DNA from: Escherichia phage vB_EcoM_ASO2A
Sequence record: MZ726793.1
Length of the DNA: 64,000 nt
Direction: 5' to 3' (one strand)
Part shown: positions 1 to 64,000 of the stretch, in pieces
Position numbering within the stretch: position 1 is the stretch's first letter
Layout of the letters: each line of letters starts with the position of its first letter
The notes under the pieces: generated by a model
The model's database searches: none
The model's input: the letters and a program-made list of their open reading frames with translations, nothing else
Told to the model about the DNA's origin: nothing
Position numbers and translations under genes: made by a program

Positions 1-169
1 CTCCTTACTATGCAACGAGTGGGGTTCGAAGGATCAAAAACATGATCGAAATCGACACACACAGGTAAGTTAACAACTTTAAACTTTTTGCTAAGAATGC
101 TTACTGCTGTAAAAATCAAACCAGCATTTATTTTGCCAGTGAAAGTTGAACGCATAACTACTCCTCGGA

Positions 170-364
170 TCATTCTACCAAAGAGAATTCCGCCTCTTCC
201 AGGTAGATTACAGACCTTGTTGCATGATATTTAACGCTCCAGAAATTACCTTCGCGCCGTAAAAGTATCTCATTCACATCAAGATTGCTTAGAAAAACCA
301 TATAACTTAAAGCTTGTTGACGCGTTGAGAATTGTTTCTCTAAAAGTTCTTCTCCGCTCTGCAT
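170..364 (-). CDS. hypothetical protein (64 aa)
   Basis: ORF in leftward early block; no recognisable motif. Confidence 0.3.
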   Translation of the reverse strand: MQSGEELLEKQFSTRQQALSYMVFLSNLDVNEILLRREGNFWSVKYHATRSVIYLEEAEFSLVE

Positions 365-409
365 AATCCCTCCTTAAAATACTCCCTCCGAAAAGGGAGT
401 ATAAGTATA

Positions 410-613
410 TCACGTAGTTGTTATGTTGTCTTCTTGGATTCTAGAATCCACTTCTGCAAACATATCTTCTGCACTGTAATTATTTCCAGTCCAGCGTGAT
501 AAAAGGATAGCACCAATCTCTTTTGCATGAGATTCGGACTCCGCATAAACGTTAGTCCCAGTGTCACCTTTTTTCTTTTCATGTGCATAAATGCAGTAAT
601 AATTGTAAGCCAT
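410..613 (-). CDS. hypothetical protein (67 aa)
   Basis: ORF in leftward block; no motif recognised. Confidence 0.3.
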   Translation of the reverse strand: MAYNYYCIYAHEKKKGDTGTNVYAESESHAKEIGAILLSRWTGNNYSAEDMFAEVDSRIQEDNITTT

Positions 614-849
614 TAGTCTTCCCAGTCATTGCCCTCGGTAGAGTGAACCAAAGCTCGCACGATACCGCCGTAATCTACTGCCTGATTTGCAGCATGTTCG
701 GCATAAACTTCAATGGCTTTTTTGAAGAAAAGAGCAGTAGCTGCTTCAATATTATCCATTTCGCCATCTACGTCAGTAGAAAGTGAAAGGTTGAGGCTTT
801 CATCTACTTCATCAAAATCAATAGCCACTGTCATAATTAGTTTACCCAT
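613..849 (-). CDS. hypothetical acidic protein (78 aa)
   Basis: ORF, abuts next gene; no motif recognised. Confidence 0.35.
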   Translation of the reverse strand: MGKLIMTVAIDFDEVDESLNLSLSTDVDGEMDNIEAATALFFKKAIEVYAEHAANQAVDYGGIVRALVHSTEGNDWED

Positions 850-861
850 AGTTCACACTCC

Positions 862-1371
862 TTAAACAAAATAAAATGGTTGAGAGAGGCCCAAACGATT
901 CTTTGGGTCGTATACATACCAAGCGTATGCTGTCTTATCTGTTCCACCTGCAACAAACGAAGGCCGTTCTGAAAGGACTATAAGGTTTGTTGGTGGATTC
1001 TTTTGATGGAACTCTCGTCGTTTCTTTGACTCCAAGAAGCCCAACCGAAGAAGATAAATACAAACATCCGCCTCTTTTAAGCTCTTTTCCAAGAACTCCA
1101 TTGCTAACTTAAATGGAGGATTTGTGATTATAATATCGGGACGATTTTCCCATTTATGACTAAAATAATCTTTACCTTCTTCAAGTTCGCAATATTCTGA
1201 ACCTTCAGGAAAATGGCGATAAATCGCTTCAGCTTCACCTCTACAAGGTTCTGCAAAAACCCAACCTTCTTCCTTTAGATTTTTGAAATCTATAACACTA
1301 AACAAACTATTGATTGCTTTTTGCGGTGTCGGATAATAATCGCTCGTTGGGCGATCATAATCTAATGCCAT
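862..1371 (-). CDS. N6-adenine DNA methyltransferase (orphan, no cognate nuclease seen)
   Basis: Catalytic motif IV IIITNPPF (N/D-PP-F/Y) in a 169-aa protein; fits phage Dam-like methyltransferases. Confidence 0.55.
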   Translation of the reverse strand: MALDYDRPTSDYYPTPQKAINSLFSVIDFKNLKEEGWVFAEPCRGEAEAIYRHFPEGSEYCELEEGKDYFSHKWENRPDIIITNPPFKLAMEFLEKSLKEADVCIYLLRLGFLESKKRREFHQKNPPTNLIVLSERPSFVAGGTDKTAYAWYVYDPKNRLGLSQPFYFV

Positions 1372-1789
1372 CTAAAATCTCCTCTTTTGTAATATTATCC
1401 AACTCTTTAAAGGATGAAATCTCGTTTAATAATCCTATTTGATCAGCCTCTAGAGGATAAGTGTTTTTATCTGTTTTTCTAGACAGAATATCTTCAACAA
1501 ACTTATCAATAGCCAAAGAAGAATCATAAAATTTTAAAAGTTGGTAATCCATAGGAGATATTTTGTCATCTCTTAGAAATATTTCTAACATGTTTTCAGT
1601 AGTATCGTGGTTTAGTGTATGTTCACCAAAAATATTAACTTCGTAAACATCTTTGCCAAACCAACGTTTCTTCTTTTCAACAGTATAGGTTTTTGCCACC
1701 AGACCATCTAAACAGTTTCTTGCCCTCTTACATGTTTGACGGTAAGAGTGGATAGCGCCTTCAACAAACTTAGCAGGAACTTGTAACAT
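1355..1789 (-). CDS. hypothetical protein (144 aa)
   Basis: ORF overlapping methyltransferase start by 17 nt; no motif. Confidence 0.4.
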   Translation of the reverse strand: MLQVPAKFVEGAIHSYRQTCKRARNCLDGLVAKTYTVEKKKRWFGKDVYEVNIFGEHTLNHDTTENMLEIFLRDDKISPMDYQLLKFYDSSLAIDKFVEDILSRKTDKNTYPLEADQIGLLNEISSFKELDNITKEEILDGIRL

Positions 1790-1804
1790 TATTAATCTCC
1801 TATG

Positions 1805-1830
1805 TTTAAGAAATGCCCCCGAAGGGGCAG
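1805..1830 (-). terminator. possible terminator hairpin (minus strand)
   Basis: GCCCC-TTCG-GGGGC hairpin followed by a U-rich stretch. Confidence 0.4.
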
Positions 1831-1834
1831 TTTG

Positions 1835-2527
1835 TTAAATAGCGGTTCCTTCGAAATCCGCCACATTTACGAGATTAATATTTTCAGATTTAGAAGTCAA
1901 GTTGTTTTCTGCAACAGATTTTTCTTCAGTATCCGCCTCGTTACCTGCCACGTTACGAGGTTCTTCTTCACCGTAGGGATTACCGAATTTCAAAAGATTG
2001 ATCAATTCTTCTTTGGAGAAGTTTTCTAAATCATCGTCTGTTAATTCAATAATCTCGTCTTGTTCTTCAATAAATGTTTCACCACCAGAAAAAGCATCTC
2101 GCTTTTTAGCTACTTCCATAGCTTGTTCTGGTGTTGCCCCTGCGTCAAGAGCAGCTAAAGCAAAGTCTGACCCACTTCCTACTGCATAATATTCTTCATC
2201 AATCGGATATGCACGTGTTGGGTTGTTACCTTCGTGCAAGAAAATACGTCCGTCTGGATGAACAACAAGTGCAATAAACTCTTCATCTTCTTTATCTGGA
2301 TCAGAGTGAATCATCAAACCAGGGACAGCATCACGTGCTGCTTCGCACTGTAGATTTTGTTCAAACCATTGAAAGAAAGAAAGCACGGAGGTCAGACGAC
2401 CAGCACCACCTACAAGGTAATCTCCAATTTTTCGGACCTTTTTGAAATTAATAGAATCTACACGTCCACCAAAAGTTACCTTACCGTCACTCAAAATCTT
2501 ATTTTTGGTTGCAATAATTGTCGTCAC
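1835..2527 (-). CDS. HslV/proteasome-beta-like Ntn-hydrolase peptidase
   Basis: N-terminus MTTIIATKN (Thr directly after Met, as in HslV TTIVSV); GSGSDFALAALDAG resembles HslV GSGGPYAQAAARA; acidic C-terminal tail. Confidence 0.55.
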   Translation of the reverse strand: MTTIIATKNKILSDGKVTFGGRVDSINFKKVRKIGDYLVGGAGRLTSVLSFFQWFEQNLQCEAARDAVPGLMIHSDPDKEDEEFIALVVHPDGRIFLHEGNNPTRAYPIDEEYYAVGSGSDFALAALDAGATPEQAMEVAKKRDAFSGGETFIEEQDEIIELTDDDLENFSKEELINLLKFGNPYGEEEPRNVAGNEADTEEKSVAENNLTSKSENINLVNVADFEGTAI

Positions 2528-3030
2528 TATTCTTCCTCCTCTGTTAATGTTTTAAGAACCGCTTTCCCGCCATTCACATATTTGCAGATGTATTCTATCG
2601 CACGTAGTGTCTCTTTGTCAACAAAAATTTGATCAGACGTTGCGAGCGGGTTATTAAGAAGATCACTGCAATCACGAACAAGCAGTGCTTTCTTATTAAA
2701 CAAATTACTTAAGAACAGTAACTTCGCCTCTTCTTCTGTTATGTGCAGAAGGCTAGGATCGGAGCCAGCTATTCCTATTATACAATCAAACAAGCTTTCT
2801 TTACTATCAGAAAGTTCTTGAAAATGGTTTAAAAGCCAATCTTCTCCTAGACACCAACATTTAAACATTTCCAGTTTATCTCGGAGGGTCATATTCTCTA
2901 AAGTAAGAGCAATCTCTTTTTCAATATGGTTTACACAAATTTGACGAAATTCGTTAGGTTTTACGAGTCCCGTTTGATAGCACTCATCTATACCGCTTCT
3001 TCCGATAGCTATTGTTGCTACACCCATCAA
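2527..3030 (-). CDS. hypothetical protein (167 aa), translationally coupled to HslV-like gene
   Basis: Stop overlaps downstream start (ATGA); no motif recognised. Confidence 0.4.
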   Translation of the reverse strand: MMGVATIAIGRSGIDECYQTGLVKPNEFRQICVNHIEKEIALTLENMTLRDKLEMFKCWCLGEDWLLNHFQELSDSKESLFDCIIGIAGSDPSLLHITEEEAKLLFLSNLFNKKALLVRDCSDLLNNPLATSDQIFVDKETLRAIEYICKYVNGGKAVLKTLTEEEE

Positions 3031-3062
3031 TCCTCCTTATAAATGGCTTCCCTGCCATGTCA

Positions 3063-3872
3063 TTAAATAAACACTTCAGTAATCAGTTTAGACAAACGTC
3101 CACGTTTATTATCGTCCGTTGTCAGTTCAACGTATCCAATAAAATCTACAATTGGCTCACGAACACCTTCTTCATTTTCTGGATATAAAAGTTCCAAAAT
3201 TTGATGCAGACCATTGCTACGTTTTTTAATTGCATATGTCTGGCGAACATCGCCTAATACAATAACATGCGTATTAATACCTGCACGTTCAATAAGAAGT
3301 TTAAGTGTTTCTGTTGACATAAGTTGTGCTTCGTCAATAATGACGATTGTATTATCCAGGGTGGCCCCCAACAAATAGTTAGGAATATTCAATTCGATCT
3401 TACCTGATCCAATATCGTTTTCCAATTTGTTGGCTGTCATGAATTGCTGGAAAATACGTTTTGTAGATTCATAGTGTGCTGCTAGTTTATCTGTTTTATC
3501 TCCAGACAAGAAACCAATCTGGTCATCTCCGACTTCAGTAGGGTTCTTGATAAAAAGTAGTTTACGGAAGTCTCCTGAACGAAGCATCTGCAAAGCTTTC
3601 CATAAAGCAACAGAGGTTTTACCAGTCCCTGCCGGAGCATTTACAACAGTCAGATCATTCCAAATCATGCTTTGAACAATCTTATTTTGGTCCCCTTCAG
3701 GCATAAATTCATCTAAACGGTAATCGTCATTACCTACCGCTTTTGCTGCATAACGGCTTTCAATCTTTGCTGAATTAGCCAGTTTCTGCCGTTGTGTTTT
3801 AGCTGCGGTTTTATTTCCCATAGTAGCACTCCTTTTAGAAGGGGCCGAAGCCCCTTTATTAGTTGTAAGCAT
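3063..3872 (-). CDS. phoH: PhoH-like ATPase
   Basis: Walker A VNAPAGTGKTSVAL and overall PhoH-like sequence (LENDIGSGKIELNIPNYLLGATLDNTIVIIDEAQ). Confidence 0.8.
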   Translation of the reverse strand: MLTTNKGASAPSKRSATMGNKTAAKTQRQKLANSAKIESRYAAKAVGNDDYRLDEFMPEGDQNKIVQSMIWNDLTVVNAPAGTGKTSVALWKALQMLRSGDFRKLLFIKNPTEVGDDQIGFLSGDKTDKLAAHYESTKRIFQQFMTANKLENDIGSGKIELNIPNYLLGATLDNTIVIIDEAQLMSTETLKLLIERAGINTHVIVLGDVRQTYAIKKRSNGLHQILELLYPENEEGVREPIVDFIGYVELTTDDNKRGRLSKLITEVFI

Positions 3873-4359
3873 CTAAAGTTCCAGAAGTCAGAACTTTAAT
3901 TACTCGTTCAGCACGGTTTGGCGTCTGGCTATACCATCGGCTTTTACGCATGTTTTTACCTGCTTGAGTATAATATGCATTGCTGATTAAAGTCAAGCTA
4001 TTTTGAAACCCTTCAGCACCTTTTAACCCCAACTGGAAAACCATGTTGATTATTCCCAATTTACGAGTATCACTAACCTTATCATAGATTGGTGATAAGA
4101 TAGCACTGTTTTTTATGTCTCTCTTCACTTTTGCAACATCGTCAGCAAAGATTTGACGGGCTTCTTTTTCTGTGATAACTCCATTAGTCTTACGACCAAG
4201 AAGATTATCTAAGATTTGAATAGCCTTTGCTTTATCTTTTATTTTAGTCAGAAGGTGTCCTATGCCGACTGTCCAATAACCAAGATGGTCTTGATAAACA
4301 GTAAGCTTCAGTCCTTCATCGACTCGTAGCATATCAAACTCATCTACTACTTTAGCCAT
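3859..4359 (-). CDS. T4-type lysozyme (endolysin)
   Basis: Aligns along its length to T4 lysozyme: MLRVDEGLKLTVYQDHLGYWTVGIGHLL, INMVFQLG, KSRWYSQTPNRAERVI. Confidence 0.85.
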   Translation of the reverse strand: MAKVVDEFDMLRVDEGLKLTVYQDHLGYWTVGIGHLLTKIKDKAKAIQILDNLLGRKTNGVITEKEARQIFADDVAKVKRDIKNSAILSPIYDKVSDTRKLGIINMVFQLGLKGAEGFQNSLTLISNAYYTQAGKNMRKSRWYSQTPNRAERVIKVLTSGTLDAYN

Positions 4360-4521
4360 TTACTTCCTATTCGTCGTCTCCTACTCCGTGATCCAACTCG
4401 TTAAACAACAGATGTTCTGGAGAAGTTTCACGTTTTGGTTTCGTTTTCTTTATGTTGGACTTCAGCTCATTTGCCAAAGCACGAGAAAAGATCTTACGTT
4501 TCTGTTTACTTTTCATAATTG

Positions 4522-4782
4522 TTACTCCGCAATTTGAGCCATGAGATCACGCAGTTCGGTAAAACCGCCTACGTATGTTACCTCCCCGTTCACTTCGGAC
4601 AGAATTTGTGGAAATGTGCGTGGAGGAACTCCGGTAAGATCAACAACTGTTTTAGTCATTGATTCTAAATCATAGTCTTGATCAAGACTTAAATATTCAA
4701 ACTGTTTATTGCGCATGGTTAATAGTTGTTTTGACATTTCACAAAATTGACAGTTAGGTTTACCAAAAATTACAAATTCCAT
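4522..4782 (-). CDS. glutaredoxin/NrdH-like thiol-disulfide oxidoreductase
   Basis: CQFC active-site motif near N-terminus of an 86-aa protein. Confidence 0.6.
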   Translation of the reverse strand: MEFVIFGKPNCQFCEMSKQLLTMRNKQFEYLSLDQDYDLESMTKTVVDLTGVPPRTFPQILSEVNGEVTYVGGFTELRDLMAQIAE

Positions 4783-5624
4783 TACCTCTCCTTATTAAGT
4801 AATACTGCTAAAGACTGTTCAATACCTTTATTTAAATCTGATTTTGTAAGATAGTGACTGGTTACTAGTTGTGACTTCACCGGACGTGCTGCTGGAGCAT
4901 TATAGGTTGAAGCTGATACCGCCGATATCTTAACAGGTTCTGGCATCTGTGTCAAGATCTTTTCCGCAAACTCCGCCCAAGAAATAAGATGGCTTCCTGC
5001 AAAATGGTAAGTCTTAACAGACCTTGACCAACCTGTTTTTAATACTTCAAAAATAGCTTCTGCTAAATCTGGAGCATATGTTGGACAAGAGAACTGATCA
5101 GCAACAATAATAAAATCACGTTGTCCATCATTATAGCGAGACAACATGGTTTTTAGAAAGTTATTTCCAAATTCGCTATATACCGAGGCTGTTCGAATAA
5201 TATATGCATTTGGGTTAACTCCTCGCACCATTTTTTCACCAAGTTCTTTCGTATACCCATAATTGTTTATTGGGTTAGGTGTAGTATCTTCAAAAATAGG
5301 ATGAGAATAATTAAAAATATAGTCTGTAGAAATATGCACAAAATCAATTTTAAGTTTGCTGCACACTGCCGCAATATTTGCAGGTCCATACGCATTAACA
5401 GCCAAAGCAGTAGCAAAATCATGTTCTGCTTTATCTACAGCCGTATAAGCGGCGCAATTAATAACACCATCTACATAATCTTCAATAATAGCGTTTCGCA
5501 CAGCTTCAAAATTTGTAATATCTACACGTTCTTTAGGATAAATTAAAGATACATTTGAAGGAGCCACTTTACGTAAAGCTTGTCCCAGTTGTCCATTACC
5601 GCCCAATACCAGATATGTTAGCAT
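4782..5624 (-). CDS. rmlD: dTDP-4-dehydrorhamnose reductase
   Basis: N-terminal Rossmann motif LVLGGNGQLGQAL, ~280 aa, last gene of rml operon. Confidence 0.8.
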   Translation of the reverse strand: MLTYLVLGGNGQLGQALRKVAPSNVSLIYPKERVDITNFEAVRNAIIEDYVDGVINCAAYTAVDKAEHDFATALAVNAYGPANIAAVCSKLKIDFVHISTDYIFNYSHPIFEDTTPNPINNYGYTKELGEKMVRGVNPNAYIIRTASVYSEFGNNFLKTMLSRYNDGQRDFIIVADQFSCPTYAPDLAEAIFEVLKTGWSRSVKTYHFAGSHLISWAEFAEKILTQMPEPVKISAVSASTYNAPAARPVKSQLVTSHYLTKSDLNKGIEQSLAVLLNKER

Positions 5625-6184
5625 ACACCCTCGCTACGTAACTGTTGAAAAGATTTAGCCATTGCATCTTTTGTTGATAGAATAGGTTTAAAACCTTCGT
5701 CAAAAATCATATCGAAGCCCCAATCGATCCCTATATCAGGATCATCCCAACGTAAACTTTGTTCACTAGAAGGGTCGTATGGAGTTGTGCATTTGTATTC
5801 AAAGATAGCATCCATACTCAAAACTATAAAACCATGAGCCAAACCAGGCGGAAGCCAAAACTGCGTATGGTGTCGTGCACGAAGAACAACACCGTCCCAA
5901 GCACCGTAAGTTGGACTATCTTTACGTAAATCTACAGCGAAATCCAATACTTCCCCACTTACACAACGAACTAGCTTACCTTGCGGGTTATTTGTTTGAA
6001 AGTGCATTCCTCGCAAAACACCGAAGTTTGATTTAGACATGTTATCTTGAACGAAAGTTTGTCTACCAATAATATCTTCGTATTTTTGTTCATTATATGT
6101 TTCTAGAAAGAAACCACGATCATCTTTATAAACGTCTGGTTTGATAATTACCGCACCTTCAATTTTTGTTTTTTCTACTTTCAT
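5618..6184 (-). CDS. rmlC: dTDP-4-dehydrorhamnose 3,5-epimerase
   Basis: Cupin-type RmlC sequence ([19 protein letters not shown]); start trimmed to Met41 of the listed ORF so that rmlA stop and rmlC start overlap as ATGA. Confidence 0.8.
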
Positions 6185-7059
6185 TTTCTCTCCGCTAATT
6201 TGAGTAGGTATTGCCCGTACTCTGTTTTCTTCAGTGAGTTTCCATGATACACCAAAGTCTCTAAAGAAATCCACCCTTTTTTGAAAGCAATTTCTTCCAG
6301 GCACGCAATCTTCAATCCTTGACAGTTCTCAATAGTCTGCACGAATTGACCAGCTTCCATCAGACTGGCGTGTGTTCCTGTGTCAAGCCAAGTAAATCCT
6401 CGTCCGAGAACTTCCACTTGTAACTTCCTGTCTTCTAGGTAGCTGCGATTGATATCAGTGATCTCCAGTTCTCCACGCGCGGAAGGGGTTACTTCTAATG
6501 CACGTTGAATAACAGAGTTATCATAGAAATACAAACCTGTGACAGCATAATCTGATTTAGGATTTTCAGGTTTCTCTTCAATAGAAATAGCTTGACGATT
6601 ACTCCCAAATTCAACCACACCGAATCGTTCAGGATCTTTCACCAAATACCCGAAAATACAAGCTCCGCCCCAAACATCTACCATCTCACTGGCGTTAATC
6701 AGTAGTTTACCAAAGCTTTGTCCGAAGAATAGGTTGTCACCTAAAATAAGAGCAACAGAGTCTTCTCCGATAAAATCTTTACCTATGATGAAAGCTTCCG
6801 CAAGACCTCGTGGCTCGGATTGGATTGCGTAAGTGAGTTTTATCCCAAACATAGACCCATCTCCGAGAAGATACTCAAAGTCTTCCTGATCACCTGGTGT
6901 GGTGATGATTAAAATATCCTTAATGTCAGCCAACATCAATACCGATAAAGGGTAGTAGATCATGGGTTTGTCATACACAGGGAGCAATTGCTTGCTCACA
7001 CTGCGTGTTACCGGATGAAGGCGGGTTCCGCTTCCTCCCGCCAAAATAATACCTTTCAT
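6181..7059 (-). CDS. rmlA: glucose-1-phosphate thymidylyltransferase
   Basis: [39 protein letters not shown] closely matches bacterial RmlA. Confidence 0.9.
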
Positions 7060-7067
7060 AACCCTCC

Positions 7068-8060
7068 TTAAATTTTCTCACTCCACCATTGAGGGTTGTT
7101 TAAGTACCATTCAATCGTTGAGTAGAGATCTTGTTCAAATGTAGAGTTTGCACTCCAGCCCAGTTCAGACTCTATCTTAGAAGGATTGATTTCATAACGC
7201 AAGTCATGTCCTTTACGATCTTCAACAAAAGTTATCAAGTTGGAAGAAGGGTAGGTTACTGCTTCTGGATGTACAGTATCCATATAGTCACAAACCATAT
7301 AGATGATCTCCATATTGGTTTTGGGATTACGTGTTCCAACATTATACGTTTGACCTGGTTCTCCACCTGTTGCCACTTGAAGAATAGCTCGCGCATGATC
7401 CTCAACAAAAAGCCAGTCTCGCACCTGGTCGCCTTTACCATACACCGGAATCTCTTTATTCGTCAAGATACTTGTGATGATTTTTGGGATCAGCTTTTCT
7501 GGATGTTGATAAGGCCCAAAGTTATTGGAGCAGTTGGTTATCACAACAGGCAAATCGTAGGTGCGGTGCCAAGCTTTCACAAGATGGTCAGATGCCGCCT
7601 TAGACGCACTGTATGGGCTTGAAGGGGCATAAGCTGTCTCTTCGGTAAAAGGAACGCCAGAGTCTGCCATATCGCCGTACACTTCGTCTGTGGAGACGTG
7701 TACGAACATCTTCAGTTTATTTTTTGGGAGGAGCCTTGCAGCTTCCAATAAATTGTATGTACCAATAATATTGGAGTCAATGAAAACTCGTGGATTCTTG
7801 ATAGAATTATCCACATGACTCTCTGCCGCTAAGTGAATGATGAAATCGGGATTGCACTCTACTACTAAACTTTTGACCTGGGTTTCGTTTGCCAAATCTG
7901 TCATGCTTAGTTTAATGTGAGTGATATCGCCTACATTCTCAATATCTGCTGCATAGCCCATCTTATCAACGACAAAAACTTCGTTATTAGGATCTTGACA
8001 AAGAGAGCGCACCACGGCACTCCCAATAAAACCAAGACCACCTGTTACCAGATAGCGCAT
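7068..8060 (-). CDS. rmlB: dTDP-glucose 4,6-dehydratase
   Basis: N-terminal Rossmann motif [13 protein letters not shown] and catalytic YSASK motif; 330 aa. Confidence 0.9.
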
Positions 8061-8069
8061 CAGTTCTCC

Positions 8070-8396
8070 TTACCAGACATGTTGAGAAATAATAGTTTCC
8101 GTTTTAATGTTATATTTTTCAAGTAGTTTTGCATAGGCTTCTTTTGCATTCTCATTCAATTGCTCAAGATCTACAGCTATGCTTCCCTCTCCGCCTTCTA
8201 AATCAAGGCCATATATGCAATAAGACTCATCCGCATCGTAGAAAGGAGAGATGCGGCTTAAGTCCAGACCTTCTTGTAAGAACCAGTTAAAATCTCCATC
8301 AAATTCTTCTTCAATTCTAGGATCTTCTCCTACAGCCTCTTCCCATTTATTAAAAGGTGCACCCTGTAACATACGCCATGCAATATCAACTCCCAC
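8070..8396 (-). CDS. hypothetical acidic protein (108 aa), GTG start
   Basis: ORF; start overlaps upstream small gene. Confidence 0.35.
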   Translation of the reverse strand: MGVDIAWRMLQGAPFNKWEEAVGEDPRIEEEFDGDFNWFLQEGLDLSRISPFYDADESYCIYGLDLEGGEGSIAVDLEQLNENAKEAYAKLLEKYNIKTETIISQHVW

Positions 8397-8532
8397 TATC
8401 TTCCTCCTCTTCTTTTTCTTCTGTATGAACGAAACCTAAGCCGTTACAATTCCAACAAGGAATAAATTGTTCCATACTAACAATAAAATTCCCAGTGCCG
8501 CCGCAGATAGGACAAATACTTACATCATCCAT
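8386..8532 (-). CDS. small Zn-ribbon protein (48 aa)
   Basis: Manual translation MDDVSICPICGGTGNFIVSMEQFIPCWNCNG with CPxC...CWNC; below the 60-aa cutoff of the ORF track. Confidence 0.3.
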   Translation of the reverse strand: MDDVSICPICGGTGNFIVSMEQFIPCWNCNGLGFVHTEEKEEEEDSGS

Positions 8533-8534
8533 TA

Positions 8535-8741
8535 TTAAAGCTCCTCAATCTTTTCTAACATCTGTTTTAACTCATTCTCTGTTAACAGAATTTCTGTGAT
8601 ACCATCATAAGTTTCTACCATCAGAGTAAAACATTTTTCCCCATCTGAACACACAAAAGCGCCACCTTCATCTTCTGTTAAGTCAGAATTAATATCTACA
8701 TCACCAAAATCAATCATCTTTTTCTCCTTTGATAATTTCAA
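8535..8741 (-). CDS. hypothetical protein (68 aa)
   Basis: ORF in operon context. Confidence 0.3.
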   Translation of the reverse strand: MKLSKEKKMIDFGDVDINSDLTEDEGGAFVCSDGEKCFTLMVETYDGITEILLTENELKQMLEKIEEL

Positions 8742-8928
8742 ACTTGGCTACACCATTAACTATAATGTGACCACAAGACATAACTCCTAGCCAAGGATCG
8801 CCGTTTTTCTTCAGGCGTTTACCGAATACATCACAAAAACCATTCTTCATTTCGGAGGCTTCATAAGAAGCCCCTTTATCAAAAACGTCTTTGAATGTGT
8901 CGATTATACCAACACATCTCAAAATCAT
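8710..8928 (-). CDS. hypothetical protein (72 aa)
   Basis: ORF abutting nrdB stop. Confidence 0.3.
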   Translation of the reverse strand: MILRCVGIIDTFKDVFDKGASYEASEMKNGFCDVFGKRLKKNGDPWLGVMSCGHIIVNGVAKFEIIKGEKDD

Positions 8929-10013
8929 TAGAAGTCAAGCTCCTCATCATCAGAGAGATCTTTGTTAGCTGAATTCAATTTGTAATTAGTTAACTGAATC
9001 TCTTGGGCTGCTGACTGAATCAAATCAGGATTCAACCATTTTTCCATCCAAGCTAAAGGACTATGTTTAGGTGCTTTAAACTTGGCTTTCATTTTCAATC
9101 GACGATAAATAGGAGCAGCATTGAAATAAACCCACTGTTTAGACAATTCGGCGTTAAGACCTACAATAAAACGACCTTCACTAAACAGGTAGTCACACCA
9201 CTGTTCCTCTTGTTCAACAACAGTGTCGAGGATCAAAGTCAACTCTTCAATATTGTCTTCGTAAATTTTACGCCAAATTGGGTCATGCATCAATGCATCA
9301 ATTACAGCATAATCCATCTTAACATGCAAGATTTCATCTAGCATAATTTTCTGGATCAGTTTACAAGCCCCAACAAACAGTTGTTGTTCTGCCATAGCAA
9401 AAGTAGCAGAGAAGGAAGATATAAACTGAATACCTTCTAATCCAATCAGGGCTACCATCCCTTTAAGAATCAGCAGTCGAAGTTCATCGTTAGCTTCAAT
9501 CAATCCTAGAGCATACTTATGACCAGCTTCTTCCAACTGACCCATGATATCAGCAATGATACCCATACGATTGAAAATTTTATCATTAATCATAATCTGA
9601 TTGATGACTTCAATTGGATCTGGAGTACATTGACGGATTATTTCAGAATACGTTAACGCATGGAGAACTTCCATTTCACTCTGCTTCATCATCATAGCAC
9701 AGGCTTCATTGTTACTCAAGAATGGAGAGAACAAAGTGATGATTGATTTTGCAAGAGAATCATTTTCCCATTGGAACGATAAGTTTTTAATCATAACATC
9801 ATAGTTGTTTTTAGAACAAGCTACGAAATCTTTACGTGTCTGATCCAGATTAACTTCGTTTTCATCCCAATCTTGTGCTTTTTGAAGTTTGTAGAGTTTG
9901 TGCATTTCAGGGTAAGTCACGTTGATAGAATCAAAAATCCCCAACTGTTCCCCCATGAAAACTGGATATTTACCTGTTTTGTAAGTCTCGTTATGTAAAT
10001 TAATTGCTGCCAT
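8928..10013 (-). CDS. nrdB: ribonucleotide reductase class Ia beta subunit
   Basis: 361-aa ferritin-like R2-type protein adjacent to nrdA. Confidence 0.85.
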   Translation of the reverse strand: MAAINLHNETYKTGKYPVFMGEQLGIFDSINVTYPEMHKLYKLQKAQDWDENEVNLDQTRKDFVACSKNNYDVMIKNLSFQWENDSLAKSIITLFSPFLSNNEACAMMMKQSEMEVLHALTYSEIIRQCTPDPIEVINQIMINDKIFNRMGIIADIMGQLEEAGHKYALGLIEANDELRLLILKGMVALIGLEGIQFISSFSATFAMAEQQLFVGACKLIQKIMLDEILHVKMDYAVIDALMHDPIWRKIYEDNIEELTLILDTVVEQEEQWCDYLFSEGRFIVGLNAELSKQWVYFNAAPIYRRLKMKAKFKAPKHSPLAWMEKWLNPDLIQSAAQEIQLTNYKLNSANKDLSDDEELDF

Positions 10014-10338
10014 TTAAATCCTCCACTATTTCACAAAAACCTCTTAAGCTTAAAATATCTTCTTCCTCAAAATCATTGCTCCGGTAGAAAGCTTCCAGTG
10101 CTTCCCATACGCTTCTACCAAGTATAACAGTCACTGTTTCTTCACTTCTTGCCCTTGTTATTGCGTAAGCCGTGGCTTCTGGATAAAAAGATTCCCAAAT
10201 CTGCATGTTAGCTATTTCAAGACCGCCAAGATAATGGTGACACCAAGTAGGGGTAAAATCTTCAGGGCGAATCAACAGAGGCTTAAACCCAGGTCGGTAG
10301 ATTGGGGTTACTCCAGGTAAAACTATAATTGTGCTCAT
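10000..10338 (-). CDS. hypothetical protein between nrdA and nrdB
   Basis: Start trimmed to the internal Met preceded by GAGGAGG; the upstream part of the listed ORF overlaps a terminator hairpin. Confidence 0.4.
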   Translation of the reverse strand: MSTIIVLPGVTPIYRPGFKPLLIRPEDFTPTWCHHYLGGLEIANMQIWESFYPEATAYAITRARSEETVTVILGRSVWEALEAFYRSNDFEEEDILSLRGFCEIVEDLNGSN

Positions 10339-10346
10339 AATCCTCC

Positions 10347-10371
10347 TCAATAAAAAGGGGCTGAAGCCCCT
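10347..10371 (-). terminator. intrinsic terminator (minus strand) after nrdA
   Basis: GGGGC-TGAA-GCCCC hairpin followed on the minus strand by TTTTTATT. Confidence 0.6.
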
Positions 10372-10378
10372 AGTTTCA

Positions 10379-12619
10379 TCACATTTTGCAAGCTTCACAA
10401 CCACCATCAGAATCTTCTTGTGCTAAAGAGTCTGCTGATTTTGTTCTACTGTTAAGGTAATACAATGACTTGCCACCCAGTCTAGCAAAATTCAGAATAA
10501 ACTGCATCTCAGCTTTCACTGATAAACGTCCACCTACCAATTTAGAATAATCTAGCCAAGAATCACAAGAAATTCCTTGGTCCGTAAACTTGGTAAAGAT
10601 ACCATACATTTCTGCAAGATCTTTAGCCGGAGTGTCCCAGGCAGACTGGTAGAACATTTTCAGTTTTTCATAGTCTGGAACAATAAATAATACACTACCT
10701 TTCTGACTTTGTTTATACATAATAGTATCACGAACAGGATACAGAGAGTTAGTAGTATTGCTTACCAAACTGCTGGACTCATTAGGTGCAATAGCAGCCA
10801 AGACACTGTTACGGATACCACCTTGTTCAATGATTTCAGCACGTAAGCCTTCCCAGTCCATTTTAAGATCAAAATTACCGATACTATCTACTGTTTTAGC
10901 ATAAGTGTCAATTGGTAGCCAACCTTGAGGCCATTTGGTCTTATCGATCCATTCTGCATTACCTTTTTCCTTAGCCAGACGCAGAGAGGCTTTTGCCAAC
11001 CAAAAGTAATGACGTTCTGCAAGTTCATGCATTAATTTTTTAGCATAAGCGTCTGAATAATTTACAAAATTACTTGCCAAATAATGCGCTAAGTTTGTAA
11101 TGCCTACACCAATAGATCTACGTGCTTTAGCAGTTATTTCGTTATGTTTAAATGGATAATCCATTGTTTCAATAACGTTGTCAATTGTCAATACAGTGTA
11201 GTATGCAACATCCTCATATTCTTCAGGTAAGACACGACCAGCAACAATAGAAGATAAGAAGCATAAAGCCAATTCTTGATTTTCTGTATTCTCACCAGTA
11301 AAGAGATCCGGCATACTGTGGAAAGCTTTAGTTGGTAAGAAGATCTCTTGACACAGGTTTGATTGATACACCGTATCCAGGAAAGGTGTATGGTTGTTAA
11401 CGTTGTCAGCAAAGAACATGTAAATACGTCCTGTTTCTGCACGTTGAACAATAATCTCTGTCAGAAGATCACGAGCCTTAACAAATTTTTTCTTAATGCG
11501 ACGACGGCTTACTTTGTCATAAACTGCATCAAACTCTTCTTCACTTTTATACAAAGCTTCATAAAGTTCAGGAGCATCATCACAACTAACTAACATCCAA
11601 TCTTCGTTTTTTGCTGCTCGACGCAAGAACGAACGGTTAACAACAATAGAATAATCCAGTTTGTCTACTCGTTTATCTATAGGTGTTGTTGGATTCTTCA
11701 GTCGAATCAGATCGTCGAAGTCTGGTTCAAGTATGGTAAAGGTAACTGTAGCACTACCTCCACGGCTTGCTTGCTTCGAAGCTCCAACACTATCTTCCAT
11801 CCATTTCAGATACGGAAGAAGACCACCATGAATAATACGATTATTCTTAACACCTTGACCTGTGGCACGAGTTTGAAGATTAACACCAATACCTGCGTTA
11901 TTCAACGTATACTCATGAGCTAAGTAATTAGCAATGGCTAAAGACTCTGCCGTATCGTCTGCACGGAACAAACAACAAGACGCACTTCCTTTGATTGGAG
12001 TTCGTAGAGTTGTCAGATACGGCGATGGCAGATTAATCTTAAGATCGCTAACATAAGTATAAAGTTTTTTAATATCTTCTATACGGCGTTCTTTTGGTTG
12101 GATCTCCATAACCTTCATTGCGATACCAATGAAAAGAAACTGTGGAGACTCATGCACCACATCGTTTACTGCATCTCGAATAAGATATTTATCTACCATC
12201 TGACGTAAAACAGAATAACCATAAGTTAGATTTTTATTATGCTTTACAATCTTACCGATTTCTTTGATCTCTTCATCAGTATAATCCATTTTAGCCCAAT
12301 GTCCACGTTCTACCATATCATGATAAAAGGTATTCAGTGAAGGGATACTGTGGTATCCCCCATGAGCCTGTTTGTAAATCATACCCAGAAGAAGTCTTCC
12401 TGCCATATCACTGTAAGCTTGTGTTTTCTTGTCAATACACGCTGCAATCATTGCTTTATGCAGATCACGTGTAGACACACCGTCATAACACCGCTTCACA
12501 GCTTCTAATTCAATTTCAGACCAGTTTAGTTTACCTGCTGCAAATTCAGACCACTTGCGAAGTTTTTCTGGATTAAACTCCTCTGTCTTACCGTTAGATT
12601 TAGTTACAAAACGAATCAA
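10379..12619 (-). CDS. nrdA: ribonucleotide reductase class Ia alpha subunit
   Basis: Active-site NLCQEIFLPT and C-terminal CEACKM redox tail as in class Ia NrdA; 746 aa, no insertion. Confidence 0.9.
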   Translation of the reverse strand: MIRFVTKSNGKTEEFNPEKLRKWSEFAAGKLNWSEIELEAVKRCYDGVSTRDLHKAMIAACIDKKTQAYSDMAGRLLLGMIYKQAHGGYHSIPSLNTFYHDMVERGHWAKMDYTDEEIKEIGKIVKHNKNLTYGYSVLRQMVDKYLIRDAVNDVVHESPQFLFIGIAMKVMEIQPKERRIEDIKKLYTYVSDLKINLPSPYLTTLRTPIKGSASCCLFRADDTAESLAIANYLAHEYTLNNAGIGVNLQTRATGQGVKNNRIIHGGLLPYLKWMEDSVGASKQASRGGSATVTFTILEPDFDDLIRLKNPTTPIDKRVDKLDYSIVVNRSFLRRAAKNEDWMLVSCDDAPELYEALYKSEEEFDAVYDKVSRRRIKKKFVKARDLLTEIIVQRAETGRIYMFFADNVNNHTPFLDTVYQSNLCQEIFLPTKAFHSMPDLFTGENTENQELALCFLSSIVAGRVLPEEYEDVAYYTVLTIDNVIETMDYPFKHNEITAKARRSIGVGITNLAHYLASNFVNYSDAYAKKLMHELAERHYFWLAKASLRLAKEKGNAEWIDKTKWPQGWLPIDTYAKTVDSIGNFDLKMDWEGLRAEIIEQGGIRNSVLAAIAPNESSSLVSNTTNSLYPVRDTIMYKQSQKGSVLFIVPDYEKLKMFYQSAWDTPAKDLAEMYGIFTKFTDQGISCDSWLDYSKLVGGRLSVKAEMQFILNFARLGGKSLYYLNSRTKSADSLAQEDSDGGCEACKM

Positions 12620-12635
12620 CTTCTCCTCCCTATTA

Positions 12636-12890
12636 TTAATGCATATTCAAAACATCTACATCATAACCGAACTTCATTTCATTAAAAAGTCCATTAGCAT
12701 ATAGAAAACCTTCAAAATGAGTTATGTCATCAAACCCTTTTGCTTTTGCTCGACGGTCTGCTTCTTGTCTTTTAGGAGATAAACGTTTTGAAGTGTCTAG
12801 AATTACAGTTACATTACAACCAACAGTTTCATCAAAATAGACTTCGATTTCACAGCCTTCATATTTATTATCAGTCATTGTCCCTCTCAT
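12636..12890 (-). CDS. hypothetical protein (84 aa)
   Basis: ORF with ATGA coupling to upstream gene. Confidence 0.35.
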   Translation of the reverse strand: MRGTMTDNKYEGCEIEVYFDETVGCNVTVILDTSKRLSPKRQEADRRAKAKGFDDITHFEGFLYANGLFNEMKFGYDVDVLNMH

Positions 12891-13330
12891 TGATTAGTAT
12901 CATCTGCTTTCGCAGGATCATAAGAGTTACCGAAATCATCCATCTTAATATGTGACGCACCCCAACCTGTAAATTCTTCATCACCAAAATGAAAAATATC
13001 ATTTTCTTGATAGATTCGTTTAAAACCACAATTAGGTGAAACAGGGAAAGTGAAAAGCGTTGTATTTGAAAACACTACTCGCTTATCGTTATTGCTTCGG
13101 ATATTCACATTACGCTCAACAGAATAGTGTGAATCTTCAGCCATACCCAGCATTACAAGCGACGCTCTAATAACAGCATTTTGTTTCTCGTGTGGGATAT
13201 TGCCATTGTGTTTATTTGATTCTAGTTTCCAGATAGGGGTAGACATTACAGTAGACATGCTTACGGTAGCCCAAGTTGTAGTATTTACTAATGACATATT
13301 TTCTCCTTCATTTTGAATGGGAGGACTCAC
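12887..13330 (-). CDS. hypothetical protein (147 aa), GTG start
   Basis: ORF downstream of a consensus promoter; start codon lies inside a hairpin. Confidence 0.45.
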   Translation of the reverse strand: MSPPIQNEGENMSLVNTTTWATVSMSTVMSTPIWKLESNKHNGNIPHEKQNAVIRASLVMLGMAEDSHYSVERNVNIRSNNDKRVVFSNTTLFTFPVSPNCGFKRIYQENDIFHFGDEEFTGWGASHIKMDDFGNSYDPAKADDTNQ

Positions 13331-13351
13331 CTCCTCCCAGTATTGTGCTAT

Positions 13352-13380
13352 ATTATACTAAAACTAATACTAAAGTCAAT
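13352..13380 (-). promoter_or_regulatory. consensus sigma70 promoter (minus strand)
   Basis: Minus strand reads TTGACT-N17-TATAAT upstream of the 12887..13330 gene. Confidence 0.6.
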
Positions 13381-13395
13381 AACTATTTAAACAGA

Positions 13396-14394
13396 TCACC
13401 ATTTAGTATGATTTGTTAAAAGTTGACGATGTTGAATCCAGCCTTTGAAATTGCCAGACCAAAACTTACCATTACGATCTACATGGGTAATACCTGGTTC
13501 CCAAGAGTTAAAATCCCAAGGAGCATTGATAAACAAATCTTCAAAACAGTTCTCTCCATATTGTTCGCATGTTTCTTGAATTGGAGTGGCTTGATGTTCA
13601 AACGGAGAAGCATGAACCTTGCGCCCAGTCAGCAAACGACCATAGATATCTAAAGCTTTATCTTTAGTTGCATTTAAACGACGATAGCTAACCTGTGCAC
13701 AACATGAAGCTGAAATAGCTTTGGCTTCTTCCAAGGTAAGCACAACAACTTCTCCAGATTCATCTTGAACGTAGTATCCACCAAAAACAAAATGATCGTC
13801 ACCTTCTGTGCCAATATTATCGTAGAAATGGTCTACATAAGGTGTGTGCCATTGCCCTGGTTTCAGCACTTCTGGTGTAGATCCTTCATACTCTTTGTGC
13901 ATCTCTTTAGCCAAAGCTTCGATAGTAGGATCGGCTTCTTTGTCATCACGTAGCCACCAGAAATTTTCATATTCTGTTGCTGTCAGAACTGTTTTAATTC
14001 GTTGGAAAGGTTCCAGAAGACGGTTTGCAACTTGTTTGTGGTACCCTGCCAAAGAGAATTCTTCTGCAAAACGTGCTGCACTAAGCGCGGCAAGATCCCA
14101 CCACTCTTGAGCAGTATAACCTGCATCAATAAGAGCGTCATGATCAACACCTTTATCCTGCATACCAGGTTGGTTAGCCCCAAAACGATAAGGACGAGCA
14201 GGTTGATTTCGCACCATTTCAATCAGTGTTTTAACAGGTATAGCACGGCTAGAAGCAGCATTACGACTGAACAGGCGGTGAGTCATCAATTCTGAATGAA
14301 TAATACGTGGATATTCTAGTTCAAAAGTTACAATCTCTTTTCCGTCTTCAGTGATGGAATGCGCAATAATACTAGCCGAAATCTGTTTTGTCAT
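13396..14394 (-). CDS. thyX: flavin-dependent thymidylate synthase ThyX-like
   Basis: ThyX signature region THRLFSRNAASSRAIP (RHR-x7-S pattern with Thr for first Arg); 332 aa, longer than typical. Confidence 0.7.
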   Translation of the reverse strand: MTKQISASIIAHSITEDGKEIVTFELEYPRIIHSELMTHRLFSRNAASSRAIPVKTLIEMVRNQPARPYRFGANQPGMQDKGVDHDALIDAGYTAQEWWDLAALSAARFAEEFSLAGYHKQVANRLLEPFQRIKTVLTATEYENFWWLRDDKEADPTIEALAKEMHKEYEGSTPEVLKPGQWHTPYVDHFYDNIGTEGDDHFVFGGYYVQDESGEVVVLTLEEAKAISASCCAQVSYRRLNATKDKALDIYGRLLTGRKVHASPFEHQATPIQETCEQYGENCFEDLFINAPWDFNSWEPGITHVDRNGKFWSGNFKGWIQHRQLLTNHTKW

Positions 14395-14403
14395 TTTTTC
14401 TCC

Positions 14404-15012
14404 TTAGTTTTTAAAATTGTTCAAAGTGTTAAAAACATCCAAACATGTTAGCCACTGATCTTCTAAACCTGTGATCACAACATTTGGTTTTTTCTTTAGT
14501 TCTTCTAGATGGTTATCTTTATAAGGCGTATTAAAATATATTTTAACCACTTCATCTGGAAAATATAGTAGGTTATCAGCCCTGTCATCTATTGCTATAT
14601 CACAAGGCAATAAGTATTTTTCTTTCGTAGCAAAAAAGCCGTTACCAGATCCTTTGCTAAAATCAATCGTATCTAACGTTCTTAAAACATGCTTATGTTT
14701 AGAACTTAAGTGACCACCTTTTGTCACACTTGCGATCAAAAGATTGCTACCTTTCCTTGAAACATACTTTAAGAAATCTGGCATACCTGGAACAAAACCC
14801 ATTGTATCATAGAGATGAGGATTATCCAGAAATCCGTAAGGATCTATATTGAACTCCTCCCTGAAACCAGGAAAGTAGTTGGTAAGATCATAGTCTGCAT
14901 TTTTTGTGAATGTGTCTATCTTAACACCAAGTCCACTAATCTTATTCAACCATTCTAACCAAGCAACATCTAATGGAGCCACAACTAAATCCCAATCACA
15001 TACTATCTGCAT
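14404..15012 (-). CDS. HAD-superfamily phosphatase, probable (deoxy)nucleotidase
   Basis: HAD motif I VCDWDLVV (DxDxV), SVT motif and IAIDDRADN motif. Confidence 0.5.
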   Translation of the reverse strand: MQIVCDWDLVVAPLDVAWLEWLNKISGLGVKIDTFTKNADYDLTNYFPGFREEFNIDPYGFLDNPHLYDTMGFVPGMPDFLKYVSRKGSNLLIASVTKGGHLSSKHKHVLRTLDTIDFSKGSGNGFFATKEKYLLPCDIAIDDRADNLLYFPDEVVKIYFNTPYKDNHLEELKKKPNVVITGLEDQWLTCLDVFNTLNNFKN

Positions 15013-15031
15013 AAAACCTCCTCTCTCTTTT

Positions 15032-15059
15032 AGTATAGTTATCTTATACTAACTTTCAA
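15032..15059 (-). promoter_or_regulatory. sigma70-like promoter (minus strand)
   Basis: Minus strand reads TTGAAA-N16-TATACT upstream of the HAD phosphatase gene. Confidence 0.45.
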
Positions 15060-15624
15060 TTTCCTGCAATAGGATTTTGACTATTTGTTTGCGGCGTTTC
15101 GCTACTGTGCTTTCAGGTTCTATTTTACGCTTCTTCAACCAAGCTTTATCTTTCTTAGCTCTACACAAAGCTATTGCTTCTTTTTCAGCTTTCGCTTCTT
15201 CAAAAGATATACCTTGTTTATCTGCATAAGCAAGAATAGAGTTGCACAATTTACAAACCATTCGCAAATCTTCTTCTTTCACATAGATCAAACGGAAAAC
15301 AAAAAGGGGAATATCCTCAAAACATTGAAGTTGTTTTGCTGCGTGAATATGATCCACTTGGAAGTCTTTCATTCCTCCTCTGTGTCCACATATTTCGCAC
15401 TCACAATTCCAAACTTGTTTTGGTTTTCCAGTTTTCTTGTCTATCATCACATTGCCGTCTTTATCTACACGATCAACTTTAAAACGCCTTGCATTGATAA
15501 CCTTAATTTTATTAGGGTGTCTCATCCATGCTTTTCTAAAACATCCCCTAAGATAAGTATAAAATTCAGCTTGTGTTTTCCAGGGTGTTCCTTCACCCCA
15601 CATTATTTTTGGTTCACCTGCCAA
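15049..15624 (-). CDS. HNH endonuclease (free-standing, homing-type)
   Basis: CECEICGH ... QVDHIHAA and C-terminal CKLC Zn-binding arrangement. Confidence 0.55.
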   Translation of the reverse strand: MAGEPKIMWGEGTPWKTQAEFYTYLRGCFRKAWMRHPNKIKVINARRFKVDRVDKDGNVMIDKKTGKPKQVWNCECEICGHRGGMKDFQVDHIHAAKQLQCFEDIPLFVFRLIYVKEEDLRMVCKLCNSILAYADKQGISFEEAKAEKEAIALCRAKKDKAWLKKRKIEPESTVAKRRKQIVKILLQEIES

Positions 15625-15847
15625 TATTGCTCACCTTTTTAGCTGTATATTCCCCTGGTGGGATATTGTGTTTAAAAAACAAAAGGCGGTCTAACCCCGC
15701 CTTGCACATTGTTTCTGGAATAGTCAAAGTTAGTAAAAGTTTATCACCTTTTCGGTTGAATATTTTATAAACTTCTCCTGCTCCATATTGTTTAGTATTG
15801 CTCGCCACTAATACGTTCCTTAAGTTGTTTAATAGCTTCGATTGCAT
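15614..15847 (-). CDS. hypothetical protein (77 aa)
   Basis: ORF only. Confidence 0.3.
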   Translation of the reverse strand: MQSKLLNNLRNVLVASNTKQYGAGEVYKIFNRKGDKLLLTLTIPETMCKAGLDRLLFFKHNIPPGEYTAKKVSNIGR

Positions 15848-16193
15848 CTAAATAAGAAGAGTTATACATGTGTTTCAGTGCTACTCGTACTAAAGGATCT
15901 TTTGTGAAGAAATCAATAAGAAGCATAGCTTGATCATGTTTAGCTGCATTTGTCATAGATGGATAATTTTCACGAACCATATACGTGCTATTTTGCATAA
16001 GGGTTCTTTCTAGTTCAATACAATGAATAGCTTTATCTAGGTTAATCTGACGTTCACCTTTAATACGTGTTGCGTATTTTGCCAATTTGCAAAAACAAGG
16101 TGTGCCACCAACCAAATAAGCTAGTTCAATAGGTTGCATTGCCATTTTTGTGTAGTGATCACCGTCAACCTGATTATCAAAAGCATTAGACAT
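15792..16193 (-). CDS. phage protein with DUF3310-like N-terminus
   Basis: NQVDGDHYTK motif common in a family of small phage proteins. Confidence 0.4.
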   Translation of the reverse strand: MSNAFDNQVDGDHYTKMAMQPIELAYLVGGTPCFCKLAKYATRIKGERQINLDKAIHCIELERTLMQNSTYMVRENYPSMTNAAKHDQAMLLIDFFTKDPLVRVALKHMYNSSYLDAIEAIKQLKERISGEQY

Positions 16194-16449
16194 AATTTTC
16201 CTCCTGAATTCCTACTGCACCTTCTTCTGGGTAGTCTGCATAATAAGCTACCCTACCTTGATAGATAACATCACCATCATTATTGTAGATTGCTGTATCT
16301 TCTTGAATTGTTATTTCAACATCAAGTAAATCTGGGTCTTTCTCGATGGTATAGTTCAAACCTAACATTTCAAACAGTTCGAAAATTTCGTTACCTGTTA
16401 ATGTAATGCTCATATTTCCTCCTTTTATTGTGGTTAGCAGAGTATACAC
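16186..16449 (-). CDS. hypothetical protein (87 aa)
   Basis: ORF directly downstream of a minus-strand promoter. Confidence 0.4.
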   Translation of the reverse strand: MYTLLTTIKGGNMSITLTGNEIFELFEMLGLNYTIEKDPDLLDVEITIQEDTAIYNNDGDVIYQGRVAYYADYPEEGAVGIQEENYV

Positions 16450-16469
16450 TAATATAAAATTTTTGTCAA
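16441..16469 (-). promoter_or_regulatory. sigma70-like promoter (minus strand)
   Basis: Minus strand reads TTGACA-N17-TATACT; sits immediately downstream of a terminator. Confidence 0.55.
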
Positions 16470-16499
16470 TAAAAAAGGGAGCAATAAGCTCCCTGATTA
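16470..16499 (-). terminator. intrinsic terminator (minus strand) after exonuclease gene
   Basis: GGGAGC-AATAA-GCTCCC hairpin followed on the minus strand by a T-run. Confidence 0.6.
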
Positions 16500-17459
16500 T
16501 TAGATTCCAATAATAGTTGCTGCTCGTTTATCCTTGGATCTGGTGTTTGCTCTACTACGTGACAAACCGCCGCAAGATTCACAACGAATGATATCGAAAG
16601 AACTTACCGCAGTGTGGTATTGTTTACCAGTAACAACGTGAACGTGATCACTGCCACAACGAGAACAACGGACCTTCTCATCTGGGTAATAAGCGGATAA
16701 GTTAGGATGCTGTGGAATCCACGGAAGGATTTTCATATACAAATCACGGAGTGAAACAACATCACCATCATTGTAAATCTGCATACGTTCAAAAGCATCA
16801 CGATCACCTTCACAACATGCTTTCCATAAAGGGAATCCCTCGTTATCCAGTTTTTCACTTTCTGTTTCGAAATATGCTCCCATTTCTTTAAGGGAGTTGG
16901 AAGGAAGTGCAAATTGTTTCTTAGCTGCCTTCAATGTATCAACAACTACATAATTAGAAGGAGGAGCCATATCGTGATATGCAAATCGTTGGTTAATGTA
17001 TGCACGGTCAAACTTATACCCGTTGTGTGCCACAACTACATCTGCCTCATTCAGAAGGTTCCAAAGATCTTGGCAAAGCTCCCAATCATCTGTATGATCA
17101 ATATCAAAAAGAGGATAAGAAGACAAGTTCTTACCTTCCACTTCACCAGTATACAGGTCAGCAGAAGAGTAAGATAACAAATAACCCCTACGAATTACTT
17201 GATCTGGAGAAATGAAGGCTTTGAATCGACGGAAAGTATATGCAATCTCTGGTGCAGTTTCAACATCAATAATTTTAATAACGGGTTGTTTCTTTTTAAC
17301 TGGCTCTTGTTTACTTGCTCCAAATCGTGCAAGGAAATCGTTCACTGTGCTTTTTCTTGTTGGACTACCTAAAACAATTGCTGCAATATTACGAGAAGAC
17401 ATACCCTCTGCACTCATACTAAGGATATCTGCTTTCTGCTCTTCTGTTAATCTGCTCAC
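16500..17459 (-). CDS. DEDD-type 3'-5' exonuclease with N-terminal HTH and C-terminal Zn ribbon
   Basis: Exo I IIDVETAP, Exo II VVAHNGYKFD, N-terminal HTH-like segment, C-terminal CSRCGS...CESCGG. Confidence 0.55.
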   Translation of the reverse strand: MSRLTEEQKADILSMSAEGMSSRNIAAIVLGSPTRKSTVNDFLARFGASKQEPVKKKQPVIKIIDVETAPEIAYTFRRFKAFISPDQVIRRGYLLSYSSADLYTGEVEGKNLSSYPLFDIDHTDDWELCQDLWNLLNEADVVVAHNGYKFDRAYINQRFAYHDMAPPSNYVVVDTLKAAKKQFALPSNSLKEMGAYFETESEKLDNEGFPLWKACCEGDRDAFERMQIYNDGDVVSLRDLYMKILPWIPQHPNLSAYYPDEKVRCSRCGSDHVHVVTGKQYHTAVSSFDIIRCESCGGLSRSRANTRSKDKRAATIIGI

Positions 17460-18145
17460 TCTGCCTCCTGTTGTGAGATGTATGACTGAAGCATACTCTC
17501 AAATGTTGTATCGTCATTATCCCAGCGTTTCATGTATACCAACTGGAAAATTGTTTCTATCCATTCATCTGTTGTCATATGGACTTCTTCTCCATCCCAA
17601 GAAGTAAAATTAACACCATCTGGGAACCATGAGTAGTAAGTATCTTTAACTGTTTGGAAAAGTTCTGCTTGAGTTTTACAAGCTGAAAGAAGATTAAAAC
17701 AAGTAATATCTCCGAACTTAATATCAAAATCTTGATAAGGTCGGATACTATCTGTTTTATCTCCCATTAGCATCTGATATGCTAACCAGTAACTGCCCCA
17801 ACCTTTAACTTCTTTCTTTTTACCTTTATCTACGATCCATATATCGCCAATAGACTCGTCAATAAGAATTATATCTGGATTTTTAAATACTCCATCCTCT
17901 TTGTAGAAATTAAAAAGGATACTAGGAGTATGTAAACTATCTTTATCTATAGATACTACGATATAAGAAAATTTACCCGTCCTTTTATAATCTTTATAAC
18001 CTTGGAAACCATACTTCTCTAACTCATCATCAGCTTCTATTACAGTAACAACATCACCATTGTGGAACTCCACAAGATAATCTTTGGTTTCTGAAAGCTG
18101 AAGTGGTTTGATATCTAATCGTTCAGATTTATATTCTACAGGCAT
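17456..18145 (-). CDS. hypothetical protein; reading frame stays open about 147 codons upstream of the ATG
   Basis: ORF from first ATG; upstream in-frame region has no stop and no ATG/GTG/TTG and looks protein-like (see findings). Confidence 0.5.
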   Translation of the reverse strand: MPVEYKSERLDIKPLQLSETKDYLVEFHNGDVVTVIEADDELEKYGFQGYKDYKRTGKFSYIVVSIDKDSLHTPSILFNFYKEDGVFKNPDIILIDESIGDIWIVDKGKKKEVKGWGSYWLAYQMLMGDKTDSIRPYQDFDIKFGDITCFNLLSACKTQAELFQTVKDTYYSWFPDGVNFTSWDGEEVHMTTDEWIETIFQLVYMKRWDNDDTTFESMLQSYISQQEAE

Positions 18146-18586
18146 TTTGAAGGCGTGTCTGAAAGTTTTTCCTACGCCAATAACTCCGCAATATTTTTCT
18201 AAACGTAGATGTTTTAGAATACCTAAGACTTTTGTTTTAGCTGCTTGGAAGGTGTGTCCGATATCTTCTGGCGGGTATTGCTTATCAATGATTTCGAACT
18301 CTTCCTTTGTGAAGGGACGTTTGTTTTTGGAGGATCTTTCTGCATTTGTATCTCCTAGCCAACCTCCAATTTTAGTCTTGCTTTTACCCCAAAACTCTGT
18401 CTTATTTTTAAATTCCTTTTGAGCACCTGAAGGGATGTGCTTCGCAATGATTGTTCTTTTCTCTAATGCAGACGCTGCTTGGAAAGCGATCTGATCATAA
18501 TCAATTGCAGCTATTGTTTCTTCATTGACATATAAATGAAGATCTTCAGGTTTAATTAAAATATAACCGCTAATATTTCCCCCTAG

Positions 18587-18796
18587 TTATTCATCGTCAT
18601 CCTCTGTTGAGAATGTTTTAGTATACGGACATTGACGACTTTTCGGGATTGCTATAACTTCATCTTGGTTAGCGTTAGAATAGTAGCAATATTTTGTATT
18701 GCCATTAACTTCAGAATCAGACAAGATTAAAGTAATTTGACCTGCTGCTACTGTGAAACTAAAAGCTAAAAGAACGACTGTCAGAATCTTTTTCAT
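18587..18796 (-). CDS. small secreted/signal-peptide protein (69 aa)
   Basis: N-terminal hydrophobic signal MKKILTVVLLAFSFTVAAG; same frame as downstream ORF. Confidence 0.4.
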   Translation of the reverse strand: MKKILTVVLLAFSFTVAAGQITLILSDSEVNGNTKYCYYSNANQDEVIAIPKSRQCPYTKTFSTEDDDE

Positions 18797-18868
18797 AACG
18801 CCTCCTAAAAAGCCTACCTCATTAAGTAGGTAGGCATAATATCATAACTAATCCCGCAAGTCAAGAAC

Positions 18869-19747
18869 TTATTTAAGGATTGTTGCTTTGGTTAAATCTT
18901 CCATCAGACCTCGAATCTCATTGAAGCACAGAAGGACTGAAGCTTCAATACTGCCTTCTTCGTCTGCAAAATATTTCGGAAAACGTAGTTTAGAAAGTTT
19001 AAACTCTTTATCCACTACGAAATCTACAACACCGTCATATTCAAGACCGATTGCAACAACATCTTTACCATCTTCTTTTAGTTCGACAGCTTTAGACTCG
19101 TATAGGGATTCTTTACTCCAAACAACAACGCCCTCGCTATCCTCCATTTTGATATAATTTCCGAGAGTAATACGATCTGCTTCGTGATTCTCCAGCAATT
19201 CACCAAAACCTTTTACAATAGCTTCTTCATGCACACTAAAACCTACCGAAGGGAAAGTCCCCAGAACGGAACGGAGGAAAGAAGTAATCTCTTCTGCAAC
19301 CTTTTTACTTCCATTAAGAACATAAAGAAGATTCGTAGTTTTATCCAAGACAACATAGTTAAAGAAATCTTCAGGTTCTGTTTCAGGCAATAGTGCAAAT
19401 TCAATATCTTCCTTCATTGCTTTTACTACTTCTTTATCGACATAAAACTCTTTACCTTCGCTCTCCATGTCCTGACGCATTTCTTCTAGACGTTCATTCA
19501 GAATACGTTTAACTTTCTTTTTATCTACCTTCTTCACAGATTGACCTACATTAAGCAGTTCAAGATCTGAAAACTCTTTTACAAATTTAGAGTCATCTTC
19601 GAAACGAACAAGACCGATAGTGTGTGACTGGGAGCCTTCTGCTGTTACAAATTCCAGAGGAATATCTGTAATGTTGTTAAGGGATGCTACAGAAGCATTG
19701 TCACCAACAACCATAGGCAGAGCGGATTTAAAAGATTTTACAAACAT
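18869..19747 (-). CDS. hypothetical protein (292 aa)
   Basis: ORF; no motif recognised. Confidence 0.45.
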   Translation of the reverse strand: MFVKSFKSALPMVVGDNASVASLNNITDIPLEFVTAEGSQSHTIGLVRFEDDSKFVKEFSDLELLNVGQSVKKVDKKKVKRILNERLEEMRQDMESEGKEFYVDKEVVKAMKEDIEFALLPETEPEDFFNYVVLDKTTNLLYVLNGSKKVAEEITSFLRSVLGTFPSVGFSVHEEAIVKGFGELLENHEADRITLGNYIKMEDSEGVVVWSKESLYESKAVELKEDGKDVVAIGLEYDGVVDFVVDKEFKLSKLRFPKYFADEEGSIEASVLLCFNEIRGLMEDLTKATILK

Positions 19748-19803
19748 GTTTCCTCCTATTTAATACATCTCACATTACCGCCCGTAAAGGGCGGCTTACA
19801 ACA

Positions 19804-20529
19804 TTACTTGTTAATAATACCTGCAATATTAGGTTTGACAAAGGTCGATGGTTTCATGATCTTACCTTTATCATCAAAGAACACATACACTTTCTGTTTT
19901 TCATTATAAACAGCATGAACACCAGTGTATGCCCCTTCTGGACGATTGGCATTTCGTTCTTCAATTGCAGCGCATTCTTGTGCAATGGCTGAATCGATAT
20001 CCGAAGTTTTCCAAGTTTTCAGCAACTGTTGTTTAGTTGGATACTTGGAATCATTACTTTTCAATACCTCTTTAATAACTTTCTTTTCTGGATATTTTGA
20101 ACGGATTAGAGTGTCACGAGACATACGCATAATACCAGCAGCCATTAGTGCCATTTGAACTGGCTCTGTAAATGTTTGTTCCAAAGCATCAAAATCAGTA
20201 TACACAGTTGGAGTAAAAACATCGCCTACAGCATAGTCCAAGAAATTCATCGTATGTTCTTCACCAAAGAACATGTAAGTCAGATAACTGGATACTACAA
20301 AAATATCCGCTGCTGCATCCAAGAGTTCTACATGATCGTTTACTTTCGCGGCTGTTTCATACTCTTTAAGCTCTTCACGAACGAACCCGATTTGGGACAT
20401 AAATAACTCTTGAGTGAATTCAGGTTGTTCACCACCTCGTGCTTTGGCATTCCAATCAATTACGTGCTTTGCTGCATTTTTGAAAAATTCAGTATCGAAT
20501 TTAATATCTTTAAAAAAATTCTCGATCAT
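19804..20529 (-). CDS. MazG-like nucleoside triphosphate pyrophosphohydrolase
   Basis: REELKEYETAAKVNDHVELLDAAADIFV (EExxE ... ExxD pattern). Confidence 0.5.
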   Translation of the reverse strand: MIENFFKDIKFDTEFFKNAAKHVIDWNAKARGGEQPEFTQELFMSQIGFVREELKEYETAAKVNDHVELLDAAADIFVVSSYLTYMFFGEEHTMNFLDYAVGDVFTPTVYTDFDALEQTFTEPVQMALMAAGIMRMSRDTLIRSKYPEKKVIKEVLKSNDSKYPTKQQLLKTWKTSDIDSAIAQECAAIEERNANRPEGAYTGVHAVYNEKQKVYVFFDDKGKIMKPSTFVKPNIAGIINK

Positions 20530-20538
20530 TATAACTCC

Positions 20539-20721
20539 TTATTTAAAATAGCTTTCTAGAAAGTTGCTAATATTTACTACAGACTCACCCATGTAAATCC
20601 CTGCGAAACCGAAAACAAGCATACGTGGAATATTGAAATACCATTTATCTGCCGGAAAAGATGCCAGAATTACAATAGCAATTGCTATCAACATCATAAG
20701 AATTGTTGCTAAAATTATCAT
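20539..20721 (-). CDS. small membrane protein (60 aa)
   Basis: Two hydrophobic segments. Confidence 0.3.
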   Translation of the reverse strand: MIILATILMMLIAIAIVILASFPADKWYFNIPRMLVFGFAGIYMGESVVNISNFLESYFK

Positions 20722-20774
20722 AAAAATGCCTCCAGGTATTTTTCACAATGATAAGCTAAGAACATTTTTCCTCC

Positions 20775-21902
20775 TTATTCTGCTGGTTCCCAAGTGCCTG
20801 GGATCATTTCTCGAATACGAACACCAACAGGTTTTGTTGGAATACCTTCATCTGAAAATTCTTCATACTCTATTTCAACGAACTGATTAATCAAGGTAGA
20901 AGCATTCTCTGCTTTACGATAATTGATAGTCTCATGAGCATCTTTACGCATTAAGAATTCGACTACTTTACCATTTTCCATCTCGCCTGTCAACACTCCA
21001 TCACCATTTTTATCACTTTTTGAATTTATTACTTTAACTTCAAGCGTATGACGAGGCTTACGTTTAATAACATCATAAGAACGTTTATCAAATTCGTAAA
21101 CTCCGTGAGCATTACGATATACTACACCTTCAGCTTTCTCAAGTAAAGCTTTTTCATAGAAAGCATCAAACTGTTCTTGGTTTTCAATATACTCTGTATG
21201 AACTACACAAATAAGCTCATCAAGACCATAATCCTCCACTACTGCCTTAAGAGCAGTAAGAACATCAACACGTTTTTCAAACGGTAGATCTGGAACTGGA
21301 ATATCGTATACGTAATAGTTCAGCAAAGGTGTATTTGCATTATGCTTCTTCCAGGCACTGTTAATTTGTTGTAGACTAAGGACACCTAACCCAGCAAACA
21401 CTTCACCATCAAGAGGATGACCAACAACTTCACTAATAAAGTTTGGAATACCTTTCCAATGAGGTGGCAGGTTATACACTTCCCCAGCTTTTGATAAACA
21501 CTCCCCTTTCATGTTAATCATAGAACGTAACCCGTTCAGTTTGTATTGTGCATAACCAGGGAACACAACCCTTTCAGGATAATCTTTATAATCCTGGCAT
21601 TTCATTGGTGTGGAAGGAACATGGTTTTCAGCTTCTTCTTTTGTTTTATAATAGCCATTCTTTAACTGTTTTGTCCATTTGGCAAAAGCTTCAAGTTCAG
21701 CTTGTTCTTCCGGTGTTGTTTCATTGGAACGACCAATGTTTTTTGCTTCTGCTGTATAAGATTTTTCTGTGATTTTTCCACCTACCCTTCCATGAGCTAC
21801 AGTAACAACTGCACCATCTGTATACACTGTCCACTGTTTAAGTTTTCCTTTTGAATCTTTACCATACAGCGTTTGATTTGTTTGTTGCATTAGTCCTCCC
21901 AT
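20775..21902 (-). CDS. ATP-dependent DNA ligase (T7-like)
   Basis: Motif I YKLNGLR (KxDGxR-like with Asn), motif V EGVVYRN...KRKP and C-terminal OB-like region; 375 aa. Confidence 0.65.
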   Translation of the reverse strand: MGGLMQQTNQTLYGKDSKGKLKQWTVYTDGAVVTVAHGRVGGKITEKSYTAEAKNIGRSNETTPEEQAELEAFAKWTKQLKNGYYKTKEEAENHVPSTPMKCQDYKDYPERVVFPGYAQYKLNGLRSMINMKGECLSKAGEVYNLPPHWKGIPNFISEVVGHPLDGEVFAGLGVLSLQQINSAWKKHNANTPLLNYYVYDIPVPDLPFEKRVDVLTALKAVVEDYGLDELICVVHTEYIENQEQFDAFYEKALLEKAEGVVYRNAHGVYEFDKRSYDVIKRKPRHTLEVKVINSKSDKNGDGVLTGEMENGKVVEFLMRKDAHETINYRKAENASTLINQFVEIEYEEFSDEGIPTKPVGVRIREMIPGTWEPAE

Positions 21903-22111
21903 TTAAAAACTGAAATTTTCAATCTGTTACACACTTCATCCAAATCTGCGTCGAGTAACGTTGTAGATGTTGCCAACATATAATCAATGCTTGTGAAACC
22001 TTGCCCTTTGGCATAGTCAAACATATCTTCATACATATCTTCAAGATCACCGTCATCAAAAGTAGCTAGAAAATCCTCGTCCCCACTACGAACATAAAAT
22101 GCAGTACTCAT
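21890..22111 (-). CDS. hypothetical acidic protein (73 aa)
   Basis: ORF only. Confidence 0.3.
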   Translation of the reverse strand: MSTAFYVRSGDEDFLATFDDGDLEDMYEDMFDYAKGQGFTSIDYMLATSTTLLDADLDEVCNRLKISVFKWED

Positions 22112-22296
22112 TCATCTTCATCCCAAGATTCAAAAACGCAGCAATCATCGGTTTCTATAATACCAACACGTCCGCAGGTATTGCAAGTGATTTTATCACC
22201 GTAGAATAAATAATTTTTATCACCCTCTGTGTTTACAGAGATTTCATGACTGCCACAAGGACAAGTCAGCCAATCAACAACGATATCTTTTTTCAT
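22108..22296 (-). CDS. Zn-ribbon protein (62 aa)
   Basis: CPCG ... CNTCGR. Confidence 0.35.
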   Translation of the reverse strand: MKKDIVVDWLTCPCGSHEISVNTEGDKNYLFYGDKITCNTCGRVGIIETDDCCVFESWDEDE

Positions 22297-22305
22297 AATC
22301 CCTCC

Positions 22306-22632
22306 TTAAGCGTTCAGTTCGTTGTTGAGTTCGTAAATCTCTTCTTGAAGAGCATCAATCTCTTCCTCCAAACGGGAGATCTCTTCTTTTAGATATACCA
22401 TTTCTGATTCTTTCTCTTCTAACTCATTTTCAAATTTTACTTTATTCGCCTCATTTTCATAATGGAGTTCAGCGTAATCATCGCGCATTTGTTCAATAAG
22501 ATGAATCAGAGACAAGATGTAATTATCTCCCGTTTCATCACGCCATTCTTCACCGTGGCGGAGAACGGTAATTCGTCCAGTATCTTCATCTAAAATTGTC
22601 TCATATTTACGATCATCTGTATAAATCTGCAT
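22306..22632 (-). CDS. coiled-coil protein (108 aa)
   Basis: Glu/Leu-rich heptad-like C-terminus. Confidence 0.35.
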   Translation of the reverse strand: MQIYTDDRKYETILDEDTGRITVLRHGEEWRDETGDNYILSLIHLIEQMRDDYAELHYENEANKVKFENELEEKESEMVYLKEEISRLEEEIDALQEEIYELNNELNA

Positions 22633-22641
22633 TATTACTCC

Positions 22642-23046
22642 TTATTGAAGTTTAAGTGAACCACGAAGACGTTTCTCTTGCTGATCACGAATATATTGTG
22701 GAACCTCGTGAATTGAATCATTACCGTGCCTATTTTCAACAACTAAAGAGATAACTTGATAACCAAACTCTTCAGCAAGAGTTAGATAAGGTTTAAGTTC
22801 TTTCTCTGTGGTTGAAGTGTTAGAAACAATAATCTTGTTAAGATTAGATGCCATAGCATCACGAACAATACTCTGACACCATGCGTGTGCTTTACCTACG
22901 TTTTCTGGCTTCCAATCGTAAACACCACTTTCTGTGTAATGATATTGATCTGCCTCACAGATAGGCCAATAACCTTCAGAAATAATTTCTGCTACTGTAG
23001 ATTTACCAGCACCTGAAACGCCACGTAAAATGATAAGTTGTTTCAT
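22642..23046 (-). CDS. P-loop kinase, polynucleotide-kinase-like
   Basis: Walker A ILRGVSGAGKST in a 134-aa protein; last gene of a three-gene set. Confidence 0.5.
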   Translation of the reverse strand: MKQLIILRGVSGAGKSTVAEIISEGYWPICEADQYHYTESGVYDWKPENVGKAHAWCQSIVRDAMASNLNKIIVSNTSTTEKELKPYLTLAEEFGYQVISLVVENRHGNDSIHEVPQYIRDQQEKRLRGSLKLQ

Positions 23047-23979
23047 TTATCCTCCAAAGAAGTTTTCGATTTTTTCACGTCGCTCCTGCTGATTTAAAGC
23101 AGCCCATTGAGTCTTCGTAAAATTATTTCGAATCCATTCTAACAAAGCGTAATATTCTTCGTCAACAATTTGTTTGGCATTTTTTGGATTATCCCAAATC
23201 AGATCCCACTTTTTATCTCCACCACGCATAAGAAACTTCTTAGTAAGATAGTGTGGTGATTTAATTTTTAAAAGTAAGTTGAACGGATAGTTTGTTTCAC
23301 GAACTACAAATCCTTCGTGTTTACAATGTTTAGACATTTCAACAACATCTGAAAACTTAACCATTGGATGAACTTCAGGACGCTTAAATTTGGTGACAGA
23401 AGCAATTCCATCAAGAGCACCTTCAGGTAACATAAAACTTGTCCCATCAGGATTTTGAATTCTGGCACCAATTAAGTATGCACCTGGTTCTTCTTCGACA
23501 ATATGCGGATCAGAAGGATCACAGATTTCAAAAAGGAAAGTTGCTTTTGCACTCTCTATCCATTTGATGAAATGTTCTATGTCATCACACTCTGAAATAA
23601 TATGATTCTTTGCAATACTTGCAAAATCTGATTCAAGGCTTCCTGTTGTCGATACAATAAGTTGACCTTTATATACACCTACAGAGGCCATAAAACCATT
23701 TACTTTACGAACCACATCTACAAATTCATCCGCTGGTAGATCTGTGCCATTCTCAAAACGATTAAAAATCTTAGTGAAAGGCCAAATAACAACATTGTCA
23801 TCATCGTCAACAACGATTCCGCGACATTCTAGAAGACGAGAATCAATGTTCCACAGGTTATCCCAGAAAACTTTGTTCTTATACTTAAGAACAGATAGAC
23901 CAGAATACTCTCCTTCTTTATATGTTTTCTTATGAACTAAACCTTTTTCAACCAAATCGTCGCAATTAAATTTAGCCAC
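23047..23979 (-). CDS. RNA ligase-like nucleotidyltransferase
   Basis: Motif I RKVNGF (KxNG), EGFVVRE and LLKIK motifs; flanked by phosphoesterase and kinase genes. Confidence 0.5.
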   Translation of the reverse strand: MAKFNCDDLVEKGLVHKKTYKEGEYSGLSVLKYKNKVFWDNLWNIDSRLLECRGIVVDDDDNVVIWPFTKIFNRFENGTDLPADEFVDVVRKVNGFMASVGVYKGQLIVSTTGSLESDFASIAKNHIISECDDIEHFIKWIESAKATFLFEICDPSDPHIVEEEPGAYLIGARIQNPDGTSFMLPEGALDGIASVTKFKRPEVHPMVKFSDVVEMSKHCKHEGFVVRETNYPFNLLLKIKSPHYLTKKFLMRGGDKKWDLIWDNPKNAKQIVDEEYYALLEWIRNNFTKTQWAALNQQERREKIENFFGG

Positions 23980-23980
23980 A

Positions 23981-24532
23981 TTACTCTCCTTTGATTATTT
24001 TGTGATGGTCTACAGTTACGATATCTCGTTTACTCATCATAGAAATTATCTCATCAAAATGTAAGATTTTTCCGTGTGCATCCCAACCCACATCTAACAT
24101 TTTACCATAAGCTTCATCAGGGAAAGATCCGTGGGAATGCCCGTGTAGCATGATTGATCCACGACCTTGCTTATTCCAGGAGGCCATAGGGTAATGGCTT
24201 AAGACGAAGAACAGCTTCTGATATTTCACTTCGTCATAATACACCACTTCTCCATACTCTGCAAGCACTTCTCGGTGTTTGCTGTAATCATGGTTCCCAA
24301 CACAATAAGTGATATCCCCTTGGAGGCGGGAAGCAATCTTACGGGTATCTTCTTCAGTCCCGAAACAGAAGTCACCCAAATGCCACATCTTGACACCTGG
24401 ACTCGTAGCGCATTTATTCCATGCTTCGATCAGTGCTTCTGTCATGTGGTCCATATCTTCCCACGGTCGATATTCAGGAGCAAACTCTCGTATACGTTTG
24501 TGCATAAAATGCAAATCACTTGTAATAAACAT
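23981..24532 (-). CDS. calcineurin-like metallophosphoesterase
   Basis: Signature DLHFMH ... GDFCFG ... GNHD ... GHSH. Confidence 0.7.
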   Translation of the reverse strand: MFITSDLHFMHKRIREFAPEYRPWEDMDHMTEALIEAWNKCATSPGVKMWHLGDFCFGTEEDTRKIASRLQGDITYCVGNHDYSKHREVLAEYGEVVYYDEVKYQKLFFVLSHYPMASWNKQGRGSIMLHGHSHGSFPDEAYGKMLDVGWDAHGKILHFDEIISMMSKRDIVTVDHHKIIKGE

Positions 24533-24888
24533 TAGTATAATCCCTCGCTAAATAGGTCACGATCATGACCATTACGTTCGTAGTCAATCTGGTCTGCGTG
24601 TTTTGCAATAATGTATGCATCTTCACGACTCCACCAATTGTAGTATTGATCAATAAAACCTTGATTGTTTGGAAGACAATGCACTTTATCAAGCACACCT
24701 GCTTCTTTCAATACATTCAATTGTGCTGATAATATAGGATTTGCATGTCGAACACAAGGAATAATTAACTCTTCACCATTTTTCAGAATATATTTATTCG
24801 CAGCACAGACGATAACACGTTGCGCATAATGACCCTCACCAATCCAGGTAAGAGGTTGGTAACAAATATTGTTTTCAATACCACTCAT
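24532..24888 (-). CDS. hypothetical protein (118 aa)
   Basis: ORF, ATGA coupling. Confidence 0.4.
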   Translation of the reverse strand: MSGIENNICYQPLTWIGEGHYAQRVIVCAANKYILKNGEELIIPCVRHANPILSAQLNVLKEAGVLDKVHCLPNNQGFIDQYYNWWSREDAYIIAKHADQIDYERNGHDRDLFSEGLY

Positions 24889-25047
24889 TGTTTCCTAATC
24901 CTCCTCTCTTAAGTTATCCTCGATAAAACTAGTATCTGGAAGTAAAAGATCATTACTTGTGTCGGGCCAATCCTCTTCTTCTCGGTAGATAAAATAACCT
25001 TCGTCCTCTTCTTGTTCCGACCAAACCGAATGATGCATGTTCTCTCC

Positions 25048-25404
25048 TTAATAGTGCACACGAATCATTTTAATACCATAACGCAGCATGGATTCTTTTG
25101 CAAGCATGAATTTATCCCCAGCGGCTGGATTAGAAGTATGCACGAAAATGGTAGGTGAACCAAAGCAAGGTTTACCAAACGCCAGAAGTTCTTCCAGGCA
25201 CAGGAAAACATCATACCCATCTTGGTCAGAATCTTCACCCAAATCGTTGTCAAAATGCCACTCGTCTACAAAACGATAACCCTTCTGCACCTCATTCATG
25301 TAGCGAGAGGCAAGAAGTTCCTGTGATGTTTTAAACCAGATTGCATCTGGACAACCATAATCTTTTGGATCACGTAAATCATCAAGCCAAATAATAGTAC
25401 CCAT
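25048..25404 (-). CDS. hypothetical protein (118 aa)
   Basis: ORF; no confident motif. Confidence 0.4.
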   Translation of the reverse strand: MGTIIWLDDLRDPKDYGCPDAIWFKTSQELLASRYMNEVQKGYRFVDEWHFDNDLGEDSDQDGYDVFLCLEELLAFGKPCFGSPTIFVHTSNPAAGDKFMLAKESMLRYGIKMIRVHY

Positions 25405-25414
25405 ATAACCTCCT

Positions 25415-25885
25415 CTAAGCTGGCATGATTAAAAAAGAACTCTCCACTTCAAAATGCCAATCATCTACAAGCCCTGATTCCCAATCCTTCTCTTCATGGA
25501 AAGAGCAAATCCAACGGTACATACCTGGCGGTGTATTCTCAACATCTTCTGGCAACCCGTAATCCAAAGCTGTCAAACCGTTCTCTGTAAAACTAGAATG
25601 GAGATTAGGAGCTTTCAATACAGAAACCCTGCCTCCAACATCTACAGCCACAATCCACTCTGTCATGTATGGGCTGTCATATTGAGGCTCATCAGAACCT
25701 ACCTCAACAGCCTCTGTGCGTAAGATGATAAGAGGCTGCTCTGTGATTGGGGCTTTGACAATATACCCGTGATCCTCAAAAAGATCGATAACCTCGAACT
25801 CATCGCCGTTTTCGACACCATAACTCTTATTCAAAGAGATAAACTTCGGGTTATCATCGTAAGCTTTAGTTACTTTAATTCTCAT
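25415..25885 (-). CDS. hypothetical protein (156 aa)
   Basis: ORF. Confidence 0.4.
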   Translation of the reverse strand: MRIKVTKAYDDNPKFISLNKSYGVENGDEFEVIDLFEDHGYIVKAPITEQPLIILRTEAVEVGSDEPQYDSPYMTEWIVAVDVGGRVSVLKAPNLHSSFTENGLTALDYGLPEDVENTPPGMYRWICSFHEEKDWESGLVDDWHFEVESSFLIMPA

Positions 25886-26106
25886 TTTTCCTCCTTCACT
25901 TTAACCTCAAATTCTACAGGCTTACCCTCAATGTAAAAACACTGATACTCTGCCTTATCATCCTCATCACGAGGCCAAGTTACCAAGGAGTTATAGCAAT
26001 CTTCTGGTGTTTTGAAGATGTTTTTAGTCTCCACAGTAACATTCCCATTAAGTGTTGCCAATACCACCCACCCAGCTACAGGGATCATAGTGCCTCCACT
26101 TTCCAC
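25882..26106 (-). CDS. hypothetical protein (74 aa)
   Basis: ORF, 4-nt overlap coupling. Confidence 0.3.
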   Translation of the reverse strand: MESGGTMIPVAGWVVLATLNGNVTVETKNIFKTPEDCYNSLVTWPRDEDDKAEYQCFYIEGKPVEFEVKVKEEK

Positions 26107-26267
26107 GTTTTACCCTTATCAACCAAGGTCTTTGCTACAGCATACTCCTTCCCATTAACAAGGAAATAATAAACGATAAAAGATTTCCCGATTGTTACTG
26201 TCTTAGTAACCTCTACACGTTTAACACCTTGCATGTATTTTGCCTTACCGGAATAGAGTAAAATCAT
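26085..26267 (-). CDS. hypothetical protein (60 aa)
   Basis: ORF. Confidence 0.3.
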   Translation of the reverse strand: MILLYSGKAKYMQGVKRVEVTKTVTIGKSFIVYYFLVNGKEYAVAKTLVDKGKTWKVEAL

Positions 26268-26545
26268 TTTGCATTCCTCTTGTTGTTGATAACATCCATA
26301 GCAGTATATGGTTTATTAGTGCCATGATACTCCAGAATCATTGGAGAGCCTTCTTGCACTACTTCAAAGATACCATAAACAGAACTTTCAGCAAATACCA
26401 TTTGCTTCGTGCCTTCATCGTTTACAACGAGAGAAAACTTCTTGCCTGTCCCGTTGAGGATCTCGTATTTCTTGCCAGCAGTGAATAATCCAGAGTACCA
26501 CTCATTATCTGTTGCTTTTACACACTTCAGGAAAGTCTTGATCAT
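26264..26545 (-). CDS. hypothetical protein (93 aa)
   Basis: ORF, coupled. Confidence 0.35.
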   Translation of the reverse strand: MIKTFLKCVKATDNEWYSGLFTAGKKYEILNGTGKKFSLVVNDEGTKQMVFAESSVYGIFEVVQEGSPMILEYHGTNKPYTAMDVINNKRNAK

Positions 26546-26895
26546 TTCTTTTTGCTCCTCTTTTTAGATTTCTCATACAAACCTAACACAGCCGCTTCTT
26601 TTGCACAAGTAGGAACTGAAGTCATCCCTCTTCTTTTTGCTTCTGGTAGTTGCAAAGTCCATATTCCCCACCAATAAATTTGGTCTGCCGTGAGTGGTTC
26701 AGCCATTGGATCTGCCTCCTGCTCCTCAAGACGTTGCAACGCTTCTTCAATCTTCTCGATTGGTGTGTCAAAGACGAATGCCTCCGTATCAAATTTATCT
26801 TTCTTAGGAACTGATTTGGCTACTTTGAGAACCTCGTTTTTCGGTTTCTTAGTAACGTTCTTTGGCTTTGATAACTTCTTCGGTGTTTTCGCCAC
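26542..26895 (-). CDS. lysine-rich protein, possible DNA-binding
   Basis: N-terminal MAKTPKKLSKPKNVTKKPK and C-terminal KKRSKKK. Confidence 0.35.
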   Translation of the reverse strand: MAKTPKKLSKPKNVTKKPKNEVLKVAKSVPKKDKFDTEAFVFDTPIEKIEEALQRLEEQEADPMAEPLTADQIYWWGIWTLQLPEAKRRGMTSVPTCAKEAAVLGLYEKSKKRSKKK

Positions 26896-27088
26896 TTACT
26901 ACCTCCATACGATCTAAAAAGTCATTCACAAATCTCCAGTAACGTTGACCTGTTCTAAGATCTTCATAGATAACCACAGGATCAAACACTTTAGATATTC
27001 CGGCAGGTTTTGGAAATTCCACTACTGTATATAAACCACCTTTTGCTACACAAGAATAGGTTACGCCTGTAATTGGATAGTTGCTCAT
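26849..27088 (-). CDS. hypothetical protein (79 aa)
   Basis: ORF. Confidence 0.3.
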   Translation of the reverse strand: MSNYPITGVTYSCVAKGGLYTVVEFPKPAGISKVFDPVVIYEDLRTGQRYWRFVNDFLDRMEVVSGENTEEVIKAKERY

Positions 27089-27279
27089 TTCTTTACGTAC
27101 TCCATGATTGGGGTATGGTCGCCAGTAAGCGTAACACGGCTGTAGGACACATCTTGTGTCTTCAACGTATCAATCCACTCTAAGAAGTGTTCTTTAGCTT
27201 CTGTGTAGTTCTGTGTGCCTTTAACAACGTGTATACCATCTAGCGTTACACGGAATACCATTTGAATAACGTCTTTCAT
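27085..27279 (-). CDS. hypothetical protein (64 aa)
   Basis: ORF. Confidence 0.3.
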   Translation of the reverse strand: MKDVIQMVFRVTLDGIHVVKGTQNYTEAKEHFLEWIDTLKTQDVSYSRVTLTGDHTPIMEYVKK

Positions 27280-27392
27280 TTCTTACCTCCTTTGTTGTCA
27301 AAGTAGCTTACCAGAACATCGTGAACCACACACATGGCAAAAATCAGAACAATTGTTGCCAGGATTGGGTTCTCACTAATTAGTGCTATCAT
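27276..27392 (-). CDS. small hydrophobic peptide (38 aa)
   Basis: Manual translation MIALISENPILATIVLIFAMCVVHDVLVSYFDNKGGKK; stop overlaps next start. Confidence 0.25.
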   Translation of the reverse strand: MIALISENPILATIVLIFAMCVVHDVLVSYFDNKGGKK

Positions 27393-27699
27393 CTTTAACC
27401 ACCTCCAATTGCCTTTCTAGTTTGACTCTGTTTGAGAACTGATAATGACACAACTTACATTGCATGTCAACAATCTGATCGTGATTTAACCCTACAATTT
27501 TAACTTCCTTTGCACCATCCCACTCCAAATACTCAAAGCCATCCAAATGATTACTCTTGTACAACAGGAATGCTATCTGCTTCCATTCAATCTGAATATC
27601 ATTTAAATGATATGCTGCACAGAAGATATCCTCATAGTAAAAGACGATCATTGTCATTGCTTCGTCAAGTACAACTACCTCTTGTCTTGTAAATCTCAT
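27376..27699 (-). CDS. hypothetical protein (107 aa), first gene of leftward block
   Basis: ORF adjacent to divergent intergenic region. Confidence 0.4.
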   Translation of the reverse strand: MRFTRQEVVVLDEAMTMIVFYYEDIFCAAYHLNDIQIEWKQIAFLLYKSNHLDGFEYLEWDGAKEVKIVGLNHDQIVDMQCKLCHYQFSNRVKLERQLEVVKDDSTN

Positions 27700-27940
27700 T
27701 CTAGCCTCCTAAACGCGTCTCTGACGCACTTTTATATATAAGATGATAAATCACCTTACCTAGTAAGTAAACTTGCTCTACAGCCTCTTATGAAGCTTAT
27801 GTTATAGGCTATACTATTGCTACCTGTTTAAGCAAGGTTTTTGCACACAGAAAATAATTTTTAATAAAACTCTTGACTTTTGTGTTCGAAGTATGCTACC
27901 CTAGAAATCTATTAACGAGCGCAGCGAGTTAAGGTTTTAG

Positions 27941-28160
27941 GTTGGTGATGTAGTACTCTGTACTCAAGTACTGTACTCCGTACTAGATTAATAATTATTA
28001 AATATTAATAATAAATAATTATTAGATCTAACAAACAGGTACAGTGTATCAGAACTGGTACGTACAGATCAACTTCTATCAATTAAAAATAAAATAATAA
28101 ATTATTATAAATAATACTTGATCTATAGATTAGTATGAAGTACAGTACGAAACATCTTAA
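27941..28160. repeat. AT-rich region with clustered GTAC(T) repeats and AT palindromes
   Basis: GTACT five times in 27951-27985, further GTAC copies around 28040-28150, palindromic AT-only core about 27988-28030. Confidence 0.6.
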
Positions 28161-28178
28161 CAAGAATGGAGGTGTGCA

Positions 28179-28364
28179 ATGATTAGTGAGAATCCGTGCA
28201 AATGGCATCATGTGCCTATTAAAGATTGTATGTCTTGTAATCCACGTTCTATTTATAACATTGCATCTTATGATGATGACAATGTGTTAGACGATGATGA
28301 AGGCTGGGAGGATTTAGATTGGACTGGTTATGAAACCAAAAAGGATAAAATTATTCCTAGTTGA
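28179..28364 (+). CDS. small Cys-rich protein (61 aa)
   Basis: CKWHH ... CMSC; RBS GGAGG upstream. Confidence 0.35.
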   Translation: MISENPCKWHHVPIKDCMSCNPRSIYNIASYDDDNVLDDDEGWEDLDWTGYETKKDKIIPS

Positions 28365-28401
28365 CTTAAGATATCCTTCGTGCTAAACTAGAAGTGAGGA
28401 G

Positions 28402-28653
28402 ATGCCGATCACTCCCCATTTGGGGTTCGAAGGATATATGCAAAATAGCTTTTATTTTAGGTGCCGTGCTTGTAATAGGCATTTGACAAACCACTCCAGA
28501 CGTGATAAAAATGGAGTCATCAAGGAATCAGACCTCTGTTCTATTTGCACAGGTTTGGCTTTTGATGATAGTCCCGAAAGGGTTTATCAGCATCAATGTA
28601 TAACAGACGTTCTCGTGTCAAACTTGGTAGAGGACGAACAACTAACAGATTAG
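28402..28653 (+). CDS. Zn-ribbon protein (83 aa)
   Basis: CRAC ... CSIC. Confidence 0.4.
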   Translation: MPITPHLGFEGYMQNSFYFRCRACNRHLTNHSRRDKNGVIKESDLCSICTGLAFDDSPERVYQHQCITDVLVSNLVEDEQLTD

Positions 28654-28661
28654 GAGGAACA

Positions 28662-28910
28662 ATGTCTCTATTAGAAAAACACGTGTTTGAAGATGGTAAC
28701 GGCAATGCAGTTTTTCTTTTCCATCCAGAAAAATACACATCTGAAAACAATGGTACAACTTCTATTGTAATCACTAAAGATGTTAAAGTTATTGATTTCT
28801 TGGCTCTGATGCGAGAGATGGATCTTGAAATTAATACTTTTAACGCAGAAGCTTTGGTTGTTGCTCTTCTGGAAAAGAAAGATAGTGAAGAAGTAGCAGA
28901 ATATGCTTAA
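28662..28910 (+). CDS. hypothetical protein (start at MSLLEK)
   Basis: AGGAGG RBS precedes this internal ATG of the listed ORF. Confidence 0.35.
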   Translation: MSLLEKHVFEDGNGNAVFLFHPEKYTSENNGTTSIVITKDVKVIDFLALMREMDLEINTFNAEALVVALLEKKDSEEVAEYA

Positions 28911-28912
28911 AT

Positions 28913-28950
28913 AACTATTGACAAACGTATCCTTCATATGTTAGGATACG
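28913..28950 (+). promoter_or_regulatory. sigma70-like promoter, conserved AACTATTGACAA element (copy 1)
   Basis: AACTATTGACAA then about 17 nt then TGTTAGGAT; upstream of tRNA cluster. Confidence 0.5.
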
Positions 28951-29156
28951 TTCATCAAGTGTGGTAACAGGGTCGTTGACTTTTGTTAAGAGGGGCTTGC
29001 ACTGCGGTAGTGTTAGAGACTACTTCTTCAGAGGTTAGCTACCAAAGAGGAAAAGGAATAGTCTCGGCTCAAGAACTTTTACGCTGAAAGTTGGGCTTGG
29101 TCTTAGAGAATGTAGCGGTTCTCTACAATCGTCAGCGTCTCTGTTACCACATTTAT

Positions 29157-29231
29157 GGCCCTGTAGCTCAATGGGAGAGCTGTCGGCTCATAACCGATAG
29201 GTAGCTGGATCGAAACCAGCCAGGGCCACCA
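29157..29231 (+). tRNA. tRNA anticodon CAU (Met or Ile2 if lysidine-modified)
   Basis: Manual cloverleaf: acceptor GGCCCTG/CAGGGCC, anticodon loop CTCATAA, T-arm GCTGG-ATCGAAA-CCAGC, encoded CCA. Confidence 0.8.
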
Positions 29232-29233
29232 AC

Positions 29234-29308
29234 GTCTTTATGGTGTAATGGATAGCACAGGAGTCTTCTAAACTCTTAGTCAAGGTTCGATTCCTTGTAA
29301 AGACACCA
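29234..29308 (+). tRNA. tRNA-Arg (UCU)
   Basis: Acceptor GTCTTTA/TAAAGAC, anticodon loop CTTCTAA, T-arm CAAGG-TTCGATT-CCTTG, CCA. Confidence 0.8.
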
Positions 29309-29501
29309 GAACATTTTAACATGAATTAGCTCAAGTGATTTGAACCCACTACTGATCATGGTGGCAGAGAATGAGGCAAGTATGTCAGACATTATAAACA
29401 AAGGCCACGGTTATATTAGAAGACATAAATGCTCGAAGAGCACCGTTCGTGGAGAACGGGGTTGGTGGAGTCACCATTCATGGTAAAATGTTTTAAAAAA
29501 C

Positions 29502-29541
29502 TATTGACAACTAACATTATTTTATGTTAGATTATAAGTAT
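29502..29541 (+). promoter_or_regulatory. sigma70-like promoter, conserved AACTATTGACAA element (copy 2)
   Basis: AACTATTGACAA-N17-TAGATT immediately before tRNA-Ser. Confidence 0.5.
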
Positions 29542-29632
29542 GGAAGGGCAAATCGACGTGGCGACGAAAACGGTCTTGAAAACCGCCGAGCTTGAAAGAG
29601 CCTTGGGAGTTCGACTCTCCCTCCTTCCGCCA
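29542..29632 (+). tRNA. tRNA-Ser (UGA), class II
   Basis: Acceptor GGAAGGG/TCCTTCC, anticodon arm CGGT-CTTGAAA-ACCG, long variable arm, T-arm GGGAG-TTCGACT-CTCCC, G73, CCA. Confidence 0.75.
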
Positions 29633-29637
29633 GATTA

Positions 29638-29723
29638 GGTAGATTGGTGAAATGGTAGCCACGACAGTTTGCTAAACTGTAGTCGGAAACGGCGTGTAGG
29701 TTCGAGTCCTACATCTACCGCCA
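29638..29723 (+). tRNA. tRNA-Ser (GCU), class II
   Basis: Acceptor GGTAGAT/ATCTACC, anticodon arm ACAGT-TTGCTAA-ACTGT, long variable arm, G73, CCA. Confidence 0.8.
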
Positions 29724-29853
29724 AGTTCTTTTTAATATAGCTTACTTTAGCAGAGTAAATCTTCGGCAAGTGGCGGTAACCACTTTACCGATAACTCATA
29801 GTTAGTGGTGTGAACACTGGCTATTTTAAAAAGAATTTAAATATTAGTATTTA

Positions 29854-29941
29854 GGTGAGTTAATTCCGTAGGGGTAGCGGGGCAGACTGTAAATCTGTTA
29901 TCATTGCGATTCGGGTGGTTCGACTCCATCACTCACCACCA
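29854..29941 (+). tRNA. tRNA-Tyr (GUA), class II
   Basis: Acceptor GGTGAGT/ACTCACC, anticodon arm CAGACTGTAAATCTG as in bacterial tRNA-Tyr, long variable arm, A73, CCA. Confidence 0.8.
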
Positions 29942-29946
29942 AATTA

Positions 29947-30032
29947 AGATGAGTTGGCTGAATGGTTTAAGCGGCGGACTGTTAATCCGTGTTCGAAAGA
30001 ACGATATAGGTTCAAATCCTATACTCATCGCC
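29947..30032 (+). tRNA. tRNA-Asn (GUU), atypical with long variable arm
   Basis: Acceptor GATGAGT/ACTCATC, anticodon arm GCGGA-CTGTTAA-TCCGT, extra hairpin GTTC-GAAA-GAAC in variable region, G73, CCA. Confidence 0.6.
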
Positions 30033-30039
30033 AGAATTA

Positions 30040-30116
30040 TGGACTTGTAGAGTTAAGGTAAACCCCCAGTCGCCAAGAGGCTTCTGGAATTGCAGGTATC
30101 GAATCCTGCCGAGTCC
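30040..30116 (+). ncRNA. tRNA-like element without canonical anticodon arm
   Basis: Acceptor GGACTTG/CGAGTCC and T-arm GCAGG-TATCGAAT-CCTGC (8-nt loop); central region folds as a CCAG...CTGG hairpin. Confidence 0.35.
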
Positions 30117-30123
30117 CAGCTTT

Positions 30124-30198
30124 GCTCCTATAGTATAATGGCTATTACAACGGTTTTGTAATCCGTGGATCTCTGTTCGATTCAGAGTGGGAGCACCA
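30124..30198 (+). tRNA. tRNA-Thr (UGU)
   Basis: Acceptor GCTCCTA/TGGGAGC, anticodon loop TTTGTAA, T-arm CTCTG-TTCGATT-CAGAG, CCA. Confidence 0.7.
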
Positions 30199-30471
30199 AC
30201 ACAACATTAAGGGCACTGTGATTGATCGTCGTATCCTGTGCACAAGGTCTGTTCGAAAGACAGTGTTCTTAGTATTGTGTTGATCACACAAAAAGAGTTA
30301 CCTGAAACTTGACCGGAGTAGGGTTGGATGGGGCAAAAGAAGAAGCGGCTCTCCCATCGACAGCAACGAAGAATAATATTTGACTTTGGTTTTGTATTAT
30401 TTTAAGTTAGCTTACCGAACGTAGGGCTAGTCACCCAACGGGATACTCGTCACTGTCCCACTCAATAAAAC

Positions 30472-30512
30472 TATTGACAACCAATAGTAAAATGTAGTAT
30501 AGTAAAGATGTA
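30472..30512 (+). promoter_or_regulatory. sigma70-like promoter, conserved AACTATTGACAA element (copy 3)
   Basis: AACTATTGACAA-N15-17-TAGTAT/TATAGT immediately before tRNA-Gly. Confidence 0.5.
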
Positions 30513-30514
30513 GG

Positions 30515-30588
30515 GCGTTCTTGGTGTAGCGGTAGCATTCCGTCCTTCCAAGTCGGCGGCACGAGTTCGATCCTCGTAGAACGCTCCA
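30515..30588 (+). tRNA. tRNA-Gly (UCC)
   Basis: Acceptor GCGTTCT/AGAACGC, anticodon loop CTTCCAA, T-arm ACGAG-TTCGATC-CTCGT, CCA. Confidence 0.75.
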
Positions 30589-30686
30589 AATTATTTAATA
30601 AAGGGTTGCCAGAAAACTTTCTCTTTTACTCATGGTTTTCTCCTTCTCTCACACCTCTTCTGGTTGCCCTTCATTAAATGATTTAT

Positions 30687-30762
30687 TGGTTTGTAGTGTA
30701 GTCCGGTAGCACACGACACTTTGACTGTCGTAGGTTTGGTTCAAATCCAGACAGACCAGCCA
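30687..30762 (+). tRNA. tRNA-Gln (UUG)
   Basis: Acceptor TGGTTTG/CAGACCA, anticodon arm CGACA-CTTTGAC-TGTCG, T-arm TTTGG-TTCAAAT-CCAGA, CCA. Confidence 0.75.
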
Positions 30763-30855
30763 TATAACAAAGGTGAGTCACTACCTCAAGTGTGAAGTTA
30801 AAAACGAGGAGCCGCCGAACACTTTCTTTTGCGGTGTACCTTTAGAATGTTATGA

Positions 30856-30932
30856 CGGAATTTAGCTCAGTTTGGTAGAGTGTACGCTTTGGGAGCGTAT
30901 TGTCGCAGGTTCGAATCCTGCAATTCCGACCA
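30856..30932 (+). tRNA. tRNA-Pro (UGG)
   Basis: Acceptor CGGAATT/AATTCCG (C1-G72), anticodon arm TACGC-TTTGGGA-GCGTA, T-arm GCAGG-TTCGAAT-CCTGC, CCA. Confidence 0.85.
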
Positions 30933-30938
30933 ATTAAA

Positions 30939-31012
30939 TGTTTCGTAGTTCAATGGTAGAACCCACGACTGATAATCGTGAGATACAAGTTCGATTCTTG
31001 TCGAAACAACCA
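30939..31012 (+). tRNA. tRNA-Ile (GAU)
   Basis: Acceptor TGTTTCG/CGAAACA, anticodon arm CACGA-CTGATAA-TCGTG, T-arm ACAAG-TTCGATT-CTTGT, CCA. Confidence 0.8.
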
Positions 31013-31014
31013 GT

Positions 31015-31084
31015 TTCCCGTTAGACTTACAGGATAAGAGTTCCACAATTTATTGTGACGCTGGTTCGAATCCAGCACGGGATA
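31015..31084 (+). ncRNA. atypical tRNA-like element with shortened anticodon arm
   Basis: Acceptor TTCCCGT/ACGGGAT (1:72 mismatch), D-arm, T-arm GCTGG-TTCGAAT-CCAGC; anticodon region CACAA-TTTA-TTGTG has a 4-6 nt loop; no encoded CCA. Confidence 0.35.
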
Positions 31085-31090
31085 CATAAT

Positions 31091-31169
31091 AGCGGGATAG
31101 AGGAGTCTGGTCGTCCTCGCCAGTTTCATATGCTGGAGATCATTGGTTCAAATCCAATTCCCGCCTCCA
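31091..31169 (+). tRNA. tRNA anticodon CAU (Met), 1:72 unpaired
   Basis: Acceptor AGCGGGA/TCCCGCC with A1xC72 mismatch, D-stem GAGG/CCTC, anticodon loop TTCATAT, T-arm ATTGG-TTCAAAT-CCAAT, CCA. Confidence 0.7.
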
Positions 31170-31284
31170 AATATCGCTTGCCAGCGGTATCTTTGAAGAC
31201 CTTGCCTGGTTCCTTCTAAGATGGAGGGGTGCGACTCCTTAACGCACAATTATAATAAAGCATTTCAAATTAACAGTATTTATT

Positions 31285-31309
31285 AGCCTCCTTATTGGAG
31301 GCTTTTTGC
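31285..31309 (+). terminator. intrinsic terminator after tRNA cluster
   Basis: Hairpin AGCCTCC-TTATT-GGAGGCT followed by TTTTTG. Confidence 0.6.
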
Positions 31310-31318
31310 TATCTATTG

Positions 31319-31355
31319 AATAAAACTTGACTTATTATTTTTTATATGTTAAGAT
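31319..31355 (+). promoter_or_regulatory. sigma70-like promoter
   Basis: CTTGACT then 16-17 nt then ATGTTAAGAT, upstream of the 31377 gene. Confidence 0.4.
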
Positions 31356-31376
31356 AAAGTTTAGGAGGATTTTATT

Positions 31377-31673
31377 ATGCCTAAACTAAAACGTGGTCGT
31401 GGAAGACCAACAGCCGAAATGCAACAGATTTACGCAATGGATGCGGCGCAAGCAAGTGTAAAAGAATTATTTGCAGAGCATTATTTAGAAGCTATGCGGT
31501 ATATTGTTGAACTTGTTAATGATAAGGATGCAGCAAAACCTCTCCGCTTCCAAGCAGCTAAAGCTATTAAAGAGCAAGTAGAAGAATGGTTAGAAGAACA
31601 TTATGAAGCTATGGAAGAAGAAACCCCTGCCGTGCAGAATACAGATGACGTTCCTAAAAAGATCGTAATCTAA
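31377..31673 (+). CDS. AT-hook DNA-binding protein (98 aa), possible small terminase-like
   Basis: N-terminal KRGRGRP AT-hook; positioned upstream of packaging genes. Confidence 0.35.
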   Translation: MPKLKRGRGRPTAEMQQIYAMDAAQASVKELFAEHYLEAMRYIVELVNDKDAAKPLRFQAAKAIKEQVEEWLEEHYEAMEEETPAVQNTDDVPKKIVI

Positions 31674-31722
31674 TCCCTCTCCTCTCTTGGGGCTTTGCCC
31701 CTCCTCCTTGTTATTTTTAACA

Positions 31723-31757
31723 CCCCTCTCCGAAAGGTTAGGGGCTTTTTTATTTTT
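31723..31757 (+). terminator. intrinsic terminator
   Basis: CCCCT...AGGGG stem followed by CTTTTTTATTTTT; a second GGGGC-TTT-GCCCC hairpin lies about 30 nt upstream. Confidence 0.55.
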
Positions 31758-31812
31758 AATGCTTGCAATTATATATCATTTTGTGATAAGATCAGATATG
31801 AGGAGGATAAAA

Positions 31813-31983
31813 TATGCGCAATTTTGTAGTTAAAAATGATTTTAACCGTTCTTCTTATCATAAAGATAAAAAGAATGATTACACACGGGCTTGGAACTTG
31901 GAGGAAGAACTTTATGATGACAGAGAAGACTTGGGAAGAGATCCTAGCGGAGGCTCAACCAATGGAAGTGAAGAAGATAGTTA
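31813..31983 (+). CDS. small ORF with strong RBS (56 aa)
   Basis: GAGGAGGA 7 nt upstream of ATG; manual translation MRNFVVKNDFNRSS...; competes with the overlapping listed ORF 31836..32051. Confidence 0.3.
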
Positions 31984-32034
31984 ACAACGCCCCTTCTCTT
32001 CCTAAAATAAAATTTTATGAGGAAGTAGAAGATA

Positions 32035-32427
32035 ATGAATCTAAAGACTAAAACTGTATTAAGTTTTGTTTTAATTGTTGTTCTTATTCTTGCCGGAATG
32101 TTTGCTTATAACAAGATACGTGAGTCTGGCTACAAAGATGGTGTTGCCTATCAAACGCAAGTATATCAAGCAGCCCAAGCAAAAGCAAAACAAGATTTTG
32201 ATGTTCTTCAAAAAAGAGCAGATGAAGAAAGAGCATTATTAAATACTCAAATAAACAACTTGTCTAAAAACAATGCACAATTAAAAGCAGATTTAGAGAA
32301 GAAGAAACAAACGATCAATGAGGATACAACGAATTATGCAAAAACTAATTCTGGCAGTATGTCTTGCTTTGCCCCTAATGATGACGGGTTGTTCATCATC
32401 AACAAAAGTTTCCCCAGTTCTTATTGA
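32035..32427 (+). CDS. i-spanin (Rz-like)
   Basis: N-terminal transmembrane helix TVLSFVLIVVLILAGMFAY followed by coiled-coil; the next gene is embedded in its 3' end. Confidence 0.5.
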   Translation: MNLKTKTVLSFVLIVVLILAGMFAYNKIRESGYKDGVAYQTQVYQAAQAKAKQDFDVLQKRADEERALLNTQINNLSKNNAQLKADLEKKKQTINEDTTNYAKTNSGSMSCFAPNDDGLFIINKSFPSSY

Positions 32428-32662
32428 TGAGTGTAAGGCTGTAGCCATAGAAAAGGTTAAAGGTCCAGATTCGGACTTGATGGATAAAGTATCGACACCT
32501 GTGCCATACACTAAAAATCAAATTGCAAAAGGGGTTAGTAGATCTGAAGTTGTTAACAACCAAACTCAAAACAATGCTCTTTGGGAGCAAGATAGACGAA
32601 AGGTTCTAGGTTTACAAACATATATTAAAACACTGCAAGAAAAAGGTATTATTGCTGAATAA
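32336..32662 (+). CDS. o-spanin lipoprotein (Rz1-like), overlapping i-spanin in another frame
   Basis: Signal with lipobox-like LMMTGC; start trimmed to the second Met of the listed ORF. Confidence 0.45.
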   Translation: MQKLILAVCLALPLMMTGCSSSTKVSPVLIDECKAVAIEKVKGPDSDLMDKVSTPVPYTKNQIAKGVSRSEVVNNQTQNNALWEQDRRKVLGLQTYIKTLQEKGIIAE

Positions 32663-32671
32663 GGAGGGAAT

Positions 32672-34747
32672 GTGGCAAAGAAAAAGGCAGCAGGTAGTTT
32701 AGCTGGAGTAGATATTGAAGTAAAGGCTCAACCAGGTAAACAGACTCTTGCAATGGATTTAATGCCAGAAGTTATGATTTATGGTGGTGCCGCTGGATGT
32801 GTTTCTGCTGAAACGGAATATCTTACAAAAGATGGTTGGAGGCAGATTAGTGAATATTCGGGAGAGGATATTTACCAATACAATCCTAAGAATAAGCGTT
32901 TAGAATTGGTAACACCTTATTTTGTAGAATATGATTTAAATGGAGATAACCTATACAGAATAACAAATGGTGTAGGATTGTTCCAAGAACTTAGTATGGA
33001 ACACCGTTTTGTATTCTATAAGAAAAAGAAATCAAAGAAACATTTCGAGATTCTTGTAGGAGATCTTATTGCATTACAGCAAATAGGAAAACCCCTGCAA
33101 GGTTATGTAGAAAATCCATTCGGTAAACGTGTTCCTTTTAACATACCTGGTAAAAAGAGCACTTACTTAAAAATACACGAGGTTATTTCAACAGATGATA
33201 AGAAATATTGTTTTGAGACTCCAAGCAGCTATATTGTCTTTAGACGTGGCGATCACTGCTTCGTTACTGGGAATAGCGGCAAGTCTCGTCTGCTATTGCT
33301 GAAAGCTTTAAAATACGCCTACAAAGACCCTTTGTTTGGTGGAATACTTTTCCGTAAGAACACCACTGCTCACCGTAAACCAGGTGGTCTGTTTACAGAA
33401 GCAAAACGTTTGTATCTTCCTTTACAACCGCACGTAAAAGAAAGTACAATGGATATCATTTTTGAAGCCACTGGTGGTGGAACCCTCAAATTTGACCATT
33501 TGGAAAATGATAACGTAACCGCAGAAACAAACCATCAGGGTACACAGTATTCAATGGTAGGTTTTGACGAGTTAACCCACTTCACACAATATGAAATGCT
33601 CTATCTTCTGGGACGTATGCGTTCAGAGTCAGAAACAAGTTTCATGTTGTGCACATGTAACCCTGACGCAGATAGTTGGGTTTTGAATTGGGTGTTACCT
33701 TATCTTGATGAGGGTGGTTATCCTAGAGAAGATATGTGTGGTAAACAAAAATATTTCATCATTGTTAACGATGAACCTGTTTTTGCTGACACACCTGAAG
33801 AACTGAAAGAAAAATATCCAGAAAACTGTTTCATGGAAAACCCTAATACAGGGGAGACAGTTGTTATTGAACCACAAACTTTCGTATTTATTGGTGGGAC
33901 AATATTTGATAACCCAGAACTCATTAGGCTTAACCCTAATTACTTAGCACAGCTTAAATCACAAACAGCGATCAAAAGAGCACAGCTTCTGGACGGTTGT
34001 TGGTTTGCACGTATCCAGAAAGAATCTTTCTTTCAACGTGAATGGTTACATAAAATATCTTATAAAGATGTTCCTAACAATCTTAAACTAATGCGAGCAT
34101 GGGATAAAGCTGTTTCAGTTCCTACAGAAACTTACCGTTATCCAGACTATACAACATCTGTCAAAATGGGTAAAGACCAAGATGGTAATATCTACATCTT
34201 TGGCGACTATGATTATGATGCTGTGGATGAGAAAAGTAAAATTTTCGGAAGGTTTCGAAGACTACCTGGGGAAAGGGATAACCTGATTCTAAATCAATGT
34301 AAGATTGATGGACCAGAAGTTACAGTAGTGCTTCCTAAAGACCCATCTGGTGCTGGGACAATAGAATACACAGAGTCTGCAAAGAAACTTATTCTAGAGG
34401 GTTTTGTTGTTAAACCAGATGCTATGCCAGGTAACAAGAAAAAGCTTCAGCGTTTTATGCCTTTTAGTAGTGCGTGTCAAAACGGCTTTGTTTATATTGT
34501 TGAAGATTCTTTCCCTAATGTTGAAACTTTAACCCACTTTTATAAAGAATTGGAATCTTTCAATGGTGAAAGATCTACAGCCACTATTAAAGATGACATT
34601 CCCGATGCTGCTGCCTCTTGTTTTAATACTCTGTCAAAAGAGAATACTTTCAAAGCAGTAGCTATCCCTACAACAACAAATGCTCCTACAGGATACAGTA
34701 GAATGAACAGCGGATTTCACCAACCGTATAGTGTCCGTAAAAGATAA
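32672..34747 (+). CDS. terminase large subunit with intein insertion (GTG start)
   Basis: Walker A split as GGAAG / SGKS, Walker B MVGFDELTHF, C-terminal nuclease region; 691 aa including a 159-aa insert. Confidence 0.85.
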   Translation: MAKKKAAGSLAGVDIEVKAQPGKQTLAMDLMPEVMIYGGAAGCVSAETEYLTKDGWRQISEYSGEDIYQYNPKNKRLELVTPYFVEYDLNGDNLYRITNGVGLFQELSMEHRFVFYKKKKSKKHFEILVGDLIALQQIGKPLQGYVENPFGKRVPFNIPGKKSTYLKIHEVISTDDKKYCFETPSSYIVFRRGDHCFVTGNSGKSRLLLLKALKYAYKDPLFGGILFRKNTTAHRKPGGLFTEAKRLYLPLQPHVKESTMDIIFEATGGGTLKFDHLENDNVTAETNHQGTQYSMVGFDELTHFTQYEMLYLLGRMRSESETSFMLCTCNPDADSWVLNWVLPYLDEGGYPREDMCGKQKYFIIVNDEPVFADTPEELKEKYPENCFMENPNTGETVVIEPQTFVFIGGTIFDNPELIRLNPNYLAQLKSQTAIKRAQLLDGCWFARIQKESFFQREWLHKISYKDVPNNLKLMRAWDKAVSVPTETYRYPDYTTSVKMGKDQDGNIYIFGDYDYDAVDEKSKIFGRFRRLPGERDNLILNQCKIDGPEVTVVLPKDPSGAGTIEYTESAKKLILEGFVVKPDAMPGNKKKLQRFMPFSSACQNGFVYIVEDSFPNVETLTHFYKELESFNGERSTATIKDDIPDAAASCFNTLSKENTFKAVAIPTTTNAPTGYSRMNSGFHQPYSVRKR
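32798..33274 (+). other. mini-intein in the terminase P-loop
   Basis: Begins CVSAETEYLTKDGW (Cys1), contains SMEH (TxxH-like), ends FVTGN followed by Ser+1; excision would give GGAAGSGKS. Confidence 0.65.
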
Positions 34748-34750
34748 TTG

Positions 34751-34779
34751 TTGACAAAAGTCACTTTAAAGTGTATTAT
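34751..34779 (+). promoter_or_regulatory. sigma70-like promoter upstream of portal gene
   Basis: TTGACA-N17-TATTAT. Confidence 0.5.
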
Positions 34780-34848
34780 AACTAGATAGGTGAGGTTGTA
34801 TATAATACAGCCTTGCCTTAACGATTTTATACCTGACTGGAGGAACAA

Positions 34849-36414
34849 GTGTCAACAGGAAAAAGAACGTACACTAAAAAGTCAGAATACTGGGACAAAG
34901 GTGCTGCAAATAAAGCTGCTCTCTCTCCAACAAAAGAGGCAGAGAAAGAGAAAACGTTACTCCTGTCACCTGAAATAGGAACGATCGGATTAAACTCAAT
35001 CAAAGCATTTACGAATTTCATGCAACCTTATGAGACTCGTTTCCCAGAATGTATTCGCACTTTTAAAGAGATGGGTGAAGACCCTGATGTAGCTACTGCT
35101 CTTGACGCTACATATATCTTTGTAGATAGAGCATTCTTTGATTTCAAGATAAAATACAATGTAAACTCGGCAAAGTCAAGAAAAGCTGCTAAGTTTATTG
35201 ATTACATGTTACGCAATATGCAAGCCCCTCTACGTCAATATGTTAGATCACTTTTGACATATAAGCAATATGGTTTTGCATTTGCAGAGAAAGTTTATGA
35301 GTTGGATGAAGATCCTAAAAGTCCTTACTTTGGGTATTGGCGATTAACCAAACTGGCTTTTAGACCACAAGACACTCTTCACATGGCTCAACCTTTTACA
35401 TATTCGGCAGACGGACGTTCTATTCTATCTGTTAACCAGAATATCACCAATACGATGTTAGCTCCAGGCAATACAACTTTAGAAACTGGTATTAAAGAAA
35501 TTCCTTTCAGTAAAGTTTTATTTGTTGGTAGCAACATTACAGAGAATAACCCACTAGGAGTTAGTCCGCTTTTAGCTGTATATCGTAGCTGGCGTGAAAA
35601 ATCTCTTATTCAGGAATTTGAGGTTATTGGGGTATCTAAAGATTTAGGTGGTATGCCAGTTCTTAAGGTTCCAAGTGACATTCTAAACAGGGCATCTTTA
35701 GATCCTGCTGGGGATGAAGCACAATCTCTTCGAGTTCTCCAAGCCAACATCGCTAACCTGCACTCTGGTGAGCAAGCCTACATGGTATTGCCTTCAGACG
35801 TTTATGAAGGCACAGTGATGCGTCAATACGATCTTGTATTCCAAGGTGTTGATGGCACGGGTAAACAGTTTGACACTCAAGCACTAATCAAACAACGCAA
35901 GCTAGATATTTATAACCGCTTTGGTGCGGGTGTGTTGATTATGGGTGATGGTGATGCAGGAAGTTTTGCGCTTTCTGACAACAAACAAACACTATTGTCT
36001 CATTTTATTGAGCGAGATGTAGATATTGTTGTAGAAGCTATAAACTCTCAACTGATCCCTCAAACACTACGACTAAACAATATCTTCCTTTCTGATGAAG
36101 ATATGCCTAAGTTTGTCAGTGGTGAAATGGGTGATCCTGATATTGAAGTAAATGCTAAAGCTATTCAGCAGTTGGTAGCCTCTGGTGCAATACCTTTAAC
36201 CCCAGAAGTTATTAACGAGTTCCTTGAAAAAATTGGTTTTGAATATCGCATCCCTGACGATATTGTTGCCAATAAAGAGAAATTCTTTGAATTCATGGAT
36301 AACTATATGCCTGACAAAACTTCACGATCAGGAGATGGTTTAGCTACAGCGGGAACTGGAACATCTGATACTGTTTCTGCTTTAGATCCTTCAGCACAAA
36401 ACCTGTCGAATTAA
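34849..36414 (+). CDS. portal protein (GTG start)
   Basis: 521-aa protein immediately after the terminase gene; GGAGG RBS; assignment by position and size. Confidence 0.6.
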   Translation: MSTGKRTYTKKSEYWDKGAANKAALSPTKEAEKEKTLLLSPEIGTIGLNSIKAFTNFMQPYETRFPECIRTFKEMGEDPDVATALDATYIFVDRAFFDFKIKYNVNSAKSRKAAKFIDYMLRNMQAPLRQYVRSLLTYKQYGFAFAEKVYELDEDPKSPYFGYWRLTKLAFRPQDTLHMAQPFTYSADGRSILSVNQNITNTMLAPGNTTLETGIKEIPFSKVLFVGSNITENNPLGVSPLLAVYRSWREKSLIQEFEVIGVSKDLGGMPVLKVPSDILNRASLDPAGDEAQSLRVLQANIANLHSGEQAYMVLPSDVYEGTVMRQYDLVFQGVDGTGKQFDTQALIKQRKLDIYNRFGAGVLIMGDGDAGSFALSDNKQTLLSHFIERDVDIVVEAINSQLIPQTLRLNNIFLSDEDMPKFVSGEMGDPDIEVNAKAIQQLVASGAIPLTPEVINEFLEKIGFEYRIPDDIVANKEKFFEFMDNYMPDKTSRSGDGLATAGTGTSDTVSALDPSAQNLSN

Positions 36415-36442
36415 AAATATTTAATATTTTTTAATTTTTCTA

Positions 36443-36471
36443 TTGACAAAACAACAAATATCCTGTAGACT
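36443..36471 (+). promoter_or_regulatory. sigma70-like promoter
   Basis: CTATTGACAA-N17-TAGACT. Confidence 0.4.
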
Positions 36472-36507
36472 AAGATTTATGGGATATCTGTTTTTAAGAG
36501 GTTTCAA

Positions 36508-36987
36508 ATGGAACTCAATAAAGATACACTGTGGGAACTCTTCAAAACCTTCGCTGGTTTTAAAGAGAATTCTGAATCCCAACAAGATTCTATACCATCT
36601 CAAAAACCTGAAACTCTAGTCAAACAAAATAAATTTGATGAAGAAAAGATGCAGGTTATTGAGGTCTTGTATTGTCCACCTGAAGAAGACGATCTCCACG
36701 GAGAGCGCATGTCTGATTTGGAAATCAGGAAGATGGTTGACAACTTCAATGAGAATATTACCAACATTAGTGGTAATCTTGGTCACATGAAGAACACCGA
36801 TAAGTTTTCTCCAATTAAAGCTTGGGTAAATGAAGTCGATTGTTACATTGGTGACGAACTCGTTGTGGAAGGAACTCCCCTCGTTAAAATCCAATTCAAC
36901 GACCCTGAATTATATCAAGCTCGTAAAGACGGCGTTCTTAAAGGTTTGAGTATAGGCGCAATGGGCGTTAAAGTCAAGAAGGACTAA
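36508..36987 (+). CDS. head morphogenesis protein (possible prohead protease or core protein)
   Basis: Position between portal and scaffold genes; no catalytic motif confirmed. Confidence 0.35.
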   Translation: MELNKDTLWELFKTFAGFKENSESQQDSIPSQKPETLVKQNKFDEEKMQVIEVLYCPPEEDDLHGERMSDLEIRKMVDNFNENITNISGNLGHMKNTDKFSPIKAWVNEVDCYIGDELVVEGTPLVKIQFNDPELYQARKDGVLKGLSIGAMGVKVKKD

Positions 36988-36989
36988 TC

Positions 36990-38105
36990 GTGGCAAATAC
37001 ATATTTAACTAACGTAGACTTTTCTGGAAAAGCTACGGAAGAGTCACTAGGTGCTCATATTGCTTACACTTTTGATTTTCAAGGTGGAGCGGCATCTGGT
37101 TACAATACCCCCCTTTTATTTAAGTCAGACGGATCTCCAGACATAACTTTTGAAAAGTTAGAAGCTCTCACTAAAATGGGAGAAGATGTTACAGAGTTAC
37201 GTAAAAGCTATATTCAACAAGTGATGGATCGCATTTCTGAAAAAGTGCGTGAAAAATTTGAAGCTGGTTGGGATTGGGTTTACGTTATTGATGCTGACTT
37301 CGATGCGAACGTTGCAATTTTCTGTTCAGATAACGGTATGTTCTCTGTTGGCTTTAAAGTTGACGGACTGAATGTTGAAGTTGAAGAGGTTGCTAAACCT
37401 GTTGTTCGTGTTACTGATTATCAAGTTGTTGATGGTGATGTAATGATCTCCATTGATTTCTTTGAGGACGTTTTAGACGATGCTTTGAGTAATCTCGTTA
37501 AGAGTTCCTTGAAACAAAGTCAAGTTAAAGATTATTTAGTGAAAGCTCACGCTAAAGCTAATACAAACTCTGTGGATGCAGAGGCTAACCCCGCAGGTGA
37601 TAAATCTGCAAACACAACTGGAATCAATAAAGGAGAAACCCCTTTGGAAAATATCAACAAAGAAGAATTCCTGAAATCTGCTGAATTCCAAGAACTGATG
37701 AAAGCACAGATCGCTGAAGCTGTAGAAAAAGCAGCCGCAGATGCACGTGCAGCCGCAGAACTTGAAGCACAGGAAAAAATCGCTAAGGCAGAACAGGAAG
37801 CAGAAGAACTTCGTAAAGCTGAACAAGCTCGTATCGAAGAAGAATATACAACTGTTGTTAAATCCTATTCTTTCGTAGAAGAAGACAAAGTTGAAGCTCT
37901 CGTTAAATATCTGGTAGACAATAAAGATATCGCTGAAACTATCGTCAAAGCATTCGAAAAAGCACGTGCAGAAGTGGACGCAGTTAAGAAAGAATTTGGA
38001 ACAGAACGTGGTGTTGACGTGATCAATACTCAACCTGTAGCTAAATCTTCTTCTGAACTGATTAGTCAGAAAGCTGCTGAACTTAAAAAAGCCCAGAAAC
38101 AATAA
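36990..38105 (+). CDS. scaffolding-like protein
   Basis: C-terminal Ala/Glu/Lys-rich coiled coil (AELEAQEKIAKAEQEAEELRKAEQARIEEE); position before capsid gene. Confidence 0.45.
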   Translation: MANTYLTNVDFSGKATEESLGAHIAYTFDFQGGAASGYNTPLLFKSDGSPDITFEKLEALTKMGEDVTELRKSYIQQVMDRISEKVREKFEAGWDWVYVIDADFDANVAIFCSDNGMFSVGFKVDGLNVEVEEVAKPVVRVTDYQVVDGDVMISIDFFEDVLDDALSNLVKSSLKQSQVKDYLVKAHAKANTNSVDAEANPAGDKSANTTGINKGETPLENINKEEFLKSAEFQELMKAQIAEAVEKAAADARAAAELEAQEKIAKAEQEAEELRKAEQARIEEEYTTVVKSYSFVEEDKVEALVKYLVDNKDIAETIVKAFEKARAEVDAVKKEFGTERGVDVINTQPVAKSSSELISQKAAELKKAQKQ

Positions 38106-38124
38106 TCTTAGGAGATTAAATTAA

Positions 38125-38523
38125 ATGGCTAAAGGAATTACTTTATCTAACTCTCGCCAGGAATTCGGACACCTGGTTCTGGGTGGAGTGTTTAGCTCTG
38201 ACCTTGGACACTGTGTACGTGAAGTTAACCTGGTTAAAACAGCAACCATGAAAATTGGTTCTATCCTGAAAGCTGACAACACTGAAGCTGCTAAAGCTGA
38301 AGCTGCCGATGCTGCTAAAGTTCTGCTTTGGACTGATGCTCTGTTCGGTATTGACGATGTAGCAGTAGGTGACACTTTCACCGCAGTTGTTGGCGTACGT
38401 GATCTTACTCTGAACCGCTTTGCAGTATACTACAAAGATGGCTCCCTGGTAGATGACGCTGGCGTAGCAGCACTGGAAACACATGATCTGAAACTGACCG
38501 AAAAAGTCGTTTTCACTTCTTAA
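38125..38523 (+). CDS. head decoration-like protein
   Basis: 132 aa immediately upstream of capsid gene; host-like codon usage (CTG, CGT, GGT). Confidence 0.4.
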   Translation: MAKGITLSNSRQEFGHLVLGGVFSSDLGHCVREVNLVKTATMKIGSILKADNTEAAKAEAADAAKVLLWTDALFGIDDVAVGDTFTAVVGVRDLTLNRFAVYYKDGSLVDDAGVAALETHDLKLTEKVVFTS

Positions 38524-38544
38524 TTTTAATAGGAGATTAATATA

Positions 38545-39546
38545 ATGCCAGCAGTAATTTTAGATCAGGTTGTAGATTTCAGCCCTATGATCGAACTTCA
38601 GGATTCCCCTGATACACTGATTGCCAGCCTGAATCTGTTCAGTGTTGACTATCATTCAACTACCGCTATTGAAATCGGTAAAGAAAAAGCTGAAGATGCT
38701 CTGATCTCCGCTCGTGAGCGTGGTGGTGAGCGTAACTTCCTGACCATGAAAAATCCAGAACTGAAAGCGTTCCGCATTCCGTTCTTCCCTCTGGATAAAA
38801 ACATCAAAGCTCAAGATATTCAATCTTTCCGTAGCTTTGCAATGGCAGGAATCAATGACTCTCTGCGCACAGACGCTGAAGTTGTTAACCGCTATATGTC
38901 CCAGATTCTGCGTGACGTAGCAAAAACCAAAGAGAAAATCTTTGCAGAAGCAGTTATGGGTCGTGCCTATAACGGTGTAGGCGGTGCAGCTAACTCTGCA
39001 TACAACTGGTATACCGAATGGGGTGCTACCCAGAAATCTGTTGCTGTAGACTTTGCTTCTACCACTGTTTCTCCAGCAGCCACTATCGAACAAGAAGCTC
39101 GTGCTTACATCATCGATACTAAACAAGATGGCTCTACCGCTACCCGTATCGTAGCTCTGTGTTCTCGTGAGTTTTTCGCATCTCTGGTTAACTCTCCATT
39201 TGTTCGCCAGGCATATCAGTATTTCCAGGGAACTCCTAACCTTCTGCGTGACCGCCTTAGCGGTAACATGGATGTTCAGGTGTTCGAATGGAACGGTGTA
39301 ACTTACATTGAAGATATCCACGGTAACATCCCTGCTGGTGAAGCATATGTTCTGCCTATGGGTATCGAAGGTATGTTCCAGGCGCACTACGCTCCTGCGG
39401 ATACCCCAGAACTGGCTAACACCCAGGCTCGTGAACTGTATACCTTCATGATCAGCCAGCACCGCACTATTCAGCTTCAGTCTGAATTCTCGCTGCTCGC
39501 AGTTAACACCCGTCCAGAACTGGTAGTTAAACTGACTACGGCTTAA
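38545..39546 (+). CDS. major capsid protein
   Basis: 333 aa, strongly host-adapted codon usage, terminator directly downstream; assignment by position. Confidence 0.65.
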   Translation: MPAVILDQVVDFSPMIELQDSPDTLIASLNLFSVDYHSTTAIEIGKEKAEDALISARERGGERNFLTMKNPELKAFRIPFFPLDKNIKAQDIQSFRSFAMAGINDSLRTDAEVVNRYMSQILRDVAKTKEKIFAEAVMGRAYNGVGGAANSAYNWYTEWGATQKSVAVDFASTTVSPAATIEQEARAYIIDTKQDGSTATRIVALCSREFFASLVNSPFVRQAYQYFQGTPNLLRDRLSGNMDVQVFEWNGVTYIEDIHGNIPAGEAYVLPMGIEGMFQAHYAPADTPELANTQARELYTFMISQHRTIQLQSEFSLLAVNTRPELVVKLTTA

Positions 39547-39566
39547 TAGAACTCTGTTAAGATTAG

Positions 39567-39598
39567 AGGCTCGTCCGTGATGGGCGAGCCTTTTCTGT
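39567..39598 (+). terminator. intrinsic terminator after capsid gene
   Basis: GGCTCGTCC-GTGAT-GGGCGAGCC stem followed by TTTTCTGTTT. Confidence 0.65.
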
Positions 39599-39630
39599 TT
39601 ACAATAAGAGTTTACAACGAGGAGATTGAT

Positions 39631-39975
39631 ATGTCAAACCCAGAATTGAAACGTTACTTTAGTTATCACGAAATGATTCGTGATTTCGAATCGCTTTCAC
39701 CACTGATCGATGCTGATAAAACATTAGTATCTGCGCCACCAATGTCTTTCTATCTGAAAGATGGTCGTATTGCATTAGGTGGAAACTTCATTCACTTCCT
39801 CACGCGTTTGAGAGAAGAAACAGGTATTCTTGTGCATCCTTTTGCAAGTGAAGAACATATGGGTTACTATCTTGTAAGTTACGAAGACTATGCACCTGTA
39901 AAAATCAAAGAAGAAGTTTTAAAAGTAGAAGCGGTAGACACTCCAGCTAAAAAACGTTCCCTTCGTAAAAAATAA
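39631..39975 (+). CDS. hypothetical head/neck protein
   Basis: Start trimmed to Met19 of the listed ORF, preceded by GAGGAG; upstream part overlaps the terminator. Confidence 0.4.
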   Translation: MSNPELKRYFSYHEMIRDFESLSPLIDADKTLVSAPPMSFYLKDGRIALGGNFIHFLTRLREETGILVHPFASEEHMGYYLVSYEDYAPVKIKEEVLKVEAVDTPAKKRSLRKK

Positions 39976-39984
39976 GGTGGGCTT

Positions 39985-40533
39985 ATGCTGAATGCGGTAG
40001 AGTTGGCACCACTGATCCGAATTCTTGTTTATAACCCTTCTCAAGAAGTATTGCCAGATGCAATGCTGATTCAGATCATCCAAACTTGGATTGATATTAT
40101 AGGGGATGAAGATAAGGATAAGTGTGCAGTATTGTGGAACAGCTTGATTTCTGTTTTAGAGTATCTATGGAACAACGATGTTCTTAACAACAGTACTCAA
40201 ACAGGAGGAGCTATGTCCCGCAGAGAAAAGATGGGTGAAGTCGAAGTTGAAGTTAAATTTAACAACGGTCAAGTAACTTATAAGTCTCCGTGGGAAGATA
40301 TCTATCATAACTATTTAAATGGTCTTATGGTGATCCCTGGGTGCACGGCAGGACGAGGAGCAACCAGTAAAGTTCTTATTGGCGGTGTGGATGCTCGTGA
40401 GATTGATCGAGTAAACAGTGATCCTAACTCTGTGAATGGTCTTGGTAATGTTGCAAGTGTTGATCGTAATACACGCAACGTTAACTATTTGCGAAATTAC
40501 GGACCTGTTTCTTTTTATCGTAGGGACAAATAA
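39985..40533 (+). CDS. head-tail connector region protein (182 aa)
   Basis: Position in late module. Confidence 0.35.
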   Translation: MLNAVELAPLIRILVYNPSQEVLPDAMLIQIIQTWIDIIGDEDKDKCAVLWNSLISVLEYLWNNDVLNNSTQTGGAMSRREKMGEVEVEVKFNNGQVTYKSPWEDIYHNYLNGLMVIPGCTAGRGATSKVLIGGVDAREIDRVNSDPNSVNGLGNVASVDRNTRNVNYLRNYGPVSFYRRDK

Positions 40534-41021
40534 TGGAAAGTGAGATCTTACCAGGTGACGATACAGATTGGGAAACCATTATCAAAAAGATGATGGACCT
40601 TGAACAAGTTCAAATCGAAGCTGGTTTTTTAACAAACAAAAGGCATCCTGAATCAGATCTCACTATTCCTGCAATAGCAGCTATTCAACAATATGGTAAT
40701 GAAACAAATAACATACCTGCTCGCCCTTTTATAACAGATGGTGCTGTTATCTCACAGAACAATATTGCTAAAAAGATGAAGCAGGTGTTTGCAAATTACT
40801 TAATGAATAATGTCGGGTTAGCTGTTTTTGAGCCTATAGCGAGAGCCTCTAGAGAAGGAATAGCTCAAGCGATTGCAATGCAACGTTATCGTCCTTTATC
40901 TCCTGTGACAATTAAGATACGACAAGATAAAGGCAACTATTCTAATCATATCTTAATAGATACGGCACACATGATAAATGCAATCGAAACAAAAATCACA
41001 AAAAGCAAGTCTAAAAAATAA
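40533..41021 (+). CDS. head-tail connector region protein (162 aa)
   Basis: Position; ATGA coupling. Confidence 0.35.
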   Translation: MESEILPGDDTDWETIIKKMMDLEQVQIEAGFLTNKRHPESDLTIPAIAAIQQYGNETNNIPARPFITDGAVISQNNIAKKMKQVFANYLMNNVGLAVFEPIARASREGIAQAIAMQRYRPLSPVTIKIRQDKGNYSNHILIDTAHMINAIETKITKSKSKK

Positions 41022-41066
41022 CTTGCATAAACTTTGTTTTTGATGTATACTAAAAAGGAGATACAA

Positions 41067-41483
41067 GTGTTACTAGATCAATTTACTCTCCTTGATCTAA
41101 CTGAATACCAAGGTCGTAGACGAGTCTACAAAGAGGCTGTTGGTTCAGTTATTGCTAACTTAGAAAGTAGTGTAGAATATGAACCATTTACTATTGAAGC
41201 TGCAAGCTTACAACCGATATCTGGTAAAACACTGAATGCACTACCTGAAGGTTACAGATCTAAGGCTCAATATAGTTTCTGGACTAAAACAGAAATGAAG
41301 GGGTTACAACAAGGAACAGAACAGTTATCAGATCAGATATTGATAGATGGTAAATGGTATTCTGTTTATTCCCTTAAAGATTGGACCAGAACATCTTTCT
41401 TAGTCCATCATCACTGTGTTGCAATATTAGACGATCAAAACAACTCCTGGTCTTATGGAACAGAAGGAGGAAATTTTGGCTAA
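41067..41483 (+). CDS. neck/tail completion protein (GTG start)
   Basis: AAAGGAG RBS before GTG; start trimmed relative to listed ORF. Confidence 0.35.
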   Translation: MLLDQFTLLDLTEYQGRRRVYKEAVGSVIANLESSVEYEPFTIEAASLQPISGKTLNALPEGYRSKAQYSFWTKTEMKGLQQGTEQLSDQILIDGKWYSVYSLKDWTRTSFLVHHHCVAILDDQNNSWSYGTEGGNFG

Positions 41484-42114
41484 TATTTACCAACAAATAG
41501 AAGCATACGAAAATGCCATCTACTTAAATATAGGTGGCTTCCTTCAAGAATTAGTGGGGTTGCCAGTCTATGTTATGGATAAGCCATTCATTAAACCGGA
41601 TACTCCTTACCTAGCACTACGTATTATCACTTCCAGCGATTCTGGAGGTTGGTCTTACCGAAGCTCTATTCAAAATGATATGTATTCCTACGAGATGGAT
41701 AATACCTACGAGATTGAACTTGTAGCCTATCGTGGAAGACCTACCACTTTGATGAGCTATGTTCTGGCTGCTCTCCGTGGTGCAGAGGAATTAAAATACA
41801 AACATCTCTATTCTAAAGGTCTTGGTTTTTTAGGAGCCTCCAATATAGCTCAAGCCAATACAATTGTAGACGGAGATAAGACTGAATTAAGAGCGCGTAT
41901 GGTTATGACGTTCAACACTCGTATGAGTATTGAAGATATTGCTACTACACCAATAGAAGCAATCAACATGCACATCCGTTCATTCAGAGATAGTTACAAT
42001 GATCCTATCCCTTTAGATTTAATTCTAAACAGGGTTTATGCAATTACTTTGGTTCCAGGCGAATACTCGTCAGTCAATCAAAATGGATCATTATTTAACA
42101 ACCCTACCGAATAA
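41455..42114 (+). CDS. neck/tail completion protein (219 aa)
   Basis: Position upstream of sheath gene. Confidence 0.35.
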   Translation: MEQKEEILANIYQQIEAYENAIYLNIGGFLQELVGLPVYVMDKPFIKPDTPYLALRIITSSDSGGWSYRSSIQNDMYSYEMDNTYEIELVAYRGRPTTLMSYVLAALRGAEELKYKHLYSKGLGFLGASNIAQANTIVDGDKTELRARMVMTFNTRMSIEDIATTPIEAINMHIRSFRDSYNDPIPLDLILNRVYAITLVPGEYSSVNQNGSLFNNPTE

Positions 42115-42148
42115 ACTCATTGGAATTAAGTTTCTAACAGGAGCATAA

Positions 42149-43522
42149 ATGGCAACTTTTCGTGAAAAGGTAGCAACCGTAACTTTACTGTATGGTGCTA
42201 CATCAATTCGTGAAACCCAGTTCGATATTCCCCTGATCCTTACAGGTCAGAACGTAACTGGCGAAGCGATTCAATACTACTCTTCTTCCGATGCACTTTT
42301 GGAAGCAGGTTATGGATTAAATGATCCAGCGTATATTATGGCAGTCAAACTGTTTAACGGTTTGTTCCCACCAGATCAAGTTATGGTTGGTAAGCGTGAA
42401 GTTACAAACTTTACTCTAACTCCAATCGTAGAAGATAGTGCAACTTACACAATTACCATCAAAAATGGTACCAAGAAAAAAGAATTTAAATTCATTGCTG
42501 ATGATACTGCAACTGCACAAGAGATTGTAGTTGGTCTGACTGAAATGATCAATGCAGATCTTGTTTATGGCCCACTGTTTACAGTAGCTAACAACGGCGC
42601 TGCAATGACTTTCACTCCAGTAGAAGGTAAGTTTGGTTCTATTGACAGCACAGGTTTCACTCAAGAAACTGTCTATGCTAATGCTATTACGGAAGATATT
42701 GCTGCTCTGCATGATATTGATAGTAGCTGGTTCTGGACCCTTTCAGATTCCCATGAAACAGAAGATGTTCTAGCTTTGGCTGCATGGGTAGAAGAGAATG
42801 ATAAAGTTTACTTCTTCTCTAGTTCTGAACCTGGAATTAAAACGAAAGCAGAAGATAACGTTCTGGAACGACTGAATGACCTCGGTTATAATAACACTTG
42901 CTTTGCTTTGTGGATGACCGATGCAGATTCTGTATTCCCAGAAGCAGCAGTTGTTGGTGCAATCTGTTCTCGTCAACCTGGTTTAACTACTCTTCACGGT
43001 AAAACACTGGTAGGTGTAGAGATCGAGAAACTGGATCAGACTTCGGAAAACAATATTGTTCAACAGAACGGTAACATCTATCGTAAAGAGCATGGAACTC
43101 TGTTCTATCGTGACGGATTGATGGTTAGCGGTTTCTTTGTTGACTATGTTGTTCATGCTTTGTGGTTTAAAGCTCGCACAGAAGAATCACTGTTTACACT
43201 GTTTAAACAACAGTCTATGCTGGGTGGTGGTGTTCGTGCTACTTCAAACGGTCTGGCTTTGATTCGACAAGCTGTTCTGGCTAACCCGATCCAAGTAGGT
43301 ATCCTCAACGGTTCCATCGCTAATGAAGTTGTTACTTCTGAAGAGACTGGTTTGCGTGTCGATCTGAAACCTATTGTTTATATTCCTTCTCGTGCCGATA
43401 TGACTGATGCGCAAATCAATGCTCGTCTGGTTGATGGGATGAAGATTGAATATGTTTACGCTGGCTTCTTCCATTACGTTAAAGTTCAGGTCAACGTCCT
43501 GACTAACCGTACTGCAAACTAA
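42149..43522 (+). CDS. tail sheath protein
   Basis: 457 aa directly followed by a 159-aa tube-size protein, chaperone pair and tape measure (contractile-tail gene order). Confidence 0.6.
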   Translation: MATFREKVATVTLLYGATSIRETQFDIPLILTGQNVTGEAIQYYSSSDALLEAGYGLNDPAYIMAVKLFNGLFPPDQVMVGKREVTNFTLTPIVEDSATYTITIKNGTKKKEFKFIADDTATAQEIVVGLTEMINADLVYGPLFTVANNGAAMTFTPVEGKFGSIDSTGFTQETVYANAITEDIAALHDIDSSWFWTLSDSHETEDVLALAAWVEENDKVYFFSSSEPGIKTKAEDNVLERLNDLGYNNTCFALWMTDADSVFPEAAVVGAICSRQPGLTTLHGKTLVGVEIEKLDQTSENNIVQQNGNIYRKEHGTLFYRDGLMVSGFFVDYVVHALWFKARTEESLFTLFKQQSMLGGGVRATSNGLALIRQAVLANPIQVGILNGSIANEVVTSEETGLRVDLKPIVYIPSRADMTDAQINARLVDGMKIEYVYAGFFHYVKVQVNVLTNRTAN

Positions 43523-43568
43523 TACGGCGGGGGTTAAGCCCCCGTTATCAAAATAAAGAGGATCTATA

Positions 43569-44048
43569 ATGGATAAAATGCTTACTGGCGTAATGGCCTA
43601 CGACCCATCTCAAGTTATCCTTTCATTAGGTGGTTGGGAACCGTGGGGTTTTGCGGCTGATACTAAAATCGTTATTGCTAAATCTAACGATATTATCAAC
43701 CCTTATTCAGGGACTGATGGCGACGTTTCACTAGCTTTGAGTCGTAACCGTTTGGGAACACTCACAATGTCTTTGCAACGCACATCTCCAGCTAACGAAG
43801 TACTTGCAACATATGCACAAACAATGTATTCTACTCGTCAAGTAGCATTCAGTGTTTACTTGGAAGACCCACGTGGCTATTACATTAGCACGATTGGATG
43901 GATTCAAAGTCAGCCTGAAGATACTATTGGCGAAATGATTACAGAGAACCAATGGGTTATTGGTCTTAAAGATGCAAGCCTTCTGCGTAATGAAGTTGGT
44001 GTAGGTTTGAGCACCCTTAACTCAATCTCTGCTCTGACAATTCAATAA
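43569..44048 (+). CDS. tail tube protein
   Basis: 159 aa between sheath and chaperone genes. Confidence 0.55.
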   Translation: MDKMLTGVMAYDPSQVILSLGGWEPWGFAADTKIVIAKSNDIINPYSGTDGDVSLALSRNRLGTLTMSLQRTSPANEVLATYAQTMYSTRQVAFSVYLEDPRGYYISTIGWIQSQPEDTIGEMITENQWVIGLKDASLLRNEVGVGLSTLNSISALTIQ

Positions 44049-44054
44049 TAAATA

Positions 44055-44076
44055 AAGGGCAGAAATGCCCTTTTTA
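44055..44076 (+). terminator. intrinsic terminator after tube gene
   Basis: GGGCA-GAAA-TGCCC followed by TTTTT. Confidence 0.6.
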
Positions 44077-44093
44077 TCATTAGAGAGGAAAAT

Positions 44094-44576
44094 ATGTCAC
44101 AAGAACAAGATAACACAATTCAAAAATATGCTCGACCAGAAGAAGTAGTTGAGATTCCGTTAGATGGAAACAGATCTGTTACTTTCCGTATTATGAAGTG
44201 GAGTCCATCTAAAGTGTTTGACAGGATTCCAGAATTGGGTAGTGTTCTGGTTGTTCCTATGACTATGTATAGCACAGCAACAATGTCCGCAGACGAAGAC
44301 CTTGAGTCACGTATTGCTATGGCACTGATCCAACTTTTTGCAGGTTTGGAAGAAAAGAATTTAACTGTCTTTTTGCGTAAAATTTTAGATGAGGTTTATA
44401 CTCAAGACGGTTATAACGTTGCAGAAAATTTTGATGAATTATTTATGGCTCACCCAGAACTAGTGTTAGATCTTACGGCTAAAGTTCTGGAGGTAAACTA
44501 CGGCCCTTTTTTCAAACGAGGTTTCGGAAAACTGTTCACACAGCTTCAGGCGATGACGAGTTTAGCAGCAAATTAA
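44094..44576 (+). CDS. tail assembly chaperone, short (G-like) form
   Basis: Position between tube and tape measure genes; contains slippery site near its 3' end. Confidence 0.55.
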   Translation: MSQEQDNTIQKYARPEEVVEIPLDGNRSVTFRIMKWSPSKVFDRIPELGSVLVVPMTMYSTATMSADEDLESRIAMALIQLFAGLEEKNLTVFLRKILDEVYTQDGYNVAENFDELFMAHPELVLDLTAKVLEVNYGPFFKRGFGKLFTQLQAMTSLAAN

Positions 44577-44842
44577 CACCTGCGATTGAACATGCTATCG
44601 ACACAGCAACGAAAACCCTTACTTTGAAGTGGTATGAGGTTATTCTTTGCAAAGTCGTTAAAGATACCTCGGAAACACTGAAAACATTGGATAACTACGG
44701 TGTAGATTATCTTTTAAAACTATATGAGTATTTAACATACGAAGAGTATGTTGAAGCCATGTATGTTAAAGACACTTCAATAAAGAGAAAACATCAAAAC
44801 CAGACAAATAAAATGTCAGATTTGTTTAAGAAACTTGTTTAA
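44094..44842 (+). CDS. tail assembly chaperone, long (GT-like) form via programmed -1 frameshift at 44504-44513
   Basis: Slippery CCCTTTTTTC; the -1 frame is open from 44483 to 44842 and has only a TTG start at 44624. Confidence 0.5.
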
Positions 44843-44862
44843 TCCAACACGAGGAACATACT

Positions 44863-46851
44863 TTGTTAGAAATTAACGCCTCCAAAATTAGTAACGTGGT
44901 TACGTTTAAGGTGGACAAGAACAGTCTCAAGGAAGCAAAAGATGCCGTGTTGAGTGTTCAGAAGTTTGCAAATAAAATGCAACCCACTATGAACATGACC
45001 AAGTTTAGACAACAAATGAAAGAGATTGAGCGTGAACTTAAGAAAGCTCAAACTCAAAGTCAAAAACCTATGCGAGCACCTACTCCCGCTGGAGCGGGTG
45101 CTCCTGTAGGCGGATCTGGTAGACCTAGAACTCCTAAAACCCCGCAAGGAAGAGAAGAAGAAAAAGCTCGTAAAGCTGCTGAACGCGAAGCTAAAGCAGC
45201 AGCACGTAGGGAAGATTTAGGTAATCTTCGTTTGCAGAACTTTAACTACAGAGCAAGAGCATTTAGTAAAGCCAGTCCTGGCGCTATGCAAGAAGCTAGA
45301 GACGTTATGGGTAAAGCTGTAGAGCAATACAAAAAGGGTGAAATAACTCTTCAACGTATGAACCAAGCTCTTGCTCACCAGTTAGATGCCTTACGCAGAT
45401 CTCATCGTGAAAAGAATGCTGAAATAGAAGACGAGGTTCGCGGTCGTCGCCGTATTCGTAGAGAGCTAGAAGCAGAAGCTAAAATGCGTATACGTATGCG
45501 AAATCGTGAACTTAGAGATATAGAACGCAACCGTAAGCGTGAATTAGCTCAACAAAAACGTGATCGTGATCGTCGATATGGACAATTAAAAGAAGGTGCA
45601 GCAGGTCTTAATCCACGCATGATTGCATCCTCTTTAATAGGTGCTGGGCTGTTTGCAGGTGGTTCTGTAGTTGGTAACACGTTGATGAATACTAACGAAA
45701 GAATTAAACTTGTAAGTCGTGGTGCTGAAAACGTTCAGACAAACGCCAACGCTATTTTGGCAATGACAGCTTGGGGTGAACAGAACGGTGTAGACTCTGC
45801 AAATATTATTAAGTCAATAGATAATATTAAAGACGTTCGTGAACGTCTTGGTAATACAGTTTTAGCCTCAAAATGGAATGAGAAAGAAGGGAAGTGGAAA
45901 GGCGGTGATAATGGCATAAATGACATTATGAACTTGTTTGGATGGAATCCAGAACAGCTTAAACCTTTACAGAACGATCCTTTAGCTTTTATTCAGGCTA
46001 CTGTTAATGAAGGTGAGCGTCGAGGTATGAACTCTGCTCAAATCGGGCGACTTCTTGAAAACCTTGGTGATGACCTTATGCACTACCAACGTATGTTTAG
46101 TAAAAACGGCGAAGGGTATAATGAAGTATTGAAAATGCTTCAAAGAACAGGTGCAACATTAACTCAAGAACAAATAGATGCTTCTAAAGAGTTTACTCGT
46201 TTTGCTGCAACAGTTCAGCTTGTAGGTCAAGGTATGCAGAACCACTTCTTAGAGGGTTTTGTGAAAGCCTTACCTAAAGATGATTCTTGGTTGGATAATG
46301 TTAAAGTGCTAGATCAGTTTGCCAAAGATTTAGGTGAAGAACTCGGTAAGACAACAGTTCAATTAGGAGGTTTTGCTAAAGAATTGGGAGATGGTTTCGG
46401 ATCTTTTACCAATTGGCTTAAAGAAACATTCCCAGATACATTCGGAGATAACACAGATCCTAATAAATCTATGGCACAAAAAGCATACGAGGCAACGCAA
46501 AGTGGAGATAGCAATCCTGTAGCAGATTGGTTGTACAATTTAACAGGTATTGATACACAAGATATTGGTCGTATGTGGAGAGGAGAACAAACAAGGACAC
46601 GTGCTTTTGGATTTGGTAATCCTCTTGAAGATTTACGTGAATCAGCCTATACACCTAACGTAAGTTTGGCTCGTAATCAACCTGTTGTTGAGAATACGGT
46701 AGCAATACCAAGTGATCTTATCAAAGTTACGATCAGCCCTTCTTCAGAGTTTGGAAATATTCTTGATGCAAGAATTCAAAATAGCGGAAATAGCATTTTC
46801 CAACGTTTGTCTCTTTCAACTCTAAGTGGACAATCTAACACTGGTGGTTAA
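44863..46851 (+). CDS. tail tape measure protein (TTG start)
   Basis: 662 aa, Arg/Lys/Glu-rich coiled-coil N-terminal third, follows chaperone genes. Confidence 0.65.
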   Translation: MLEINASKISNVVTFKVDKNSLKEAKDAVLSVQKFANKMQPTMNMTKFRQQMKEIERELKKAQTQSQKPMRAPTPAGAGAPVGGSGRPRTPKTPQGREEEKARKAAEREAKAAARREDLGNLRLQNFNYRARAFSKASPGAMQEARDVMGKAVEQYKKGEITLQRMNQALAHQLDALRRSHREKNAEIEDEVRGRRRIRRELEAEAKMRIRMRNRELRDIERNRKRELAQQKRDRDRRYGQLKEGAAGLNPRMIASSLIGAGLFAGGSVVGNTLMNTNERIKLVSRGAENVQTNANAILAMTAWGEQNGVDSANIIKSIDNIKDVRERLGNTVLASKWNEKEGKWKGGDNGINDIMNLFGWNPEQLKPLQNDPLAFIQATVNEGERRGMNSAQIGRLLENLGDDLMHYQRMFSKNGEGYNEVLKMLQRTGATLTQEQIDASKEFTRFAATVQLVGQGMQNHFLEGFVKALPKDDSWLDNVKVLDQFAKDLGEELGKTTVQLGGFAKELGDGFGSFTNWLKETFPDTFGDNTDPNKSMAQKAYEATQSGDSNPVADWLYNLTGIDTQDIGRMWRGEQTRTRAFGFGNPLEDLRESAYTPNVSLARNQPVVENTVAIPSDLIKVTISPSSEFGNILDARIQNSGNSIFQRLSLSTLSGQSNTGG

Positions 46852-46858
46852 TAAAATA

Positions 46859-46882
46859 CCTCGCTTCGGCGGGGTTTTTTCG
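46859..46882 (+). terminator. intrinsic terminator after tape measure gene
   Basis: CCTCGC-TTCG-GCGGGG followed by TTTTTT. Confidence 0.65.
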
Positions 46883-46888
46883 TTTCCC

Positions 46889-46918
46889 TTGACACGAAGT
46901 TTCTATATGTGTTACAAT
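46889..46918 (+). promoter_or_regulatory. sigma70-like promoter for baseplate operon
   Basis: TTGACA-N17/18-TACAAT. Confidence 0.5.
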
Positions 46919-46977
46919 AATCAATATGGGAAGATCTTGCATCTTCCTTTTGGCATTATCATTACTACGAGGTTATC

Positions 46978-47679
46978 ATGGCAGCAATGACTCCACAACA
47001 GTCGGTGAGAGCCGTCTATAAGGCAGAACAGGAAATCAACTCTACCGAGAATAAAAATACCTCGGCATCTACTGTAAAGGGTGATAATGGTTTCTGCATT
47101 TTAGCAAGTGTTTATAATAGTTCAAGTGATCAATACATTCAAAACTTTAAAGCAATTACTTTCGATTCGGTCCCTGAAGTAGGTGTAACTCGTGAGGCAG
47201 ATGTTACAAGTTTTCCAGTAGAATCAGGATCGGATGTAAGTGACCACGTTCAAATAAAAAACAACAGATTTAAACTTTCAGGTATAATTACCGAAACACC
47301 AATTCGGCTTATGCGAGATCAATTATACAGTGCAGGTGTAAATGGGGCAAGGATTTCTCAAGCAATAGAATATCTAGATCAAATATTTGAGTCAAGACAA
47401 CCAATAGTTCTTTTGACAGAACACAGGACTTTTGAAAATGTTATTCTCAAAGGCTACTCTTATGATTATAAATCTGAATTTGCTATGCAATTTGATTTAG
47501 AGTTTGAACAAATCCGTCTCGTTTCTAAGGCCACTACTAATGCTATTGCTGTAAAAACAGCACCAAATAAATCGACTGGTGGTGATGTGAAAGGTCAAGT
47601 TGCTTCGAATGGTCCTAAGTCAGATATTACAGTAAGAACTGCTGAAGCTACTAATACCCCAACAAACAACGGAGGTTAA
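46978..47679 (+). CDS. tail/baseplate protein (233 aa)
   Basis: Position. Confidence 0.35.
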   Translation: MAAMTPQQSVRAVYKAEQEINSTENKNTSASTVKGDNGFCILASVYNSSSDQYIQNFKAITFDSVPEVGVTREADVTSFPVESGSDVSDHVQIKNNRFKLSGIITETPIRLMRDQLYSAGVNGARISQAIEYLDQIFESRQPIVLLTEHRTFENVILKGYSYDYKSEFAMQFDLEFEQIRLVSKATTNAIAVKTAPNKSTGGDVKGQVASNGPKSDITVRTAEATNTPTNNGG

Positions 47680-47681
47680 TA

Positions 47682-48095
47682 GTGACAACTTATTCTAAAA
47701 CAACAAGGTCTACAAGTAATACAGGCTACAGTGCAGTTTATCTAGAGGACCATTCTACTTATTTTGCATGGTATCTGAAAACTGAAGAGTATCCTGATCA
47801 AACATATACAGTTACATTGGATGGAGTTGATTATGACATTCGTTTAAGGTGGAACACTAGGGACGAGTCTTGGCAATGTCAGATTGGATTATCTGGAGAT
47901 GATCCAAGTATAAGTTTCAAAGTTACAAATGGTTTAGATCTTCTTAAACCTTATAAATATCTTGAAAGTGTGCCAGATGGTCAATTGTATATAGTAGATA
48001 CAGTTAAGATTAATGGTCGTCCTGGGTATACAACTACAGGTCGAGATAAACGTTTTGTATTGGTTTATATTGATAACAAACCTAATCAGGCGTAA
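47682..48095 (+). CDS. tail/baseplate protein (137 aa)
   Basis: Position. Confidence 0.35.
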   Translation: MTTYSKTTRSTSNTGYSAVYLEDHSTYFAWYLKTEEYPDQTYTVTLDGVDYDIRLRWNTRDESWQCQIGLSGDDPSISFKVTNGLDLLKPYKYLESVPDGQLYIVDTVKINGRPGYTTTGRDKRFVLVYIDNKPNQA

Positions 48096-48104
48096 GGAGA
48101 TAAT

Positions 48105-49115
48105 ATGGCAGAAAGAGAGTATACAAAAGCTCCTGCCCCTAATTTAAACAGGGCATACAAATTATTAATTGGTTCTGCCACAAACACAATACAGAAGAGA
48201 ACTAAGAACTCGGCATTTAAATCTACAGTAGATTTGGATACCAAGTTAGGAACAACAGAAAAATCCTCTTCTAATTTGTATTTGTTGCAAGACCATCAAA
48301 TAACCTTCAGTATTAAGAAAGATAATAACAAAGATCCTAACCAAGCAGAGATTGTAGTTTATAACCTTTCGGATGATACTGTTAACTATATAAACCGTGG
48401 TATCCGAAATAACTTGGCTGTTGCTTTAGCGGTAGGATACGAAGGTGAAGAGTTGGTTATGGTCTTCAAAGGAACTATCCAGTGGGTTAGTGATACTTTT
48501 GACTCGGTAGACAGGAAAACCACTTTACACTGTTTAGATGGCGGTATTAACATTGCAGAAGCAAGAACAAGCCGCAGTTATCCAAAAGGAACTAAAATCA
48601 AACGTGTTGTGACAGATTTGGTAAAGGATTTAGGAACTACAGAAGGTAATATACACGTAGATAATGATCAAACCTTATCCTCAGCAACAGCTATGTGTGG
48701 AAACACTTCACATTACCTAGAACATATTTGTAAAAGTATTGATCACAATGTGTCAATACAAGATGGATCTGTTTATGTCACTCCTCGTTCACAAATGTCT
48801 AGTGCACGTAGCGCCTACATTAGCCCTGAAACTGGTCTGATAGGAAGTCCAGAACCATTCCACAACGATATAAAACCTACTAAAAAAGTTACCAAGTCAT
48901 CTAAGAAGGCAAAGAAACCTACAGATGGTGTTAAATTCAAATGCCAAATGAATGGTGCAATATTACCAGAAAAAACAATCTGGTTAAAAAGCCGAGATTA
49001 TGATGGTCCATTTAAAGTTGTTTCTGTTTCTCACAATGGTGATAAAGAGGGTAAAGAGTGGGTTACTGAAGTGGAGTGTGTATCCGTGTCTGAAATAATG
49101 ACTAAGGAGAAATAA
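48105..49115 (+). CDS. baseplate hub-like protein (336 aa)
   Basis: Position upstream of spike gene. Confidence 0.35.
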   Translation: MAEREYTKAPAPNLNRAYKLLIGSATNTIQKRTKNSAFKSTVDLDTKLGTTEKSSSNLYLLQDHQITFSIKKDNNKDPNQAEIVVYNLSDDTVNYINRGIRNNLAVALAVGYEGEELVMVFKGTIQWVSDTFDSVDRKTTLHCLDGGINIAEARTSRSYPKGTKIKRVVTDLVKDLGTTEGNIHVDNDQTLSSATAMCGNTSHYLEHICKSIDHNVSIQDGSVYVTPRSQMSSARSAYISPETGLIGSPEPFHNDIKPTKKVTKSSKKAKKPTDGVKFKCQMNGAILPEKTIWLKSRDYDGPFKVVSVSHNGDKEGKEWVTEVECVSVSEIMTKEK

Positions 49116-49849
49116 TGGATGCATTAAATTTTGTCACAGCAATGCGTGGCTTAATGACAGAACAATTAGCAGAAGTCCATACAGCCCTGCCAGTCCGTGT
49201 GACTGGCGTTAATTATGGTGCTAAAACTGTCACTTTAGAATCTATTGTTAAAAACACACGATCTAGTGAAGATGAAATAGATTACCCTACTTTTGAAGAT
49301 GTTCCTTTTATGGTTAATGGGGGTGGGACAGGAAGAATCTCATTCCCTATTAAAGCTGGCGATTTAGGAACTGTTATATTTTCTGAAAGAGATCCTTCTA
49401 ATGCACTGCAAACTAGTGGAGAAACCTCTTCATCATCCACTTTTATGCAGCCTTGTGGATTATACCCTATTTGTTTTATTCCCAAAATAGCTACAGGAAC
49501 AGATTCAACAGAAGCTGTAGATTCTGAAAAGGTAGTTATTTCTAATAACAAAAACACGTACGCTTCTTTCGACCCTACAGGTAATATTTCAATATGGAAT
49601 AGTCAAGGGATGAAAATAGATATTACTACCTCCGGTATTACTATTACAGATGGCACAGGGACTTTGGATCTAAAAGGTGGTAATTTAACTTTCAAAGGCG
49701 GCGTGGCAGATATCAATGGTCTTAAAATAGATCAGAACGGTTTGATGACAGATGGTAATGGCATCGGATTCCATACTCACACGCACACGGTTCGTAACAT
49801 TCAGAGCGGTAGCTCAAGTGCCGAGTCCTTAAAACCAACAGGAGCCTAA
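49115..49849 (+). CDS. baseplate central spike protein
   Basis: C-terminal Gly/Thr-rich repeat region ending in GIGFHTHTHTV, an HxH-type motif of the kind reported at spike tips. Confidence 0.5.
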   Translation: MDALNFVTAMRGLMTEQLAEVHTALPVRVTGVNYGAKTVTLESIVKNTRSSEDEIDYPTFEDVPFMVNGGGTGRISFPIKAGDLGTVIFSERDPSNALQTSGETSSSSTFMQPCGLYPICFIPKIATGTDSTEAVDSEKVVISNNKNTYASFDPTGNISIWNSQGMKIDITTSGITITDGTGTLDLKGGNLTFKGGVADINGLKIDQNGLMTDGNGIGFHTHTHTVRNIQSGSSSAESLKPTGA

Positions 49850-49850
49850 C

Positions 49851-50477
49851 ATGGGAATCCCTTTTGACTTAAAGCTTGGACCAAACAACGACCTCATCAT
49901 GGATGATGGGGATTTGGTCCTCACTACAACCAGAACAGAAATTGCAGCACAAACTCTTGGGATAACTCTGAACACGTATCGTGGGGAGTGGTTTTTAAAT
50001 ACTAACTTCGGTGTTCCTTACTTACAAGAGATTATTGGTGTTGCCAGAAAGAAAGATATTGTAGACAGAATATTTTTAGCAGAGATTGCCAAAAACGTTT
50101 ACATAGATACAATAAACAGTTATAAATCTGCTTATGATATGGATCAACGTTATTACTCAATGACAGTTATGGTCACAGTTGGAGCAGATACAGTAACATC
50201 TATATTCAATACTCAACCTTCTGAAGAGTTTATTTACCCTGAAGCTGGTGAAGACAATGCAGCGATCATTTGTGAAGCTTACAGTATTGTTGAGAATTCG
50301 AATAGACTTTATCGCTTTATCAACTTTGTTGGTTTGCCACGTGATACCTACTCTACTTGGTGGAATGAATGGTCTACAGAGTCAGCAGTGGAAAGAATCA
50401 TGGTTAACGAAAAAGGTGATGCATTAACTACAAACAATAATTTCGGTATAACAGCTATGACAGGAGTAGAAGAGTAA
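49851..50477 (+). CDS. baseplate protein (208 aa)
   Basis: Position. Confidence 0.35.
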   Translation: MGIPFDLKLGPNNDLIMDDGDLVLTTTRTEIAAQTLGITLNTYRGEWFLNTNFGVPYLQEIIGVARKKDIVDRIFLAEIAKNVYIDTINSYKSAYDMDQRYYSMTVMVTVGADTVTSIFNTQPSEEFIYPEAGEDNAAIICEAYSIVENSNRLYRFINFVGLPRDTYSTWWNEWSTESAVERIMVNEKGDALTTNNNFGITAMTGVEE

Positions 50478-50950
50478 TGGCAGATTTAACTACGATCAAA
50501 ATTTCTGATCTTACACAAACAACCTCTGTGTCTGATACAGATTTCTTTGTAACAGATCAGGCTGGAATAACAAAGAAAACTTCTTTGAAAGTGTTGTTGA
50601 GTGGTGCAGGGGTAACTAGAAACCGTCTGAATGCACGGGGAACAGTAACTAGCACCCTGGCATTAGATATTAGTTCGGCAGAATATTTTTCAGCAACTTT
50701 ATCTTCTGCAACGTGCACAATTAGTTTTACTAATATTCCAGTAGCAACAAATGCAGTTTTAAACTTTACTTTAGCTTTGCGTCAAGGAAGTGGTGCAAAT
50801 AAAGTCGTATGGCCTTCTTCTGTAAAATGGAGTTTTGGTCGTTCCCCAGTTTTGAGTTATCGTCAAGGTGCAACAGACACTTTTGAGTTTATCAGTTATG
50901 ATAATGGAGCAACTTGGACAGGTAGCTTAGTTTTAGCAGGAGTTATTTAA
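50477..50950 (+). CDS. baseplate/tail protein (157 aa)
   Basis: Position. Confidence 0.35.
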   Translation: MADLTTIKISDLTQTTSVSDTDFFVTDQAGITKKTSLKVLLSGAGVTRNRLNARGTVTSTLALDISSAEYFSATLSSATCTISFTNIPVATNAVLNFTLALRQGSGANKVVWPSSVKWSFGRSPVLSYRQGATDTFEFISYDNGATWTGSLVLAGVI

Positions 50951-53826
50951 TGTCAAGAGTTAAGCACAATATTGACAACACGTTTCAGTTGATTGAAGGG
51001 TTGGTTCAGTTTTTGGAAAGAAATACTGGGCTTACCATAGATCCTACGGTTCAGCATTACATTATCAACCCACAAAACGTATTGGCGAACAACAGACACT
51101 TTATTAACTGGACAGCGCAGGAAGGGCAACCAAACGGTGACGCTACTACCGAAGGTCAATCTGTGCTTATCACTGGTTTTGCTTATGCATATTTGGCTAC
51201 AGGGGATAAAAAATATCTTGAATCTGCCGAGAAGTATTGGCAAGCCTATATAGATCACTTCTTCGGGGGCCAACCTATTCCTGATCCTCCGGCTAAATAT
51301 CGTCCCAACTGGATCATCAATGGTAAAGAACCACGTTTAGCACATTACCCTCTCACAGATGATGGGTATCCTACGCACGGTGGGTTCAAAGGTAGCATGA
51401 TGACTTGGATTAACGGAAGGACTGTTATTCCTAAAGGTGCGCCACACTGGGGAGAATACTTAGATAAAGCTTGGTTTGCTTTCAATGGTAATCTTGGTTG
51501 GAACTCTGTTAACGCAACAGTGTATGCAACTAACCCAGATGGTTCAACCAACTGGAAAGAATATGGAGATCAGTGGGACGTTGAATGGATTATAGACCGT
51601 CTAGGACGTAAAGTTGATTGGGATGGTAACATTTTATCTACTGGTCATAGCTTTGCAGAATATGGAACAGTGCAACTTAAAAATGCTTCTGTGAACGGGG
51701 ACTATAAATTCAACTACGCTACATGCAATCCTGTAGAACACGGTGGATATCTGCTTAAGCGTAATGAGATGTGGCATAACCGTCCTGTAAACGTTCCGGT
51801 AGAGTTAGGCTATCAAGATAATGCTTCCGATGCTGAAACGTGGTGGTGTGATGCAAACTACTTGATGTATCAGATCACAGGAGAGAGAAAATACTGGCTT
51901 TGCTGGCAATCTTCTTTATTGTTGTGTCAAGACTACTCAAACATCGATATGTTTGATAAATTCTTCCGTAGATCTACGACAGCAATAATTCCTTTTACAG
52001 ATGGTATCTCGTATGATTACTCATACCCATCTACAGCAATACCTAAATATTCTCGTGACGAATTAGGATACACAGTAATTCGCCAAGATGTTTCAGCACA
52101 AACAACTCTAGAACAACAGGCAGTTTGGTTCAGAGTGGATCAGAATTCAAAACTTCGTATTGAGTTTCAAGGTGTAGATGATGCAGGGGAAGGTGTTCTT
52201 TTCCGTCCAGAGTTAGAATTAAGCAAAACTAAGAGTGAAACAGATACAGTTACATATCGTTGTGGCTTACCTCTTGGTGCAGCTAATATGACTAAGATGG
52301 ATATACCTTTATCCAGTTTTATGCGCACTGAACCTCCTGGAGGCGGTGTATATATTATTGCTGAACCTAGAATCATTGTTGACTGGGGAAGCAATACTGT
52401 GATACAATATAAATATGCAACTGGTATTGCTGGGACAAATAGTGATCAGATAGTTTCTGCTAATATGGATTCAGATGGTGGTTTTACTGTTGGGTTTTGG
52501 TTAACACCAACTAAAACAGCCAATTTAAAATCTATTACATATCGTTCATACGCAGATGATTTTAACATCACTATTACGGATTCCGCAGGTTGGAGATGGT
52601 GGGCCATGTTAGAAAAAACAAATTCTACATGGGTTACTAAAGCTTTAAGTCCTGCTGATTTCAAATTAAGCACTTGGCAACCCAATCATAACGACACAGA
52701 GACAAAACCTTCGTCAATAAACCTGACTGCTGTTGATCAGATCAACATTGCATTGGATTCTGAACCTGCAAATGGCTTGACAGGGGCAATCGATTTTTAT
52801 TGTGTTAACGATATCCCATCTTTGTATTCTTCAGCCGCTGGTGATGATTACACAATGTATTTCAGGGTTACAGTTTCATCTGAAAATCCTTATACAGCAA
52901 AACTTGGAGATTGTACAATACTGGACTACAAACTTGACAGTTTGAATTATACTCCAGGAATCATTCCATTTTCCAATATTAGTGATCCTAACACAGCATT
53001 ATATGACGGTTGGCGTGGTATTCCTTACCCAGGTTATCAATACCCATCCTTATATTGTTTTAAAGGGAGAGATATTGACTGGGTTCGTATGAACAACAGT
53101 ATAGACTTTTTATATGATTCACAAATGTGGTTTTATAATAAGTTTGCCCCTGTAATGCCTGGGCCAATGGCACAAGCTTATGTTTGGGATCGTTGGGATG
53201 CTCATAAATATGGAAACAAAAATGAGTTCACAATGTATCATTGGAACGATAAAGCTTGGGATGGTTATGAAGCACGAGCATTCTTCTGTGCGTGTCATAC
53301 GGTATACGAACTAAAGCGACAAGGAGCCGAAGTTCCTGAAAAACTTTTAACAGTTTGTAAAAACTGGATCAACTACCTGAAGTGGTTCCAAGATAACAAC
53401 GAAGGAAGAACACCAACAATATTTTATCCCAACGGAGAAGTGGCTGCGCCTGTAGATGACTTTACAAGTCACATGTCTGCGCTCTTTATGGCGGGATGTG
53501 CTATAATGGGGATGGCTGGATATGATTCAGAAATCCCTAACATTAAAATAGTAGCAGACCGCTGTTTTGAACTTATTCAGGAAAACTATATTGTTCTTGG
53601 TCCTAATCACGTTATGAATGGTTGTTGGAGTGCTGCTCCTAGACCAGACAGTGATAACGGAGTCTTCTTTGGCTTCCACGCTGGAGAGTTGTTACGTGGT
53701 TTTGGGTTGTATGCTTTATACAAAAAACTTAGTCCCCAAAATGCATTACCTGTTTTGGATTCGAGCAATATTCCTGCACTTACTGTTTTGACAATGGCAA
53801 ACATTAGTGTGGACGTTACCGAGTAA
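50950..53826 (+). CDS. large tail-associated protein (958 aa), possible polysaccharide-degrading tailspike
   Basis: Size, Trp/Tyr-rich, first of three consecutive large genes in the tail module. Confidence 0.4.
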   Translation: MSRVKHNIDNTFQLIEGLVQFLERNTGLTIDPTVQHYIINPQNVLANNRHFINWTAQEGQPNGDATTEGQSVLITGFAYAYLATGDKKYLESAEKYWQAYIDHFFGGQPIPDPPAKYRPNWIINGKEPRLAHYPLTDDGYPTHGGFKGSMMTWINGRTVIPKGAPHWGEYLDKAWFAFNGNLGWNSVNATVYATNPDGSTNWKEYGDQWDVEWIIDRLGRKVDWDGNILSTGHSFAEYGTVQLKNASVNGDYKFNYATCNPVEHGGYLLKRNEMWHNRPVNVPVELGYQDNASDAETWWCDANYLMYQITGERKYWLCWQSSLLLCQDYSNIDMFDKFFRRSTTAIIPFTDGISYDYSYPSTAIPKYSRDELGYTVIRQDVSAQTTLEQQAVWFRVDQNSKLRIEFQGVDDAGEGVLFRPELELSKTKSETDTVTYRCGLPLGAANMTKMDIPLSSFMRTEPPGGGVYIIAEPRIIVDWGSNTVIQYKYATGIAGTNSDQIVSANMDSDGGFTVGFWLTPTKTANLKSITYRSYADDFNITITDSAGWRWWAMLEKTNSTWVTKALSPADFKLSTWQPNHNDTETKPSSINLTAVDQINIALDSEPANGLTGAIDFYCVNDIPSLYSSAAGDDYTMYFRVTVSSENPYTAKLGDCTILDYKLDSLNYTPGIIPFSNISDPNTALYDGWRGIPYPGYQYPSLYCFKGRDIDWVRMNNSIDFLYDSQMWFYNKFAPVMPGPMAQAYVWDRWDAHKYGNKNEFTMYHWNDKAWDGYEARAFFCACHTVYELKRQGAEVPEKLLTVCKNWINYLKWFQDNNEGRTPTIFYPNGEVAAPVDDFTSHMSALFMAGCAIMGMAGYDSEIPNIKIVADRCFELIQENYIVLGPNHVMNGCWSAAPRPDSDNGVFFGFHAGELLRGFGLYALYKKLSPQNALPVLDSSNIPALTVLTMANISVDVTE

Positions 53827-53834
53827 GGGGTAAA

Positions 53835-55988
53835 ATGAAACAAGCTATATTTACTGTCACGCGAGACAAGAGAGTAAATGCGAGTTCATTTAACTACACG
53901 ACTGTTGACGGAACAGCAGTCGCTGGTAGAGATTATATTGCAAAATCGGGAACACTTGTGTTCCCTGATGATGCTGATTCTGCTACTATTGTGGTTGAAG
54001 TATTTGAACGACCAAAGAACTCAATAGATCTTAACTTCTCCCTCCAAGTTTCAGGGATTAGTCAAAATAACATGATGGTTGAAACAACCATCAATTGTAT
54101 TATAACTACTATCCAAGAAAATACTACTCCAATAACTTGGACTACAAAAGACGTTAAAATGTTCTCTCCTATGTATTGGACAATAGATTCTCAAGCAACG
54201 GAAAGTTGTTCTATTGTATCTCATGGAGACTCTTTTACTGCAAGATTTGTAAACAGAACAACAGCAGGTTTGGCAGGGGTTATCTGGAGTACAGTTGACA
54301 AATATGACCATAAAGGTGTTGGGTATTTGCCTCACACAGATTTAAGTTCAGAGAAACTTTGGTTTAAAATGGAAATTAGTCAAAACATGCCAGGTTTTAA
54401 AGAAGAACCTTTGGTGCCGACTTTGACTGTAACTCTCCTGGATAAAAGTGTTCATTATGTCAGTTTAGGATTCTACGCTTCAGATATTTCAGAAGATGGT
54501 AAAACAGCAACAATAAAGTTAGATTTTGGTAATATCTTTTCTGGCCCTAATAATGATATTCCTTTGGATATGAGTGCTGTAGATAATATTTTCTTCTCTT
54601 TGATTACAGCAAGGTATGAAGAAATAGAAGAGGTTGTACCTATTGGCAGTCAAGAGGCTTGGTTTACTTTCACTCTTCTTGAACCTACCTCTGGTTATAG
54701 TATGATGAAAGTCAGCAACCTTGTCCAGCCTGAACATGATATTCGCATGTGCACATCTTATGATGATATGTATAACCTGACTCCAGAGAGAGTTATTTAT
54801 AATACATATGCACTAGGTTATCGTGGAATGATTAACCATTACAACGGAATGTCTCACTATTATGAGTTCTCATGGAACGGAACATCTTGGGCTTTAAATA
54901 GATCTGTCTTCCTGAATCCAGCTACAGAAGCTTGGCTAAATAGTTTCCATTCTATAGCGAACGAGAAGGGTTACACAATAATGAACTCTTTAAGTTTTGA
55001 GTTGATGAGCACAGTTTGTCCTGTTGAATGGGTCCAGCATGATTGGAACGATGCTCTTGCAGCAACAGGGTATAAGCCTCCTAGTTACGTGTTGTCTCCA
55101 ACTATTGACGAAGGCATGGAATATTTGCAAAATGTTATTAACAAAATAGCATCTATTTCTCAAGCTAACAATATTCCAGTCGTCATTCAAATTGGTGAAC
55201 CTTGGTGGTGGTATAATACAGCAAGTAAAATGCCTTGCATATACGATTACACTACCAAACTGGCATTCAACACAGAAACTGGCTTATTTGCACAAGATGC
55301 AGGAACAATAGATAATTATAAAACAGGAACGCCGTTTGACGAATATTATGCGTTTTTGTCTCGTAAACTAGGATTAAGAGTTACAAAGTTTGCAACAGAT
55401 ACTAGAGCATCTTACCCAGGAGCTAAAGTAACATTGCTTCCGTTCTTACCATCGATTATCGGCAACGGTTTGATGGAGAAAGTTAACTTTCCGTCTGATT
55501 ACTACATTCCTGAAGCTTTTGATTTTTACTGTTCAGAGTGTTACGACTGGCTTCTGGAAGGTAAGATGATGAAAGCATTTGATGCAATTACCATACCACA
55601 TGAAAAATTAGGTTTTGAATATTCTGATATTCACTATCTTTCAGGTTTTGTTCCAGATGCTACTCTTGCGCCTTTGTATGGCTTCGATCCTGAATCAAAC
55701 TACCGCACGTATCTTTGGAAAATGATTATAGGTAATATAGTGTTGAACGCCAACAAGTTTAACGGACTTACACAATATATATGGGCCTATCCTCAAATAA
55801 TGCACGATTCCATTACGGTAGTTAACTCTCAATCCCAAGTTTTCTATATGGGTAATGTGCCTTTGAATTGTTATTTGCAAGATATCAATCTTAAACAAGC
55901 AAATGTTGAGATTGCTACCATAAGTGGAATTACATTAGCTACTAAATCTGGAGAAGATTTAGTAACAACACAAAAATTTTATATATAG
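53835..55988 (+). CDS. tail protein with N-terminal Calx-beta-like domain (717 aa)
   Basis: NYTTVDGTAVAGRDYIAKSGTLVFPDDADSATIVVEV resembles a Calx-beta motif. Confidence 0.4.
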   Translation: MKQAIFTVTRDKRVNASSFNYTTVDGTAVAGRDYIAKSGTLVFPDDADSATIVVEVFERPKNSIDLNFSLQVSGISQNNMMVETTINCIITTIQENTTPITWTTKDVKMFSPMYWTIDSQATESCSIVSHGDSFTARFVNRTTAGLAGVIWSTVDKYDHKGVGYLPHTDLSSEKLWFKMEISQNMPGFKEEPLVPTLTVTLLDKSVHYVSLGFYASDISEDGKTATIKLDFGNIFSGPNNDIPLDMSAVDNIFFSLITARYEEIEEVVPIGSQEAWFTFTLLEPTSGYSMMKVSNLVQPEHDIRMCTSYDDMYNLTPERVIYNTYALGYRGMINHYNGMSHYYEFSWNGTSWALNRSVFLNPATEAWLNSFHSIANEKGYTIMNSLSFELMSTVCPVEWVQHDWNDALAATGYKPPSYVLSPTIDEGMEYLQNVINKIASISQANNIPVVIQIGEPWWWYNTASKMPCIYDYTTKLAFNTETGLFAQDAGTIDNYKTGTPFDEYYAFLSRKLGLRVTKFATDTRASYPGAKVTLLPFLPSIIGNGLMEKVNFPSDYYIPEAFDFYCSECYDWLLEGKMMKAFDAITIPHEKLGFEYSDIHYLSGFVPDATLAPLYGFDPESNYRTYLWKMIIGNIVLNANKFNGLTQYIWAYPQIMHDSITVVNSQSQVFYMGNVPLNCYLQDINLKQANVEIATISGITLATKSGEDLVTTQKFYI

Positions 55989-55996
55989 GAGTAAAA

Positions 55997-58762
55997 ATGT
56001 CAACTACAATTACTAATTTACCCGAAACATCAAAAGTTAATGATTCTGATTACCTGGTTTTAGACCAACCTGATAAGACTGTTAAAAGCACAGTTTCCAA
56101 CTTTCTTACTGACACTGGGGTGGTTTTAGCCACCCAGTTGAAAGATACAGATGGTGCTACCAAGTATCCAGAACTTCAAATGTCACGTTGGAGAGATGAA
56201 GGTGATCCTAGAGGATGGGGAGCAGTAGGTGACGGAGCAACAGACGATACTAATGCCATAACACAGCTTCTTGCTGCTATGCCTGATGGATGGATTGTTG
56301 ATGGGCGTAATCTCACTTTCAAGGTTACAACACTACCAGATATAAGCAAGTTTAAAAACGCCGCTTTTGTTTACGAGCGTATTGTTGGACAACCCCTTAC
56401 TTACGTATCTGCGGGTTTCTTCGATGGAAATCTGACAAAAATTACGGATACACCATTTTACAATGCTTGGACGCAAGATAAGACGTTTGTTTATGACAAT
56501 GTTATATATGCACCATTTATGGCTGGCGAACGTCATGGTGTACAAAACCTCCATGTAGCGTGGGTTAAATCAGGAGATGATGGACAAACTTGGTCTATGC
56601 CAGAATGGTTAACTCCAATTCATCCTGGTTATAATGCCTCTTCAGCAAACAAAGTTAACTATCATTGTATGAGTATGGGTGTATGTGGTAATCGCTTATA
56701 TGCAGTGATCGAAACCCGTTACTTATCTAACATGCGATTGAAGAAAGCAGAACTTTGGTCACGTCCAATGCCTTATTATAGAAGGCCAACTGGAGGCATA
56801 ACAATTAGTTCTGGGTCTACTACAGCGACAATTGTTTTAGAAAAGCATGGTCTTAAAGTTGGAGATGCTGTTAACTTTTCCAATTCAGGTGCAACTGGCG
56901 TATCTGGAAATATGACTGTTGCATCTGTAATTAACAAGGATACATTTACTGTTACATTAGCGAGTGCTGCCACATCTAATATAGATAATACAGGAACTAC
57001 TTGGCATTTTGGAACACGTTTCTGGGATAGCCCTTGGGAAATTACAGAATTACCAGATGTTGCCTATTCTACTAATGCAGATTTATGTGTTACAGAAACC
57101 CATAGTTTTACAGTTATAGATGATGATAATTACACTTTTGCTGTTGGTTATCACAATGGTGATGTTTCCCCAAGAAGATTAGGTATTTTGTATTTCAATA
57201 ATGCTTACTCTGACCCAAGTTCTTTTACTCGTAGAACAATTAGTCAAGAATATGCTGACAATGCAGCAGAACCCTGCATTAAATATTATGATGGAATTTT
57301 ATATTTAACTACTAGGGGTACTTCAACTTCTGCTGCTGGTTCTACATTAGCAATGAGTACCGACCTTGGAGAAAACTGGAATTACTTAAGATTCCCTAAC
57401 AACGTTCATCATACAAACTTACCATTTGCAAAAGTTGGTAACTACCTTTATATCTTTGGTACAGAACGTTCATTCGGAGAATGGGAAGGAGAAGAACTAG
57501 ATAATAGATATAAAGGCACGTATCCTCGAACGTTTATGTGCAAGATTAATGTATCTTCATGGCCTACATCTTTATCCGATGTTCAATGGTTTAATATCAC
57601 TGATCAGATGTATCAAGGGCATATTGTTAATTCTGCATGTGGTGTTGGTTCGGTATGTGTTAAAGATGGTTGGTTATATTATATCTTTGGAGGCGAAGAT
57701 TTCTTATCTCCTTGGTCTATTGGAGATAATAGTAAAAAATTATGGTACAAGCATGATGGTCATCCAGCCGATTTATATAGTTATAGACTAAAGATTACCG
57801 AACATGATTTTGTATCACGTGATTTCAAATATGGAGCTACGCCAAACCGTACGTTGCCTGTATCTATGGGTACAGATGGGGTAAGGCATGTCTCAGCCCC
57901 TGTAACTTTTGATAATGATGTACAAGTATACTCTTTAACAGTTACTGGCCTTGAGCATGATGGGACGCAACAATCTGCCGTTAGAATAAAATTAGACGGT
58001 GATTATGGGGTTGTTGCAAAAAATGTCCCAATAAAAAATCCTTCTGAACAGCGACTAATCCTATGCGGAGGAGAAACTCCTTACGTTACGGATGGATCGC
58101 TATTACAACTATATGGTTCAAACCATACGTATCCAAACAGAGCAGTTTTATATGCCCCAGGAGGAGCATATACCCAAAATAATTTCATGCCGTATTTAGA
58201 TGGACAAGTTGCATTAGGCGGTGCGTCTAACAGATGGTCAGAAGTGTACGCATCTACAGGAACCATTAATACTTCGGATGGAACATTAAAAACTAAACCT
58301 ACAGAGATTGAAGATATTTTACTGAAAGCATGGGAAGATATTCATGTAATCTCTTACCAATGGCTTAGTGCTGTCGCGGAGAAAGGAGATTCTGCGCGTA
58401 TTCATTTTGGTGTTATAGCTCAAGATGTAAGAGATATTCTGATTAATTATGGTTTAATGGATGAAAATAGCACTGATTGTAAGTATGCTTTTCTGTGTTA
58501 TGATGAATACCCTGCTATGTACGATAGTGTTGTTACGGGACAAAAAGAAATCCCTTTATTTGATGATGAAGGGAATGTTGTAATTGATGAAGAAGGTAAT
58601 CCAGTAACAATCGTAGAAGATGTTGTAGAAACTATCGAAATAATTCCAGCAGGATCGCGATGGGGTATCCGCGCTGACCAAATGTTTTTTATTGAGATGG
58701 CTTATCAACGTAAAAAGTTAAAAGCTCTTGAAGAAAGACTTGCAACCCTGGAAAGTAAATAA
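55997..58762 (+). CDS. tailspike with sialidase-like beta-propeller and C-terminal self-cleaving chaperone domain
   Basis: Tail-fibre-like N-terminus, two Asp-boxes (SGDDGQTWS, STDLGENWN), C-terminal domain with NTSDGTLKTK ... HFGVIAQDV resembling S74-type intramolecular chaperones. Confidence 0.65.
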   Translation: MSTTITNLPETSKVNDSDYLVLDQPDKTVKSTVSNFLTDTGVVLATQLKDTDGATKYPELQMSRWRDEGDPRGWGAVGDGATDDTNAITQLLAAMPDGWIVDGRNLTFKVTTLPDISKFKNAAFVYERIVGQPLTYVSAGFFDGNLTKITDTPFYNAWTQDKTFVYDNVIYAPFMAGERHGVQNLHVAWVKSGDDGQTWSMPEWLTPIHPGYNASSANKVNYHCMSMGVCGNRLYAVIETRYLSNMRLKKAELWSRPMPYYRRPTGGITISSGSTTATIVLEKHGLKVGDAVNFSNSGATGVSGNMTVASVINKDTFTVTLASAATSNIDNTGTTWHFGTRFWDSPWEITELPDVAYSTNADLCVTETHSFTVIDDDNYTFAVGYHNGDVSPRRLGILYFNNAYSDPSSFTRRTISQEYADNAAEPCIKYYDGILYLTTRGTSTSAAGSTLAMSTDLGENWNYLRFPNNVHHTNLPFAKVGNYLYIFGTERSFGEWEGEELDNRYKGTYPRTFMCKINVSSWPTSLSDVQWFNITDQMYQGHIVNSACGVGSVCVKDGWLYYIFGGEDFLSPWSIGDNSKKLWYKHDGHPADLYSYRLKITEHDFVSRDFKYGATPNRTLPVSMGTDGVRHVSAPVTFDNDVQVYSLTVTGLEHDGTQQSAVRIKLDGDYGVVAKNVPIKNPSEQRLILCGGETPYVTDGSLLQLYGSNHTYPNRAVLYAPGGAYTQNNFMPYLDGQVALGGASNRWSEVYASTGTINTSDGTLKTKPTEIEDILLKAWEDIHVISYQWLSAVAEKGDSARIHFGVIAQDVRDILINYGLMDENSTDCKYAFLCYDEYPAMYDSVVTGQKEIPLFDDEGNVVIDEEGNPVTIVEDVVETIEIIPAGSRWGIRADQMFFIEMAYQRKKLKALEERLATLESK

Positions 58763-58810
58763 TACAGCTTAGGTGGTATTTCAATCTTTATATCTCACTT
58801 AGAGGTACTC

Positions 58811-59074
58811 ATGGCTAAAGAGAAAAACGGTTTTAAAAAATTTATTCGCGGAATGTTCTGCACTTACCCCGGCAACGGGGTAAGCTCTACGAAAGTCTGG
58901 AACGCTGTAGGCATGTCTGTTATGACAGGCATGTTTATCTTTTTAGGAATAGAAAAAGAAATTCCTGAATGGATGGGTTGGGCTTTTGTTTTCATGATAA
59001 CCCCTTCTCGCCTCATGAAAAATCTTATTGATTTACGTTGGGGCAGATCACAATCTACTAAAGAGGATGACTAA
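58811..59074 (+). CDS. small membrane protein (87 aa)
   Basis: Two hydrophobic segments. Confidence 0.3.
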   Translation: MAKEKNGFKKFIRGMFCTYPGNGVSSTKVWNAVGMSVMTGMFIFLGIEKEIPEWMGWAFVFMITPSRLMKNLIDLRWGRSQSTKEDD

Positions 59075-60561
59075 TGGACGAATATGGTTTGACAGATGCG
59101 GGATTTGTAATCCCGACTTTTGACGATGTTTTAAACAACTACATGACAGCAGTAAAAAACACATTTGGTGCAGATGCAGCCACTTCGGAAGATACTGTGA
59201 TCGGGCAACTGTTTAGAATAATTGCATACACAGATTACACATTGTGGGAAGGTATGCAAGGTGTTTATAATACTCAAACACTGGATGGTGCAGAAGGTAT
59301 TTATCTTGACGAAATCTTTTCTAAACGCGGTTTCTATCGAGCAGGGGCAGCAGCAAGTACAGGTTATGCATATGTTAAGAGCAATAACAAAGCAGCTTGG
59401 ACTTATGAGCTAGGCACGGATATTTACTTCAACTCTGATAGTGATATGAACTACTATGTTAGCACACCAACTATGTTGAATGCTAAGATTGCAGCTTATC
59501 AAATCTCTCGTGCTAATGCAACTGCTACAGGTGTTCCAAATATTACTTTTTATGCACAAAGTGCGGTAGATGGAGGACTAAACAGTAAAACACTTGCACC
59601 TGGTTCTTCTACATTTATAACCGATCTTGAAACTTTTATCAAGGCAAATTTAACAGAAGCTGATCGTAGTCTTGTATTTTCTGATTCAGGTAACTTATCA
59701 ATTGGTTTTACTTCTTTAACTAGTGATACTCCAGTGGGACTGGTAACTCCTATTAAATTTTATGCTAGTGTTCCGGTTGGAACCAAGTGGAGTGAGATTC
59801 CGGTAGTTGCAGCAGAGAAAGGATACAACCCTGTTGGCGTGGAGTCTATTACAGGGATATCTTCTACCTTTACAGGTTATCTTGACAGTGGTAACTTTTA
59901 TTCATTTTCTCCTGGTCGGGATGTTGAGACAGACGCAGAATTCCGCTCTCGTTTCAATGACAACGTTGATGAAGCTAACGCAGGGACACGAGCAGCTATT
60001 GTGAAAGCTCTGCTACTTACAGATGGTGTTACTAAGGTGAAGATTTATGATAACCCCACATTACATGATCAAGAACATGCTCCGGCTATGACTTTCCAGA
60101 CTATAGTTTATGGAGGAAGTGCTGAAGAAGTTGCTGAAGTTATTTACAAAACTAAACCAATCAACAGTTTGACACATGGAACAACCAACATAACTGTTAC
60201 AACGGAAGACGGAGGACAAGAAATTATTCGTTTTTCTCCTGGTGCTTCTGCTACGTATTCCGTAAAACTTGTTTATCAAACTGTCAACGGAACAACTTTA
60301 AGTGGAACAGAAAAACAAAACATTGTAGAAGCTTTACAAAACCTGCAAGCTTACTTTGAATTAGGTTCTTCAGTAACGAACGATCAAATCAAAGGTGTTA
60401 TTTATGCAGCACTTGCTTTTGGACGCTTGACTTCTCTTCGTGTTTATGTTAAACTTAATACTGAGGATGACAGTAAATATACAGAGAATAATATAGTTCC
60501 TGCTTATAATGTTGTCCCTTCTTTTGACCTTGATAACATTTCTTACGAGTATGGAGTGTAA
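59074..60561 (+). CDS. baseplate wedge (J-like) or tail fibre-associated protein (495 aa)
   Basis: Position and size. Confidence 0.35.
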   Translation: MDEYGLTDAGFVIPTFDDVLNNYMTAVKNTFGADAATSEDTVIGQLFRIIAYTDYTLWEGMQGVYNTQTLDGAEGIYLDEIFSKRGFYRAGAAASTGYAYVKSNNKAAWTYELGTDIYFNSDSDMNYYVSTPTMLNAKIAAYQISRANATATGVPNITFYAQSAVDGGLNSKTLAPGSSTFITDLETFIKANLTEADRSLVFSDSGNLSIGFTSLTSDTPVGLVTPIKFYASVPVGTKWSEIPVVAAEKGYNPVGVESITGISSTFTGYLDSGNFYSFSPGRDVETDAEFRSRFNDNVDEANAGTRAAIVKALLLTDGVTKVKIYDNPTLHDQEHAPAMTFQTIVYGGSAEEVAEVIYKTKPINSLTHGTTNITVTTEDGGQEIIRFSPGASATYSVKLVYQTVNGTTLSGTEKQNIVEALQNLQAYFELGSSVTNDQIKGVIYAALAFGRLTSLRVYVKLNTEDDSKYTENNIVPAYNVVPSFDLDNISYEYGV

Positions 60562-60563
60562 AA

Positions 60564-61193
60564 ATGGCAGTGAGTGTTGACCATGTAACAACTTGGGCCA
60601 GTATCAATGAAGACGTTAAAAACCTTCTGATTGAAGATTTTAAATCTTCTCCTAACATTGTCAAGCTCCTCTACATCGTATCCAGTGAAAAGCAAAAGAT
60701 AGATCAGGCAATGATCTATCTTGCTAAACACCGCTTGATCTCCACAGCCACAGGCAAATACCTAGATATCTTAGGAGAAGAAATGGGGATCGAACGTAAT
60801 GGCTCTGATGATGAAGAGTATAGAACAATATTAAAAATCAGGGCTTACCGCGTAGCCTCATCGGGGACTCGTGGTGACATAATTGATATCTTCGCCCGTT
60901 TCACAGGAACAGAGCGTGAAACGCTTAATACTTACGTAGGTTTGAATAAAACCTTTGATGTGTTTTTCTACAACCTGTGTCTTCAATCTGATCAAGCTTT
61001 AGAGCAGTTGCTAAGTGTTTTCCCTATTATTAGTAGCTACCGTCTTGGAGCAAAAGCAGGATCAGCTTTTGGTTTTAGTTCTTATTATGCTACCAAACCG
61101 CCTCATGGTATTGGTGGTTTAGGTTCCCTGTACATGGAATCTACTGGGGATGAAACAGGACGCATGTGTACGCTTCTCAAGCAAATAGATTAA
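60564..61193 (+). CDS. baseplate/tail protein (209 aa)
   Basis: Position. Confidence 0.35.
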   Translation: MAVSVDHVTTWASINEDVKNLLIEDFKSSPNIVKLLYIVSSEKQKIDQAMIYLAKHRLISTATGKYLDILGEEMGIERNGSDDEEYRTILKIRAYRVASSGTRGDIIDIFARFTGTERETLNTYVGLNKTFDVFFYNLCLQSDQALEQLLSVFPIISSYRLGAKAGSAFGFSSYYATKPPHGIGGLGSLYMESTGDETGRMCTLLKQID

Positions 61194-61202
61194 GGAGTTT
61201 AA

Positions 61203-62264
61203 ATGGCGAAGCCAATATATTATCCTGACTGGGCTACACAAACTGTAACGCTCCCAGGAACTTTAAACACAAACAAAATTAGACCTAAAGAAACCATCCG
61301 CACAGTTGGTATGGATTATGGTCAAATCATGACTTGCGAAGAAATGAACTGGATTCTTAATAATATCGGTTTATGGATTCGCTATTTGGTGGATGACTTT
61401 CTTCCAACTTTACCTGATACTTACTTGCCTTTAGTTGGAACTAAGATTACAATGGCAGGTGATGCTACTGGTGAGGCTACTTGGAATGGTAATAAAGAAG
61501 TTACTTTATCTATCCAAGTTCAAGATAACAGTCATAATCACTTGTCGGCAAACATTACAGATGCTACTAGTTCAACAGTAACACCAAACGTGTTGGTAAA
61601 ACGTGATGCGGGTGGTGCTATTTATGGTGGTGATGTTTATGTTAACGGTACTTCCACAACAGATCCTGCGACACTGTTTTTCAAAAACTTTGCAGGACAA
61701 ACTAATGGTGAGATTTCTGCCGAATACCAAAGTGGAGGTCAGCTTTATATTTATCGTAGAAATCCTAGCACAGGTAGTGTATCAGCAGGTGTTCGTTTAT
61801 ATGATGCAGGTTATGTTCTAATAGACAGTCCAAGATCAAACAGTGGACAAGATACTTCTAACGGAAATGCTTTAGTTCGCTTAGATTATCTGAATTCTCG
61901 TTTGACTTCTCTTCAGAACACATTGCAGACGAATATTAACACTGTTCAAAACAACCTGAATAGTGTTAACAGCAACCTCTCTTCCCGTATAAACAATGTA
62001 GAAAGTAATCATCAAAGTCAGATTACAAACAACTACAACTATGCTAACGGAACCTTTGTAAGAGATATTCGTTACACTAGCCAAGGCGTGTATTATCCAC
62101 CAGGGAACGAAGTTTCTTGGACTTATATCTGTTCTTCTGGTTATGTTCTTTCTGGTATTATTGTCCAGGAAACAGGACGTAGTTCTGCGGATAACATCGG
62201 TGGGGTTTATTTCAAACGCCTCCAGCGCAACGTTAACGGAAACTGGTACGATATCGGAGGCTAA
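61203..62264 (+). CDS. tail fibre protein (353 aa)
   Basis: Asn/Ser/Thr/Gly-rich repetitive central region. Confidence 0.4.
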   Translation: MAKPIYYPDWATQTVTLPGTLNTNKIRPKETIRTVGMDYGQIMTCEEMNWILNNIGLWIRYLVDDFLPTLPDTYLPLVGTKITMAGDATGEATWNGNKEVTLSIQVQDNSHNHLSANITDATSSTVTPNVLVKRDAGGAIYGGDVYVNGTSTTDPATLFFKNFAGQTNGEISAEYQSGGQLYIYRRNPSTGSVSAGVRLYDAGYVLIDSPRSNSGQDTSNGNALVRLDYLNSRLTSLQNTLQTNINTVQNNLNSVNSNLSSRINNVESNHQSQITNNYNYANGTFVRDIRYTSQGVYYPPGNEVSWTYICSSGYVLSGIIVQETGRSSADNIGGVYFKRLQRNVNGNWYDIGG

Positions 62265-62810
62265 ATGATATTTACAAATTTTAAAAGATATATTCCCGAA
62301 GATCCCGAACTAAAAGAATTGGTAGAAGTAGAGAACATTCTTTTTCTTCGTTGCGATCAAGGTTACGATTGGTATGATTTACGTAGCACAGAATTCAATA
62401 ACGATAAAATGAAAGTCGTTTTTGACGATCAAAATCGTATTGTGTTTTGGAACACTGATCCTACATTACTTTGCCCTGAAGATCTTTCTATAGCACAAGT
62501 GGACTTTAATATAGACACTTTTGAGGATATTAGAAACAAGGTTCTGGATTTAGAAACTTTGACTCTTAAGGATAAAGAGTATTCCCGTGAAGAGTTGATG
62601 ACACAAGCTAGTGCAAAAATTCGCTCTTTACAAGAAACAGCGGTAGCACTTATAACACCTTTACAGTATGCTAAAGATTTAGAAATGGCTACTGAAGATG
62701 AATTAGCTTATCTTAAAAATCTTCAAGTTTATGTGGTTAAACTAAACCGTGTTCCGCTTCAAAAAGACTATCCTTACACTATAGATTGGCCTACATTACC
62801 AACGGAATAA
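62265..62810 (+). CDS. possible tail fibre assembly protein (181 aa)
   Basis: Directly follows the fibre gene with 1-nt spacing. Confidence 0.3.
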   Translation: MIFTNFKRYIPEDPELKELVEVENILFLRCDQGYDWYDLRSTEFNNDKMKVVFDDQNRIVFWNTDPTLLCPEDLSIAQVDFNIDTFEDIRNKVLDLETLTLKDKEYSREELMTQASAKIRSLQETAVALITPLQYAKDLEMATEDELAYLKNLQVYVVKLNRVPLQKDYPYTIDWPTLPTE

Positions 62811-62819
62811 GGGATCATT

Positions 62820-63155
62820 ATGGAATTTCAAGAAGCATGGGGACTTGCAAAGGATGCAATAATCCCTTTAATCGGAGTCATCTGGTTCTTTTTCAAACAA
62901 AAAATGGATAAATTCGGCTCTGATCTTGAGGAAATGGAGGAGAAAAGTCGAGAGCTAGAGAAGAAGTTGGTCTTTGTTGAATCAACTTATGCAACTAAAG
63001 CCGAACTTACCCAGATGCTAAATCAAATTAACTCTACATTAATGGCAAATAATAACACTCTTGAGCAAAAAATTGAAAAGATTATGGACCTCAAGAATGC
63101 GACTATCCAAATGATGCTAGATGACATAGTTAAACGTACACAGAATAAGGGGTAA
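62820..63155 (+). CDS. membrane-anchored coiled-coil protein (111 aa)
   Basis: N-terminal hydrophobic segment then coiled coil. Confidence 0.3.
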   Translation: MEFQEAWGLAKDAIIPLIGVIWFFFKQKMDKFGSDLEEMEEKSRELEKKLVFVESTYATKAELTQMLNQINSTLMANNNTLEQKIEKIMDLKNATIQMMLDDIVKRTQNKG

Positions 63156-63158
63156 TTA

Positions 63159-64000
63159 ATGGCAACATTCCCAACGTATCCAGCAACGTCTCTTGAACAG
63201 GGCGTAGATCTGGTTATTTTCTCGTCCAATCAACTTCATGATGTTATTAATGGAAGTGCGACAGAAAGTATTGAGACAGAATCAGGATTGATACCAACCC
63301 TGAGAAAAGCCCTTGTTGATAACTTTTTCTTTAAAAGCCCATTGGATTGGGCGCAAGGCACAAATGAAACGGTTTTTAACCAACTTCGTTATTTCCAGAA
63401 TGGAGTATTGAGCGGTTATTACTATGCTCCTAACGCTACATTGGTTAACCCTATCCCTATGCAAGGGACTCCAGTAGGAGATAACAACTGGGTATTGTGG
63501 GGACTGAAGACAGAACAATTGGCAACAGAAGTCACCCCTTGGGTATATTCTGGTGCAACTGGTTATGAAACAGTAATTAGTCCTCCTTACATCTTTGATA
63601 GTGCTATTGTTACGATCAATGGTGTTATTCAGGTTCTGGGGGAAGCTTTCCGTATAGAAGATAGTAAGATCATCTTATCTGAACCTTTGGGACACGATCC
63701 TGCAACAGGACTGCCAAACAAGCTTTTTGCTTATATTGGTAAAATCGTAGCTTCAGCAGATACAGATCCTAATCTAGAGAACCGTCTTGTTAGTTTAGAA
63801 ACAAAAACGGAAGAACTAACAGAAAGCATGGATAAAGTCCCTCTGCAAACTATTGCTCGTAAATATGGTTTGTTAGATGATGAGGTGGCTTACGCAACAG
63901 CAGGTCAATCGTTAACAGGGATTAAAGCTGTGTATGATCCAGTAGCACAGTCTTCCTACACATTACCTCCTAACATCACAGGAACTTTAACATCCTTGTC
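63159..64000 (+). CDS. tail fibre-like protein, partial (runs off window end)
   Basis: Manual translation from ATG 63159 (MATFPTYPATSLEQGVDL...) is open to position 64000; not in the ORF track. Confidence 0.45.
   Translation, partial: MATFPTYPATSLEQGVDLVIFSSNQLHDVINGSATESIETESGLIPTLRKALVDNFFFKSPLDWAQGTNETVFNQLRYFQNGVLSGYYYAPNATLVNPIPMQGTPVGDNNWVLWGLKTEQLATEVTPWVYSGATGYETVISPPYIFDSAIVTINGVIQVLGEAFRIEDSKIILSEPLGHDPATGLPNKLFAYIGKIVASADTDPNLENRLVSLETKTEELTESMDKVPLQTIARKYGLLDDEVAYATAGQSLTGIKAVYDPVAQSSYTLPPNITGTLTSL

Follow-up and report, generated by a model that had tools for sequence, protein, structure and literature searches.

Three adjoining genes in a Phapecoctavirus genome raised the question whether this phage encodes its own set of enzymes for the healing and sealing of broken RNA, and whether such a set would protect tRNAs against host anticodon nucleases. 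A stretch of 64,000 nucleotides (the window) was analysed. The sequence-only reading had placed three abutting minus-strand genes at 22642-24532, and the ORF listing gave exactly those three ORFs, which fill this interval. The first in coordinate order encodes a P-loop kinase (22642..23046, minus strand, 134 aa, P-loop GVSGAGKST), a predicted RNA 5'-OH polynucleotide kinase for 5'-end healing. It is followed by the predicted sealing enzyme, an Rnl1-type ATP-dependent RNA ligase (23047..23979, minus strand, 310 aa, GTG start), and by a binuclear metallophosphoesterase (MPE) of the aq_1665 clade (23981..24532, minus strand, 183 aa), predicted to heal 2',3'-cyclic-phosphate or 3'-phosphate ends. 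The genes are translationally coupled. No nucleotide separates the ligase stop from the kinase ATG, one nucleotide separates the MPE stop from the ligase GTG, and the MPE start overlaps the gene upstream via TAATG. The Shine-Dalgarno sequences GGAGGA and AAGGAG are located within the final codons of the preceding gene. A promoter and terminator scan was uninformative (37 sites vs 30 expected), and PADLOC gave no meaningful matches to defence systems.

Profile searches were run for all three proteins and bore out the family calls of the sequence-only reading, with matches far above chance for each. The ligase had been described as a ligase-fold nucleotidyltransferase with a KxNG motif I. This motif was found as K92-V-N-G, and the protein matched Pfam RNA_lig_T4_1 (PF09511) over the complete profile (1-227/227) with 2.7e-15 and 57.3 bits vs a cut-off of 28.3, as well as phrog_562 (1e-70). 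A single-sequence search of the PDB yielded no matches for the ligase and P-loop noise only for the kinase; family profiles were required for both. With the ligase family profile, T4 Rnl1 was the sole PDB match (1.5e-10). The AF2 model (pLDDT 91.5) was closest in Foldseek to T4 Rnl1 and to the LIG domain of fungal Trl1 (~1e-13); DNA ligases ranked far lower, and the Pnkp ligase domain was not among the best 50 matches. Thus, a DNA ligase or capping enzyme, named beforehand as the outcome that would speak against RNA sealing, was not found for this gene; a separate gene for an ATP-dependent DNA ligase is located at 20775-21902.

In 42 homologues of the ligase R53, K70, K92, G95, E151, E222, G223, K238 and K240 were invariant and F72 nearly so. 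Together with F72, in the order R53/K70/F72/K92/G95/E151/E222/G223/K238/K240, they align to T4 R54/K75/F77/K99/G102/E159/E227/G228/K240/K242. The list of catalytic and Rnl1-specific T4 residues, including R54, K75 and F77, is that of the Shuman-lab mutagenesis. Nine of the ten essential residues of T4 Rnl1 are kept, the exception being T4 K119, which corresponds to Thr112. The NCBIfam model for the T4 RnlA equivalog (TIGR02308) was not reached by the ligase (23 vs 242 bits), and its C-terminal domain is a short, helical region of ~66 aa, about half of the ~120-aa tRNA-specificity domain of T4 Rnl1. For these two reasons the protein is assigned, by sequence, to a clade of the Rnl1 superfamily and not to the RnlA equivalogs. 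Profile and model together class it as an Rnl1/Trl1-type RNA ligase, which would seal RNA 3'-OH/5'-PO4 ends in an ATP-dependent manner.

For the small P-loop kinase matches to Pfam AAA_33 (4e-10), phrog_2071 (3e-56) and phrog_505, 'polynucleotide kinase' (2e-8), were detected. Its family profile found Pnkp1 in the PDB (4xrp, 6e-7), followed by the stand-alone RNA 5'-OH kinases of Mucorales (9d8a and 9drz) as second and third matches; T4 Pnk (1ly1) was matched over the full length with 7e-5 and CthPnk with 1.5e-4. The AF2 model (pLDDT 94) gave a comparable result, with the best 20 Foldseek matches being CthPnk or T4 Pnk exclusively (TMq 0.69-0.79) and adenylate, gluconate and UMP-CMP kinases ranking lower (TMq ~0.5). 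The P-loop GxxGxGK(S/T), already recognised in the first reading, is formed by G9-x-x-G12-x-G14-K15-S16, of which G12, G14 and K15 are invariant. D33, also invariant, is aligned with the general base D35 of T4 Pnk. R38, R122 and R126 of T4 Pnk are the acceptor- and donor-binding arginines. The nearly invariant His36 occupies the R38 position and R106 aligns to T4 R122; the position of T4 R126 is non-Arg in the HMM alignment, and a nearly invariant R126 of the kinase itself sits in the C-terminal helix. The protein is the kinase domain alone; a fused HAD 3'-phosphatase domain (DxDxT) is absent.

A dNMP kinase, likewise set beforehand as an outcome against the reading, was not found. The matches that could suggest a dNMP or small-molecule kinase were restricted to the P-loop (phrog_139, 1.6e-4) or to residues 5-35 (NCBIfam dephospho-CoA kinase, 1e-3). 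Because of the full-length profile and fold matches to Pnk and the fusion to the ligase described below, this assignment was dropped. By profile and predicted fold the protein belongs with the 5'-OH polynucleotide kinases (T4 Pnk, CthPnk, Pnkp1), and it would act on RNA 5'-OH ends.

The third protein had been described as a calcineurin-like phosphoesterase with DLHFMH and GNHD. Both motifs are present, within the pattern DxH ... GD ... GNH(D/E) ... H ... GHxH, and matches to Pfam Metallophos (2e-5, 25.4 bits vs a cut-off of 21.5) and phrog_547 (9e-56) were found. D6, H8, D54, N80, H81, H113, H132 and H134, the full ligand set for a binuclear metal site, are invariant in 51 homologues. In the PDB the family profile matched Aquifex aq_1665 (1xm7, 3.7e-23) and a few marginal MPEs at E<=0.1; at this threshold neither the CthPnkp phosphatase (4j6o) nor lambda-Pase (1g5b) was matched. 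The MPE is therefore placed, by profile, in the uncharacterised aq_1665 clade, with no specific relation to the CthPnkp/lambda phosphatase clade detectable in this search. MPE domains are known to hydrolyse 2',3'-cyclic phosphates, and bacterial Pnkp uses an MPE phosphatase of a clade different from that of the phage enzyme (PMC2190708). By analogy with this superfamily chemistry, and from the gene linkage, the phage MPE may act on RNA 2',3'-cyclic or 3'-phosphate ends.

For the linkage of the three genes, 80 IMG/VR loci that encode a homologue of the ligase were compared; the homologues are 40-88% identical, and grouping at 70% identity gave 42 clusters. A kinase was located within 6 kb of the ligase in 73 of the 80 loci, and an MPE in 66, corresponding to 39 of the 42 clusters. 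The gene orders mpe-lig-kin, kin-lig-mpe and lig-mpe-kin occurred, as did a divergent arrangement. Furthermore, fusions were identified. Kinase and ligase form one protein in some phages (locus L051), where no MPE was found within 6 kb, and in Moraxella, Neisseriaceae, Cardiobacteriaceae and Pasteurellaceae, where an MPE homologue follows immediately; on these bacterial chromosomes fusion and MPE are tightly paired, most loci having between 1 and ~150 nt separating the two. Ligase-kinase fusions were also detected (P0386, P0406, P0457). Cyanobacteria have trifunctional kinase-MPE-ligase proteins of 700-810 aa in a single chain, whose kinase half (3.5e-11) and phosphatase half (2.5e-24, 4j6o) match CthPnkp. 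Since synteny is conserved and the genes are fused, joint action of the three genes is supported, and the evidence for a functional linkage of kinase, ligase and MPE is strong. Among sequenced phages, ~600 carry the module; their hosts are E. coli, Pseudomonas, Vibrio, Klebsiella and Acinetobacter. The Moraxella homologues are chromosomal and non-prophage and stand amid housekeeping genes.

With three fitting families, intact catalytic residues and conserved linkage and fusions, the proposal of an end-healing and sealing set stands at the level of sequence and model. This heal-and-seal reading is well supported, and the three genes probably constitute an accessory RNA repair module. According to this reading the MPE, possibly aided by a further protein (cREC, see below), would strip the cyclic or 3' phosphate and leave a 3'-OH. 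The small P-loop kinase would move a phosphate from an NTP onto the 5'-OH, and the Rnl1-type ligase, adenylylated on Lys92, would join the 3'-OH and 5'-PO4 ends.

The role of the MPE is the least secure part of the module and its weakest link, because the association is asymmetric: many MPE loci lack ligase and kinase. Of 80 viral MPE loci, 31 have ligase and kinase nearby, and 44 (55%) have neither ligase, kinase nor cREC within 6 kb. Among the Phapecoctaviruses the MPE persists in some members after loss of ligase and kinase. In phiWec188, phiWec181 and locus L089 the MPE is present and these two genes are absent. These observations, the missing MPE near the phage kinase-ligase fusions and the fact that aq_1665, its sole solved relative, has no known function favour a repair unit of kinase and ligase only. 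The MPE would then be a neighbour with another job, for example on nucleotide second messengers, in 2',3'-cNMP hydrolysis or as a protein phosphatase, and the 3' end would be healed by cREC or a host enzyme. We consider this unlikely. Despite the shuffled gene order an MPE accompanies the ligase within 6 kb in nearly all phage ligase lineages (39/42), it is tightly paired with the kinase-ligase fusions on bacterial chromosomes, it is fused between kinase and ligase in the cyanobacterial homologues, and in the window it is translationally coupled to the ligase.

The cREC (cyclic-phosphate-processing receiver-like) protein is encoded close to the trio (25048..25404, minus strand, 118 aa). It matched Pfam cREC_REC (PF20274) with 1.6e-13 and 51.6 bits vs a cut-off of 27. 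Among 14 sequences DD(8-9), FDND(51-54), H89/S91/N92/P93 and K98 were invariant, and position 90 was Thr or Ser. In several related phages (L005-L009, L016) the ligase and kinase genes flank the cREC gene directly; in L017 the cREC gene immediately follows the ligase. Proteins of this family are predicted to open 2',3'-cyclic phosphates and to be linked to RNA ligases (Iyer et al. 2021, PMC7824862), which makes cREC an alternative candidate healer if the MPE is not part of the unit. Within the three-gene module, cREC is likely a fourth component. The sequence-only reading did not mention this gene. The 118-aa phrog_839 protein (24532-24888) had no Pfam or PDB match and occurred with the ligase in only 3 of the 80 loci, and it is therefore not assigned to the module; in some records it is named 'anti-restriction nuclease'. 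For the 62-aa Zn-ribbon ORF at 22108-22296, the label 'Lar-family restriction alleviation' carried in phage SKA64 was unconfirmed by Pfam.

A more far-reaching interpretation is put forward tentatively, as possible but doubtful. The aq_1665/COG4186-type MPE could be the dedicated RNA 2',3'-end healer of a widespread split Pnk/Rnl1 system of phages and of chromosomes of Moraxellaceae, Neisseriaceae and Pasteurellaceae. In this phage it would work in series with cREC, which would open the 2',3'-cyclic phosphate before the MPE removes the monoester.

By analogy to T4, tRNA may be the substrate of the module, and anticodon nucleases, with counter-defence against them, the selective pressure. A phage-borne tRNA set, claimed from the sequence, could be confirmed: ARAGORN detected 10 tRNAs at 29157-31169, and one further tRNA was found by Rfam. 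The cluster is ~5 kb from the trio, and some of its members are unusual. In phage phAPEC8, which is viable and still has the tRNA cluster region, the window region 22043-24345 is missing; hence the module is regarded as accessory. This loss is compatible with a conditional, defence-related function. No indication of which nuclease or RNA is countered was seen anywhere in the window.

The nearby tRNA cluster with its unusual members also allows a reading in which the module is not for counter-defence but for RNA metabolism of the phage itself, such as maturing or repairing processed transcripts or the phage tRNAs, which number at least 11. The position of the Moraxella homologues likewise suggests a general RNA maintenance. 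We regard this reading as very unlikely, as phAPEC8 is able to dispense with the module while keeping the tRNA cluster region, the ARAGORN and Rfam tRNA searches of the window gave no hint of tRNAs that are split or contain introns and would need ligation, and conflict genes agree better with the precedent of T4 and with the patchy occurrence of the module as an accessory element. Highly improbable is DNA-end processing for the phage DNA ligase, or a mainly non-catalytic role of the ligase in tail-fibre attachment like that of T4 gp63: the trio does lie within a DNA-metabolism block, 1.1 kb from the DNA ligase gene, T4 Pnk and CthPnk act on DNA too, and 'tail fiber attachment catalyst' occurs in PHROG and GenBank names, but DNA ligases are distant from this Rnl1/Trl1 family, direct fusions tie the genes to an RNA-ligase module, the label is inherited by name only from T4 gp63, the ligase gene is outside the rightward structural block, and homologues exist in non-phage bacterial chromosomes.

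Defences that cut tRNA keep emerging, among them PrrC, RloC, Cas13, retron and PARIS-type effectors. To our knowledge, T4 Pnkp and Rnl1 are still the only experimentally established phage countermeasure by RNA repair. The module is a real and expected relative of that system, in a compact and split version, and the same functional reading is already contained in GenBank annotations of related phages. Many of the carrier phages are candidates for phage therapy, and with the natural deletion variants phAPEC8, phiWec181 and phiWec188 the counter-defence hypothesis can be tested directly. A confirmation would provide the first function for the aq_1665-type phosphoesterase family and possibly for cREC, leaving the textbook concept unchanged. 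Should MPE and cREC act in series, a four-enzyme phage pathway of RNA repair distinct from T4 and Pnkp-Hen1 would result, with a first function for both orphan families. The primary catalogue of such systems is probably that of Burroughs and Aravind in NAR, 2016.

One of the closest known systems is that of phage Bas60 PaulScherrer, with the same families in the same order at ~88% DNA identity, annotated as polynucleotide kinase, RNA ligase and putative phosphoesterase. The same gene families are present in Pakpunavirus Adele (PaAdele_025/026), whose ligase is 37.6% identical. In 2025 tRNA repair was proposed for the kinase and RNA ligases of Adele, the kinase being without a 3'-phosphatase domain (PMC12846349). 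The MPE partner, cREC, the fusions and the bacterial homologues are not covered in the annotations and remarks on Bas60 and Adele. Searching the literature for work on RNA ligases of Phapecoctavirus or Stephanstirmvirinae gave nothing specific, and a Septu/T6 paper was set aside, since it is not about RNA repair.

T4 Pnkp and Rnl1 repair tRNALys cut by PrrC, according to the passage of PMC10264068 that cites Amitsur 1987. The activities predicted here are those of T4 Pnkp (PseT) and Rnl1 (RnlA/gp63): phosphorylation of the 5' end, removal of the 2',3'/3' phosphate and ATP-dependent sealing. Motifs I, III, IV and V as well as the equivalents of R54/K75/F77 are conserved in the ligase, a homologue of T4 Rnl1. 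The kinase is homologous to the kinase domain of T4 Pnk, and both systems are phage-encoded and non-essential. As first read, however, the arrangement differs from the T4 pair of kinase-phosphatase and ligase. The 134-aa kinase stands alone without the HAD domain, and the phosphatase is a separate binuclear MPE, a use precedented in bacterial Pnkp (PMC2190708). Furthermore, the ligase is shorter than T4 Rnl1 (310 vs 374 aa), with a C-terminal domain of about half the length and Thr in place of K119.

Similarity to fungal and plant Trl1 is given by the LIG domain, which shares the top rank in the ligase fold search, and by the same heal-and-seal logic. The split Mucorales pair of RNA ligase and RNA 5'-OH kinase is comparable too, its stand-alone kinases being among the best matches of the kinase profile. 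Trl1 relies on a 2H cyclic phosphodiesterase and requires a junction 2'-PO4, which Tpt1 subsequently takes off. For the phage, in contrast, an MPE, alone or together with cREC, is the predicted healer, and neither 2H nor Tpt1/KptA genes were seen in the neighbourhood of the trio.

The bacterial Pnkp-Hen1 and Pnkp1-Rnl-Hen1 systems (Clostridium thermocellum, Capnocytophaga) consist of a P-loop 5' kinase, an MPE 2',3' phosphatase and an ATP-dependent ligase (PMC2190708, PMC3675462, PMC4411300). This is the same combination of three enzymes, and the phage kinase has its best matches, by sequence and fold, in Pnkp1 and CthPnk. Neither the ORFs around the trio nor the annotated relatives include a Hen1 RNA 2'-O-methyltransferase. 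Unlike bacterial Pnkp, the phage has three separate polypeptides, an MPE of the aq_1665 clade and a ligase of Rnl1 type. In the cyanobacterial relatives of the phage ligase, kinase and phosphatase domains similar to those of CthPnkp are joined in a single chain.

The sequence-only reading had described three abutting minus-strand genes at 22642-24532 with the motifs DLHFMH, GNHD and K-V-N-G and a P-loop. The ORF list agrees exactly and each motif was found. The genes encode a kinase (22642-23046, minus strand, 134 aa), a ligase (23047-23979, minus strand, 310 aa, GTG start) and a metallophosphoesterase (MPE; 23981-24532, minus strand, 183 aa). The junctions have spacers of 0 nt and 1 nt, the Shine-Dalgarno sequence of each downstream gene lies within the last codons of the gene before (..GGAGGATAAATG.. 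and ..AAAGGAGAGTAATGTG..), and the MPE start is overlapped by the upstream gene (TAATG). The trio is a translationally coupled operon segment. It sits within a leftward block for nucleotide and DNA metabolism (RNR, ThyX, exonucleases, a MazG-like protein and an ATP-dependent DNA ligase), divergent from the rightward tRNA cluster and structural genes.

Many Escherichia phages of the genus Phapecoctavirus (Stephanstirmvirinae) share 95-100% identity with the region, led by MRostami-2023b (100%) and PNJ1809-36 (98.9%). The full trio was present in 112 of 121 Phapecoctavirus records. phiWec188 and phiWec181 are missing ligase and kinase only. In the type phage, phAPEC8 (NC_020079), exactly the stretch corresponding to 22043-24345 of the window (2.3 kb) is missing, with flanks 100% and 94.6% identical. 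The missing stretch comprises part of a 73-aa ORF, a 62-aa zinc-ribbon ORF, a 108-aa coiled-coil ORF, kinase, ligase and most of the MPE gene, of which the first 62 codons remain. Dispensability in phAPEC8 and the patchy spread are compatible with an accessory conflict function.

Linkage of the three activities was surveyed in 80 phage loci from IMG/VR with a ligase homologue (40-88% identity; partners within 6 kb). A kinase was found in 73 and an MPE in 66 of them; after clustering of the ligases at 70% identity, the MPE was kept in 39 of 42 lineages. Gene order varies (mpe-lig-kin, kin-lig-mpe, lig-mpe-kin and one divergent arrangement). Kinase and ligase are encoded by a single ORF in 12 loci from two phage lineages, e.g. 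in phage locus L051 (5569-6834, 421 aa). A kinase-ligase fusion of about 500 aa, followed by a homologue of the phage MPE (E about 1e-50), was detected on chromosomes of Moraxella, Neisseriaceae, Cardiobacteriaceae and Pasteurellaceae. In Moraxella boevrei (L194; fusion 5413-6906, MPE 6908-7645) this module is flanked by hisG/dam/murA on one side and fhs on the other, so it does not belong to a prophage. Leptolyngbya-type cyanobacteria have a 712-aa kinase-MPE-ligase protein whose C-terminal third is the ligase homologue and whose first two domains match CthPnkp kinase (3.5e-11) and phosphatase (2.5e-24). In Leptolyngbya sp. PCC 7375 (L196, 4768-6906) a Pnkp-like healing cassette is joined to an Rnl1-type ligase; RtcB is encoded 1.6 kb downstream. 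The ligase family comprises 7,425 members at E<=1e-3 and 479 at E<=1e-30. Among its 150 best representatives, about 27 are long, N-terminally extended proteins of the kinase-MPE-ligase kind, and three kinase-ligase and three ligase-kinase fusions occur. As Rosetta-stone fusions, these proteins link the ligase family with a 5' kinase and an MPE-type phosphatase. Synteny and fusions both bear out the earlier grouping of the three genes as one set, and comparative genomics answers fairly clearly that they would act jointly. A further RNA ligase, from another family, is encoded in L051 (8518-9597; Pfam RNA_ligase PF09414 plus PHA02142 OB domain), 1.7 kb from the fusion and adjoining a PRPP-synthetase-like gene. 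Several RNA ligases in one phage appear to be common.

The MPE had been read as a calcineurin-like phosphoesterase, and its active site is intact. D6, H8, D54, N80, H81, H113, H132 and H134, all canonical ligands of the binuclear metal centre, are invariant in 51 homologues. The family profile found one solved relative in the PDB, the uncharacterised Aquifex aq_1665 (1xm7; 3.7e-23); neither the CthPnkp phosphatase domain nor lambda phosphatase was found by this profile. For these two enzymes 2',3'-cyclic phosphodiesterase/phosphomonoesterase chemistry was demonstrated (PMC2190708), and by analogy within the superfamily the same role, predicted for the aq_1665-clade MPE, fits. The MPE is the weak point of the set. 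When viral MPE loci are taken as the starting point, the linkage loosens: only 31 of 80 have both ligase and kinase nearby, and 44 have no partner. Within Phapecoctavirus, the MPE stands without ligase and kinase in phiWec188, phiWec181 and the IMG/VR locus L089, and phage kinase-ligase fusions have no MPE inside 6 kb. Therefore, the role of the MPE family is probably broader or additional. That the MPE is not the 3'-end healer, as the same observations could suggest, is considered unlikely, and the enzyme is retained here as predicted 3'-end healer.

The ligase, earlier read as an RNA ligase-like enzyme with a KxNG motif I, is of the Rnl1 type by Pfam, PDB profile and fold. Pfam RNA_lig_T4_1 is matched over its full length (2.7e-15), and T4 RNA ligase 1 is the sole PDB match of a 42-sequence profile (1.5e-10, residues 48-240). 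Conservation is complete or almost complete at R53, K70, F72, K92, G95, E151, E222, G223, K238 and K240, which correspond in the alignment to T4 R54, K75, F77, K99, G102, E159, E227, G228, K240 and K242, respectively. T4 K99 is the lysine that becomes adenylylated. Thr112 stands where T4 has K119. With 23 bits against an RnlA equivalog cut-off of 242 bits the protein is, judged by score, not an RnlA equivalog, and its helical C-terminal region measures about 66 aa compared with about 120 aa in T4. The best fold matches of the model (pLDDT 91.5) were T4 Rnl1 and the fungal Trl1 ligase domain (about 1e-13), followed by archaeal Rnl3, Rnl2 and Rnl5. A DNA ligase or capping enzyme was rejected, as DNA ligases matched distantly (E>=7e-5 only); a separate ATP-dependent DNA ligase encoded by the phage (20775-21902) also argues against this identity.

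For the small P-loop kinase, assigned to end healing, polynucleotide kinases were the best profile and fold matches. Pfam gave AAA_33 (4e-10) and PHROGs an 'ATPase' family (3e-56) and 'polynucleotide kinase' (2e-8). With a profile of 46 homologues against all PDB sequences, RNA/DNA 5'-OH kinases headed the ranking: Pnkp1 of the Pnkp1-Rnl-Hen1 complex (6e-7), two Mucorales stand-alone RNA kinases, T4 Pnk (7e-5, residues 2-131) and CthPnk (1.5e-4, residues 4-134). The Foldseek top 20 of the AlphaFold model (pLDDT 94) were exclusively CthPnk and T4 Pnk chains (TMq 0.69-0.79). No variation occurs at G12, G14 and K15 of the P-loop or at Asp33, the aligned counterpart of Asp35, which is the general base of T4 Pnk. 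Two deviations were noted: T4 Arg38 is replaced by His36, and of the two lid arginines just one aligns. Adenylate, UMP-CMP and gluconate kinases were clearly poorer fold matches, and a dNMP kinase was rejected on both rankings.

About 500 bp upstream of the trio, a 118-aa protein (25048-25404, minus strand), absent from the sequence-only reading, matches Pfam cREC_REC (PF20274, 1.6e-13). It keeps the receiver-like DD, FDND, H89/S91/N92/P93 (Thr or Ser at 90) and K98. In related phage loci (L005-L009, L016) the ligase and kinase genes directly flank cREC on its two sides. Iyer et al. 2021 (PMC7824862) defined this domain, predicted 2',3'-cyclic phosphate processing and pointed out that it shares operons with RNA ligases; they commented that the phosphatase of some phage RNA-repair sets is a calcineurin-like domain. 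cREC is a candidate fourth component, a predicted 2',3'-cyclic-phosphate-processing enzyme. Some GenBank records misname it 'RNA ligase and tail attachment protein'. Two other neighbours are the 62-aa CxC...CxxC zinc-ribbon ORF (22108-22296, minus strand; 'Lar-family restriction alleviation' in phage SKA64) and a 118-aa phrog_839 protein (24532-24888, minus strand; 'anti-restriction nuclease' in several records). Both labels look like inherited names, because Pfam and PADLOC gave no support and a PDB sequence search with the phrog_839 protein gave no match.

The tRNA set noted earlier holds at least 11 tRNAs, since Rfam adds one overlooked by ARAGORN (29854-29938, plus strand; 39 bits, loop cuGUAaa (Tyr), long variable arm). 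None of them is a tRNA-Lys. A sub-threshold tRNA-like element lies at 29542-29628 (plus strand; RF01852, 37 bits versus 47; Ser-UGA-like loop cuUGAaa). The 86-nt tRNA called Asn(GUU) (29948-30033, plus strand; anticodon stem gcgga/uccgu, loop CUGUUAA) has a class-II-style long variable arm, odd for an Asn tRNA, and could be Tyr- or Ser-derived with altered anticodon. Near-identical strong sigma70-like promoters inside the cluster (about 29497-29540 and 30470-30510, plus strand; ctaTTGACAac - N17 - TAgatTATAAGT-like) suggest several independent transcription units.

Family assignments, intact active sites and genetic coupling are demonstrated for the trio. In the proposed pathway the MPE, with or without cREC, would yield the 3'-OH, the kinase the 5'-PO4, and the ligase would seal the break via AMP-Lys92. 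On the model of T4 and PrrC (Amitsur 1987, in the passage of PMC10264068 citing it), tRNA anticodon loops may be the substrates; the counter-defence role is putative. Defence-system models did not match the module proteins. This functional reading is not new. All three genes are annotated as polynucleotide kinase, RNA ligase and putative phosphoesterase in Bas60 PaulScherrer (BASEL), and SKA64 carries 'RNA ligase/RNA repair'. For Pakpunavirus Adele, whose ligase is 37.6% identical, a 2025 paper proposed tRNA repair for adjacent kinase and ligase and noted a missing phosphatase domain (PMC12846349). The ligase occurs in 607 phage records; our literature search found no experimental work on the phage trio. 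In general, the trio is a real and unsurprising module with a well-supported, predicted role in RNA repair. It is a useful, tractable test-bed because natural deletion variants exist, and it could supply the first function for the aq_1665-type MPE and cREC families. The module would work like T4 Pnkp and Rnl1, and it shares its enzyme superfamilies with bacterial Pnkp(-Hen1) and Pnkp1-Rnl-Hen1 (PMC4411300). It differs from these systems in its three separate polypeptides, the aq_1665-type MPE, the short Rnl1-type ligase and the lack of Hen1 among the ORFs flanking the trio.

Follow-up and report, generated by a model that had tools for sequence, protein, structure and literature searches.

A GTAC-rich palindromic module between predicted early rightward promoters of phAPEC8-like phages: a possible cis-regulatory element

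Why should a phage genome that is strongly depleted in the tetranucleotide GTAC carry ten copies of it within 196 bp of non-coding DNA, next to its longest AT-only tracts? We addressed this question in a 64,000-nt stretch of Escherichia phage vB_EcoM_ASO2A (record MZ726793.1; hereafter the window, whose coordinates are used for the features below). The window shares 99.9% identity with Escherichia phage MRostami-2023b and 95–99.5% with about 60 phAPEC8-like phages, and is assigned to the genus Phapecoctavirus (phAPEC8-like), subfamily Stephanstirmvirinae. Phapecoctaviruses are often isolated and are candidates for phage therapy and biocontrol; to our knowledge, their regulation and replication are essentially unstudied, and our literature search on phAPEC8-like phages turned up no account of an origin, of promoters, or of GTAC, and no transcriptome of such a phage.

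The locus is a 479-bp gap (27700–28178): on one side, a leftward ORF has its ATG at 27699, and on the other, a rightward ORF has its ATG at 28179, which bears out the switch point between leftward and rightward genes described in an initial annotation. The first rightward gene has a GGAGG ribosome-binding site followed by its ATG (28168–28181, plus strand), encodes a 61-aa protein that belongs to a PHROG of unknown function and has no Pfam match, and is followed by three small ORFs and a ten-tRNA gene cluster (29157–31169). Scans of ten neighbouring small proteins against Pfam and PHROGs gave no Pfam match, PHROGs of unknown function, and no DNA-binding domain. The neighbouring small proteins are common to the GTAC-less sister clade, an observation that counts against a linked regulator. 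The sole public annotation in the gap is a 55-bp 'repeat_region' (28094–28148) in some Danish isolates (e.g. tuntematon), and E. coli genomes show no similarity to the region.

All of the elements listed in the initial annotation are present. Specifically, GTACT occurs five times in 32 bp (starts at 27953, 27960, 27968, 27973, and 27980; the annotation had given 35 bp), an AT-only palindromic core lies at 27988–28023 within a 38-nt AT-only run (27987–28024; AT run 1), and further GTAC copies start at 28039, 28058, 28062, 28140, and 28145. The proposed count of GTAC outside the locus reveals strong avoidance: the window contains 60 copies, where dinucleotide shuffles yield 170 ± 11 and a second-order Markov model 189.5 (an observed/expected ratio of 0.32, lower than for any other of the 256 tetranucleotides), and the 149,246-bp genome of a 99.9% identical relative contains 141, versus 432 expected (observed/expected 0.33). 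GTAC density at the locus, by contrast, is hugely above what composition predicts: 10 of the 60 copies fall in 196 bp (27953–28148), where the background rate predicts 0.15, corresponding to a Poisson P of ~2e-15 (~6e-13 after scan correction), a value to be read with the caveat that local duplication produced several of the ten copies, which therefore do not count as ten independent events. The runner-up 200-bp window contains 4 copies in the 64-kb window and 5 in the relative's genome, in which the GTACT array occurs a single time. The cluster is unusual in being a module made from the genome's most avoided word.

The GTAC cluster sits outside the interval between the divergent promoters, in a leader that extends from a distal (27873–27902) to a proximal (28118–28146) rightward promoter. 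For the leftward early operon, a consensus scan identified a candidate σ70 promoter (27743–27771, minus strand; TTTACT, 17-nt spacer, TATCAT), and its block GGTGATTTATCAT is kept in phiWec188, phi92, and Tr1. The distal promoter, predicted from consensus on the plus strand, comprises the −35 element TTGACT (27873–27878), an 18-nt spacer, and the extended −10 element TGcTACCCT (27894–27902); five lineages, drawn from at least three genera, share its TTGAC and ATGCTACCCTA without change, and this is the sole exact copy in the window. The leader box CGAGCGCAGCGAG (27916–27928, plus strand), recognized by its conservation, would occupy about +8 to +20 of the predicted distal transcript. The box is the same in all five lineages except for one C/A position, is unique in the window, and is located within a small hairpin (TTAAC...GTTAA), whose consensus form is weak but has a few compensatory pairs.

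The module proper comprises an array, two AT-only runs, a dyad centre, and two arms. The array (27952–27984) reads AGTACTCTGTACTCA / AGTACT-GTACTCC / GTACT and amounts to ~2.5 copies of a 13–15-bp unit. AT run 1 forms an imperfect palindrome, its 18-nt arms being 89% complementary, and in UP17 these arms reach AGATCTAATAATTATT. The motif AGATCTAACAAAC (28024–28036, plus strand), identified by comparison with relatives, is akin to the 13-mers AGATCTAACAGAC in Tr1, TGATCTAACAGAC in phi92, and AGATCTTAAAGAC in phiWec188. The centre GGTACAGTgtatcagaACTGGTACGTACAG (28038–28067), which is also the centre of a long-range inverted repeat, is a dyad with three GTAC copies, including the palindrome GTACGTAC, and contains GGTACAG and GGTACGTACAG. 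AT run 2 (28081–28116, plus strand; 36 nt) is UP-element-like and abuts the proximal −35 element. In the 149-kb genome of the relative, AT run 1 and AT run 2 are the longest and second-longest AT-only runs. The left arm GTACTGTACTCCGTACTA (27968–27985) and the right arm TAGTATGAAGTACAGTAC (28131–28148) of the long-range inverted repeat are 18 nt long, with the first 10 nt perfect (P = 0.002, dinucleotide shuffles), and pair with each other in predicted DNA and RNA folds alike; the region has strong predicted folds both as single-stranded DNA (z = −4.0) and in RNA form (z = −2.8), unmatched in 200 shuffles.

The proximal rightward promoter candidate (plus strand; TTGATC at 28118, 17-nt spacer, TACAGT at 28141–28146) matches 8 of 12 consensus positions, under the scan threshold, and was called from consensus together with its positional homologues: TTGACT..TAGAGT in phi92 and phiWec188, TTGACC..TACACT in FKP3, and TTGACC..TATAGT in Tr1. 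Its −10 element lies inside GTACAGTAC, where the GTAC copies at 28140 and 28145 overlap it. The distal and proximal hexamers, their 17–18-nt spacing, and AT run 2 together give the layout of σ70 promoters with an UP element, the promoters being consensus-based. The layout of a repressor-operator system is also present, with GTACAGTAC over the proximal −10 element, an inverted copy 170 bp upstream, and GATCTATAGATT in the spacer; a cognate DNA-binding protein was not detected among the ten neighbouring small proteins scanned.

We tentatively favour, with less than even confidence, the reading that the GTAC/AT feature, which is specific to the phAPEC8 clade, works as a palindromic cis-regulatory module in the early rightward transcription unit, whose promoters are consensus-based. 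The initial annotation had suggested a regulator-binding array, and a regulator-binding or structural array stays the most plausible class. In this model, the module would be located in the 5′ leader, flanked by the subfamily-conserved distal promoter and the proximal promoter, and would act in cis on early rightward transcription by one of two routes. By the first, the transcript from the distal promoter may form a long-range duplex that encloses an AT tract and serves as a processing or stability site. By the second, the module may provide a DNA site, dyad-symmetric or cruciform, that overlaps the proximal promoter and modulates it, perhaps via a GTAC-reading protein that bridges both arms. 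The survival of the cluster in a genome purged of ~90% of its ancestral GTAC suggests sequence constraint.

The AT tracts are shown, by sequence comparison, to match the AT-rich blocks directly 5′ of predicted σ70-type promoters of this genome. In particular, the third-longest AT-only run of the genome lies at 36409, directly 5′ of TTGACA, a 17-nt spacer, and TAGACT (36409–36471; promoter at 36443), so that the AT blocks of this phage are best taken as promoter-upstream elements.

The same tracts suggest a different reading, raised in the initial annotation, in which the locus is a replication origin. In its T4 oriF or T7 primary-origin form, the distal transcript would enter the AT tracts, which would act as an unwinding element, and the RNA would prime the leading strand, with the GTAC repeats and the palindrome as clade-specific auxiliary elements; such a promoter-plus-AT-tract origin has no need of the GTAC repeats. 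The layout is suited to this: a unique, subfamily-conserved promoter and leader lie 85–200 bp upstream of the two longest AT-only runs, all five lineages have an AT block at the corresponding position, giving the promoter-then-AT order of such origins, every isolate retains the array, AT run 1, or both, and no origin is known for this phage group. The locus is also a divergent switch point with a turn of the cumulative GC skew. However, GC skew, which the initial annotation had proposed as a check, gives no origin signal: transcription switches direction at four points of the genome, two of them divergent and two convergent, the skew flips at all four, and its global minimum is at the other divergent point, at ~133.8 kb. 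Because GC skew tracks transcription at every switch, it provides no evidence for an origin, the same conclusion as in the rV5 genome paper (PMC3606486). Moreover, the AT blocks are more simply explained as promoter-upstream elements, no initiator gene was found nearby, and repeat arrays are present elsewhere too (29 bp × 2.9 and 55 bp × 2, at ~140–145 kb). We therefore regard an origin of this type as unlikely.

An iteron origin was considered and rejected. The AT-rich region expected next to iterons is present (the 38- and 36-nt AT-only runs), but the repeats are 5-bp cores with start spacings of 7, 8, 5, and 7 bp, in a 13–15-bp unit present ~2.5 times, and no linked initiator was found among the ten neighbouring small proteins scanned. 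The rightward neighbour proteins, among which an initiator co-varying with the array was sought, also occur in the sister clade that has no array. With cores 5–8 bp apart that are not iteron-like and that are absent from sister lineages with homologous genomes, and with AT tracts that look UP-type, the earlier suggestion of an origin is weakened.

Comparison with deeper relatives separates a shared framework from a clade-specific module. The comparison set comprised phiWec188/179 (the sister clade within the same genus, ~21% divergent), phi92 and FKP3 (Justusliebigvirus), and Citrobacter phage Tr1. Common to all compared lineages are the distal promoter TTGAC...ATGCTACCCTA, the box CGAGCG(C/A)AGCGAG, a AGATCTAACAGAC-type motif, one AT block, at the position of AT run 2 in five of five lineages, and a proximal promoter of the form TTGAC(T/C)...TAGAGT, TACACT, or TATAGT. 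The GTACT array and AT run 1 are absent from phiWec188, phi92, FKP3, and Tr1 and are confined to the phAPEC8 clade. Specifically, the window has GTACGTACA where the deeper relatives have CTCTATACT, and has GTACAGTAC where phi92 has the homologous GTAGAGTAG; at three alignable places, GTAC is present in the window and in no outgroup. A search for the leader box in IMG/VR and metagenomes returned phAPEC8-type (10 GTAC) or phiWec-type (none) loci and no intermediates. A 25-nt fixed GTACT pattern had 0 matches in IMG/VR, and a 15-base pattern had 48 unrelated matches, approximately the chance number for 15 specified bases. The idea, taken from ATACT repeats in phi92, that an RTACT array was the ancestral state was rejected: no other lineage shows enrichment relative to dinucleotide shuffles.

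Among close relatives, the array sequence is identical in about 58 of 63 records, and these relatives, being 95–99% alike, are too similar for conservation to establish constraint. Conservation, on which the initial annotation had staked its proposal, is accordingly split: the array is near-invariant in ~60 close relatives, and is absent from the sister clade and the other genera despite the shared promoter framework. The exceptions are informative. phAPEC8 has AGCACT in place of one AGTACT; anhysbys has GGTATAG in place of GGTACAG; dw-ec has an array without one 13-bp unit; nieznany, which is viable, has a deletion of 28043–28108 that removes the centre and most of AT run 2; EP57 has a deletion of ~28131–28168 that removes the right arm and the proximal −10 element; and anhysbys, UP17, and Ro121lw have small tandem duplications. 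The array and AT run 1 are both missing in 0 records. Since every sub-part is absent in some viable isolate, any function would be modulatory and not essential. The nieznany record starts nearby, which suggested a genome terminus or packaging site; we rejected this, since the start is inside the next gene and the split match reflects the 66-bp deletion.

The internal similarities of the module indicate how it may have formed. Taken together, the left arm and AT run 1 repeat, in inverted orientation, AT run 2 plus the proximal promoter (56 nt, 71% complementary), AT run 1 and AT run 2 are 71% similar in direct orientation, and the array is a tandem of the 13–15-bp unit, with a unit number that varies (dw-ec). 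The GTAC motifs look like copies of the proximal −10 flank GTACAGTAC, inverted first and amplified in tandem next, and these inverted, direct, and tandem signatures imply that the GTAC richness would derive from one seed, the proximal −10 flank, multiplied locally.

These signatures are also what would be expected if the module were a neutral by-product, in which hairpin-mediated template switching and replication slippage in an AT-rich, hypervariable spacer copied and amplified a promoter flank that bore GTAC by chance; youth or weak selection would then account for its persistence. Such a history fits the many indels seen in isolates (dw-ec, nieznany, EP57, anhysbys, UP17, Ro121lw, and L078), the absence of the module from sister clades, and the dispensability of its single parts. 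Three results speak against it: ~91% of alignable GTAC has been removed in this lineage, coding DNA included, yet the ten non-coding copies are near-unchanged in ~60 isolates from several continents; the three alignable places mentioned above have GTAC in the window and none in outgroups; and complementarity between leader and promoter recurs in other lineages. We consider a wholly neutral origin rather unlikely; if the module is neutral, it is still a clear case of palindrome growth through local duplication.

The recurrence of complementarity was assessed lineage by lineage. Leader–promoter arms, unrelated in sequence to those of the window, are present in phiWec188 (GATCTAAAAG/CTTTTAGATC, P = 0.024) and in Tr1 (18 nt, P = 0.04); phi92 (P = 0.25) and FKP3 (P = 0.44) show no significant complementarity. 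Fisher's combined P for the five lineages is 6e-4, versus 0.74 for control segments, and is ~0.02 when the four lineages other than the window are recombined by hand. The data are suggestive of a property that recurs across lineages at the level of sequence, namely pairing of the leader with the proximal promoter core, and not the GTAC word. Template-switch mutation at quasi-palindromes could yield complementary arms without any function.

The depletion of GTAC is itself specific to the clade. Observed/expected is 0.33 in the 149-kb genome, versus 0.73 and 0.72 in 50-kb stretches of phiWec188 and of a Justusliebigvirus, respectively. The window keeps GTAC at just 13 of the 144 alignable sites where phiWec188 has it, whereas control 4-mers are retained at 24–61%. 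The replacements at lost sites (GTAT 21, GAAC 18, ATAC 15, GCAC 14, and GTTC 8) affect all four positions and include transversions, a pattern that fits selection against GTAC and not decay of a methylated cytosine. The depletion is word-specific relative both to composition and to relatives, as in restriction-site avoidance, and the GTAC-rich spots that remain are rmlA/rmlB and one tail-fibre gene, which are taken to be prone to horizontal exchange.

Two assemblies of relatives depart from GTAC at roughly one site in two. BI-EHEC has ATAC or GTAT at 22 of 40 GTAC sites, and KKP 3954 has them at 19 of 39, against a background divergence of 1.5–2%, and no other 4-mer comes near the mismatch rate of GTAC. 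The BI-EHEC assembly is Nanopore-only (PMC8686590), and DW-EC, which was processed by an identical pipeline from another host (PMC8752677), keeps its cluster GTACs (in the ~1-kb locus examined); this contrast points to host-dependent modification. The simplest reading of the mismatches is base-calling error at host-dependent GTAC modification, with Nanopore-only sequencing established for BI-EHEC and not for KKP 3954. The base-calling patterns are thus indirect evidence for GTAC-specific modification in natural hosts, probably alongside GTAC restriction, and relatives of these phages are reported as exceptionally restriction-sensitive (PMC8594841). The mismatches in these two assemblies point to an E. 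coli GTAC modification system that could limit host range.

Could a GTAC-specific enzyme explain the cluster, as well as the depletion? The initial annotation had proposed that the region is a target for such an enzyme; an enzyme of this kind does seem present in the ecology of the phage, given the depletion and the mismatches in relatives, but in the face of such an enzyme the cluster would be a liability, with no obvious purpose as a target. The possible roles are early promoters that are sensitive to methylation by a host GTAC methyltransferase, and a decoy or sink for GTAC restriction-modification. The co-occurrence of clade-specific avoidance with the cluster, the BI-EHEC and KKP 3954 mismatches alongside the intact DW-EC cluster, and the overlap of two GTAC copies with the proximal −10 element are in line with such roles. 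However, if the enzyme were a simple type II one, the ten additional GTAC sites would cost the phage something without known benefit, the modification is itself deduced from base-calling patterns, and a search for classical DNA methyltransferase motifs in all ORFs of at least 90 aa in the 149-kb genome gave no credible match. We judge an enzyme-related role improbable.

The strongest version of constraint, that the ten GTAC copies are kept by selection against the genome-wide counter-selection because something reads GTAC there, seems to us very improbable. Two kinds of reader can be envisaged: the modification state of incoming DNA, set by the GTAC methyltransferase of the previous host, could tune the early promoters, or a GTAC-specific phage or host protein could bridge the arms. 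A GTAC reader, if real, would tie the early gene expression of a virulent phage to its restriction-modification history. With one 4-mer purged from the genome and yet kept ten times over at a single spot, the phage lends itself to a clean natural test of sequence selection versus restriction avoidance.

Further candidates were examined and set aside. A miniature inverted-repeat mobile element was rejected, since the feature is present in a single copy in 149 kb, has no flanking duplication, and has a right arm that is the ancestral promoter (phi92 homologue); a search of E. coli genomes and of phages outside the clade gave no matches. TrpR half-sites are GNACT and the LexA site is CTGT-N8-ACAG; the resemblance of the region to both was rejected on inspection, because the spacing and the half-sites do not fit. 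Rfam covariance models run on 27600–29200 (E ≤ 1) matched tRNA solely, and no RNA family at the module. We therefore do not class the module with iteron origins, mobile elements, or known RNA families, defining features of each having been sought and not found. The region, which joins a subfamily-conserved promoter/leader box to a clade-specific palindromic module, is an obvious start for mapping early transcription control or replication initiation.

The depletion has a known parallel. Restriction-site avoidance is a feature of unmodified phages, e.g. T7, T3, and T5 (see also the BASEL study, PMC8594841). In line with it, a palindromic 4-mer is depleted here ~three-fold with all four positions replaced, and recently acquired genes of this genome (rmlA/rmlB, tail-fibre) are richer in it. 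What differs is that a single non-coding spot shows a ten-fold concentration of the avoided word, which avoidance theory does not predict.

The replication origins offer partial parallels. Like λ ori and plasmid oriV, the region has short repeats that adjoin an AT-rich tract, as a genome-unique feature. Iterons are 17–22 bp long, occur in helical phase, and bind an initiator; the region, in contrast, has 5-bp cores at 5–8-bp spacing, no linked initiator was found, and the sister clade is without the repeats. Like the T7 primary origin and T4 oriF/oriG, it has a conserved promoter, and the AT-richest DNA in the genome lies 85–200 bp downstream of it; unlike there, it has short GTAC palindromes, which are no part of those origins, and a GC skew that is uninformative.

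The regulatory systems are closer. Like λ OL/OR, gal, deo, Mu mom, IS10, and P1 cre, the region has dyad sites ~170 bp apart, one of them over a −10 element and both with a short palindromic word. Unlike looping operators and methylation-sensitive promoters, it has arm sequences that differ between lineages while the neighbouring proteins are 67–87% identical, which fits base pairing better than a switch of protein specificity, and no cognate regulator was detected among the ten neighbouring small proteins. The predicted, interrupted ~20-bp duplex in the early leader RNA resembles the RNase III hairpins of T7 early mRNA and the λ N leader, but its predicted stems, unlike theirs, are A/U-rich. 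σ70 promoters with AT-rich UP elements, and tandem early promoters, are found at rrnB P1 and among the T5 and T4 early promoters. The region shares with these a TTGAC-type −35 element, a 17–18-nt spacer, a TAnnnT −10 element, and an AT-only block immediately 5′; it differs in that its AT tracts are 36–38 nt of pure A/T, and that one of them is duplicated, palindromic, and without a properly spaced promoter adjoining it. By analogy, then, the region would work most like tandem σ70 early promoters with UP elements, combined with an operator or processing palindrome.

Comparison of the divergent intergenic region across relatives points to window 27873-27928 as its truly conserved non-coding element. 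In particular, this segment comprises the candidate distal promoter (TTGACT...ATGCTACCCTA) and the leader box (CGAGCG(C/A)AGCGAG), occurs once within the window, is near-invariant in at least three genera of Stephanstirmvirinae, and is predicted to form a weak 5' hairpin. The leader box also has exact matches of 19-23 nt, e.g. TTAACGAGCGCAGCGAGTTAAGG, in unrelated, GC-rich bacterial contigs from metagenomes (L073, L075, L076, and L079), with L073 and L075 having flanking sequence in common; these matches may reflect chance or a small shared motif.

As a model of the class in which an AT block is combined with a promoter, we used window 36409-36471, which contains the third-longest AT-only run (31 nt) and, directly downstream, a near-consensus promoter (TTGACA, a 17-nt spacer, and TAGACT preceded by TG). 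An 83-aa ORF at window 28402-28653, included in the annotation of phAPEC8 and missing from that of tuntematon, has zinc-ribbon-like CxxC...CxxC spacing and is 87% identical to its counterpart in phiWec188, a phage of the sister clade; its product is possibly a small early nucleic-acid-binding protein. The homologous intergenic region of this sister clade contains an additional leftward 70-aa ORF (phiWec188, L003 2573-2785) that is absent from the window.

In the genome of the close relative OQ031492, transcription is divided into four blocks that diverge near 54-55 kb (corresponding to the GTAC region) and 134 kb and converge near 17 kb and 98 kb; GC skew switches at all four points. Two tandem repeats in this genome, both beyond the window, are alternative candidates for origin repeats or regulatory repeats: a 29-bp repeat present in 2.9 copies near 140.3 kb (AAATGATAATGATTCTCATTTAAGAAGAT; L069 40331-40415), which by eye resembles a Fur box, and a 55-bp repeat present in 2 copies near 145.4 kb (L069 45387-45496). 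GTAC-containing tandem arrays also occur in unrelated IMG/VR viral contigs (L042 590-700 and L051 2490-2615), as AGTACAAA repeats, seemingly within an ORF, and as (AGTACTA)n; these arrays have no homology to the window.

Alignment to window 1-50000 reveals that GTAC sites read as ATAC or GTAT at 22 of 40 positions in the BI-EHEC assembly (OL505078), which was built from Nanopore reads only, and at 19 of 39 sites in the KKP 3954 assembly (OR067838). Approximately half of all GTAC sites are read differently, against a background divergence of 1.5-2%, and no other 4-mer shows this effect in these alignments. In the ~1-kb locus examined in DW-EC, which was sequenced with the same pipeline as BI-EHEC but grown on a different host, the clustered GTACs are intact. 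The altered readings are probably base-calling errors at a host-dependent GTAC modification. In 50 kb of phiWec188 (LC739537 30001-80000), GTAC depletion is mild (observed/expected 0.73), and CTAG is absent (0 sites versus 78 expected); the palindromic 4-mer that has been purged thus differs between sister clades of one genus. Both rmlA and rmlB are encoded by the phage (window 6181-8060), the KKP 3954 annotation contains the full dTDP-rhamnose pathway (L081 41665-44945), and GTAC is relatively abundant in these genes; a link between them and DNA glycosylation has been a matter of published speculation (bioRxiv 10.1101/2020.01.19.911818).

Follow-up and report, generated by a model that had tools for sequence, protein, structure and literature searches.

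Long variable arms are, by textbook account, limited in bacteria to the tRNAs for leucine, serine and tyrosine (and selenocysteine), and a short variable loop is the structural norm of tRNA-Asn, without being a known identity element. Asparagine identity in bacteria consists of the three anticodon bases and G73, a set that can be transplanted into tRNA-Lys, and the pair U1:A72 of tRNA-Asn is a determinant for the GatCAB amidotransferase route, which direct charging by asparaginyl-tRNA synthetase (AsnRS) does not need (PMC9976931). In the same source G1:C72 together with G2:C71 is called 'absolutely conserved' in E. coli tRNA-Ser, and G73 is listed as a block to TyrRS and LeuRS (PMC9976931).

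Among the systems closest to the case presented here are the nematode nev-tRNAs (PMC3333845) and the bacterial allo-tRNAs (PMC5389517), which keep Leu or Ser identity, were proposed or shown to misread codons, and lack the elements by which the codon's cognate synthetase recognises its tRNA; allo-tRNAs have 8/4 or 9/3 acceptor/T stems. Phage T5 provides the other point of reference. The E. coli tRNAs Lys(UUU), Thr(UGU) and Asn(GUU) are cleaved between bases 40 and 41 by AriB, the effector of the PARIS system; in tRNA-Asn the cut falls between U36AAUC and C41, and the second AriB monomer touches the D loop; T5 tRNA variants escape this nuclease (PMC12409363). The tRNA-Asn of T5 (NC_005859, 33952-34029) has the short form, with 78 nt and an anticodon stem in which two positions do not pair; this stem differs both from that of the host and from that of the long-arm allele which most T5-like phages carry at this locus.

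The present study concerns a tRNA-Asn gene in a stretch of 64,000 nucleotides (hereafter the window) of Escherichia phage vB_EcoM_ASO2A (MZ726793.1), a phAPEC8-like myovirus of the genus Phapecoctavirus, Stephanstirmvirinae. Ten tRNAs were called in the window by ARAGORN, and across 29100-31200 the tRNA cluster matches that of Escherichia phage MRostami-2023b at 100% and that of phAPEC8 at 97% identity. The gene resembles that of T5 as a phage copy of a nuclease-cut host tRNA with an altered body and the same codons (PMC12409363), but where T5 has a short loop and a diverged anticodon stem, the window tRNA retains that stem in its host form, AriB site sequence included, and adds an extra arm. 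From nev- and allo-tRNAs it differs by a complete Asn identity set, by the lack of key Ser features and by acceptor/T stems of 7/5, and sequence features of the long-arm type argue against charging by identity mismatch as in those two groups. While tRNA-Asn itself is a known kind, a class II-like body of this tRNA in phages and tRNA clusters is a new variant; in the literature searched, a scope outside which most subscription journals fell, no description of a long-arm phage tRNA-Asn was found, and the gene is carried as plain 'tRNA-Asn' in hundreds of records.

Results

Anatomy of the tRNA-Asn gene

The initial annotation had described an Asn-anticodon tRNA with an extra hairpin at 29947-30032, which is one base too low (Table 1). 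Otherwise its description held: ARAGORN returned tRNA-Asn(gtt) with the anticodon at position 34, the Rfam tRNA model (RF00005) scored 62 bits (gathering score 29) and placed 12 bases of the variable region as insertions, and anticodon arm, G73 and encoded CCA are present in the sequence as noted. In the minimum-free-energy fold the tRNA forms a cloverleaf with the extra arm as a fifth hairpin. The whole-molecule folding z-score is -1.71, which we judge ordinary for tRNAs, so that the reality of the hairpin rests on comparison. The first acceptor pairs are G1:C72, A2:U71 and U3:A70, and the D stem has three Watson-Crick pairs (G10:C25, C11:G24, U12:A23) followed by G13/A22; together with G9 this is a core of class II type.

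Table 1. Positions of the tRNA-Asn gene, its parts and neighbouring tRNA-like elements in the window.
Feature	Position	Strand	Evidence
Complete tRNA-Asn(GUU) gene, 86 nt including encoded CCA	29948..30033	+	ARAGORN, Rfam RF00005; tRNA-Asn in relatives' annotation
Acceptor stem, 5' strand GAUGAGU; partner ACUCAUC at 30023-30029	29948..29954	+	Fold; 7/7 pairs covary in MAFFT alignment
D arm GCUG-AAUGGUUU-AAGC, preceded by U8 G9	29957..29972	+	RF00005, fold, alignment
G26 and anticodon arm GCGGA-CUGUUAA-UCCGU	29973..29990	+	18/18 against E. coli asnT (arm alone 17/17)
Anticodon GUU, loop CUGUUAA	29981-29983	+	Sequence, ARAGORN
Variable region, 15 nt	29991..30005	+	Fold; compensatory changes in homologues
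Variable-arm stem, GUUC with GAAC	29991-29994 / 29999-30002	+	Fold
Variable-arm loop GAAA	29995-29998	+	Fold
Unpaired GAU, 3' of variable stem	30003-30005	+	Fold
T arm AUAGG-UUCAAAU-CCUAU	30006..30022	+	RF00005, fold, alignment
Discriminator G73 (G at 30030) and encoded CCA	30030..30033	+	Sequence
Degenerate tRNA-Ser(UGA)-like element	29542-29628	+	Sub-threshold tRNA-Sec match only (37 bits, gathering score 47); no ARAGORN call
tRNA-Ser(GCU)	29638-29723		
tRNA-Tyr(GUA)-like gene	29854-29941	+	Rfam tRNA, 39 bits; no ARAGORN call
tRNA-like element with acceptor-like and T-arm-like parts, aberrant middle	30041-30120	+	Alignment with T5 'rna3'
tRNA-Met(CAU), 79 nt, last tRNA of the cluster	31091-31169	+	
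RyhB-like match, weak, probably chance	31256-31310	+	Rfam, 29 bits, gathering score 55

Comparison with host tRNA-Asn and with class II tRNAs

The four E. coli genes asnT/U/V/W share with the window tRNA the anticodon GUU, G73 and all 18 bases from G26 to the end of the anticodon arm, hence by inference the same synthetase. Since G26 and the anticodon arm copy those of the host, the sites for the host modifications queuosine-34 and t6A-37 are presumably kept as well. The remainder of the host molecule is different: its variable loop has 5 nt where the window tRNA has 15 nt and thus neither a short loop of 4-5 nt nor a class I body, its D stem has 4 bp, it has A9 and U1:A72, and 0/14 acceptor-stem positions are held in common.

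The initial annotation had regarded the long arm and G73 as serine-type features. Both are present, as are G1:C72, C11:G24, G9 and a D-loop sequence similar to that of tRNA-Ser; G73, however, is common to tRNA-Asn and tRNA-Ser and does not discriminate between them, and the shape of the arm points elsewhere (Table 2). With a stem of 4 bp and three unpaired 3' bases the arm has tRNA-Tyr geometry, not the geometry of tRNA-Ser with its longer stem and single unpaired base, and E. coli tRNA genes fetched by coordinate, serT/U/V among them, obey the same rule. The second acceptor pair is likewise not that of tRNA-Ser, in which G2:C71 is nearly universal; both Ser-type genes of the window begin with GG (G:C at 2:71). 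The comparison with host tRNAs which the annotation had proposed thus returned complete identity with tRNA-Asn over bases 26-43, and neither Ser-like arm geometry nor the Ser pair at 2:71. tRNA-Tyr(GUA) shares with the window tRNA, besides the arm, the 3-bp D stem and an anticodon of the queuosine family beginning with G34-U35, but differs in having A73 and A36 in place of G73 and U36.

Table 2. Variable-arm geometry and acceptor end in classes of distinct phage tRNA genes; arm values are the commonest of each class.
Class	Distinct genes	Variable stem	Unpaired 3' bases	Acceptor end
tRNA-Ser	104	5-7 bp (81/102)	1 (62/102)	G1G2/C71C72 in 91/104
tRNA-Tyr	61	3-4 bp	3 (32/46)	A73 in 60/61
tRNA-Leu	91	3-4 bp	2 (45/75)	A73 in 91/91
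Long-arm tRNA-Asn	81	3-4 bp	3-4 (65/77)	G73 in 81/81 (selection criterion)

E. coli SerRS is said, from work of Asahara and colleagues in 1994, to be sensitive to the length and orientation of the arm, and one additional pair in the variable stem of tRNA-Tyr reportedly conferred some serine acceptance (Himeno and colleagues, in 1990), so that minor serylation of the window tRNA may occur.

Comparative support for the extra hairpin

Because other tRNAs are mixed into the broad covariance-model alignment, pairs were counted in a MAFFT alignment of 17 sequences, which was made without fitting to any structure, and by folding each homologue separately. In the MAFFT alignment changes on both sides were found for all four pairs of the variable helix, with 97% of cells paired, and covariation was present in every helix including the acceptor stem; over the whole structure 99% of cells paired, compared with 69% for shuffles and no more than 44% after the partners were slid. 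Per-sequence folding of 81 distinct phage homologues recovered a hairpin at the variable region in 77, with a mean energy of -3.1 kcal/mol, where shuffled sequences gave -0.49 (Wilcoxon p 8e-15). These 81 homologues contain 42 different variable-stem sequences, and GNRA loops are strongly favoured in the 77 hairpins (GAAA 43, GUAA 6, GCAA 2, GAGA 1).

Individual members illustrate the exchange of pairs. In phi92 (Justusliebigvirus, 85 nt) the arm reads GAAC-GAAA-GUUC, with the two middle pairs flipped relative to the window; EPS7-like Epseptimavirus (86 nt) has AUCC-GCAA-GGAU, the T5-like AKFV33 (83 nt) GUC-GAAA-GAC and a Klebsiella Mydovirus (85 nt) GAGC-AUUA-GCUC. Between the window tRNA and those of two Phapecoctavirus relatives only three positions differ in total, all of them unpaired. 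This pattern of sequence change indicates that the variable hairpin is maintained by selection, and the hairpin GUUC-GAAA-GAAC recognised in the initial annotation is confirmed by it.

Distribution in phages and cellular genomes

The long-arm design is present in phi92-like phages, in Mydovirus and in most T5-like phages, and is a common, conserved phage design, not a one-off. In the T5-like group it is the majority form: the AKFV33-type long allele was found in about 290 GenBank records of the curated phage collection against 134 with the T5-type short allele, and T5 is the exception among its relatives. The initial annotation had named an architecture that is standard in related phages, with charging by Asn alone, as an outcome that would speak against its own proposal, and as far as the architecture is concerned this is what was observed.

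IMG/VR was scanned with a pattern of the host-type anticodon stem-loop followed by a T loop 15-30 bases on. Among the matches listed, 117/121 candidates were called tRNA-Asn(gtt) by ARAGORN, and at least 87 distinct long-arm sequences were present in the first 120 loci. When the scan was open to short and long spacing, 15 of the 120 loci listed had the long arm (12.5%), so that long-armed genes form about an eighth of the viral tRNA-Asn genes with a standard (host-type) anticodon stem among the loci listed; from cellular chromosomes the design is almost absent. The long-spacing pattern occurred in just 38 stretches in 185,579 bacterial and archaeal species, each represented by one genome; several were false positives, among them those in Saprospiraceae, which are ordinary tRNA-Asn genes of 75 nt. 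Of the genuine cellular cases that could be placed, most belong to clusters of tRNA genes or to large arrays, with several metagenome-assembled contigs among them, and some, on short contigs, are the sole tRNA in the fetched stretch. In Micromonospora and Verrucosispora (L132, L133, L137, L162) the fetched 8-kb stretches hold 23-36 tRNAs each, with one long-arm tRNA-Asn of 89-90 nt as the only Asn tRNA of the array. When 5,426 E. coli genomes were searched by BLAST with the window tRNA-Asn, the sole match, 35 bases in yobD, was due to chance. The long-arm tRNA-Asn is accordingly a widespread variant, nearly confined to phages and to tRNA gene clusters or arrays. Two other cellular contigs with tRNA clusters (L131, L141) carry a tRNA-Lys(UUU) of 88-90 nt.

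Discussion

Amino-acid identity and rival explanations

From the observed structure, identity elements, conservation, covariation and distribution we infer that the window tRNA is best read as a working, Asn-charged tRNA of the long-arm variant, at a probability of roughly 0.7. With G34, U35, U36 and G73 its Asn identity set is complete; it would be charged by the host AsnRS through these bases, would decode AAC and AAU, and would supply decoding capacity to an AT-rich phage in which Asn accounts for 5.6% of codons (AAT 29.3 and AAC 26.6 per 1000 in the window). Its G1:C72 replaces the U1:A72 of the host, but among 89 distinct long-arm homologues U1:A72 is the commonest first pair (56/89), and G73 is present in 83/89 before filtering; among the acceptor ends listed as most frequent in phage Ser or Tyr genes, none starts with U1:A72. 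Of 22 phage loci that cover 15 or more isotypes, 21 have no Asn tRNA besides the long-arm GUU gene.

A dual or serine identity, in which SerRS, blind to the anticodon, would read the long arm, G73 and acceptor stem and Asn codons would sometimes receive Ser, could draw on the five Ser-type elements of the molecule (long arm, G73, G1:C72, C11:G24, G9) and on the 17/89 long-arm homologues, mostly T5-like, that have both G1:C72 and G2:C71. We consider it quite unlikely, for A2:U71 stands here in place of a pair 'absolutely conserved' in E. coli tRNA-Ser (PMC9976931) and present in most phage tRNA-Ser, the arm is of Tyr type, and the first pair commonest in the family is that of tRNA-Asn. In the near-complete phage sets the long-arm gene is, with one exception, the sole Asn tRNA, substantial misreading would harm nearly every protein at the Asn frequency given, which makes heavy misreading implausible, and the design is stable over hundreds of phage genomes; a deliberate misreading of Asn codons as Ser at a low level may nevertheless be achieved through such a dual identity. 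That the RNA acts outside translation, as a tRNA-shaped decoy or regulator, for instance by titrating a nuclease or as a source of fragments, is very improbable in view of the perfect cloverleaf, the complete Asn set, the encoded CCA, the canonical T loop, the covariation reaching into the acceptor stem and, again, the 21/22 loci. The authors of the PARIS study suggested that overexpressed viral tRNAs might inhibit AriB (PMC12409363), and the cluster does contain non-standard tRNA-like RNAs, as the degenerate element directly after the tRNA-Asn is homologous to T5 'rna3'.

A further reading is an Asn-charged tRNA whose arm has no role of its own, the hairpin being frozen from a class II ancestor and kept for core folding only. 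As Asn identity needs only the anticodon and G73 (PMC9976931), one or two mutations could convert a class II tRNA: in tRNA-Tyr an anticodon change from GUA to GUU together with A73 to G73, in tRNA-Ser a change from GCU to GUU. The Tyr-like arm geometry fits such a route, long-arm Asn genes have G9 (36/89 against 4/94) and a D stem of 3 bp (38/89 against 8/94) more often than short Asn genes, a tRNA-Tyr-like gene ends 6 bases upstream, and Tyr is among the commoner upstream neighbours; moreover, many further class I isotypes carry extra hairpins (58/928 where the locus has a long-arm Asn gene, 10/430 elsewhere, about 2-6%), which is compatible with a loose constraint on phage tRNA shape. Yet comparison of D arms with co-resident tRNAs yields no consistent donor, some long-arm genes resemble E. 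coli tRNA-Asn in D arm, G26 and anticodon arm, and the GNRA preference is strong. The long arm is, besides, about six times as frequent on Asn as on other class I isotypes (15/120 loci listed against 10/430, p 2.5e-5, in samples not fully independent), and its near-confinement to phages and tRNA clusters suggests niche-specific selection, so that a frozen arm appears unlikely.

If the preferred reading of Asn charging only is right, then AsnRS, EF-Tu and the ribosome tolerate the extra arm, which would be useful in tRNA engineering, and the question is what selects the arm in viruses, with escape from tRNA-targeting immunity as the obvious candidate. Partial charging with Ser would instead make it a natural example of misreading driven by a virus.

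Possible role of the arm

The arm would make the phage tRNA sterically unlike host tRNA-Asn beside the 3' strand of the anticodon stem, and would leave intact the anticodon arm that synthetase and modification enzymes require. It emerges three bases 3' of the AriB site, so that steric escape from this host nuclease is plausible, and Thr(UGU), another AriB target, also has frequent long arms in phages. Against this stand an AriB site sequence identical to that of the host, the lack of a long arm in all 80 phage tRNA-Lys(UUU) genes of the sampled loci, this being the main target of AriB, and extra arms on Cys, Trp and Glu tRNAs, which are outside the AriB targets reported in PMC12409363. The T5-like phage Bas34 is also PARIS-sensitive despite a tRNA-Asn of its own, long- or short-arm (PMC12409363). 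Escape from AriB is therefore put forward as possible though doubtful. Because the T5 gene is of the short form, the amber-suppressor and PARIS-rescue experiments with T5 have no bearing on the long-arm type.

On phage tRNAs that normally have a short loop the extra hairpin follows one format, with 3-5 bp, a GNRA loop and 3-4 unpaired 3' bases. In IMG/VR viral loci L009-L271 it was found on Thr(UGU) (11/73), Cys (9/67), Trp (6/69) and Ile(UAU) (12/22), as well as on a few Glu, Met, His and Gly tRNAs, and on none of 112 Lys and 151 Arg tRNAs. A conversion of phage tRNAs (Asn, Thr(UGU), Cys, Trp and others) towards class II as a general, undescribed counter-defence strategy is a doubtful proposal that we advance as speculation; the arm would alter the shape of the tRNA next to its anticodon and D stems, and the agents evaded may be host tRNA-cutting defence enzymes or the phage's own activity in depleting host tRNAs. 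Stabilisation of weak, AT-rich stems by the arm was also considered and is ruled out, since the GC content of acceptor, T and D stems does not distinguish the long from the short form of the phage Asn gene. In loci L009-L271 the class I/II rule is also broken in the other direction, as many phage tRNA-Leu are predicted at 74-76 nt and without a long arm, for instance 17/68 Leu(UAA) at 74 nt and 14/60 Leu(UAG).

Origin and neighbouring elements

The initial annotation had offered two origins, a derivation from the adjacent tRNA-Ser(GCU) or an Asn tRNA with an insertion. A recent descent from tRNA-Ser(GCU) finds no support: the two genes are identical at 50/86 positions (58%) and at 10/17 in the anticodon arms, a tRNA-Tyr-like gene lies between them, A2:U71 and the arm geometry are not those of tRNA-Ser, and the anticodon arm with G26 is that of host tRNA-Asn at 18/18 positions. 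Of the second proposal the Asn part stands, with the full identity set, but the insertion is not a simple one, because the core is class II-like (G9, 3-bp D stem with G13/A22). With no consistent nearest isotype for long-arm Asn D arms among co-resident tRNAs, no claim of a Ser or Tyr origin is made. Four genes (L056, L037, L114 and that of the Klebsiella Mydovirus) combine the hairpin with a D arm, G26 and anticodon arm like those of E. coli tRNA-Asn, and to judge by their sequences an arm was added here to the body of an Asn tRNA, or so it looks; the long-arm Asn family is either old and diverged or has arisen more than once.

The tRNA-Tyr(GUA)-like gene upstream is longer by three bases in the segment that joins position 9 to the D stem, has a variable arm of 15 nt, and is annotated as tRNA-Tyr in some relatives and as a pseudo-tRNA in others. 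The element downstream of the tRNA-Asn aligns with the T5 stable RNA 'rna3' ('putative tRNA-like RNA') as well as with the corresponding sequence of AKFV33 and phi92, and both Demerecviridae and Stephanstirmvirinae have the pair of Asn gene and rna3, irrespective of the long or short form of the Asn gene. The weak RyhB-like match was found beyond the tRNA-Met(CAU), which is 'Pseudo-CAT' in phAPEC8. The tRNA-Ser(UGA)-like element has the form GGAAGGG...CUUGAAA...long arm...CCUUCC, and in the phi92 cluster an annotated pseudo tRNA-Ser(TGA) lies upstream of tRNA-Ser(GCT).

What the first reader, a model, noticed from the sequence alone, without database searches (positions are those of the whole stretch)
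44094..44842. Programmed -1 frameshift in the tail assembly chaperone
The chaperone gene contains the slippery run CCCTTTTTTC (44504-44513). The -1 frame is open from 44483 to the stop at 44842, and its only start is a TTG at 44624. A -1 slip would give a long form ending ...YGPFF-QTRFRKTVH...KKLV. This is the conserved short/long chaperone arrangement upstream of tape measure genes, and annotating the 3' part as a separate gene would be wrong.
Basis: partly seen in the sequence, partly recalled or inferred. Interest (0 to 1): 0.4.

Follow-up and report, generated by a model that had tools for sequence, protein, structure and literature searches.

The report
Tail chaperone -1 frameshift, unannotated
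This E. coli phage most likely makes a short and a long form of its tail assembly chaperone through a ribosome slip on a run of Ts, a well-known phage device that public records for this phage group have left unannotated.

Summary
The window is a phAPEC8-like Phapecoctavirus. ORF 44094-44576 is a Pfam Phage_TAC_15 chaperone lying between the tail tube and tape measure genes. Its zero-frame codons GGC CCT TTT TTC form two overlapping canonical slip sites, C_CCT_TTT and T_TTT_TTC. The -1 frame is open from just before them to 44842, 20 nt before the tape measure start.

In 44 unique related loci the two protein halves always sit in frames differing by -1, and T_TTT_TTC is invariant while other synonymous sites are saturated. 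The -1 frame has 0 stops after the site where about 119 are expected. The 'intergenic' stretch upstream of the annotated TTG evolves as -1-frame coding sequence. That TTG has no ribosome binding site.

More distant relatives have C_CCT_TTT alone or the lambda-type G_GGA_AAG at or near this place. This site turnover favours ribosomal over transcriptional slippage. I found no conserved downstream RNA structure. An internal Shine-Dalgarno-like GGAGG 10-11 nt upstream is a possible dnaX-like stimulator.

No record examined, and no protein among the database hits, carries the fused form. This is a new member of a well-known kind, useful as an annotation correction and otherwise ordinary. No experimental evidence is available.

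The parts
43569..44048 (+). Tail tube gene, upstream neighbour
   Evidence: 159-aa ORF. Matches phrog_280 at E=3e-35 and PF11681 KPP10_Orf10 at E=3e-5, just under the cut-off. SKA64 annotates it as tail tube.
44054..44073 (+). Terminator-like hairpin with a T tail, between the tube and chaperone genes
   Evidence: 8-bp stem followed by TTATCATT. phAPEC8 annotates a putative terminator here. It probably lowers transcription into the chaperone and tape measure genes; that is an inference.
44094..44576 (+). Short chaperone ORF (TAC-N), 160 aa, 18.2 kDa
   Evidence: PF21822 Phage_TAC_15 at E=4.2e-23. phrog_3840 tail assembly chaperone at E=2.8e-55. Its start has an SD with anti-SD duplex dG -6.4.
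44489..44494 (+). Internal Shine-Dalgarno-like GGAGGT, a candidate 5' stimulator
   Evidence: Anti-SD duplex dG -10.7 kcal/mol, ending 11 nt before T_TTT_TTC. Only 1.6% of random 20-mers of the window bind this well. The Glu codon here is GAG in 31 relatives and GAA in 7, against 37% GAG overall. It is absent in some relatives. Its function is inferred.
44504..44513 (+). Slippery run C_CCT_TTT_TTC, two overlapping -1 heptamers; 44507-44513 is the one conserved across the family
   Evidence: Phase confirmed. TTT TTC is present in 44 of 44 unique relatives, and the preceding codon is always NNT although it encodes Cys, Pro or Ser. Both heptamer types are among the efficient ones in E. coli (PMC4066793).
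44510..44842 (+). -1 frame extension (TAC-C part, 109 aa after the shift, plus stop); the long form is join(44094..44513,44513..44842), 249 aa, 28.8 kDa
   Evidence: No stop in this frame in 44 unique loci, against 209 and 351 stops in the other two frames. Conserved residues include R143, F144, R145, A168, L178, W180, L208 and E212. The codon-position pattern is that of coding sequence.
44624..44842 (+). The 72-aa TTG ORF annotated as a separate hypothetical protein in GenBank; not a gene of its own
   Evidence: Annotated in phAPEC8 and PNJ1809-36. No SD: anti-SD duplex dG +0.1. The TTG is the conserved Leu178 codon inside a conserved protein segment. Annotated starts differ from phage to phage.
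44863..46851 (+). Tape measure protein gene, downstream neighbour (TTG start, 662 aa)
   Evidence: phrog_16051 tail length tape measure protein, 1249 bits. SD dG -5.9 with a 7-nt spacer.

Best explanation
The chaperone gene is decoded in two ways. Most ribosomes read 44094-44576 and release the 160-aa short chaperone. A minority slip back one nucleotide on C_CCU_UUU_UUC (44504-44513): the P- and A-site tRNAs (Pro/Phe or Phe/Phe) re-pair in the -1 frame. These ribosomes continue to the stop at 44842 and make a 249-aa long form. It shares the N-terminal chaperone domain and adds a linker plus a helical domain of about 80 aa. By analogy with lambda G/GT, both forms would coat the tape measure protein through the shared domain. 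The extension would then recruit the tail tube protein, and neither form would end up in the virion. The sequence architecture and its conservation are shown here. The slip itself, its efficiency, the stimulators and the protein functions are inferred. The GGAGG 10-11 nt upstream may stimulate the slip as in dnaX. No 3' RNA structure seems to be involved.
For: Gene order is sheath, tube, chaperone, tape measure, and the short ORF matches PF21822 at E=4e-23. Both heptamers are in phase. In 53 loci (44 unique) from GenBank phages and IMG/VR, with N-domain identity to the window down to about 22%, the N and C halves always lie in frames differing by -1 with T_TTT_TTC in the overlap. Phe139 is TTT and Phe140 is TTC in 44 of 44, whereas other invariant Phe columns are 23:21 and 28:16. 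Codon 138 changes amino acid but keeps its third-position T. From the heptamer to the zero-frame stop there are 0 -1-frame stops where 119 are expected. The stretch between the chaperone stop and the TTG differs at codon positions 1/2/3 by 0.30/0.24/0.58, the same as the annotated ORF at 0.34/0.24/0.58. Residue A168 in that stretch is invariant. The TTG lacks an SD. More distant relatives found by tblastn carry T_TTT_TTC (Aeromonas PhAER-3), C_CCT_TTT only (Pseudaeromonas KLEP7) or G_GGA_AAG about 4 codons downstream (Rheinheimera Barba35A). Each has a homologous -1 extension. H_HH.U_UU.Y heptamers are efficient in E. coli (PMC4066793). The same arrangement with a GTTTTT motif has been proposed for related families (PMC12846349).
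Against: There is no protein or reporter data for this phage or any relative I could find; the rV5 proteomics paper does not mention it. No conserved or unusually stable downstream structure was found: z=-0.27 for the window, and RNAalifold predicts no pairs. The SD-like element is missing in several lineages. The IMG/VR loci were partly found through a pattern containing NY..FF, which biases them towards the motif at amino-acid level. This does not affect codon choice, and the tblastn-derived loci are free of the bias. The sequences are phylogenetically related, so the counts are not independent trials.
Confidence: 0.88

Rival explanations
1. Transcriptional slippage. RNA polymerase adds one extra U on the T6 run, so a subset of mRNAs encodes the long form by standard translation. 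The protein would be identical (...PFFQTR...).
For: The site is a homopolymeric T6 run. The product cannot be told apart from the ribosomal one by peptide sequence; this follows directly from the sequence.
Against: The run is exactly 6 T in all 44 unique relatives and never longer. Documented bacterial transcriptional slippage uses runs of about 9 A or T (PMC5009743). KLEP7 has only T5 within C_CCT_TTT, and Barba35A uses G_GGA_AAG, which is not a homopolymer, yet both keep the same two-frame architecture. The phase of the run relative to the zero frame is strictly conserved. Ribosomal slippage requires that phase and polymerase slippage does not.
Confidence: 0.06
2. Independent gene. 44624-44842 is translated from its own TTG as a 72-aa protein, as GenBank records annotate it.
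For: An ORF with a TTG start exists and matches phrog_16039 along its full length. Several records annotate it.
Against: No Shine-Dalgarno: dG +0.1, weaker than the median random 20-mer, against -5.8 to -6.6 for neighbouring genes. The TTG is not conserved as a start, and annotated starts vary widely between relatives; rV5 even uses a CTG just 5' of the heptamer. Protein-level conservation and the codon-position pattern continue upstream of the TTG to the slip site. The PHROG family simply collects the same gene calls.
Confidence: 0.03
3. Initiation or re-initiation at a non-canonical codon inside the -1 ORF (for example ATT 44585 or ATC 44597) after termination at the chaperone stop. This would give a free C-domain instead of a fusion.
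For: ATT and ATC codons lie 9-21 nt after the chaperone stop. The linker between the slip site and the C-domain is poorly conserved.
Against: It does not explain the invariant in-phase heptamer, the absence of -1 stops from the heptamer onward, or the conserved RFR just after the site. The distance between the zero-frame stop and the C-domain varies among relatives.
Confidence: 0.03

Closest known systems
Phage lambda G / GT tail assembly chaperones (Levin et al. 1993; Xu, Hendrix & Duda 2004, 2013, 2014; summarised in PMC5009743)
   Same: Position between the major tail gene and the tape measure gene. [quoted passage not shown] The long form equals the short form plus an extension that ends just before the tape measure gene. 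No strong RNA stimulator. Barbavirus relatives even use lambda's G_GGA_AAG heptamer.
   Different: A myovirus tail and a different chaperone family (PF21822). The slip site is C_CCU_UUU_UUC. Efficiency and protein interactions are untested here.
Proposed -1 frameshift in chaperones of Vandenendeviridae (Pakpunavirus Adele) and Andersonviridae (PMC12846349, Viruses 2025)
   Same: Related virion module: the tube protein here hits the KPP10 family. The downstream ORF is routinely annotated as a hypothetical protein. A T-run slip motif (GTTTTT) sits near the 3' end of TAC-N, and the -1 frame is uninterrupted across divergent genera.
   Different: That paper covers Vandenendeviridae and Andersonviridae. 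It names Stephanstirmvirinae and Vequintavirinae only as related clades, not in the frameshift analysis. tblastn from this family does not reach those phages. In this phage the T-run is preceded by CCC, which adds a second heptamer.
Myovirus P2 E / E+E' and Mu gp41/42 chaperone frameshifts (Christie et al. 2002; Xu et al. 2004; recalled from memory, not checked here)
   Same: Contractile-tail phages with a -1 shift on a T-rich heptamer between the tube and tape measure genes.
   Different: No detectable sequence relationship was tested. Those cases have experimental support.
E. coli dnaX -1 frameshift (5' Shine-Dalgarno stimulator; established knowledge, Larsen et al. 1994, discussed in PMC5009743)
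   Same: An internal SD-like sequence about 10 nt 5' of the heptamer.
   Different: dnaX also has a strong 3' stem-loop and about 50% efficiency. Here there is no 3' structure, and the SD-like element is not universal in the family.

Membership tests
Tail assembly chaperone with programmed frameshift (lambda G/GT type) | The gene pair lies between the major tail/tube gene and the tape measure gene | tested here: met
   Tube 43569-44048, chaperone 44094-44576, extension to 44842, tape measure 44863-46851.
Tail assembly chaperone with programmed frameshift (lambda G/GT type) | The short ORF belongs to a recognised chaperone family | tested here: met
   PF21822 Phage_TAC_15 at 82.7 bits against a cut-off of 22. 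phrog_3840 at E=2.8e-55.
Tail assembly chaperone with programmed frameshift (lambda G/GT type) | A second ORF overlaps the 3' end in another frame, has no credible start or RBS of its own, and ends near the tape measure start | tested here: met
   The -1 ORF spans 44483-44842 with a 94-nt overlap. Its first start is TTG 44624, which has no SD. The gap to the tape measure gene is 20 nt.
Tail assembly chaperone with programmed frameshift (lambda G/GT type) | A canonical slippery sequence in the correct phase within the overlap | tested here: met
   C_CCT_TTT and T_TTT_TTC are in phase, and both are efficient types in E. coli.
Tail assembly chaperone with programmed frameshift (lambda G/GT type) | The slip site and the two-frame architecture are conserved in diverged relatives | tested here: met
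   Found in 44 of 44 unique loci. Four outgroup lineages carry the same or another canonical heptamer.
Tail assembly chaperone with programmed frameshift (lambda G/GT type) | The fusion protein is actually produced, at a low fixed ratio to the short form | not testable with these tools
   This needs mass spectrometry, western blots or reporter assays. No published data were found.
Tail assembly chaperone with programmed frameshift (lambda G/GT type) | Both forms bind the tape measure protein, the extension binds the tube protein, and both are absent from virions | not testable with these tools
   Inferred from lambda only. The single-sequence AlphaFold model of the extension was unusable, with pLDDT 49.5.
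dnaX-type stimulated -1 frameshift | A 3' stem-loop stimulator 5-9 nt after the heptamer | tested here: not met
   MFE z=-0.27 for the window. RNAalifold predicts 0 pairs. 42-nt folds in 36 relatives give z around 0. No Rfam hit.
dnaX-type stimulated -1 frameshift | A 5' Shine-Dalgarno-like stimulator about 10 nt upstream | tested here: inconclusive
   GGAGG is present in the window at 10-11 nt (dG -10.7) and in 19 of 36 unique contexts at that spacing. It is absent in KP13-16, ChuuTotoro and Certrevirus, and it is confounded with the conserved Glu-Val codons.

The most novel reading that the evidence does not exclude
The shift in this family may depend on unconventional stimulators in place of a 3' RNA structure. 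One candidate is the internal Shine-Dalgarno-like GGAGG upstream. The other is the almost invariant GGUUUCGG 6-9 nt downstream. That element encodes RFR in the -1 frame and GFG in the zero frame, and it contains a second shift-prone U_UUC tetramer. It could act at RNA level, through the nascent peptide, or as a back-up slip site that yields a second long isoform (...FFKRGF-RKTV...).
Probability: 0.12. Interest if true: 0.45.

Novelty: new member of a known kind. Interest (0 to 1): 0.27.

Why it matters
This is mainly an annotation correction. Hundreds of public genomes of phAPEC8-, phi92- and rV5-like phages are widely used as E. coli, Klebsiella and Salmonella therapy candidates. They list a spurious 'hypothetical protein' or an empty gap where the C-terminal part of the long chaperone is encoded, and none of the records examined has a joined CDS. 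Correct annotation matters for tail-assembly studies, for engineering these phages and for training frameshift predictors. The turnover between four canonical heptamers at or near one homologous position is a clean natural example of selection for slipperiness itself. It does not change what is known about the mechanism.

Tried and rejected
1. Downstream stimulatory structure. I folded the window's 114 nt after the site (z=-0.27), ran RNAalifold on 11 Stephanstirmvirinae-like sequences (no pairs) and folded 42 nt in 36 unique contexts (z around 0). A small hairpin I saw by eye around GGTTTCGN did not emerge as a consistent prediction. I dropped it.
2. Rfam scan of 43900-45100 at E<=1 gave only two sub-threshold chance hits at the terminator hairpin.
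3. AlphaFold of the 110-aa extension without an alignment gave pLDDT 49.5. I ran no fold search and did not spend a further database search to build an alignment, because the fold would not change the verdict.
4. A search of 5.8 billion protein clusters with the 249-aa fusion returned only short forms of 158-175 aa. No fused entry was among the hits.
5. Literature searches for a frameshift statement in Phapecoctavirus, Stephanstirmvirinae, Vequintavirinae or rV5 found none specific to these groups. Vladimirov et al. 2022 is not held in the library.
6. tblastn from the window, rV5 and Barba proteins did not reach Felix O1-like or Pakpunavirus phages. The link to those families therefore rests on Pfam and the literature only.

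Full report
**What the window is.** The 3.5 kb around the finding is 100% identical to Escherichia phage PNJ1809-36 and 99.3% identical to phAPEC8 (Phapecoctavirus, Stephanstirmvirinae). Gene order on the + strand is as follows:
- Tail sheath at 42149-43522, matching DUF3383.
- Tail tube at 43569-44048, matching phrog_280 with a weak KPP10_Orf10 hit.
- A 160-aa ORF at 44094-44576.
- A 72-aa TTG ORF at 44624-44842.
- The tape measure gene at 44863-46851, matching phrog_16051.

The 160-aa ORF is a tail assembly chaperone. It matches Pfam PF21822 Phage_TAC_15 at E=4.2e-23, and the profile ends at residue 143, right at the T-run. It also matches phrog_3840 at E=2.8e-55.

**Checking the observation.**
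- The zero-frame codons are TAC GGC CCT TTT TTC AAA.
- CCCTTTTTTC (44504-44513) therefore holds two overlapping heptamers of the canonical X_XXY_YYZ form in the right phase: C_CCT_TTT and T_TTT_TTC.
- The -1 frame has a stop at 44480-44482 and is then open to TAA at 44840-44842.
- A slip at either heptamer gives the same 249-aa, 28.8-kDa protein...VNYGPFFQTRFRK...FKKLV. The short form is 18.2 kDa.
- One correction: TTG 44624 is the first canonical start in that frame, not the only one. Four more lie downstream of it and none upstream.

**How public records treat it.** phAPEC8 and PNJ1809-36 annotate 44624-44842 as a separate hypothetical protein. SKA64 and ESCO5 leave the stretch empty. In more distant relatives the 'downstream gene' is called with starts at widely different positions, giving products of 38 to 122 aa. 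In rV5 it starts from a CTG three bases before the T-run. None of the 21 records I opened carries a joined CDS. A search of 5.8 billion protein clusters with the fused sequence returned 41 hits. All were short forms of 158-175 aa covering 57-64% of the query.

**Comparative evidence.** tblastn with the fused protein matches relatives in two pieces in two frames, down to about 30% identity. These include Justusliebigvirus, Klebsiella KP13-16, rV5, Hena1 and Ro1. I analysed 12 GenBank loci and 40 IMG/VR loci plus the window, which gives 53 loci and 44 unique fusion sequences. The results were:
- The N- and C-terminal halves lie in frames differing by -1 in every locus, with T_TTT_TTC in the overlap.
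- Synonymous sites in these genes are saturated. Invariant Phe31 is TTC in 23 and TTT in 21, and Phe117 is 28:16. Yet Phe139 is TTT and Phe140 is TTC in 44 of 44.
- The codon before them encodes Cys (TGT, 24), Pro (CCT, 18) or Ser (AGT, 2), but always ends in T. The nucleotide is kept while the amino acid changes.
- Upstream of the heptamer the -1 frame carries 522 stops in 5874 codons. From the heptamer to the zero-frame stop it carries none in 1336 codons, where about 119 are expected. The nearest upstream -1 stop is usually only 12-18 nt before the heptamer.
- Between the chaperone stop and the end of the extension there are 0 stops in the -1 frame, against 209 and 351 in the other two frames.

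**The extension is translated from the slip site, not from the TTG.**
- The fused proteins align along their whole length. Invariant residues just after the site are R143, F144 and R145. A168 is invariant in the supposedly intergenic stretch. L178 (the 'TTG start'), W180, L208 and E212 are also invariant.
- Among 15 sequences more than 50% identical to the window, the stretch between the chaperone stop and the TTG differs at codon positions 1/2/3 by 0.30/0.24/0.58 in the -1 frame. The annotated TTG ORF gives 0.34/0.24/0.58.
- The dual-coding overlap is more constrained and follows the zero frame.
- The TTG has no Shine-Dalgarno sequence: the best anti-SD duplex is +0.1 kcal/mol. The chaperone, tube, sheath and tape measure starts give -5.8 to -6.6 kcal/mol at 4-7 nt spacing.

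**Ribosomal or transcriptional slippage.** An extra U added by RNA polymerase on the T6 run would give the same protein, so this rival had to be considered. Three observations argue against it.
- The run is exactly six T in every relative. Documented bacterial transcriptional slippage uses runs of about nine (PMC5009743).
- The phase of the run is strictly conserved. Only ribosomal slippage requires that.
- More distant relatives, found by tblastn independently of the motif, keep the architecture with other canonical heptamers. Aeromonas PhAER-3 has T_TTT_TTC. Pseudaeromonas KLEP7 has C_CCT_TTT alone, with only five T. Rheinheimera Barba35A has no T-run at all but carries lambda's G_GGA_AAG about four codons downstream.
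- Each of these has a -1 extension with the family motifs SSL.W/F.D and L.KLNE.LDIQ.

Both heptamers in the window are each used alone somewhere in the wider family. H_HH.U_UU.Y heptamers are among the most efficient in E. coli (PMC4066793).

**Stimulators.** I found no 3' structure.
- The window's 114 nt after the site fold no better than shuffles (z=-0.27).
- RNAalifold predicts no conserved pairs.
- Folds of 42 nt in 36 unique contexts have z around 0.
- Rfam finds nothing.

Upstream, GGAGG (44489-44493) can pair with the 16S 3' end at -10.7 kcal/mol, and the duplex ends 11 nt before T_TTT_TTC. Only 1.6% of random 20-mers in the window bind this well. This is the spacing at which the dnaX Shine-Dalgarno element stimulates -1 shifting, which is established knowledge. 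A comparable element sits at 10-11 nt in 19 of 36 unique contexts. The Glu codon that makes it is GAG in 31 and GAA in 7, against 37% GAG overall. It is absent in several lineages and is confounded with conserved Glu-Val codons, so its role is only a hypothesis.

Downstream, GGTTTCGG is nearly invariant. It encodes RFR in the -1 frame and GFG in the zero frame, and it contains a U_UUC tetramer. Dual coding is the simplest explanation for its conservation.

**Comparison with what is known.** This is the conserved short/long chaperone arrangement of long-tailed phages (lambda G/GT; Xu et al. 2004; PMC5009743). A December 2025 paper proposes the same -1 frameshift, with a GTTTTT motif, for the chaperones of Vandenendeviridae and Andersonviridae. 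It notes that the downstream ORF is routinely mis-annotated (PMC12846349). It names Stephanstirmvirinae and Vequintavirinae only as related clades. I found no paper or record stating the frameshift for these two subfamilies. The case is therefore a new member of a known kind.

**Limits.** Everything here is sequence-based. The slip, its efficiency, the roles of the two forms and any stimulator are inferred. The IMG/VR loci were found partly through an amino-acid pattern that includes NY..FF. This does not bias codon choice, and the GenBank loci came from tblastn alone. The sequences are related, so the counts are not independent events.

**Verdict.** My confidence that a -1 ribosomal frameshift yields a 249-aa long chaperone is about 0.88. 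Interest is low to moderate at 0.27. The finding is an ordinary mechanism, worth an annotation correction, with an instructive slip-site turnover in the wider family.

Noticed in passing
window 44054-44073 (+ and -): A GC-rich hairpin (AAAGGGCAGAAATGCCCTTT) followed by T's lies between the tube and chaperone genes. phAPEC8 annotates it as a putative terminator. It could set a high ratio of tube protein to chaperone and tape measure protein at the transcript level.
   Followed up: partly
window 46858-46918: A terminator-like hairpin sits right after the tape measure gene (46858-46875, then TTTTTCGTTT). It is followed by a near-consensus sigma-70-like promoter: TTGACA, 18 nt, TACAAT, 11 of 12 matches with an upstream TG, at 46889-46918. 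This lies ahead of the next tail gene at 46978.
   Followed up: no
window 44520-44527; same place in L004-L055: GGTTTCGG lies 6-9 nt after the heptamer and is almost invariant across two subfamilies. It reads RFR in the -1 frame and GFG in the zero frame, and it contains a shift-prone U_UUC tetramer in the zero frame. This is either a dual-coding constraint or an additional signal; I did not resolve which.
   Followed up: partly
L007 (rV5) 1551-1919; L008 (Hena1) 1551: rV5 gp050 is annotated from a CTG three bases before the heptamer. In Hena1-like phages the codons GGA TGT create an ATG in the -1 frame directly before the T-run, with a GGAGA about 10 nt upstream. Free initiation of the extension is therefore conceivable in that lineage only.
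   Followed up: no
L059 (Rheinheimera phage Barba35A) 1624-1630 and 1926-2564: The slip site has been replaced by G_GGA_AAG. A minus-strand gene annotated as a putative DNA-binding protein sits between the chaperone extension and the tape measure gene, breaking the usual tight linkage.
   Followed up: partly
GenBank hits: Records labelled Campylobacter phage (MG0656xx series) and Acinetobacter phage vB_AbaM_ABPW7 carry this region at high identity to E. coli phages: ABPW7 99.3% DNA identity to the window, A135 99.6% protein identity to rV5, other MG0656xx records matching phi92-like phages. The host labels look doubtful.
   Followed up: no
L009 (Raoultella phage Ro1) 635-1107: The tail tube gene is split into two CDS (635-829 and 868-1107) in this record, whereas relatives have one gene of about 158 aa. 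This is probably a sequencing or assembly frameshift.
   Followed up: no
alignment A1 columns about 150-190: In Vequintavirinae the extension carries a variable Gly/Ser/Asp-rich linker of 20-35 residues between the RFR motif and the C-domain. The linker is much shorter in Stephanstirmvirinae, including the window.
   Followed up: no
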